A program made the position numbers and the translations under genes. DNA of 63,545 bases, the filler included, from Octopus bimaculoides (taxonomy: Eukaryota): NCBI RefSeq assembly GCF_001194135.2. It is 6 parts of 6 records of this genome, joined end to end, with 100 filler letters (N's around TTAATTAATTAA, not from the genome) between each part and the next. Parts side by side here need not be neighbours in the genome. Positions count along the whole stretch, not along the records: positions 40,752 to 52,616 come from NC_069006.1; 5 more parts are not named here. The stretch is one strand, 5' to 3'. A model generated the notes under the pieces. It was not told the origin of the DNA. It did no database searches and worked only from the letters and a program-made list of their open reading frames with translations. Of the stretch, positions 1-63,545 are shown piece after piece. Numbering within the stretch: position 1 is the first letter of the stretch; each line of letters begins with the position of its first letter.

Positions 1-52
<52 letters not shown>

Positions 53-58
53 TGTGTC
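1..58. repeat. (TG)n microsatellite
   Basis: Near-perfect TG dinucleotide run at the window start. Confidence 0.95.
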
Positions 59-454
59 ACTAAATGTGACTAGTGTGTTAGAAAATACGTATATTGCTTG
101 AAATAAGAGCTAAAATGCCCTAGTGCTGTGGTGAACGCGCATAAATTTAAACATATACACTAACAGAGATCTTAATCATCCAAAAAGTGCCTGTTTGTGT
201 GTGTTTGTATTTAAGCGTATTGACTACAGCATTAGAGCATTTTAGGTCTTATTTCTCGCAATGTAGTTATTTTCTAACACTCTAGGCACATTTTGTGGCA
301 ATTATAATTCTCACTTTTGGCGAAACATTGCAAATTACTGTTTCCGTTAATTCTATGTATACACATTAGCGAATCACTAAATCATCCATTGATTTCTATG
401 GCGGAAACGTATATACTAATAAAGAAGAGAGTTAGGCATGAGCCTACAAACTGT

Positions 455-487
<33 letters not shown>

Positions 488-750
488 AATATGGGACAAA
501 AACGCTAAATATACAGACAGTTAGGTGATACCAAAAAGGGACAACAAAACATCCAGACAGACGATACAAAGAAAACAGGGACATGTCATTTGGAGTTTTC
601 TTTCCTCAGTCGAGTTCCTGATTTTCTTTGCAATTTCGGCTGGTTATACTCGAGATTGCTCCCATCTGGCCAGCCCCAAGGTAAAACTAACCTAAGAGTA
701 CTAGATTCCTTGGAAGAATAGAAAGATTAATAGAGCCGTACAAAATTTAT
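488..750 (+). repeat. Dispersed repeat family X, copy A
   Basis: atgggacaa...cagacagttaggtgata..aaagggacaacaaaacatccaga...gatacaaagaaaac...ttccttggaagaa recurs at about 805-1000 (-, partial), 1395-1700 (-) and 60438-60725 (+). Confidence 0.85.
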
Positions 751-804
751 ATATACATATATATATATATAACACAAATAATAAATGAGTATATGCATAT
801 ATAC

Positions 805-1000
805 TTACATGTAAGAATCTTTTGTCCCCTTTTTGTATCACCTAACTGTCTGGATGTTTTGGGTTCTTGTCCCATTTTTTTAATTTTTTATATATAAACA
901 TATAGCGGCATACGTACACTTTGGTCTCTTATATGTAAAGATAAATATATATAAATCTTGTACGACTCTATTATTCCTTCTATTCTTTAATTCTTTCCTT
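805..1000 (-). repeat. Dispersed repeat family X, partial inverted copy B
   Basis: tttgtccccttttgtatcacctaactgtctggatgttttgggttcttgtcccat is the reverse complement of the head of copy A. Confidence 0.8.
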
Positions 1001-1394
1001 CCTTCTATCAGCCCCCTCACACTTCGTTCATTCCACTCTTCATTCTTTCGTTACCACTTTCTTATATTTCCTAGCCTTCGCTTCACGCTCACCTTCCCTC
1101 CTCTTTCACTTAACTCTGTCCCTTTCATTTTTTTTATCGCTCCTCCTTAATTCTTCTATCCCTCTGCCGCTTCAACCTCTCTCTCTTCTCTCCCCACGTG
1201 ACCGATGTTCGGCCAAGCCTGACCTTTCTTTCTTGATTCCTACCTGTGCCTATCAAATGTTATGTCCCTGCCGTAAAGCTTTACTTCCACACACACCAAC
1301 TTAATTTAATTCGTCCTTTGTAGAAAGACACCCGTTGTTAATATCCTGTTATTTGTATTTTTGTAACATGTCTCCGTTGTTTTCCCGTCCTTGT

Positions 1395-1698
1395 TTTCGC
1401 ATACCTTCACTGCTTTCTTCTAAGGAATCTAGTGTTCTTAGCTTAGTTTTTCCTTCAGGCTGGCCAGATTGGAGCAACTTCGAGTATAACCAGCCGAAAT
1501 TGCAAAGATAATCTGGAACTCGACTGAGGAAAGAAAACTCCGAATGACTCGTCCTTGTTTTCTTTGCATCGTCTTTCTGGATGTTTTGTTGTCCCTTTTT
1601 CGTATCACCTAACTGTCTGGATGTTTTGCGTTGTTGTTCCATTTTTATATTTTTATATATAAAAAAATATAGCAGTGTACCGACAATTTGGTCTCTTT

Positions 1699-1700
<2 letters not shown>
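1395..1700 (-). repeat. Dispersed repeat family X, copy C
   Basis: Reverse complement aligns with 488-750 along its length. The ORF 1349-1768 is a by-product of this repeat. Confidence 0.85.
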
Positions 1701-1731
<31 letters not shown>

Positions 1732-3203
1732 GCTCGTAATACATACATACACACATATATGCACACACACTAAATGTGAAATGTGAAATCTGTATATCCT
1801 AAACATGACGTTTCTACGTCATGTACAGACACATATATTCGTGTGTTTATATATTCATGTGTTTGGTAAGATTCACTGTTAATCACACACGTAGATTTAC
1901 AAATAATAGATATAATAATGTACTTTCATATAACTTATCTCGAACACTTAGTCCAACTAGCTTCCAACAACATCTCTTGATACCATAGTGTTTCATTCCT
2001 ACCTTTATTATGTGACATTTATTATAGATTTACTTATATTCTATTTAACTTCACTTAACTTTATTATCATCTCCAATCCAGTTGCAGTGCTATATTAACA
2101 TACTGTATTATGCTGCACTTCTTATTCCATAAATGTATTTTGCTTTATCCATTCGGTGATTCAAATTTTCAGAGTAGTTACACCGTTGTATTTGAATATG
2201 CATGCAACAAATACATATACATATTTGCATCTCTATTGAAACTTACTACTAAAATTTATTTTGTATCATGCTAACAATATATTACTTATGAGCATATCAA
2301 AATTTCTTAGTATTCTTAAAGCGTTTAGAAATAGTCCCAGTTTTTCAAAATGGAGTGAATTATGTTTCATATGTTCCCTATAGAAAAATACTCAATAGAG
2401 ATTCATTATATGATCCACATATTCTAAAATGTCAGATTAGTTACTCATATATAGAGACGAGCACATCTACTAGTTCCAGTATAAGACTTCTATTATTTTT
2501 TATTTTCTATAGATTAATTCATCTCCCAAGAAATCTGCTTCATGTAACCGAGTTTATTGTTAGTGTATACGTGTATCTCTATGTACGTGTATATATATAC
2601 GTGTACACTTATCTGTCTACAAATCTCTATGTGTGTGTTTGTGTGCGTGAAGATACTTGCTCCAAGTGCTTAGTCTTTTGTATTCCTGATCGAGCGACCG
2701 TGGTTTCAATTCCCTTACTGAGCAATGCGTTGGGAACTTAAGCACAGCATTTATCGTTTTATAGTTGTACTCCCCTCAGCTCTAAAAGGACAATACTATG
2801 ACAAACTAACTAAACGTTCAGGGAAAATGTTGGCCTGTTTTCCTAGCCAGGAAGGTGGAATCATTCAGATTAAGTTAATATGTGTATATATACGTGTACA
2901 CACACATACACACACACACGCACACACTCACACATACATACGTATATACATATACGAATTTAAATTAGAATATATAGATTCAAGTAATCTGGTAGCATTA
3001 ATAAAGAACACCTCTTCAATGTATCATTCTAAACATATAGTATACGTAGAACGATACAGGGAGAAACGTCGAGGAGTGGATAAAGGGGCGTATAAAGTTA
3101 CGAAACAATTTTTTCTTTATGTTTGAATTTTTTATAGTTTTTAGAAATAAATTTTCATCATATTTTTCTATCATTTACATATGTGTGCGTTAATATATAT
3201 ATA

Positions 3204-3630
3204 AGCAAGATTTCTATATATCTTAAATTTGCAGAAGAATTTGTTTTGCGGGCGGTCTAACTTAATGGTTCAGAGCAGCGCGACGCGTAATCAGGGAGGT
3301 GTGAGTTCGAGTCTAATAACCGGCCGCCAACAGTTTTTTTCTGCAAAATGGGGGTAGCTTATCCTGTTCAGGCTATATTGTTAGCATTATCCTGAGTTTG
3401 AGAATTTAAAATCACTTAAACTTTCTAAGACATCTCAAGGCTTCTAAAGTAAACTTTGTTTGTTTACGTTCATCGTAATTTGAATTTAATATATATATAT
3501 ATATAAGAACAAATAAATTACTGGCTGTATTTCTTTAACTACCACTGAAGAGATCCGACTTTCAAATAATTTTAAATTTTATTGATTAATTTTCTGAAGG
3601 CCTGGAATTGAAACACCTGTAAACGATGTT
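3204..3630 (+). mobile_element. tRNA-headed SINE-like repeat with a downstream hammerhead-like motif
   Basis: A-box-like TAACTTAATGGT and B-box-like GTGAGTTCGAGTCT at 3248-3329. Flanks (ttgcagaaga...tttttctgc...tttgtttgtttac) are shared with the copies at 44.2-44.86 kb. ACCA-CTGAAGA...GAAAC-ACCT-GTA at 3541-3621. Confidence 0.6.
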
Positions 3631-3789
3631 TGATAATTTTTTTAATTAAGAAAGAATAATTTATTAATTATCTCTCTATTTTCTCATCTTATTATAAATA
3701 TATTATTTTTCTGGTTTCTATGTTATCGGTTACAGCTCAAACCTGCAGTCATGCTTGAGCACCAACATTTTGAAACACTGTTATCATTA

Positions 3790-5660
3790 AGAGCCTCATC
3801 TGACATGAGGCATGCGAGGTAGGTTCGTATGGGACTCTCGACAGGTAGCGATCCAGTTTTGTTTAAACACACCTAAATCCACTTTGTGTAGGTCCTTCAG
3901 GCTCTTTGGGAGAATATTAAAACACCGTGGGCCCTTGAAACACAGGGTGTTGCAATAACTTTTCCCGCAGCGGGAAGGCATTGTTGGGATGTTAAGCACT
4001 GTGCAGTGCAACCCATTTGTGTAGCGTTCAAGCCAAAATTTGGCACAGTCCCTTCCAGATGTATATTCCTTCATATCCCTCCAACCTACGCGACGGTGAG
4101 TAGATTATTAGCTTTTCCAGCCTTTCGCAGTAGCTGAACTATTGCAATTAGAAGATATTCTTTGTGAAGATTCGCTGGATTGCTTCAAGTTATCTGCGAG
4201 GGAGCCTTCCTTCTGGAAGAGGGGTCTATTTTACAGCGTACTGTGGCTTTTACTTTGTTAATTTTAGAGTGTGGGGTGGACCATAGCTGGGAGAAGTAGT
4301 CCTGGCGACTGAGTACGAATGTCCCCCAGAGGACCATAATGGTTTCCTTCTCTCTAGTTCTGAAGCTTCTCAGGCTCCATCCAGGCAGCCGTCTGCCCTT
4401 CGTCGCCACCCTGGTAATGTGCACTTAGAAAGAGGTATCATCACTGATGTCGATACCCAGGTCCTGCAGTGATTTAGGTTCTGGAATTGTTATCGCCCGT
4501 GAGCCAGAGTACTCTGTATGCTTGTGTTCAGTTTTGAGTATTGGTAGCGTAGGGCTTGGAATTTTCCACCATTAAACTGCATATTATTGTCCTCGATCCA
4601 TGTGTAAATTGTGTCCAACTCCTGTTGCAGGCGTGCAACATCGCTAGGGTTTTGCATTTTCTGCGAGACTTTCGTATCGTTTGTGTACCTGGAAAAGGTG
4701 ACTACCCAGGCAGCTGAGGGCATATCATAGAGGGCCTCTATGAAAAGCAGTAGTTCCAAGACAGTGCCCCATGAAACACCACTCACTATTTGTGGTTCCT
4801 TTGAGGTGGCTCTATTTTTCACCACTGGCTGACTTCTATCTTTCAGAAAGTCATGTAACCATTCCCCAAGTTTTCCAGTTTTGCCTAGATTGCACAGTTT
4901 GTGAATTATCTAACCATGATAAAATTTATCAAAAGCTTTTGCAAAGTCAAGGTATATTACATCCACATCTGAGTTGTCGAGTAACTGCATCCACGCCTAG
5001 TGATAGTGCTGTAGGATCTGGGTCAGGCAGTTCCTACCTGGTCGAAAACCTTGCTGAGTATCACTCAGTAAGTCAATCTCTTCAAGAAATGTTATTAGAT
5101 TCCATATGACTATTCATTCGTTCCATGGCTTTGCTGATGTGTGAAGTCAAAGAGAAAGGCTTATAGACTTTGGCATCTGCTGTGCTTCCTCATTTATGGA
5201 TTGGGCATATTATTCCCTCTTTCAGGTTTCTTGGCAGCTAATCATTTGCAAGAAAACTCTGGAAGAGAATCTGTAGTGGTTTTGCTTGTGTACTTTTGCA
5301 TGATTTACTGAGGATAGCTGTGAAACCGTTAGAGCCAGCAGCTGATTTTGCGTCCACCTCATCTTTGGCTCGTATTATAGTCTATCGTTACTGTCTCGAT
5401 GGTTCAATTGTCTGTGTGCCAACGGGGCGGTAAAGATACCTTTGAAATGGTTATTCAGTACTTCACTGTATTCACGTTGGGATATATGCGAGGGAGCCAT
5501 CCTTCTGGAAGAGGTGTCCTAATTGCAGCGTACTGAGGTTGTTAATTTGATATAATAAAAGAAGGCTTTTGGGTTTGACCTAATGGTTTTTGTATAACTC
5601 AGATTTCATTGTCTGCTCTCTCGTTCACATAGGATTGCTATTGCTAGAGGCCTTTTGCAA
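3790..5660 (-). mobile_element. Degenerate CR1/L2-group non-LTR retrotransposon (RT and C-terminal region)
   Basis: Translations VSGVSWGTVLELLLFIEALYD (about SGVPQGSVLGPLLF..YINDL), SRYTNDTK (about FADDTK), LQQELDTIYTWIEDNNMQFNGGKF and NTLCFKGPRCFNILPKSL. Many stops and frameshifts. Confidence 0.8.
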
Positions 5661-6004
5661 TCTCGACCAGTGTTGCTTTTAGGCGGGACCTTTCACTACT
5701 TTTGGGATGTTGGTTAAAGCGATTCGCAACCTTCGTTCGTTGTCTCATGAGGATCTTTCCCTCCCTTGGAATATTTTTCTTTCTGTGTCGGTCTTGTGCT
5801 CTGCGACTTATTTTTGGCATGTGGCTTGCATAACATATACGGAATACTCAAATTTCATGCCAATACCTGGTGTGGAGAGACGTTTCAGTTATACCTGTAT
5901 GTATTTTGTTATAACTGTTTCTTTTTAAATAAATAAGTAGACATAATATTATGCCTAAAAGTTGATGAATACCACCTCTTAATAACCTCCATTTTCTTAT
6001 TAAC

Positions 6005-6072
<68 letters not shown>

Positions 6073-6335
6073 NNNNNNNNNNNNNNNNNNNNNNNNNNNN
6101 NNNNNNNNNNNNNNNNNNNNNNNNNNNNNNNNNNNNNNNNNNNNNNNNNNNNNNNNNNNNNNNNNNNNNNNNNNNNNNNNNNNNNNNNNNNNNNNNNNNN
6201 NNNNNNNNNNNNNNNNNNNNNNNNNNNNNNNNNNNNNNNNNNNNNNNNNNNNNNNNNNNNNNNNNNNNNNNNNNNNNNNNNNNNNNNNNNNNNNNNTATA
6301 CATAACTATATATACACGCAGACATATGTGTGTGT

Positions 6336-6409
<74 letters not shown>

Positions 6410-6411
<2 letters not shown>

Positions 6412-6720
6412 CTGGCATTTTCGACGTCGAGGGCTACAGTTGATCCGATCAACAGAGCCAACTGCTAGCGAAATTTAACGTGTAAGTGGTTGAGCATTTC
6501 ACAGTTGTGCGTATACTTAACGCAGATTCTCAAGGCGATTCAGCGTGACACAGAATGTGACAAGGCTGACCCTTTGAAATACAGGTACAACGCACTCTTT
6601 TCAGCTCAGAGGACTGCAGCAACGTGAAGTAAAGTTTCTTGCTAAAGAACACAACGCATTGCTGGGAATCGAACACACAAACTTATGATTACAAGTGGAA
6701 TACTCTATTCTTGAAGCTAC
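6410..6720 (-). mobile_element. tRNA-derived SINE
   Basis: Reverse complement carries a B-box-like gttcgattcccagcaatgcgttgtgttctttagcaagaaac head followed by a non-coding body ending at a (CA)n tract. Confidence 0.6.
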
Positions 6721-7496
6721 ATATATTTATGTACTTGTATGCATCTACACGCATCCGCTACTCTGCCCATTTGAACATACTTATTGTAATTCTATAACGC
6801 AATTGTTTTGATTACGAAGCACACTTTGTTAAAGTGTAGTATATTGGAGTATAAAAGTAGTAATCTCACTAATCTGTATTAAGATAATACGTCTTTCTCA
6901 TAATATTTGTGAGTGTATTAATACGAACTTGATGATATAAGCATGTGTATGTGTGTGAGTGAATGTTTGTGTATGCTGCATGTGTGAGTGTGTGTGTGTG
7001 TGTGTGTCTGTGTGTGTGTGCATAGTTGCATTTATCGATGAATATACTTGTGTATCGCATGTAAATATGATTGTGCAGCTGCACATATGATAAAAAGAAG
7101 GTGCACAGCAACATCATAGATTTCGTTTCCTTGCGTAGCTGACGCCTTTACTTAGCATATTAAAATCTCTGTTAAATATATCGTGTATTGTAATTTCTAC
7201 TATAGTCAGTTAACGCATATCTAATATCAACATCAATTCTATAGATTTTCATTGAGATATTTACATCCAATCTTTGTAATATTAAGATTAATTTCTTCGT
7301 CGTTAATCATTATGTACAGTTATTCAAACTCATGCAGTATTAAATCGGTATTCTTAACTAAATTATGCATCATAAGTTATGAAAGCTAATGGTGAGAATG
7401 TACTTTTCCATGGTTTTCCTTTTATCACTGTACAATCACAATAACTATAGGTGTAGGTGTATATGCATATATACATACGTATACACACACACACAT

Positions 7497-7537
<41 letters not shown>

Positions 7538-7571
7538 GCTACGTTCATATACACATATCTATACATATATA

Positions 7572-7612
<41 letters not shown>

Positions 7613-7622
7613 NNNNNNNNNN

Positions 7623-7690
<68 letters not shown>

Positions 7691-7811
7691 ATATATATAT
7701 AAATACATACATACACATATATATATACTATATATATACATATATATTCCTACACATATACCACGTTTATATAAACAGTCACGTGGATATATATATATAT
7801 AAATATATATA

Positions 7812-7845
<34 letters not shown>

Positions 7846-7858
7846 TATGTATGTGTGT

Positions 7859-7896
<38 letters not shown>

Positions 7897-8399
7897 ATAC
7901 ATCTACATGCATGCAAGCCTAATTACTATATTCAAGTGCATGCAGCAGAAGAAATAACTTCTCGAGCAATGCCCTTTATTAATGAGAATTTAAAAGCTAA
8001 ACGACTCAATAGAAAAAAAGCGATAGAAACGATTTTATTAATTCAATGCCGTTTTATTATTTTTTATCCTTCTTCTTAGATCTGTTAATTATATTTTCTC
8101 TATAATATGCTCGTTTTAATTATACACAAATATTCAGCAAAATATCAATATACAATAGTCTGTAAATAATACAAGTTATAATTTTAATCATAATAATCGA
8201 AATAATCCTTTCTAATTTTGGCCCGAAAACCAGAAATTTTGAAGGAAAGCAGCCAGTTGATTACATCGACCCTAAAACTTGACGGGTACCTTCGACCGCA
8301 GAAAGGTGGAAGATAAAATTGACCCCGGTGGTTTATCAATCGAGGTGACATATACGTTCGTTATCTTTACGCTGCCTTCCAAGATGGCTCCCACTCAGC

Positions 8400-9750
8400 A
8401 CGTTTAAAAGTGAAACAGGTATTCTTATTTGTAACGTCCTCCCTATTCCTATTCACATGAAGGTCCGAACCGAATAGTATCTTAAACAACTCAACAGGAC
8501 CATGCCGAGCTGTCATTCTGGCCACTGGCCCTGGTTAATTTCAGTACCTCTTATTATTTTAGGTGGTATTGACCACTTAAATTTGCGTGATGTCTGTTAG
8601 CATCGTTGATATCATCAACTTATACCGTCACAGTACTTCTGTATCTTATATCAATGCACCTCAACAGCTTCAATTTTCGCAGCAGTGGCTCTCAAATCAG
8701 GACAGACACCCTTGATGGGAGTATTGCATTAGCTGGAGCGTTTTCTTTGGGTGGCGATTCAATTTGACCGCAGAAAAGATGCTGTACATTGAATAGATGC
8801 GGCGTCTGAAGACGAGACTGAATCCCGCTACCATGACGACGGCCGATTAATAGCTTCTAATGGAATCTATGTTGAGCTGAATCCCATTAATATCATGGAT
8901 GCTACCTGCCCTCGCTAAACTGTATTGCATTGAGATGAAAGTTACCAGCGATAGGCCGGTTCGAGATTATTCACTCCTACACATTCTCGACTACGTTTTT
9001 AACAAGTGCAAAAAACAATTGATTAGAACTCCTTTGTTTCGGTCTTAATGCCTCAAAGCAACTACATCTTGGTCAACAGAACTGAAAATACACCATTGTG
9101 CTGCCATTTGAAACACTAATCAGCAGTGACATCGGTAAATATGTCTGGTGTTTTTGGTCGTTGCATGACTTACAAATCAAGAAATCTGCACCTCGTAAAA
9201 CCTAAGATGACGTTCTTTATCTTAGATGTTGATATCGGATTTTTCGCAACGCTCTGCATCTTCACTGGGAATCAAGACAGACCGTCAACGTTGGCTGTAG
9301 TATCAGTTACTGTAATGTCCAGTCCGTCATCCTGAACAGTTGAGTACTTCTTCGCGAATATTTGTTTGGCATCGAGTAGCACTCGCTTATCCGCATCCAA
9401 CAACACTGAATTTGTTTTATTTTCTTGTGTCTCTGCCATACGGATTTCGATAACGGATTTCCTTCACTTGTTTTGTGGATTACGTGTCTTAGCTCTGTCT
9501 ACGCAACCATTCAATTTTGCGGAGAACAATATTCTCGGGGCCTGTTCTCGCCATTAGTGCAAGCATATTAGTCACGTTACTTTTCCAAATCGCTTCTTTT
9601 GATTTACTCATTAATTCCCCATTTAATCTATTTGGTTCTACAATAATTTCTTTAACAAAACTTAGTGATTCTACAGTAATCATCCAATTTAGGACAGTCA
9701 CACCGTGTATTGTTGAATATTGTTCGTTAATGGCGCTTAATTAAAATGCT
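8400..9750 (-). mobile_element. Highly degenerate non-LTR retrotransposon RT relic
   Basis: In order on the - strand: PISTSKIKNVILGF, RPKTPDIF (KxPGxDG-like), EPAYRW*LSS (YRPISL-like), HQGCLS (QGCPLS-like), V*VDDI (YADD-like). Many stops. Confidence 0.45.
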
Positions 9751-10871
9751 AGACCATCACATACACACGCACACATGCATGTAAGTATATCTTTGTGTAT
9801 GTTTGTACGTGTTTGTGTGTGCGCATCTGTATATGCGTGTGGGCGTGCGTGTGTATGTGTGTATGTGTCTGTGTCTCTGTGTGTGTGTATTAATATTAAA
9901 TTAATGTGTGACCTTCATCTTTTACTGAGAACGTAGTGTAAATATAGTTTCTAGCGAGAATTTTCTAGCGTTCTCAATCATTCACGTACTTATATCGTTT
10001 TTGTGTGTGATGAGTTCACTGATGCAAGTGAAACAGATTGTTTTATTTTTATTATATAATAAAATTATTTTACAATTTTTAGCGAAAAGCCACGAGGTAA
10101 GATGATCATTCATTTCTAAATTATTCATTTACCTGAAAGCGATGTAACACATAGGAAACTATACGCATAACGAGCTGTAGAAGCAGTATCTACGAATTGA
10201 ATCTATTTGCTAAAAGTAGTAGTCAGACAAAATTCGGGGCATGCCATACACATAGGAAGAATAGATAAGGTAATGTAGCCCTTGCTACACACTTATCCAA
10301 GTGCAGGGAATTTAGAACTATAAGCCTTTGACAATATCTTTCCTTAAACTGGATGTCCTTTTCCAAGTTAACAATAATCGTAAACATGAATACAGTACTG
10401 TTCGTTACAAGCATTTTCAAATTGTGAACTAATATAACTATATGCAAAATAAATGTGAAATAAACAATACCAATTCATTATCACTTATGAGTTCTTACAA
10501 AGTTGAATAGACATCTATTTGCCTCTATAAATATACATGGATGTATTTGTGTTTGTGGGCGAGCGTGTACTCTTATATAGCTGATGTATGTTAAATGAAA
10601 GAACTTTATGCCATCATATTGACCTCACAGCAATATAAATTTGGGAACGTTGACAAATTGTTTTTCTTTTCTAATCTATATTATACATTTCAGCAGAAAT
10701 TAATTGAATTGAATTGAAACACTGCTTTACCCAGAGAGTATTGGTGAATGGATAAAATTATTTCGATTATTGTTATTGGTAATATTATTATTATTATCAT
10801 TGTTCTTCTAACATATATGTGTGCGCGCGTGTGTCTGTGTATGTGTGCATATTTCTCTCATACAATGTATG

Positions 10872-10914
<43 letters not shown>

Positions 10915-12486
10915 NNNNNNNNNNNNNNNNNNNNNNNNNNNNNNNNNNNNNNNNNNNNNNNNNNNNNNNNNNNNNNNNNNNNNNNNNNNNNNNNNNNNNN
11001 NNNNNNNNNNNNNNNNNNNNNNNNNNNNNNNNNNNNNNNNNNNNNNNNNNNNNNNNNNNNNNNNNNNNNNNNNNNNNNNNNNNNNNNNNNNNNNNNNNNN
11101 NNNNNNNNNNNNNNNNNNNNNNNNNNNNNNNNNNNNNNNNNNNNNNNNNNNNNNNNNNNNNNNNNNNNNNNNNNNNNNNNNNNNNNNNNNNNNNNNNNNN
11201 NNNNNNNNNNNNNNNNNNNNNNNNNNNNNNNNNNNNNNNNNNNNNNNNNNNNNNNNNNNNNNNNNNNNNNNNNNNNNNNNNNNNNNNNNNNNNNNNNNNN
11301 NNNNNNNNNNNNNNNNNNNNNNNNNNNNNNNNNNNNNNNNNNNNNNNNNNNNNNNNNNNNNNNNNNNNNNNNNNNNNNNNNNNNNNNNNNNNNNNNNNNN
11401 NNNNNNNNNNNNNNNNNNNNNNNNNNNNNNNNNNNNNNNNNNNNNNNNNNNNNNNNNNNNNNNNNNNNNNNNNNNNNNNNNNNNNNNNNNNNNNNNNNNN
11501 NNNNNNNNNNNNNNNNNNNNNNNNNNNNNNNNNNNNNNNNNNNNNNNNNNNNNNNNNNNNNNNNNNNNNNNNNNNNNNNNNNNNNNNNNNNNNNNNNNNN
11601 NNNNNNNNNNNNNNNNNNNNNNNNNNNNNNNNNNNNNNNNNNNNNNNNNNNNNNNNNNNNNNNNNNNNNNNNNNNNNNNNNNNNNNNNNNNNNNNNNNNN
11701 NNNNNNNNNNNNNNNNNNNNNNNNNNNNNNNNNNNNNNNNNNNNNNNNNNNNNNNNNNNNNNNNNNNNNNNNNNNNNNNNNNNNNNNNNNNNNNNNNNNN
11801 NNNNNNNNNNNNNNNNNNNNNNNNNNNNNNCGCTCTTCCGATCTATATATGTTCGTTTTTAGATGTATACATACACACGCATACATATATACACATATAC
11901 ACACACATACATATAGTTGTGCGTGTGTATGTGTGCATGTGTTACGTGTATGATTTCCAATAATCAACGAGGTTTTTTTTCTCCAAAGCGAATGCGTATT
12001 TAGGCGTGTAAGTGGATGTAGATGTACGTGTGGGTATATATGAAATATTATTTTTTTGTTTTCTTCTTAGCAATCATTGATATTTCGATAGAATGAATCG
12101 GTGGGGAAAAGAAAAGACAAAATCTGTATTGAAAATATCCGATGGAAATTTGTTTGGTCACGCGTAACACGATCACTAAATTAGATTCCAAGCGGTACTG
12201 ACGCAGTAATTGTAATACCACGTATATTCGTCCACACATAGGTAAGAAATACGACGTGTACATGCGCATTCTTGCAGAAAACCATATGTAGCAATCACCG
12301 TTCGCATGTGTATGTATGTGCAAATATGCATATAAATGTACACATTTATGTACATACACACACAGACAAACACACATGTATATAAACATATATATATATA
12401 TATAATTATATTCCTATGCATATGTGTGCGTGTGTATAGATGTGTGTGTCCTTGGGTGTGTATACATATACGTATATATTTATATA

Positions 12487-12530
<44 letters not shown>

Positions 12531-13529
12531 NNNNNNNNNNNNNNNNNNNNNNNNNNNNNNNNNNNNNNNNNNNNNNNNNNNNNNNNNNNNNNNNNNNNNN
12601 NNNNNNNNNNNNNNNNNNNNNNNNNNNNNNNNNNNNNNNNNNNNNNNNNNNNNNNNNNNNNNNNNNNNNNNNNNNNNNNNNNNNNNNNNNNNNNNNNNNN
12701 NNNNNNNNNNNNNNNNNNNNNNNNNNNNNNNNNNNNNNNNNNNNNNNNNNNNNNNNNNNNNNNNNNNNNNNNNNNNNNNNNNNNNNNNNNNNNNNNNNNN
12801 NNNNNNNNNNNNNNNNTATATATATATATACATGCGTTTGTTAGTATGTATGTATGTGTATATGTATGTATGTAATCTACTTGAATTGCTACGCCTATCA
12901 TATGACATATGACATCAACCAACGGGAAATAAATAATACGAAGATTTTGGAATTGGTAGAAAATAATGAACACTTATAGAATTATAGAATTATAGAATGC
13001 CGTGGTGATATTTAGCTTTTGTTGCCTTATTTTCATTTCACATTTATAATATTTATTCTGATTCTGATGTTATTGTCGTTGCTTTTCTTTTCAGTGTTAA
13101 GTATGAAGAAAACCCAGAAGTCCATAATTCGAAAAGATCTATATATTTTCAACCATCCATAAAACACGTTTCTACAGATTTGCACAATTGAAAATGAGAA
13201 TTCAATATCTTAACAATTGACAATATTAGATGGCAAAGATGATTTGATGGTGAATTCCCGATGAATGTTTCGTATCTTTTCAATGCACTTTGGCTACGTT
13301 GCAATCATTTAAATATCAATTCTTCAGTGTACCCATATGATAAATGAATATAAAACATCTTGCAGGTGTCATCTTTAAACAGAAGGTCACTATTTGTGAG
13401 GAGATGCGATCGTTCTATGTGTGGGGTTACTAGAGCACCATTAGCACTGCCAGTGACGCCACAATCACCAGCTCTAACAACAGCAACAACAGCAGCATTA
13501 AGAATAATAAGAAATAATTCACGAAAGCA

Positions 13530-14160
13530 GATGATGATGATGATGATGATGATGGCGACGACGACGACAACGACGACGAAAGAGGAGGAGAACGAGAAGG
13601 AGGAGGAGAACGAGAAGGAGGAGGAGAAAGAGAAGGATGAGGAGAAAGAGGAGGAGGAGAACGATAAGGAGGAGGAGAAAGAGAAGGAGGAGGATAATGA
13701 GAAGGAGGAGGAGAACGAGAAGGAGGAGGAGAACGAGAAGGAGGAGGAGAAAGAGAAGGAGGAGAAGAAGGAGGAGGTGGAGGAGAAAGAGAAGGAGTTG
13801 GAGAACGAGAAGGAGGAAGAGAAGAACGAGAAGGAGGAGGGGAACGAGAAAGAGGAGAAGAATGAGAAGGAGGAGGAGGAGAACGAGAAGGAGGAGGAGA
13901 ACGAGAAGGAGGAGTAGAACGAGAAGGAGGAGGAGAAGGAGAAGGAGGAGGAGGAGGAGGATAAGGAGAGGGAGGAGGAGAACGAGAAGGAGGAGGAGAA
14001 CGAGAAGGAGGAAGATAACGAGAAGGAGGAAGAGAACCAGAAGGAGGAGGAGAACGAGAAGGAGAAGGAGAAGGAGAAGAAAAGAGAAAAAGAAGAAGAA
14101 GAAGGAGGAGGAGAAGACGAAGAAGAAGAGGAAGAAGAACGAACGAAAGAAATGACGAAA
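13530..14160. repeat. GA-rich minisatellite (GAGAACGAGAAGGAGGAG-type units) plus (ATG)n/(ACG)n
   Basis: Tandem degenerate units of about 18 bp. It explains the E/K-rich, R-rich and S/P-rich ORFs in three frames. Confidence 0.9.
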
Positions 14161-27395: not shown

Positions 27396-28040
27396 TATAA
27401 GGATTTCGTAATGAGATAAAGAACGAAAGCTGTGAATAATATAGAACATTTATAAATTGAAGGTCTTACAGCTGTTTCCAGGATATTTGATATATCCCTT
27501 CATCGGGGACGGTGTGAGAGGATGGTTAAGCAATAGTTAGGTTACGTAAGATAGAAAATAGAGAGTGAATGTAGGGATATTGTATTTGTAAATCCATTAT
27601 TTAGGCAGAATGGTATACATGTAACATTCCAGTAAATTGTGAGTAAAATCCAATAGTCTTTACGATTGGTCATTGCATTTTTATGTATAAACTCTGTATT
27701 TGGAATGGCCAATTTCAAAGACTGTTGGATTTTACTCATAGGGTATTGGAATCTTAATAATGGATTTACAAATGCAATGACCAATCTTAAAGACTGTTGG
27801 ATTTTTCTCACAAGCTACTGGAATCTTATATATACACCATTCTGCCTAAACAATGTATTTACGAATACAATATCCCTGCATTCACTCTCTATTTCCTAAC
27901 TATTGCTTAGCCATCCTCTCACACCGTCCCCGATGAAGTGATATATTAAATATCCTGGAAACAGCCATAGAACCTTCTATTTATAAATGTTCTATAATAT
28001 ACACAGCCTTGGTTCTTTATCTCATTACGAAACCCTTATA
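27396..28040. repeat. Long fold-back element (arms about 290 bp) with hammerhead-like motifs; Penelope pLTR-like
   Basis: 27396-27690 is the reverse complement of about 27760-28040 with scattered mismatches. The element sits in a TA-rich context. Confidence 0.88.
27462..27512 (-). ncRNA. Minimal hammerhead ribozyme-like motif (variant core)
   Basis: The - strand reads gtcc-CCGATGA-agggatat-atca-aatatcct-g-GAAAC-AGCT-GTA-agac: stem II ggatat/atatcc, palindromic stem III ACAGCTGT, GUA triplet. The core is CCGAUGA rather than CUGAUGA. Confidence 0.55.
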
Positions 28041-28138
28041 TATGTATATATATATGTATATATGTATACATGTATGTATATGTATATATATCTATATATG
28101 CATATATATGTATATGTATATATGTATATATATTTATA

Positions 28139-28174
<36 letters not shown>

Positions 28175-28987
28175 GTATGTATGTATGTATATGCACTTAT
28201 ATATATATACAAATATGTATATATATATTTATGTACATATATATGTATGAATATACATATATGTATTTATATATATTCATACACATGTATATGGATGTAA
28301 ATATATATATATACATTTAAATATATGTGTGAGTATATATANNNNNNNNNNNNNNNNNNNNNNNNNNNNNNNNNNNNNNNNNNNNNNNNNNNNNNNNNNN
28401 NNNNNNNNNNNNNNNNNNNNNNNNNNNNNNNNNNNNNNNNNNNNNNNNNNNNNNNNNNNNNNNNNNNNNNNNNNNNNNNNNNNNNNNNNNNNNNNNNNNN
28501 NNNNNNNNNNNNNNNNNNNNNNNNNNNNNNNNNNNNNNNNNNNNNNNNNNNNNNNNNNNNNNNNNNNNNNNNNNNNNNNNNNNNNNNNNNNNNNNNNNNN
28601 NNNNNNNNNNNNNNNNNNNNNNNNNNNNNNNNNNNNNNNNNNNNNNNNNNNNNNNNNNNNNNNNNNNNNNNNNNNNNNNNNNNNNNNNNNNNNNNNNNNN
28701 NNNNNNNNNNNNNNNNNNNNNNNNNNNNNNNNNNNNNNNNNNNNNNNNNNNNNNNNNNNNNNNNNNNNNNNNNNNNNNNNNNNNNNNNNNNNNNNNNNNN
28801 NNNNNNNNNNNNNNNNNNNNNNNNNNNNNNNNNNNNNNNNNNNNNNNNNNNNNNNNNNNNNNNNNNNNNNNNNNNNNNNNNNNNNNNNNNNNNNNNNNNN
28901 NNNNNNNNNNNNNNNNNNNNNNNNNNNNNNNNNNNNNNNNNNNNNNNNNNNNNNNNNGGGGACAAACATATACACACATACATATAC

Positions 28988-29024
<37 letters not shown>

Positions 29025-29029
29025 CGACG

Positions 29030-29125
29030 GGCTTCTTTCAGTTTCCGTCTACCAAATCCACTCACAAGGCTTTGGTCGGCCCGAGGCTATAGTAGAAGAC
29101 ACTTGCCCAAGGTGCCACGCAGTGG
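29030..29125 (-). mobile_element. tRNA-derived SINE (CORE-like cttgggcaagtgtcttct family)
   Basis: Reverse complement: agcttgcttaccaaccacatggttctgggttcagtcccactgcgtggcaccttgggcaagtgtcttctactatagcc...gaaactgaaagaagccc. Many copies in the window. Confidence 0.8.
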
Positions 29126-29887
29126 GACTGAACCCAGAACCATGTGGTTGGTAAGCAAGCTATATAGGCACGCACATTCACACACACGTGTATGTATATA
29201 TGCACTTATAAAGTCTCGCTGATGCGCACCCATGAATACAAAGTTACACGTCAATGTATATTTATATGTGTATGTGTTAAAAAATGAAGGAGATGAGAAG
29301 TTACTTCCACAAATGATTGTAGAGTTTAGGTATTTTGTTATAAAATTTAGAATGTTTTTAAGTATTGTAAATAGGAAGTTCAGGGAGGTGGATGTCACCA
29401 TGTATTTAATCTAATTTTAATTGTATTGCACTGAAGCTGTCAATGTTCGTTACTATTTCTAATAAAATGAATGACCTTCTATATAATTCTTATCTTGTTT
29501 TCTCTCATTTCTTACAGCTGCCACTGTTCTTTTTTTTATCATTGCTTGCGTCTTTTTCTCCTTCCTGTTGTTGTTGTTGTTGTTGCTTCCTGTTGTTGTT
29601 GTTGTTGCTACATGTCTGTGTATGTCTGTTTGCATATACATATATATATCGATGTGTATCTGTGTATAGTTATATATGTGTGTTTGTATGTGTGTGTGTG
29701 CGTGCGTATGTGTGTGTGTGCGTGCGTATGTATGTGTGTGTGCGTGCGTATGTATGTATGTATAGTAAGACAATATTTCACATGGTTTCTCAGACAATTC
29801 TCTGTTTCTGACATTCCTTCATAAGGTGCACTACAAAACGCTACACCCATTACACTCAGTGGTCACTGACCATTCGGTACTTTTCTC

Positions 29888-29895
29888 TATATAAA
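29888..29895 (+). promoter_or_regulatory. TATA box of the VWA gene
   Basis: TATATAAA lies 58 nt upstream of the signal-peptide ATG, consistent with a TSS near 29915-29930 and a very short 5' UTR. Confidence 0.6.
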
Positions 29896-29952
29896 CTGGC
29901 GTAACTTCCCTAATCATGTAGTATACGTTTGCAGTACGAACCATTTCTTAAA

Positions 29953-29997
29953 ATGTCTCTTGCAATCTTCGTGTTTCTCTCGTTCCTGCTTCTTGTG
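29953..29997 (+). CDS. VWA-domain secreted protein, exon 1 (signal peptide MSLAIFVFLSFLLLV)
   Basis: aaaATG context, hydrophobic 15-mer, perfect GTAAGT donor in phase 0, joins exon 2 in frame, TATA box upstream. Confidence 0.75.
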
Positions 29998-32213
29998 GTA
30001 AGTGGATAAATTTCATTTCAACATTGCTTCAATTCCCCAAAATGCAGAATATATAATTTTATGTATTTTTATACTGAGAGCATTTTTTCCTTTCAAACGT
30101 GTTATAAAGAAAATACTATTGCGAGAACATAGTCGTGTCTTCAACGTAACACACGCACGCGCACACACACATATACACACGCACACACACACACATACAC
30201 GCACACACACAAACACTCAGAATAATGCATAGTTGTTTAATGTGTAACATATATGGATGTATGTTAAAACATTATTTGAAATAATACCCAATACGAAATA
30301 TAAAATCTTTTTCATAAATCTGAATAAATTTTGATAGTTACGTATGAGTTTCGCTGTATACCCGGGTCAGTTTCCTCTCCCGAGTTAATTTAGTACTTGA
30401 ATGTAGCACAGTGAAACTCTGACCTTGGCCTAATTAAAGACCCTAAGGGTAATTGTCTATTCTACAACATCGTTTTACCATTAAGTTTACAATCCCTGTC
30501 ATAGTAGAATCGACATCTAAAATTCATAAACTTTTTTCTTACTTCCTTTCCCACTAACCCTTAGCAGTGACCATACCTTTAAAGGTTACTTTATTAATAA
30601 TCAGTTCTAAATTTTCATTTATTCCAATCTTGTACACATGTTAACTAGATGACTAATTACGTTCGTAAACTATTTCACTTCCCTTTACACTAAATACGAG
30701 CCATAATAAGAAACATCATACTATATAATGCATATCTATTCTTTACCTCCTGTAGAGACATTTGAACCGGAAATTGCTTTTGAAACAGCATAGATCTCAC
30801 TTATTTCCCAGAGAAATGTGAAATCTTTTAAACCTACAGTCACGCATATACAATTTATAAAACATTTACAAACACTAAAGGACAAGCAGAATTGGGAAAT
30901 CAATAATGCACTCTTACACCACACTATTTCTTCCACTTTGTCTCCACTTCCTCCTTTACAACGCTATTCTTTAATCATCTAAAGATCACTGATAATGATC
31001 TAAAGATCACTTTAATTATCCAACGATCACTGATAAAGAGCACATTTATTAACCCATTTTGATTCGTTAGAAACAGTAACCTGGGCGTTTTAACCCATTA
31101 CCTACCAGTGATCTCATATGAGATCACTTAAAAATTACAAATTTCGTAATTATCTGTCAATATTTACACATATCTAACCTTTTTGCTATATCTACTAGGT
31201 ATATTTCTCTGATATTCAAATGAGGTTTGCTCATTTTTCACCCGCTTATTTCTATTTAAAATGCATTTTGAAATGTTATTTTGATCATTCCAGCGTGTTT
31301 CTAAGGCTGTTTTATGCTAGAAATCAAAGTTTCATAAAAAAATTCCAGTTAATAGAATTACGGGAGATAATGAGTTAATGTAGAGCCACATGCATCATCC
31401 TAATCTAACGAAATACTGATAATTAAAATTGACACACCCATCTCCGTTATTAATTTACTACCAATTTCTTATCATTACAGGAAACTTACTACCCTTCTCC
31501 AGTCATATCCTTTTATTACAAATTTTTTTTAAATACTCTTCCTTCGAGAAACAGACTCAATTCCATATATATTTCATATAAATTCCAAACTCTTTGACTT
31601 CAACTTCCAGAGTTAGATATACGAAAACTTTCCTTCTTTTTATTTCTCTTTATCATATTTTCTTTTTTCATCTTTTCTCGCCTTAAATGTTTTAGGTTCA
31701 AAAAGCAACATCACAAAATATAATGTAAGCTAATATCCTGCTATATTAAGCATTTCTTTTTGTGAAAATCGTCTCTTCTTATTATGCCTCTATCTTTTGA
31801 TCATCGACTCCCAAAATCCAGAACAATCCTTCCTTCACCTAGCCACACACAAAGACGCTTAGACTTATAAATATAATGATGCATTTTAACACTGTTCATC
31901 CTATTTTGATCAGCATTCTCAACAAACTAAACATAATACAATACCTCTCTCTCTACCATTCGGATATACTTCTCTTTTCTATGAGTAGTTGCTTAACCCT
32001 ATTCTCGCAAAAATTTTGAGCATGTTCGAATTTTATGGCGTAATCGTATTTCATGGCATATGTTACATTGTAAATGGATATGTACTTTACACATGCTTTT
32101 AGAACTTTAACGCGCTTAACTCTAAAATGAGATCTAATATAACTGAAATTTGTTTACGTTTTAAGGTACATACACATTTATATGCATAAACTACAGTATG
32201 ATGTACAGACATT

Positions 32214-33091
32214 CGAGGGGGTGCCCAAAAGTAACCGGAAACGTTCTCTGTGAGACAAGCCTGTTGTAGTTCAGGCTTCCATCGCTAGAAGCCACTTGAT
32301 ACAATCCTCAGACATCTGTCTGTCGACCGGCGTCGTCGCGTAAGATCATAGAGCCACGTAGTGCATCTTTGTTTTGCTGTGCTTCTCCCCCTGTTCATTG
32401 GCTTTTGTGATGGCTGAAACAAAGGAACAGCGTTCTTCCGTAAAATTCTGTTTTTTGATGGGGAAAAACGGTGGCTGAAACAGTTGTCATGTTTCAAACA
32501 GCTTACAAGGACGCTGCCATGAGCAAAACATAAGTTTACGAGTGGTTTCCACGCTTTAGAAATGGTCACTTGTCGCTTGAAGACCAACCTTGTTCAGGAC
32601 GCCCGTCGACCTCCCGAACGAATGAAAACATCATGAAAATTCATGAAGTGGTCATGGAGAACCGTCGCCGAACAATTGATGAACTTGTTGATATAATTGG
32701 TGTGTCCTGGAACTCCTGCCAACAAATTTTGCGCGAGGAATTGCAACTGAAAAGAGTTGCAGCAAAATGTGTGCCTCGCTTGAATGCGTGTTGACCGAAT
32801 ACGTGTTGTGAACTGAAATGACAGTTGGAAGTTGATCTGAATCTTTTTTACAAGGTCACCACTGGTGACAAAAGCAGATGCGGAAGAGATGAAGGAAAAA
32901 ATGACGGAGACATTAAATGGCATCACTTCGCAAAAGTTCCAGCACTGCTTCGAATAATGGAAAACGTGTCTGAACCGATGCGTTGCTTCAAATGCAGAAT
33001 ACTTTGAAAGCGATAAAAGTGTAAACATGTAAAACAAAGTGAATAAAATAATACTGCAAATTTCCGGTTTCTTTTGGGTACCCCACCCCCG
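32214..33091 (+). mobile_element. Internally deleted mariner (Mos1-type) DNA transposon
   Basis: TIRs CGAGGGGGTGCCCAAAAGTAACCGGAAA / TTTCCGGTTTCTTTTGGGTACCCC...CG-TA. Transposase N-terminal HTH remnants EQRSSVKFCF, VYEWFPRFRNGHLSLEDQPCSGRPSTS, ILREELQLKRVAAKCVPR. Most of the DD34D domain is missing. Confidence 0.9.
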
Positions 33092-33639
33092 TACACACGC
33101 AGACTTATATTATCATTTAGTGTACACAAGACCTATATGTGAGCTACCTTAAATTTTATGCTCAGATAATGCAGAAATCAGACAGGCTTGTATAGCGTAC
33201 CGTGCACGAATCGACAATCTTTCAGGCTAAAATAAAATAAATATTCGTGGGGATATACAAGTGAAAAAAAATTCAAGAAAAAGCGTCAAGATATGTTCTA
33301 AGGGAATGGAGATAATCCCATTATATAAACAAGGTTATGTCCCTTTAACTCGCACATTGAAGAATACTATTAATACTGATGGTACGAAACTTAGAGTAGT
33401 TCACAAATGAGTTCTGTATTTCATGAAATGAAATTTATCACTCGCTGAATTGAATGCTTTTTTTTGTGTGGGGGCGCTTAGTTAGTCAACAAGCGCACAG
33501 TACTCTATATACCCTTTAACACGTGTATTTGCAATGGAAATTCATACGAATTTACAATACATATGTCAACCAAGATAGTCGCAAATTAAAATGAGGCTTC
33601 TTAGGATTCAACCAGCACAGTACAAAGATGAATTTTTAC

Positions 33640-35285
33640 CACTTGGCTTGCTCTATCAGGAATATACTTACCCTGTTAACCTATATATTAAGATGCTCCT
33701 AGCGAAAGTGAAAGACTCGGTGAAATAGATGTGATGGAAGGCTCTATATTTTGATGTTGAGCTGACACTCGACACCACGAAATTCTATGACTTAAACATA
33801 CGAAAAGATCGCAATAGGGTAAAAAGTTTAATTTCATTTAAAGCCGATCTACTCAATACAGCAACCAACATTGAAGTCTGTAAATACTCTAATATTTTCC
33901 ATGCTAAACTTTTTATAACTGATATTCGGAACTTTAAAACCCTAAAATATAAGTTCTTTATATTTTTTTCTAAGTTTAATAACTTTAATGAAATTAGCAA
34001 TGATAAACACAAGTTGTTGCATGATAGTACTTCTAGTAAATATAAGACAGTTAGCAGAGATAGATATATTGTCATTAATGATGCGCACTGTCATAGGCTG
34101 GTTTTACCACCTAAAGGATATATCTAGTTAAGTTTACACAGTTTGGTACCGTGGACTTGTTCTTCTCTGTAAATAAAGTAATTGAGTTCGCCAGTAAATA
34201 CGTCACTATCGACCAAACAGAAACTGAGTTAGTCATTCATGCATGTAAAACCCTCATCTTTAGTAAGGGTTCGACTTAGGTCAAGAAACCGAAACTATCC
34301 TAAAATCCTGTTTTCCTACCATGATATTGATTTGTTTTGAAATGATGGATTAGGCATATCTTATGGCTTTTAGGAAAATCTCATATCATATCCGTCTTTA
34401 GTACTATAGGTTTTAAAACATATCAGTAACAAACTTACTAAAGCTGTTTCCTTAGCTGCTTCTACGGACCTAGTTTTAAGCACCTAGAAACCCTATCATA
34501 AACCGAGCGAAAGACGTAGGTATATACAGAAACAAATTTATCACCCCACTATCGTCTTTAAAAACCACATTACTAACATTAGTAATAGGATCTCTAACTT
34601 CTCCTCTAAATACATTTTTGATAAAGCAGCCCTACAGTGGCTTTAAAGAGAAGATAACATAAACTCTGACACAAACATGGACTAGGTAAAAAAGAGAAGT
34701 AGGAAAGTTATATAGGTCACTCCCTTTCTCTTTCAATGTAAGAAATAATGTAGGTAAAGATTCTTAACCCCAATAGATAAACATTTCCGCGATAGCCATA
34801 GATGAAAGCCAAGAAAATCTTCTATAGAAGCTCCGTGAAAGGTTCCTACAGCTGCGGTTTTGATATGAAAAACATCTTTTCACATAACCCAGCAAGAACG
34901 TCCACTCCAAACTGCAGCTTCAGGAACTCACATACATACCTGCTAGACATGCATGGTTTGCTCAGCCTTCTAGGAAGCCAAACTACCCCCACGTTCCATC
35001 AAATGAAAGAACTGAAAGAAAGAAAAAAACATATGTTGGGCTATGTGAAAGAGGTTTAGAAGACATTTGCCAAGCACCGATGTTATTTCAAACATGTAGA
35101 TAAAAGAAGAAAAAAACAAAACCTTACAAGCCATATCTAGGACAGCAGTATAGCAGATATTATTGAGTGGACCATTGTAGAAGATCTACGCGACTATTAA
35201 AAAAACTCTCATTTTTATTAGATCGAAGACCTGCAGCCCTACTAAATTCGAGAGCTGAGATTTGGTTGCCGCGTAAATGAAAGGT
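33640..35285 (+). mobile_element. Degenerate Penelope-like element (N-terminus, partial RT, GIY-YIG region)
   Basis: M*WKALYF, ISFKADLLNTATNIEVCKYSNIFHAKL, KIFYRSSVKGSYSCGFDMKNIFSHN (about KIFNRNTVKxSYSCxxNM..II..HN), KKHMLGYVK (YIG-like), LLNSRAEI (about LLNKRSE). Confidence 0.75.
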
Positions 35286-35400
35286 TTTATATTTCAAACC
35301 ATAATTGAATTTCTTCATTGTAATAAATCAAACGATACATTAAAGAAAAGTCTTTAATATAATCGCTCATTATTTTATATTCTTCTTCGTCACTGACTTT

Positions 35401-35524
<124 letters not shown>

Positions 35525-36312
35525 ATATGTGTTTTATGTAGATGTTGGCATGATTATATATTTCTCTAGTATTTAGTATTTCTGTCGTAACATTATTTCT
35601 TCAAGCGTCAGCTAAAAGTGTAGATGCGTTATTAAGTGGATATGGATAATTATTGTGTGGAATTATTAATATGAAAGCAAATATCTAATGAAAACGAGAA
35701 TTAATTATAAAATGATTTGAAACTCTGAAAATCACTCCGCGCTACAGATAATTTCCATCACAGCTTATTACTTGGCATTAACCAATGTGTGTGTGTGTGT
35801 GCGTGTGTGTGTACGCGCGCGTGTGTGACATTTTTATTTGATAGCTTCCGTATTTTTCTCTTACTCGAACATTCTGCGGTCGAAACTAATTGAATGCATT
35901 TTAAATTGTCCCCATTTAGTTTGTTGCGTATCTTAAAAATGGTTGTTGTTATTTAGCCTCTGGCTAACTATTATCAAACACATACCAAATATGAGTATCC
36001 GGTTTTTTGAATTTGGGTGAAGATATTTTCCAGGATTTTCATATTTAGCTTAAGAGGGTAAGGTATGGTTAGAGAGAAACTGTTTTCTACTTATAACAAC
36101 AGTTATGCAAAATCTTTGCATCTCAGCACCTCAGTACCTTAACACCACTTTAATACTAAACAGAATACTTTCATTTAGACATTCGTTCAATATCAAGTGG
36201 AAATAATAAAAAAGCGAAAGTTTATGAGTATATGATTAGTTAATATTGCTATAAATAGAATAACATAACTCATATACTATTATTTTAATTTTATTTTTCA
36301 TCTCTTTGCCAG

Positions 36313-36337
36313 GTTGACACGAGCCAGACAGTTAAAG
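36313..36337 (+). CDS. VWA-domain protein, exon 2 (25-nt micro-exon, VDTSQTVK-G)
   Basis: Polypyrimidine tract ending ctctttgccAG, donor AAG|GTAATT, phase 0 to 1. It links exon 1 and the VWA exon exactly in frame. Confidence 0.75.
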
Positions 36338-37074
36338 GTAATTATATTTTATATTATATATGTAGCTAAAAGACCAATCTGCTAATGAACATAAACAGAA
36401 AAACAATGCAACAAATCCATTAGACAGTAACTTGCCCAAAATTATGCATATTACACGGAAAGTAAACCATATGAAACAAACGCATGCCAAGTATACAAAA
36501 AGCGAACCCATAAAAAACAAAAGTCTTATAAAACGAAAAGCAAAAAGTGTGACAGCAAACCATAAACTAACATGAATGAAATATTACAAAAACAATAAGA
36601 TCGCAAACCTCCTTATTAACAACACACTACAAGCATTTAAACCGGAGAACACACCCAAAATGAACAACGTAACTTATGAATATGACTGAAAGTGAAAGTT
36701 GCAAACTTCACTATCCAGTTGCGTGCAAATCTAACAGCCAAAACTTTAAGGCTTCAACGGTCATATTCTGGTTGTAAAGTTTACGACCACTCACTATAAA
36801 AGGGGCTGAAGAGAAGACAACATCACTTTTCACCCTGAAGATGAGACTATGACAGCATGGAAACTTGGATAAATAGCAATTTTGGAACATTATTGTTCCA
36901 AACGATATATAAGGGTCTCGTAATGTAGACACAAAAATCTCTAATGATAAGTAAAATTAAACTATATTTGCAACGTCTTTTTAATATGTATTGTTTAAAA
37001 GAAAAGCTATTGCCCATATGTACAAATGTACATAGACATGGGATGAAGCGTGGTTCTGTAATTAAGAAGCTTAT

Positions 37075-37175
37075 TTCCTAAACATGGGGCCTTGGAATCA
37101 ATGCCATTGCGCCACACTTTAGGCAAAGACTTGTGAGTGGATTTGGTAGACAAAAACTGAAAGAAGCCCATTGTA
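37075..37175 (+). mobile_element. SINE fragment (CORE-like family)
   Basis: ccttgtgagtggatttggtagac..aaactgaaagaagcccattgtata followed by (TACA)n. Confidence 0.7.
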
Positions 37176-37184
37176 TAGATGTAC

Positions 37185-37215
<31 letters not shown>

Positions 37216-37519
37216 CATACATACATACATACATACATACATACATACATACCAATGAATGAAACAAGTAAAATATAATTACTCTTAGAAAATTGTTGTT
37301 TAAATTCAAATATATGAGGCATTATATAATGAGACTAATGTATTGTAAAAGAATTATATTGTATATATCTGCACACAATAAGAAGATAAAGTCTTTTGCA
37401 CGTAAACATACAAATATGTATGGGTGTGTGTGATTGTATGTGTATGCGTCTATTTATATATACATATTTTCTACGTTACTATGTGCATATATTCATATTA
37501 ATATCATTATATATTCTAG

Positions 37520-38083
37520 GATGTTCAGGAAAATCCGCTAGTATCATATTTGTCTTGGACTCTTCAAGTAGTGTTTGGGTCGAAGACTATCGGAGACAAT
37601 TAAAGTTTGTCACCAAACTAGTAGACAGCTTTGATATTAAACCAGATGGAGACAGTGTTCAAGTTGGCGTGATAACTTTCAGCAGCAGAGCGAATTTAGA
37701 TATTTCCTTAAACAAATTCACTACAAAAGAGTATCTCAAAACTGCTATTTTGGCCATTCCTTATCGAGGCGGAATTACTAACACTGCAAAAGCGCTTATT
37801 TTATTGAGAAAGGAAATGCAAAGTGTCCTCGAAAGACGTTCTGGTCCTTTTATTGCAATAATTGTAACAGATGGTCATTCACGACAACCCAATAAAACTG
37901 CAAAGGAAGCCAAAACTCTTCATGAACTTGGGATCAATGTTTATGCAATAGGTGTTGGCAAAGAGTACAGTGTTGAAGAACTAAAAGCTCTTGCCAGTGA
38001 TCCTGACGAAAATGTCTACCAAGTTACTGACTATTACGCGCTGGAAAAGCTTTCCCAGAGACTTGATATAAAGACGTGCAACG
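37520..38083 (+). CDS. VWA-domain protein, exon 3: one complete VWA domain (matrilin/collagen VI-XII-like class)
   Basis: Phase 1-1 exon of 564 nt (attctAG|GA TGT...AAC G|GTAAAG). Motifs IIFVLDSSSSV (DxSxS), QVGVITFS, GGITNTAKAL (MIDAS T), IIVTDGHS (MIDAS D), VYAIGVG, ELKALASDP. Flanking Cys pair (CSGK / KTCN). Confidence 0.95.
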
Positions 38084-39195
38084 GTAAAGTTAATGATATT
38101 ACTGTATTACATTTATTTCATAAAATGTTTCCACGATGCTTGCAATCCCATTTGCCGTAGATTTCTAATCATTACTCAATACTTCAAACCAGTCGATTAG
38201 CCAATATTATAAATGTTTTGCCAATACAACCTACAACGAGAGGGAAATGGAGGTGATTGCTTTGTCAAAATTTGAACTCTAGCATTAACAGCGGTAGAAT
38301 CTACGTTTTTATGAAGTTCGCTATATATATATATATATATATACAGAAATTGATATTAATGACGTGTGTCATCGTCTAGTAGATTCTAAAAGGATCATGT
38401 AAGAGTGAGTTGGTCTTCTAGTACTATATCTATACGTGTTTTGACCGGAGTCAGTCCTTTGTAAAAGGTATTCTGGCCATGGCCATCCATTCTTATAAAT
38501 CACCCAACATGTCCTTCCATTTTGAAAACAAATGGGGCGTTATTTGGCTGTTATTACTTGCAGTTGGGGCAACTACATAGAGGTTTGTTTTAACTTAACC
38601 TAGAAGAACCTATCCCATCGCAGGTTGTATTTATAAGACGGAGTAAACGTTCGTTAAAATTAGCGTTTCCGTTTTTCATGAAAGAGCAGTATTTCTTATG
38701 TTCTCTGGCTTGTTAAGAATAAACTTCACTAGTACTGGTAACAGGATACGAATCATCGAACATTCATTCAGTTCTCTTTCTTTTCGGTCAATTGTAATTT
38801 TTACTCATACTAGTACTCGAGTTAAAAAAAAAAAGATAACTGAATGAACAATAATAGTGTAGGTATTTCTTTTAATGTCTGACTCTTTAACAGTTATCTA
38901 TTTCATCCTTTTTCTTTTCCAAATGACCATTATATAACTTAATTTCACAATTAAACATTTAATATATAGTATCGCCCAAAACGCAGCTCCTGCGTTACAT
39001 ATATACAATGACTATTTTATGTAATTGACTGTGTCATGTTTATCGGTTATAATTAAGTATTACTCAATTATTGTTAATGACAGAATTTCCAAGAAAAAGA
39101 GAAAAACTATACTTAGAATGTATTGTAAGACTCTAGCATGCATTATTGTCTTTTAATGTCCCTTTCATAATGATTTTGATATTCCTTCTTGACAG

Positions 39196-39231
39196 ATATA
39201 CCGATATTACCAACAGCCAGTATGTCCACAG
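39196..39231 (+). CDS. VWA-domain protein, exon 4 (36-nt micro-exon, (D)IPILPTASMST)
   Basis: ccttcttgacAG acceptor, CAG|GTACGC donor, symmetric phase 1-1, open and P/S/T-rich like a linker. Confidence 0.7.
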
Positions 39232-39353
39232 GTACGCTCATCAACGATTTTAATCATTTATATGTATAGGAGAAAGGAGTGAGGAGTGTGATATATGTCA
39301 AGAGCTATTAGCATAGTCGAAATGAAATGGTTTCAGCTGTGATTTGTAAGAAT

Positions 39354-39404
39354 GTCGAGGGTTTTCAACAGTCGAGGGTTTTCAACAGTCGAGGATTTTC
39401 AACA
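39354..39404. repeat. 17-bp tandem repeat x3 (GTCGAGGGTTTTCAACA)
   Basis: Three near-perfect units. Confidence 0.9.
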
Positions 39405-39482
39405 GCTTAACTCTTGCTGAGTGATGCTCACTTCAATTTCTGATATAAAGGTATTTTCTTTGGCAGGAATTTATGCAGTAAA

Positions 39483-39885
39483 CATAACATGGAAGTCCTG
39501 GTTAAGGACCAATGTTGCTGTAATTTAGCCCCAGGAGGCATCGTCTCCAGCTGGCTATACGACACGATCTGTGTCTTTATATTTTTGAACAAGGGAATCT
39601 AGCACCCCACGCAGCTCAAAACAATATTTGTGTATCGCGATTTCTGGGTTATTTCTCTTTATCAGCACAGAATAATTGTTCGGCAGAATAATTGTTCTGT
39701 GCTGATGAAAAGAAATAACCCAGAAATCGCGATACACAAATATTGTTTGGAGCTGAGTAGGGGTGCTAGATTCTCTTGTTCGAAAATATAAGGACACAGA
39801 ACGTGTCGTACAGCCAGTTGGAGACGATGTCTGCTGGGGCTAAATTACAGCAACATTGGTCCTAAACCAGGACTGCCATATTATG
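39483..39885. repeat. Fold-back / MITE-like palindrome (arms about 195 bp, tiny loop)
   Basis: 39483-39680 pairs with 39685-39885 (cataa.atgg.agtcctggtt.aggaccaatgttgctgtaatttagcccc...). Confidence 0.9.
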
Positions 39886-40541
39886 CTGGCAAACAATCTT
39901 TACTACAAAGTACTGTTGCTGAATATTTCATGTTGTGAGATTTTAAAATAGTAATTTTCTAACGAATTTATGCAGTTTGGATTTTACAGCATGATTATAC
40001 GAGAATGATTTTAAAAAGTTTAGAAAGAGTTGCCTCTACTTATGTTAATTAGGATTTGAAGAAGAAAATTAGATTGTCTACAAGATGGAAGTTTAATCAA
40101 ATTCAGTATGGTTTATTTCACTTTTCCTACAGGAAATTATAGTTATTCCCTGACACTGGTAGGCTCTTTAGACGTTTTGAAGACATTATATGGAAACTGG
40201 AGTTTACAGTATAATTGAAAATATACATAGTTAAAAGAAAATGTATTACAAGCGTCTGAAAATCTATACACTGCAATGCTATTGCATTTCATTTTAAAGG
40301 AATACAACTAATGAAGATTAAAACAGGAGGCTGAGAAATAGTTGTTCTAGCAGTCAATACAATGTGATCCCAAATGAATTTGAATACCAAATGGTTTCCA
40401 TGACTGCAAACCTGATCAATATCAAAAACATATACATTTATGATTAAAAACGAGCAAATGAGAAAAGAAGAAAAACAATATAAAATAGCCGTTTTAAATA
40501 TTCTTGAAGTAAACGTAATATTTTGTTTGATTTTCTTTCAG

Positions 40542-40580
40542 TTTCCACGGCAACGGAGCCAATGGTACGAGACGAAAGAA
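40542..40580 (+). CDS. VWA-domain protein, exon 5 (39-nt micro-exon, (V)STATEPMVRDER)
   Basis: ttttctttcAG acceptor, GTAAGT donor, symmetric phase 1-1, open. Read-through of the donor gives ...ERSK* at 40588. Confidence 0.7.
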
Positions 40581-41026
40581 GTAAGTAGATTTAACGTTCA
40601 ATACTTAAATAGTGCCATACAATGAAAGAGAAATGTCGATAAAGAAATAGANNNNNNNNNNNNNNNNNNNNNNNNNNNNNNNNNNNNNNNNNNNNTTAAT
40701 TAATTAANNNNNNNNNNNNNNNNNNNNNNNNNNNNNNNNNNNNNNNNNNNNACACACACACACATATGCACAAATACCTAGATGATGTTGATAAAAGTTC
40801 CAATGAAGGAGCCTTGAATCTATGTTAGAGTCCGGCTCTTTCTCTATGGACAAGAAATACAGAAATGAAACTGATTGATAACATACATACATACATACAT
40901 ACATACATACATACATGCATATATACATACATACATACATACTTGATACATACATACATACATACATACATACATACATACATACATGCATGCATACATA
41001 CATACATACATACATACAAGCATACA

Positions 41027-41060
<34 letters not shown>

Positions 41061-41139
41061 CATACATACACTGAACCTGTGTTTGGAGAAGAACGTAAGT
41101 CCTTAATTCCTACGTTACAAATGGTCGCAATATCTAGGA

Positions 41140-41243
41140 TTATAAAAATCTGCAGACCTGCTTAGGATTTAACCATTTGTGTCCTGAACACCTCAACTTT
41201 ATCTCACCATATACTTGGTTTCCTGATGCACTCTACCGGTAGA
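41140..41243 (-). pseudogene. MIB2-like: Decayed MIB-like exon (second half of REP repeat 2)
   Basis: STGRV, then a 1-nt frameshift, then QVYGEIKLRCSGHKWLNPKQV, versus recalled MIB2 ALGRVGKVVKVFGDGNLRVAVAGQRWTFSPSCL. Polypyrimidine tract upstream but no AG at the expected position. Confidence 0.5.
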
Positions 41244-41538
41244 GAGAAAAAATATGCCATCCACCGGTAAACCGGTGTTACGGTCTCAAAGGGTCAAAGG
41301 ATGACGGTTAAATCATGATGCTTCCTTTCACACACTTGTTAACAAGTTGGTGGACAGTTAAAAGGAGAAAGAGACCCACAAACATACACATATATAAACA
41401 CCCACACCAATGTATATATATATATATATATATATATATNNNNNNNNNNATATATAATTATATAGATATAATTATATATCTTGCATACATACATACATAC
41501 AGACAGGCAGACATACATACACACATACACACATACAT

Positions 41539-41595
<57 letters not shown>

Positions 41596-42589
41596 CGTGT
41601 GTGTGTGTGTGTGTGTATTTGTTTGTTTTGTATCTTTTATATCTGAATTGTCTCAGTTGTTTGACTGCAGTCATGCTGGGGCACCATCTTAGGTGGCTTT
41701 TATCGAATGAATCGGCCCCATTACTTTTCTAAGTCATGTACTTATTTTATCGATCACTTAACCCGAACCACAACATAAGGGAAACGTAAACGCACCAGCA
41801 CCGATTGTCAAACGATGGTGGTGCGACAATAAACAGACGCAAAAACACACACACAACGATACATATGTATGTATGTATGTATGCATGCATGTATGTATGT
41901 ATGTATGTATGTATGTATGTATGTATGCATACATGTATGTAAGAATATATGGATCTTTTCGGTTTGGCTGTCAGCATTTCAAAAATTAAAGTTTACCGAA
42001 AATTTAAAAAATTGACACAGTAATACACTTGGCCAAACTGAATTGCTGGAATTATTTCATTTTTTCCAGAAAAATGTTTTTAAAACGTTATAGAGGTTTA
42101 AAGTTTGATCATTTTCACCCAGTCAAGAAACAGGATTTGTAAGCTGTCATTTTGTGCTTGACAGCACATTTTGTCTCAATATCCTGAAAATAGTACGTGT
42201 GGCCAATATTTGCAAACAACACGTGTTATGCCTCCGGTCATTTTGTTTCATGTAAATTAATCTTATTTTGCTGTTATTTTAGCACAAGTCACAACCACCT
42301 CAGTGCTCAATGACAACCCCCCCCCCCAAACATTTAAGCATTCAATATGCATTTAATGCAAATGCAATAAACAACACGTTATATGCGATAAATATATTAC
42401 AATTCCTAACAGAAAAATTTGGAAGAATTAGATGAAAGTTCTCCAGTAATTTTCTTTCATGTAAATAAATGTTTACGTTAATCTTAAAAAATGTTCATCA
42501 TATAAAATGTCCATGTTCCAAAAGATGTACATATTATATGTAATAAATGAAATTAAGAGTAAATAAAATATGCCTAAAAAACAAACATT

Positions 42590-42840
42590 TAAGCAAGCAA
42601 TGCAGATCCGGTGACACATTTGACGAAATAATAGACCACATTGTCTTAAGATGTCCTGTGTTGAGGCCAAATGGATACAAAAATCGCTGCAGTAGGGCAG
42701 GACAGTATTTACATTGGAAAATATGTAAACACTACAAAATCAGCCCTCCTGCTTACTGGTATGAACATCATCCTGAGCCAGTCGTTAAAGGTAAGAATGT
42801 CACTGTCCTCTGAGATTTTCCACTAAACACCGACAATACC
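42590..42840 (+). mobile_element. Dong/R4-type LINE fragment (CCHC region)
   Basis: CRSGDTFDEIIDHIVLRCPVL...GQYLHWKICKHY...WYEHHPEPVV..KNVTVL*DF. Confidence 0.8.
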
Positions 42841-42864
42841 GCTAATAATAATAAGAATAAACAC

Positions 42865-43090
42865 ACAGGTAGTAGTAATAGTGAACACAGGGTCAGTTGT
42901 AACCGTCGAAGAGGAAGAAAATGCCCTTTGAATAAGTCATGTCTCGAAAAGAACATAATATATGAATGTGTAGTCGTAACCCATAATAAAACATACTATA
43001 ACATAGGATGTTCACAACCACGTTGAAGCTTCGCTATTACAATCACATCTCATCATTCAAGCACTAAAATACGGAAAGCACGATATCGCT
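42865..43090 (+). mobile_element. Penelope-like GIY-YIG fragment
   Basis: SCNRRRGRKCPLNKSCLEKNIIYECVV..NKTYYNIG, matching the CNCR..CPL..CL..NIIY..V..YIG pattern. Confidence 0.7.
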
Positions 43091-43125
43091 TAGCAAGCTA
43101 ATATGGCAACTATTATCTCACCTAA

Positions 43126-43166
<41 letters not shown>

Positions 43167-43225
43167 CGACGTGTTTGTATATACATGTATATATAAGTGT
43201 GTGTGGTAAGGGGAAAGAAATTAGA

Positions 43226-43420
43226 TATCCTCATTCTGGAAACCTCGCCCGAATGATTGCAACAGAGTGGATTCCGTGTAAGGCCCCACACCAGACAGCA
43301 TCTTGTTGTATGGCGCATAATTACGCAAGATAAATACCCAATAATGTGAACGATCCAGTCAAGTATCCAGGCATCGCCTGTCTCCTCAACATCATAAATA
43401 GAAGAAAAGTGCCCAAGAAG
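43226..43420 (-). pseudogene. MIB2-like: Decayed MIB-like exon (end of REP repeat 1 and start of repeat 2)
   Basis: Open frame LLGHFSSIYDVEETGDAWILDWIVH...CCNHSGEVSRM aligns without gaps to recalled MIB2 FIGQTGTVHRITDRGDVRV and has the HxGxxxRM signature. The acceptor reads CAA instead of CAG and no GT donor follows. Confidence 0.5.
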
Positions 43421-43554
43421 TTGCAGCGTTGATCAAAATGAATGAACCCGAAACAAACAGAATCTTGAAGCGAACCTCCGTAAAATACGACCATATTTAC
43501 AGCCAGGTCAGTATTATAGTTTTCAATGATCATTAAGCAAAATAATATACTATA

Positions 43555-43900
43555 ATAATACTCCATGTGTATTTCTCTGTCACAACATATGAATGAGAAA
43601 GGAAGGAGTGATAGTTAAGGAAGGAAGGGGTGAAAAAATCAAAGAGCGTTTCAACTCTGTGTGAAAATATGTGTGTATGTAAAAAGGGAGGTATGTGAAT
43701 GTTTGTGTGCTTGTGTGTGTGTGTGTGCAATGGAAGTGGATGGTGGTATAATAATACTAATACTCTTGTGTCTTTCTTCGTCGCAATATATGAATGAGAA
43801 AGGAAGATGATAGGGGAATAAGAAAGGAAGGGGTGAAAAAGAAACATCAAACAGCGTTTCAACTCAGTGTGAGTATATGTGTGTATGTGTGCGTGTGTAC
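43555..43900. repeat. Local tandem duplication of an approximately 200-bp unit
   Basis: atatgaatgagaaaggaag...aaggaaggggtgaaaaa..atcaaa.agcgtttcaactc.gtgtg occurs at 43588 and 43787. Confidence 0.75.
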
Positions 43901-44189
43901 AGGGAAGTATATGATTGTTTGTATGTGTAAGTTAGCGTTCTTTCAGTAACAAACAATGATCGTTCAACTACCAGATAACATTGACAAATGTATTAATTTG
44001 ATTTACCATCCATATTTTATCTGTGTTTTTTTAAATGATTATTACAATCACACACACACCTACCCAAACATACACATATACAAACTCATTAGAGAAAATA
44101 CTTATTCCCTGAATGTATCAAGAATATAAAACAACTGCAGTTGAAAGGTATATTATAAATACACATCTTCATCTAACAATTTATACATG

Positions 44190-44860
44190 TCTTAATTTGT
44201 AGAACAAGTAAAAAGATAAATTTTATTCAACGAATAGATACTGAACAGAATATATATAAAGGATAAAATCCTTTTTTTTTTTTTCTTTTTAAAGCAGAAA
44301 AATTTGTCAGCAGCCAGCCATGAGGATCGAACTCACATCTCTCCATCCGGTTGGAATGTTTTACCATTTAAGCTAAACTGCCTGACCCCCGAATTCTTTT
44401 GCAATTTAAGAAGTTATAGAATTATCCAGGAAAAACATTATCCAAGAAAGAAAAAAACAGGATTTTATCCTTTATATGTATACTGTTCAGTATCTATGCC
44501 TTGAATGAAATTTATTTTTCTACTTGTTCTACTATACATTTCAGCGCTTCGAAAACAAACTTGTTTGTTTACATACGGCGTAACCTATACGACATCTAGC
44601 GTTCCTAGATGATTCTATAACTTCTTAGTTTGCAGAAGATTTCGGCGGTCAGGCTGTTTAGCTTAAATGGTAAAGCATTCCAACCGGATATTGGAGAGAT
44701 GTGAGTTCGATCCTCATGGCTGGCTGCCCCCACATTTTTCTGCTTTTATATATATTCTGTTCAGTATTTATGCGTTGAATAAAATTTATTTGTCTGCTTG
44801 TTCTACAATATATTTCAACGCTTCTAAAATAAATTTGTTTGTTTAAATATGTCTTAATTT
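44190..44860. mobile_element. Inverted pair of tRNA-headed repeat units (same family as 3204-3630)
   Basis: gtcaggc.gtttagcttaaatggtaaa.cattccaaccggat..ggagagatgtgagttcgatcctcatggctggctgc is on - at 44305-44390 and on + at 44644-44728, with shared flanks. Confidence 0.8.
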
Positions 44861-45054
44861 ATTTATATTAAAAAATTTTACCTAGAGTTTTTTCACAAAA
44901 AAAATTTAGCTAATAAAAGCGTTATTAAACTAAAAACTTCATTTTGCACCTTATTTATTTATAAAATATTACAATTAGCCGTCATTTTTGACGGCAAGGA
45001 ACCAGCTAGTTATAATAATAATAATAATAAAGAAAAGGAGAAGATAGTACTTAC

Positions 45055-45207
45055 ACCTGGCATACGGCGATCCCAGCCTCCATGACCGTATTGGTTGTTC
45101 TTCAACGTTTGCTCATCAACATGTGTGCATACCTTATCCCCTACATTTATCTGCACACAACTATCAGAACAACCAGACATTGTAACTTGTTTTACCTGGA
45201 AATTCAC
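45055..45207 (-). CDS. MIB2-like: Mind bomb (MIB1/MIB2 family) REP/SH3-like repeat exon, well preserved
   Basis: tttcAG acceptor and GTAAGT donor, 153 nt, phase 0-0. VQINVGDKVCTHVDEQTLKNNQYGHGGWDRRMPG versus recalled MIB2 PFQHGDKVKCLLDTDVLREMQEGHGGWNPRMAE (GDKV..L..Q.GHGGW..RM). Confidence 0.8.
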
Positions 45208-45559
45208 CTGAAACAAGAACAGCGATCTATTGTATCAAATCCATAATAACAAAGTGTATATTAGTGGTTCAAAGATACATAGATATATACAAACTTAACC
45301 GTCAACCCACTTTAATTCATCACAAGATTACACAAGTGTTGAAATGATGATTTAAAGTGGTTAGACGATTTAGCGTCTCTTTTCGGTATATAGGTAAGAT
45401 TTTTCTATGCCCTTCATTATAATTGTATGTATGATTTTACCTAAATTGGTCTATTTTTGTATGCTGGCCACTGATGAAATTTTTAATATTATCCTTTTTC
45501 TTTTATTCTTTTATTTGTTTTAATCATTTGACTATGTCCATGCTGGAGTACCGCCTTTG

Positions 45560-45700
45560 GTCGAACAAATCGACCCCAGGACTTATTCTTTGTAAGCTTA
45601 GTACTTATTATATTGGACTCTTTTGCCAAACCGCTAGGTTACGGGGACGTAAACACACCAGCATCGGTTGTCAAGCGATGGTGGGGGACAAACACAGACA
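45560..45700 (+). mobile_element. SINE 3' portion
   Basis: tcgaccccag.acttattctttgtaagc.tagtacttatt...ccgctaggttacggggacgtaaacacaccagcatcggttgtcaagcgatggtggggg followed by (CA)n. Similar tails at about 47500, 57560, 59400 and 60880. Confidence 0.75.
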
Positions 45701-45927
45701 CACAAACATACACACACACCCACACACACATATACATACATACATACATACATGCATACATATNNNNNNNNNNNNNNNNNNNNNNNNNNNNNNNNNNNNN
45801 NNNNNNNNNNNNNNNNNNNNNNNNNNNNNNNNNNNNNNNNNNNNNNNNNNNNNNNNNNNNNNNNNNNNNNNNNNNNNNNNNNNNNNNNNNNNNNNNNNNN
45901 NNNNNNNNNNNNNNNNNNNNNNNNNNN

Positions 45928-45960
<33 letters not shown>

Positions 45961-45961
<1 letters not shown>

Positions 45962-46112
45962 TACAGGCTTCTTTCAATTTCCGTGTGCCAAATCCACTCA
46001 CAAGGCTTTGGTCGGCCCGAGGTTATAGTAGAAGGCACTTGCTCAAGGTGCCATGCAGTGAGACTGATCCCGGAACCATGTGGTTCGTAAGCAAGCTACT
46101 TACCACACAGCC
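45961..46112 (-). mobile_element. tRNA-derived SINE (CORE-like family)
   Basis: Closely similar to 29030-29125 and extends to the ggctgtgtggtaagtagcttgc head. Confidence 0.8.
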
Positions 46113-46741
46113 ATTCCTGCGCCTCAAAAAAATGATGAACATCCTTAATCGATTATCGAACCTCATTGGGTTTTCATCAGAAACGTGTAAATTATGCTGA
46201 CAATTTTCATTATTATAATTTGGATAATTCACATTCACTTCGAGACAGTCTGGTTACTTATAGGCTGTTCTGACCGAGCGCATATGTGTTGAGGTAGGCT
46301 ACGAGATAGCTATAACTTAATACGATTTCGCTTATATTCGATGCTGGTGTTTGTAATAATAAGCTTGTGATGTTTCATCCCTGCTATTAGTCTATTGATT
46401 CACAGGCAGAGTTTAGGTTTTTGACGCTGTTGACAACGTCTGATAGCTTGATACTGTCCAGGTGTGGAAACAATAGTGATATCCTTTAGGAAGTTGATGA
46501 TAAACATATANNNNNNNNNNTGTGTGTGTGTGTGTGTGTGTGATTGTAAATATTTTATATCTTAGAGTATCGTTACTTTTTGTTGTCCTTCACTCTCGCA
46601 GAGTTGAACGCATTTTGGGATTTATGGTCTATGGTGATTACATATATTGATATTGATTATCTTCAGGAATAGTCTCAGACTAGGAAAACGAGACACATTT
46701 GCATCGTTGGATGTTCCTGAACCAGTTGTTATGTATCTCAC

Positions 46742-46857
46742 CTGATGGCCACTACTTTGAAGAAAGAGAAAGAGACAGTTAAACCAATTTGCTCATCGTA
46801 CCCACATTACACCTGGCATACCATTCTTGCAATTTCTGTGACTCGGAAAACTATACG
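46742..46857 (-). other. Candidate 5' exon of the MIB-like locus
   Basis: gattttacAG acceptor, with alternative donors at 46810 (GGT|GTAATG) or 46741 (CAG|GTGAGA). Confidence 0.35.
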
Positions 46858-47164
46858 CTGTAAAATCAAGCAATTTCTTTAGAAATACAAGGAAATGAAT
46901 TACTTCTTAAATTGGAATTACCTCATCATCAATACTTTGCATACACATCCGGAGATGAGGTTACTTTTCCATCACCTTTTTTCTGTCAAGTCTGACCCTT
47001 GAAGAAAACGTCCTATCTAATATTTACTTCCTTTTTCGTTGAACCTATCAACAACTTTCGCTCCTGATGCTTCTTTTCATTTTTCTTTTCAATAATTAAA
47101 ACATATCAAACGTGAACTAGAAGCAAAAGAAATATAAGGAGAAATAAAGGAATAAACAAGTTAC

Positions 47165-47440
47165 CTTAATGCGAGAGATAGAGAAATGTGCTTTGGTGAC
47201 TGGAAACGTTGGTTCTCGTCAGGACTGGACTTTGGCTCAGGTACAGCAATGACTGTCTCTAAACGTTGTGTCAGAATGTGTTTACCTCTCTTCGCTTATC
47301 GACTTATATGTGTTTCTTAGGAATGAGGAAGAATAGTAGTAAGAGAAGATCGAACAGAGAAGGAGGTGTTGAGAGAAGATCGTATTATGTTTTGTTGTTT
47401 ATTGTTCTCGTGGGTGTTGTTTTGTTGCAGATTTTGTGTC
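47165..47440 (-). other. Candidate first (5' UTR) exon of the MIB-like locus
   Basis: Non-repetitive sequence ending in AAG|GTAACT on the - strand. The 5' boundary is a guess. Confidence 0.25.
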
Positions 47441-47565
47441 ATCCTCAATTAGATACGCTAAATATCCATTACAGTCGAGCAAATCTTTGTATGCCTAATA
47501 GTTATTCTATCAGTCTCTTTTGCCGCCGAACTGTCACGTTGCGGGGACATAAATACACCAACATA

Positions 47566-47606
<41 letters not shown>

Positions 47607-48279
47607 GCATACATACATACATGTACGTGCACAGGCATTCACTTAGCTGAATGTCCGTGTAAGCTTTGAATGCAAGCTATAGAATTCATTAATCAAAGGA
47701 CATATTCATTCAACAGTTTTATTCTCCTGTGACCTAAAATATTAAAAATTACTACCATAACCATGACTAGTTTCTAAATCACATTGGGAAATCTTCTTGT
47801 TTGCACAAAAGTTGTTAATATTAAAAGCAAGAAACTACGTAAAATAAGAAATGGTACCAGTCATAAATATGCTGGATGGAATGGACTAATCATAAAAATT
47901 CTTAAATTCGTTCCTAAATAAGAAATCATTGCCACCAAACAATTTTGTTAAGAGTTGGGTGAACATCGTGCAAATGGCTCATGTGAACGGAATTAATCTA
48001 AACATCTCAAGATCGAGGGTAGATGAAGAGGAGAGGACATATGCTCTAGAAGTCAGGGAGATCGTGGATTTTGTGGGATTTCCACTAGCAATCCTTCGAA
48101 GTCTCCCTGTTTGGGGATACTAATTGTTATAAATCTTATGGTGATTCTGTTTTTACGCGCATCAATCCCCTTCTTTTTGTATCGTATCGTCCTTTGCTAT
48201 CCCCAATCTTTGATATGAAGCCTCAGAGGTCGATAAGGAAAAAATTATTATTATTATTGTTACCTTATTGATGCACTAC

Positions 48280-48850
48280 AGATTGAATTGTTGGAAAGGA
48301 AACAATTCCTACGTTGAGCTACAGCAAGTAACCTTAGATGTGTAGAAGTTTTTTAAGCATCCGAAATGTCCCTAATCACACTATTTACTGGAGCTGCACT
48401 GAACTAGGTTTTATGCTTATTTCTTCTGTCCATCTGTTCAATGGCCACTTCACTTTTTTTGCTACATATCCCATATTGACTTTCTCACTATTTAGGAAGG
48501 TAAATCCAACTACTTTGTATTTTCTATTCTCTTTGTTTACTGCAATTAACTCTAGTTTCTATCACTCTATCAGTTTGAATGTTAAAATCCCACAATATCT
48601 TATATTTCTTACCTTCTAACTCTTTACTAGGTTCATGTCCATACCATCAATCAATATGGTTAAATTTCGCTTTCTACATAACTCCCAGCGGATTGTTCTT
48701 CCTAGGTTATCATGTCTTGTATTCTTTCTGTGCCAGAATCCTACATTCACTTACTAAATAACTAACAGTTACCAATTTTGATTTACATAGCCTATATTCG
48801 GAATCTACATGGCTTTGTCTATTTTGGATTTGGTAACGATAACATAGTAC
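48280..48850 (-). mobile_element. Dong/R4-type LINE 3' fragment
   Basis: Similar to 15190-15660 (ctggagctgcact.aa.t.gttttatg...tttagga.gtaaatccaactac...gttaaaatcccacaatatctt). Confidence 0.65.
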
Positions 48851-49109
48851 GTTTGTTATCGTTACTTAGATAAATTAACCAGCACATTAGGGAGCTGGTT
48901 AGGTCTTCTCCATCTGCAACCATTAGGTGGTCAGACACTCCTCATTTTTTTGCTGAAAAAAGATGGTGAACGAGACGTGATCGTCCATTGAAAGGGACAG
49001 ATGGTCATCCGTAAACGAGAACAGCCAAGACAGTGTCAGTTATAGCAACAGCAGCAACAACAACATCAAGATGGACAAGAATTATAGCGCAAGTGAAGTC
49101 TACAAAATT

Positions 49110-49500
49110 TTCTTTTGCTTTTAGTACCACTTTCACCATTGCAGACAACGAAAGAAATATTCATCCACATCTACCTCGGTCGAAGATTGTTCAGATTTAG
49201 AATACTCAACAAACCACGAGAAATAAACATCTGTTGGTTGGTGGCTGCGCTTCTCTTGGATTTAGAAAAGAAAACCACAGTTTTAGAAGGGATTTAGAAG
49301 CGAAAACCACAGGGGATGCAGCTACAAATACAAACAAACAAGTAAGGTATCGAGGTTATCCAGGGCATTATAAAGCCCACCAAAAGGAACAGGTTTCTTG
49401 GCTGTTGGAGGCAGAAAGCGAAGCTGTTATCTGTGCAGGGACACAGACCACCTCAAAGCCTTCTGACCACAACAAAATAGATAAGTAAGTCAACAGTTTT
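49110..49500 (+). mobile_element. Dong/R4-like LINE fragment
   Basis: SWLLEAESEAVICAGTQT (about G.L..ETE..I.AAQ.Q) and HPHLPRSKIVQI*NT (HP.....RLY..R-like). Confidence 0.45.
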
Positions 49501-49899
49501 GCTGAAATCACAACCAGCAGAAAAATAACAACGGCATCAGTAAAACAGGCGATTGCTACAGTGTCAAAAGCAACAGTAACTGCAGTAGAAGCAACTTTAA
49601 TCACAATAGCAATGGCTGCAGTACCTGCAAGAACAAGCACAATATGGGACGCAAGTGCACAAAACACATCAGTAAACTCACCAAGATCAACAGCAGCAAA
49701 AGACCAAAAAATCTAGCAACAAAGAAATTATAGTTATACAACACTATCAAAACAAAATATCCAGAAGGAATAGGGGCTTTCCAGAGAGATATATGTGAAA
49801 GTATATACAAAGAGCTGCTCATGGAAATATCCACACATACCGATGGGGAAGGAACGTCCATGGCCTCAGTCAGAGAAGGTAGCATAAATGCACATGACC

Positions 49900-62890: not shown

Positions 62891-63187
62891 TATTATTATG
62901 ACTATTATATAGAATAGTAAATAGTACGCATGAACGTCTGTCATTTTACATTTATCCAAACAGTTACTCGCACTCCATTCTATTGTATGATGAAGGCTAC
63001 AACGATTCCAGTATTGGTTTCTTGCATTGGCACAGAGAGAGGAATGGAGTCGATTATATGGATTCCCAGTACATGACTCTTCCAATATTTCCATTTTAAC
63101 TGCTACGTTTAGTCTTTGTATTTGGCACTACGTGGAATTTGGCAAACATTTGCCAAGCTGTTACCCATGATGTCATTGCTCTACAAC

Positions 63188-63245
<58 letters not shown>

Positions 63246-63325
63246 CTGATGGCGTTGGTGTTAGTAGTGGTGGTCATGGTAGTGATGACGACAATGTTGG
63301 TAATAAGGCTAATGATAATAGTGAT

Positions 63326-63376
<51 letters not shown>

Positions 63377-63545
63377 ATAGTAGTGGTGGTAATGGTGATG
63401 GTGGCGGTTGTGGTAGTGGCGATATGGCGGTGTTGGTGGTGGACGTGGCATTGATATTGGTTGCGCTGGTTATAGACATGGAGCGTGTCGTAGTATGCTG
63501 ATGGTGGTGGCGGCGGTGGCAGCGGTGGTAATGGCGGTGGTGGTA
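63188..63545. repeat. (TAG)n and (TGG/CGG)n low-complexity tract
   Basis: Read directly. Confidence 0.9.

What the first reader, a model, noticed from the sequence alone, without database searches (positions are those of the whole stretch)
41140..47440. Hidden Mind bomb (MIB2-like) paralog that starts at the REP domain and decays 3'-ward
Seen: an intact phase 0-0 exon (45207-45055) encoding GDKV..L..Q.GHGGW..RM. At 43420 on the same strand is a 63-codon open frame with the expected continuation (LLGHFSSIYDVEETGDAWI against FIGQTGTVHRITDRGDVRV, same spacing; later HSGEVSRM). At 41243 is the next expected piece (GRV...VYGEIKLR..SGHKW.LNP) with a 1-nt frameshift. Order and strand match MIB architecture, but both downstream acceptors lack AG. 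Established: MIB1/2 are Notch-ligand E3 ligases with Mib-Herc2/ZZ/Mib-Herc2, then REP, ankyrin and RING domains. Inference: this copy lacks the N-terminal module, because the exon's 5' part (VNFQVKQVTMSGCSDSC) is not Mib-Herc2 and offers its own Met. It is either an unprocessed pseudogene or a short REP-only protein, which could act as a ligand-binding decoy without ligase activity. None of this is visible in the ORF track as a named gene. The MIB2 comparison is from memory.
Basis: partly seen in the sequence, partly recalled or inferred. Interest (0 to 1): 0.72.

Follow-up and report, generated by a model that had tools for sequence, protein, structure and literature searches.

The report
Octopus single Mind-bomb-repeat mini-gene exon
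The exon is real, but it is the first coding exon of an already catalogued 84-residue octopus protein made of one Mind bomb repeat; the "decaying" downstream pieces are chance matches, and its true second exon lies outside this piece.

Summary
The minus-strand exon 45207-45055 is real. It has an AG acceptor and a GTAAGT donor, and it passes Pfam's own threshold for the Mind bomb SH3 repeat (SH3_15).

It is not hidden. Codons 45180-45055 are identical to residues 1-42 of UniProt A0A0L8FXJ4, an 84-residue Octopus bimaculoides protein. That protein is one complete Mib repeat and nothing else. Residues 43-84 are not encoded anywhere in the piece, so exon 2 lies beyond the edge at 40752.

No Mib-Herc2, ZZ, ankyrin or RING exon is present in the piece.

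Octopus vulgaris and Argonauta hians carry 81-residue, repeat-only genes that are about 40% identical to this one. They have the same two coding exons and the same phase-0 intron position. Between those two species the gene is under strong purifying selection (dN/dS about 0.03).

The "short REP-only protein" alternative is therefore supported. The "3'-ward decay" reading is not. A role as a ligase-less binder or competitor for Mind bomb substrates is inference only.

The parts
45055..45207 (-). Exon of 153 nt. It comprises a probable 5' UTR part (45207-45181) and the first coding part (45180-45055, 42 codons), which encodes the first half of one Mib repeat (SH3_15).
   Evidence: Pfam SH3_15 at 26.1 bits, above the gathering score of 24. 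My own repeat profile gives E=1.5e-10. The translation is identical to P0001 residues 1-42.
45178..45180 (-). ATG start codon, in the context ACAATGT.
   Evidence: It is the start of the UniProt model P0001. The 81-residue genes of O. vulgaris and A. hians have their Met at the equivalent position, and A. hians has an in-frame TGA four codons upstream of it.
45208..45209 (-). Splice acceptor AG after a pyrimidine tract (ttcttgtttcag|GTGAATTT). It probably joins an unlocated 5' UTR exon.
   Evidence: Read from the sequence. The same motif ttccag|GTGAATTT lies upstream of the O. vulgaris paralogue's ATG, at 17 nt rather than 27 nt, so the frame between acceptor and ATG is not conserved.
45049..45054 (-). 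Splice donor gtaagt, phase 0, directly after codon 42 (GGT, Gly).
   Evidence: Read from the sequence. The donor position after RM-x-x is the same in L001 and L002.
40752..45054 (-). Intron, at least 4.3 kb, running off the edge of the piece. It is filled with interspersed repeats and microsatellites.
   Evidence: P0001 residues 43-84 have no match anywhere in the piece; the best tblastn E-value is 5.8. Both pieces score at background. A tRNA-like repeat pair is present.

Best explanation
Window 45207-45055 (minus strand) is the first coding exon of a two-coding-exon gene already catalogued as UniProt A0A0L8FXJ4 (Octopus bimaculoides, 84 residues).

Shown:
- The protein is one complete Mib repeat, an SH3-like barrel, with about 10 residues before it and about 5 after.
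- It has no MZM module, no second repeat, no ankyrin repeats and no RING.
- Translation starts at the ATG at 45180. The 27 nt between the acceptor and the ATG are most likely 5' UTR.
- The intron follows codon 42 in phase 0. Exon 2 lies outside the piece.
- The gene is a divergent paralogue (about 40% identity) of a conserved 81-residue, repeat-only gene in octopods.

Inferred origin: a DNA-level partial duplication of repeat 1 of a MIB2-like gene, because the intron within the repeat is retained.

Inferred mechanism: in MIB1 the repeat module binds the C-box of Notch-ligand tails. A free repeat with no ligase part would bind such short motifs without ubiquitinating them. It would then act as a competitor or adaptor. 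The 81-residue paralogues start MGxxxS/T, a myristoylation-type N-terminus, so they may sit at membranes. This 84-residue copy starts MSGCSDSC and lacks that motif.
For: Identity of the exon:
- Pfam SH3_15 passes its threshold on the exon alone.
- Residues 1-42 of P0001 are identical to the window translation. P0001 is UniRef100_A0A0L8FXJ4.

The whole protein is one repeat:
- Full P0001 scores 59 bits against SH3_15, covering profile positions 2-66 of 67.
- It matches the MIB1 REP structure 4tse by sequence at E=4.7e-14, better to repeat 1 (31.2 bits) than to repeat 2 (22.6 bits).
- The AlphaFold model has mean pLDDT 84.7. It superposes on 4tse and 4xi7 with TM-score 0.76 and rmsd 1.3-1.4 A.

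No other MIB-family exon in the piece.

Relatives:
- 81-residue repeat-only proteins occur in O. vulgaris (P0173) and A. hians (P0086).
- They have the same two exons and the same intron position and phase.
- No other MIB-type exon lies within 10 kb on either side of them.
- Between the two species 67 of 81 residues are identical, while synonymous sites are saturated (pS 0.74; dN 0.091; dN/dS about 0.03) and the introns do not align.
- A. hians has an in-frame TGA four codons before the ATG.

Background: the REP module binds the C-box, and REP has MZM-independent activity in vivo (PMC11887331).
Against: - Exon 2 could not be seen, because it lies outside the piece. The two-exon model therefore rests on the database entry.
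- P0001 is a singleton. No protein more than 50% identical was found among 1.84 billion representatives, and word-based searches returned only P0001 itself. No orthologue is available to test selection on this copy.
- No gene with exactly this product is on record in the assemblies index.
- The intron is more than 4.3 kb, against 0.9 and 2.2 kb in the relatives.
- The frame between the acceptor and the ATG happens to be open, so an N-terminal extension is not excluded by sequence alone.
- No expression data were available, and the function is entirely inferred.
Confidence: 0.72

Rival explanations
1. This is an unprocessed MIB2-like pseudogene whose later exons survive as degenerate remnants at 43420-43233 and 41243-41140.
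For: Joining 43420 to the exon raises the Pfam score from 26.1 to 32.8 bits. One MIB-family protein aligns to 41208-41146 over 21 residues at E=0.71.
Against: - Each piece alone gives no SH3_15 hit and scores at background against the repeat profile (-0.4 and 1.4 bits).
- The 7.5-bit gain at 43420 is matched or beaten at four other loci, including plus-strand and upstream ones, while the real second half adds 43.7 bits.
- In the relatives the whole second half is one exon.
- An intact second half exists in the catalogued protein.
Confidence: 0.04
2. Exon 1 is intact, but the locus is a dead or dying young duplicate, or the 84-residue model is an annotation artefact. For example, exon 1 of this copy might be joined to exon 2 of a neighbouring copy after this copy's own exon 2 was lost to repeat insertions.
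For: - P0001 is a singleton, listed by UniRef and MetaClust only, with no close relative in any octopod protein set searched.
- It is not in the gene-position index.
- The intron is unusually long and repeat-filled compared with the relatives.
- The myristoylation-type N-terminus of the conserved paralogues is absent.
Against: - There is no stop or frameshift in the 42 codons seen, and both splice sites are consensus.
- The full model is a complete, high-scoring repeat (59 bits) that folds confidently.
- The family it belongs to is demonstrably under selection.
Confidence: 0.18
3. The exon is an internal exon of a larger MIB-like gene whose upstream coding exons lie outside the piece or in gaps. 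The Met would then be internal.
For: There is a good AG acceptor, and the 9 codons between the acceptor and the Met are open in frame.
Against: - No MIB-family exon was found in the 7.4 kb upstream within the piece.
- The equivalent acceptor in O. vulgaris lies 17 nt from the ATG, against 27 nt here, so the frame is not conserved. A. hians has an in-frame stop there.
- No MIB exon lies within 10 kb on either side of either relative.
- The upstream gap at 45764-45927 lies inside an interspersed repeat.
Confidence: 0.06

Closest known systems
MIB1/MIB2 (Mind bomb) E3 ubiquitin ligases; REP module solved as PDB 4TSE and 4XI6/4XI7
   Same: The protein is one Mib repeat (Pfam SH3_15). It is 31-33% identical to MIB1 REP, the predicted fold superposes at 1.3-1.4 A, and repeat 1 is the better match. 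The nearest single-domain relatives in the representative library include MIB-type proteins (Mib-Herc2 and repeats, some with ZZ, ankyrin or RING).
   Different: It has one repeat instead of two. It has no Mib-Herc2/ZZ/Mib-Herc2 module, no ankyrin repeats and no RING, so it cannot be a ligase.
81-residue 'hypothetical predicted protein' of Octopus vulgaris (P0173) and Argonauta hians (P0086, GAB1602226.1)
   Same: Single repeat only. The Met lies about 10 residues before the domain and the stop comes just after it. There are two coding exons, with a phase-0 intron after RM-x-x and a gtaagt donor.
   Different: Identity is only about 40%, so this is a paralogue and not the orthologue. This copy is 84 rather than 81 residues, starts MSGCSDSC rather than MGLxxS, and has an intron of more than 4.3 kb against 0.9 and 2.2 kb.
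Unnamed 81-residue single-repeat ORF on a marine metagenome contig (P0145, ERZ976238)
   Same: Stand-alone single SH3_15 protein of the same length, about 46% identical over the domain.
   Different: It is an uninterrupted ORF on a 987-base contig of unknown organism. Nothing links it to cephalopods.

Membership tests
Pfam SH3_15 (PF18346), Mind bomb SH3 repeat domain | Score above the curated gathering threshold of 24 bits | tested here: met
   The exon alone scores 26.1 bits at E=1.1e-5. Full P0001 scores 59 bits over profile positions 2-66 of 67.
Pfam SH3_15 (PF18346), Mind bomb SH3 repeat domain | Fold of the solved Mib repeat (PDB 4TSE) | tested here: met
   The model has pLDDT 84.7. Foldseek top hits are 4tse, 4xi7 and 4xi6, with TM-score 0.76-0.77 and rmsd 1.3-1.4 A. 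The model needs exon 2, which was taken from the database protein and not from the window.
Mind bomb E3 ligases (MIB1/MIB2) | N-terminal Mib-Herc2 / ZZ / Mib-Herc2 (MZM) module | tested here: not met
   The module is absent from P0001. tblastn with 150 MIB-family representatives finds no such exon in the piece; the best hit elsewhere has E=0.019 and lies in a repeat. Exons beyond the piece cannot be seen.
Mind bomb E3 ligases (MIB1/MIB2) | Two tandem Mib repeats (REP) | tested here: not met
   P0001 has a single SH3_15 stretch. Only one fragment in the piece matches the repeat profile.
Mind bomb E3 ligases (MIB1/MIB2) | Ankyrin repeats and C-terminal RING finger(s) | tested here: not met
   Neither is present in P0001 or in the piece. 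P0001 ends 5 residues after the repeat.
Octopod repeat-only mini-proteins (provisional group: P0173, P0086/P0156, P0001) | Two coding exons split in phase 0 after RM-x-x within the repeat | tested here: met
   The window donor follows ...RRMPG. The donors in L001 and L002 follow ...PRMED. Exon 2 of the window gene is not visible.
Octopod repeat-only mini-proteins (provisional group: P0173, P0086/P0156, P0001) | Translation starts at a Met just before the repeat, with no upstream coding exons | tested here: inconclusive
   A. hians has an in-frame TGA at codon -4. In O. vulgaris the acceptor-to-ATG distance differs from the window's by 10 nt. In the window the frame is open back to the acceptor, so sequence alone does not settle it.
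Octopod repeat-only mini-proteins (provisional group: P0173, P0086/P0156, P0001) | N-terminal MGxxxS/T (myristoylation-type consensus; the rule is from general knowledge) | tested here: not met
   P0173 starts MGLSIS and P0086 starts MGLGTS. P0001 starts MSGCSD.
Octopod repeat-only mini-proteins (provisional group: P0173, P0086/P0156, P0001) | Purifying selection on the coding sequence | not testable with these tools
   Selection is shown for the 81-residue lineage (dN/dS about 0.03). No orthologue of the 84-residue copy was found.
Unprocessed pseudogene | Disabling lesions: frameshifts, stop codons or lost splice sites in recognisably homologous exons | tested here: not met
   The only homologous exon in the piece is intact, with consensus splice sites. 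The pieces said to carry the lesions are not homologous.

The most novel reading that the evidence does not exclude
Octopods carry a small, previously undescribed family of stand-alone single-Mib-repeat mini-proteins of 81-84 residues. The conserved members would be N-myristoylated. The family would have been carved out of a MIB2-like gene by partial duplication. Its members would act as ligase-less competitors or adaptors at Notch-ligand (or other MIB-substrate) tails. The window's gene would be a divergent, lineage-specific member that has lost the lipid anchor.
Probability: 0.15. Interest if true: 0.55.

Novelty: new variant of a known kind. Interest (0 to 1): 0.3.

Why it matters
For the scan, this corrects a finding. 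The exon is genuine but already catalogued, and the story of a hidden paralogue decaying 3'-ward rests on chance matches.

One by-product is modestly interesting. A protein consisting of a single Mib repeat is conserved between Octopus and Argonauta under strong purifying selection. No paper in the searched library describes it.

In flies, the repeat module of Mib1 shows deleterious, dominant-negative-type activity when separated from the MZM module (PMC11887331). A natural free repeat is therefore a plausible endogenous modulator of Mind bomb substrates, and it would be easy to test by binding and Notch-reporter assays.

Tried and rejected
- Locating exon 2 of P0001 in the piece by tblastn with word size 2 and E up to 1000 found nothing better than E=5.8.
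- Looking up the genomic contig of P0001 failed; it is not on record.
- Word-indexed homologue searches with the exon and with P0001 returned only P0001 itself.
- The top hits of the exhaustive representative search were multi-repeat proteins of algae, amphioxus and a jellyfish. They rank high only because scores sum over many repeats, so I rejected them as close relatives.
- Synteny between the window and the O. vulgaris or A. hians loci by blastn showed only shared interspersed repeats. The loci are therefore not orthologous.
- Weak ZZ-like tblastn hits at 50.4-50.9 kb (E=0.04-0.6) lie on both strands, some of them (from about 50.7 kb) inside a degenerate LINE remnant. I rejected them as noise.
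- A 15-nt exact copy of the exon's end plus donor at 46821-46807 has no flanking similarity and no repeat-profile signal. I did not count it as a duplicated exon.
- Literature searches for stand-alone Mib-repeat proteins or cephalopod Mind bomb paralogues found nothing relevant.


Full report
**1. Observation**

On the minus strand, 45207-45055 is a 153-nt open exon. It is preceded by ttcttgtttcag and followed by gtaagt. It translates to VNFQVKQVTMSGCSDSCVQINVGDKVCTHVDEQTLKNNQYGHGGWDRRMPG.

Pfam SH3_15 (Mind bomb SH3 repeat) matches residues 21-49 to profile positions 2-30 of 67, at E=1.1e-5 and 26.1 bits, above the curated threshold of 24. I built a repeat profile from 474 repeat instances in 150 library representatives. 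It scores the exon at 36.0 bits, E=1.5e-10, among 645 six-frame fragments of the piece.

**2. Assembly gaps**

None of the three gaps lies inside the exon or inside either downstream piece, so no claimed frame crosses a gap.

- 45764-45927 lies 557 nt upstream of the exon. Its flanks (45490-45714 and 45944-46107) align to directly adjacent stretches of one interspersed-repeat copy in an Octopus vulgaris locus (L001 12261-12487 and 12487-12650). The gap is an unresolved microsatellite within a repeat and its flanks are co-linear.
- 41440-41449 is flanked by (TA)n on both sides.
- 46511-46520 abuts (CA)n. I could not test these two further.

**3. The exon is not hidden**

A search of the 5.8-billion-protein collection returned one hit. 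It is an 84-residue Octopus bimaculoides protein (P0001, UniRef100_A0A0L8FXJ4, 'Mind bomb SH3 repeat domain-containing protein'), identical to the window translation from the Met onward.

tblastn places residues 1-42 at 45180-45055. Residues 43-84 (LIKKIGTVVGISDNGDVEVKFEKYDEIFTFNKASLVVVHIDD) have no match on either strand of the piece; the best E-value is 5.8. Exon 2 therefore lies beyond the edge of the piece at 40752. Much less likely, it lies in the (TA)n gap.

Full P0001 is one complete repeat:
- SH3_15 scores 59 bits over profile positions 2-66 of 67.
- It matches MIB1 REP (PDB 4tse) at E=4.7e-14, better to repeat 1 than to repeat 2.
- An AlphaFold model (mean pLDDT 84.7) has 4tse, 4xi7 and 4xi6 as its only strong structural matches, with TM-score 0.76 and rmsd 1.3-1.4 A.

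**4. The downstream pieces**

The quoted strings exist, but the tests do not support homology.

- Alone, neither gives an SH3_15 hit at E<=10.
- Against the repeat profile, the 43432-43121 frame scores -0.4 bits (E=35) and the 41232-41143 frame scores 1.4 bits (E=9.6). Nine fragments, several on the plus strand, outrank the better one.
- With 150 MIB-family proteins as tblastn queries, every significant hit falls on the exon. The best hit to 41208-41146 has E=0.71 for one query.
- Concatenating 43420 to the exon did raise the Pfam score from 26.1 to 32.8 bits, so I measured a null. I joined every open stretch of at least 20 codons in the piece, on both strands, to the exon. That gave 8,861 join points outside the exon. 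The join at 43420 adds 7.5 bits. Four loci add more and one ties; they include plus-strand and upstream positions that cannot be continuations. The true second half adds 43.7 bits.
- In the relatives the whole second half is one exon.

The '3'-ward decay' is not supported.

**5. No other Mind bomb parts**

No Mib-Herc2, ZZ, ankyrin or RING exon is detectable anywhere in 40752-52616. Weak ZZ-like hits at 50.4-50.9 kb lie on both strands, some of them (from about 50.7 kb) inside a degenerate LINE reverse-transcriptase remnant on the plus strand.

**6. Relatives**

An exhaustive HMMER search of 1.84 billion representatives found 190 proteins at E<=0.001. None is more than 48% identical. The top ranks are multi-repeat proteins of unrelated eukaryotes, which rank high because their repeat scores sum.

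By single-domain score, the nearest include MIB-type proteins (with Mib-Herc2, and some with ZZ, ankyrin or RING) and an 81-residue Argonauta hians protein. A profile search added an 81-residue Octopus vulgaris protein. Both are repeat-only and about 40% identical to P0001.

Their loci (L001, L002) show two coding exons, with the intron in phase 0 after ...PRMED. That position is equivalent to ...RRMPG in the window, and the donor is the same gtaagt. No other MIB-family exon lies within 10 kb on either side of them.

Between the two species 67 of 81 residues are identical, although synonymous sites are saturated (pS 0.74), dN is 0.091 and the introns do not align. A stand-alone single-repeat gene is therefore real and under strong purifying selection in octopods. 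At 40% identity, and with no shared unique flanking DNA, the window's gene is a paralogue of it and not its orthologue.

**7. Start of the protein**

The window has tttcag|GTGAATTT followed by 27 nt to the ATG. O. vulgaris has ttccag|GTGAATTT followed by 17 nt to its ATG. A. hians has an in-frame TGA four codons before its ATG.

The acceptor motif is shared, but the distance differs by 10 nt, which is not a multiple of three. The Met at 45180 would then be the start. In the window the frame happens to be open back to the acceptor, so this is an inference and not a proof.

**8. Mechanism (inferred)**

In MIB1 the MZM module binds the N-box and the REP module binds the C-box of Notch-ligand tails. 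In Drosophila, a Mib1 lacking MZM is deleterious in a REP-dependent way (PMC11887331).

A free repeat with no ankyrin or RING part cannot ubiquitinate. The most economical reading is a competitor or adaptor for the short motifs that Mind bomb repeats recognise. The conserved 81-residue proteins begin MGLSIS or MGLGTS, which fits the N-myristoylation consensus (my own knowledge of the rule). They may therefore be membrane-tethered. P0001 begins MSGCSDSC and lacks that motif. None of this was tested.

**9. Rivals**

- The locus may be a dying duplicate, or the 84-residue model may be a mis-join. P0001 is a singleton, no orthologue was found, it is not in the gene index, and the intron is long and repeat-filled. 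I give this 0.18.
- An internal exon of a larger gene: 0.06.

**10. Verdict**

The REP-only alternative holds; the 'hidden' and 'decays' claims do not. The gene is a catalogued but uncharacterised architecture variant of a known domain family. Interest is modest.

Noticed in passing
window 44197-44862: The intron holds a composite repeat. Two inverted tRNA-like units (arms 44291-44345 / 44692-44746 and 44345-44432 / 44602-44689, 90-93% complementary) sit among flanking direct and inverted repeats. ARAGORN calls one unit tRNA-Ser(gga) at 44651-44728 on the plus strand. It looks like a pair of tRNA-derived SINE insertions.
   Followed up: partly
window 45490-46124 (also 41628-41882 and 47486-47564): An interspersed repeat surrounds the 45764-45927 gap. 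It has many copies, 72-90% identical and in both orientations, within 21 kb of an unrelated Octopus vulgaris locus (L001), and one copy in Argonauta (L002). It carries an internal microsatellite, which is where the gap sits.
   Followed up: partly
window about 50700-52200, plus strand: A degenerate LINE reverse-transcriptase remnant with frameshifts. Pfam RVT_1 matches at E=1.3e-5 and 25.4 bits (below the threshold of 29.6) for 51339-51548, and RT-like motifs such as LRPINLLNAEHKILAKVLAKR and YADD are readable in the translation. Long antisense ORFs on the minus strand at about 50.1-51.1 kb overlap it in part and have no family match.
   Followed up: partly
window 46807-46821, minus strand: An exact 15-nt copy (GTATGCCAGGTGTAA) of the exon's last 9 nt plus its donor lies 1.6 kb upstream on the same strand. 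About 0.003-0.007 such matches are expected by chance. There is no flanking similarity and no repeat-profile signal. It could be chance, a relic, or the donor of a leader exon.
   Followed up: partly
L001 10001-11139 (O. vulgaris) and L002 10001-12424 (A. hians): The conserved 81-residue repeat-only proteins start MGLSIS or MGLGTS, a myristoylation-type N-terminus. A. hians has two near-identical copies (P0086 and P0156, one residue apart) on the same 18-Mb contig. The A. hians gene lies next to a cytochrome P450 gene.
   Followed up: no
L003 170-415 (marine metagenome contig, ERZ976238): An uninterrupted 81-residue ORF that is a single Mib repeat, about 46% identical to P0001 over the domain. 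The organism is unknown. Stand-alone repeats may therefore not be confined to octopods.
   Followed up: partly
window 42547-42813, plus strand: An 88-residue ORF (…CRSGDTFDEIIDHIVLRCPVLRPNGYKNRCSRAGQYLHWKICKHY…WYEHHPEPVV…). From memory it resembles the C-terminal tail of invertebrate LINE ORF2 proteins. It has no Pfam match at E<=0.1.
   Followed up: no
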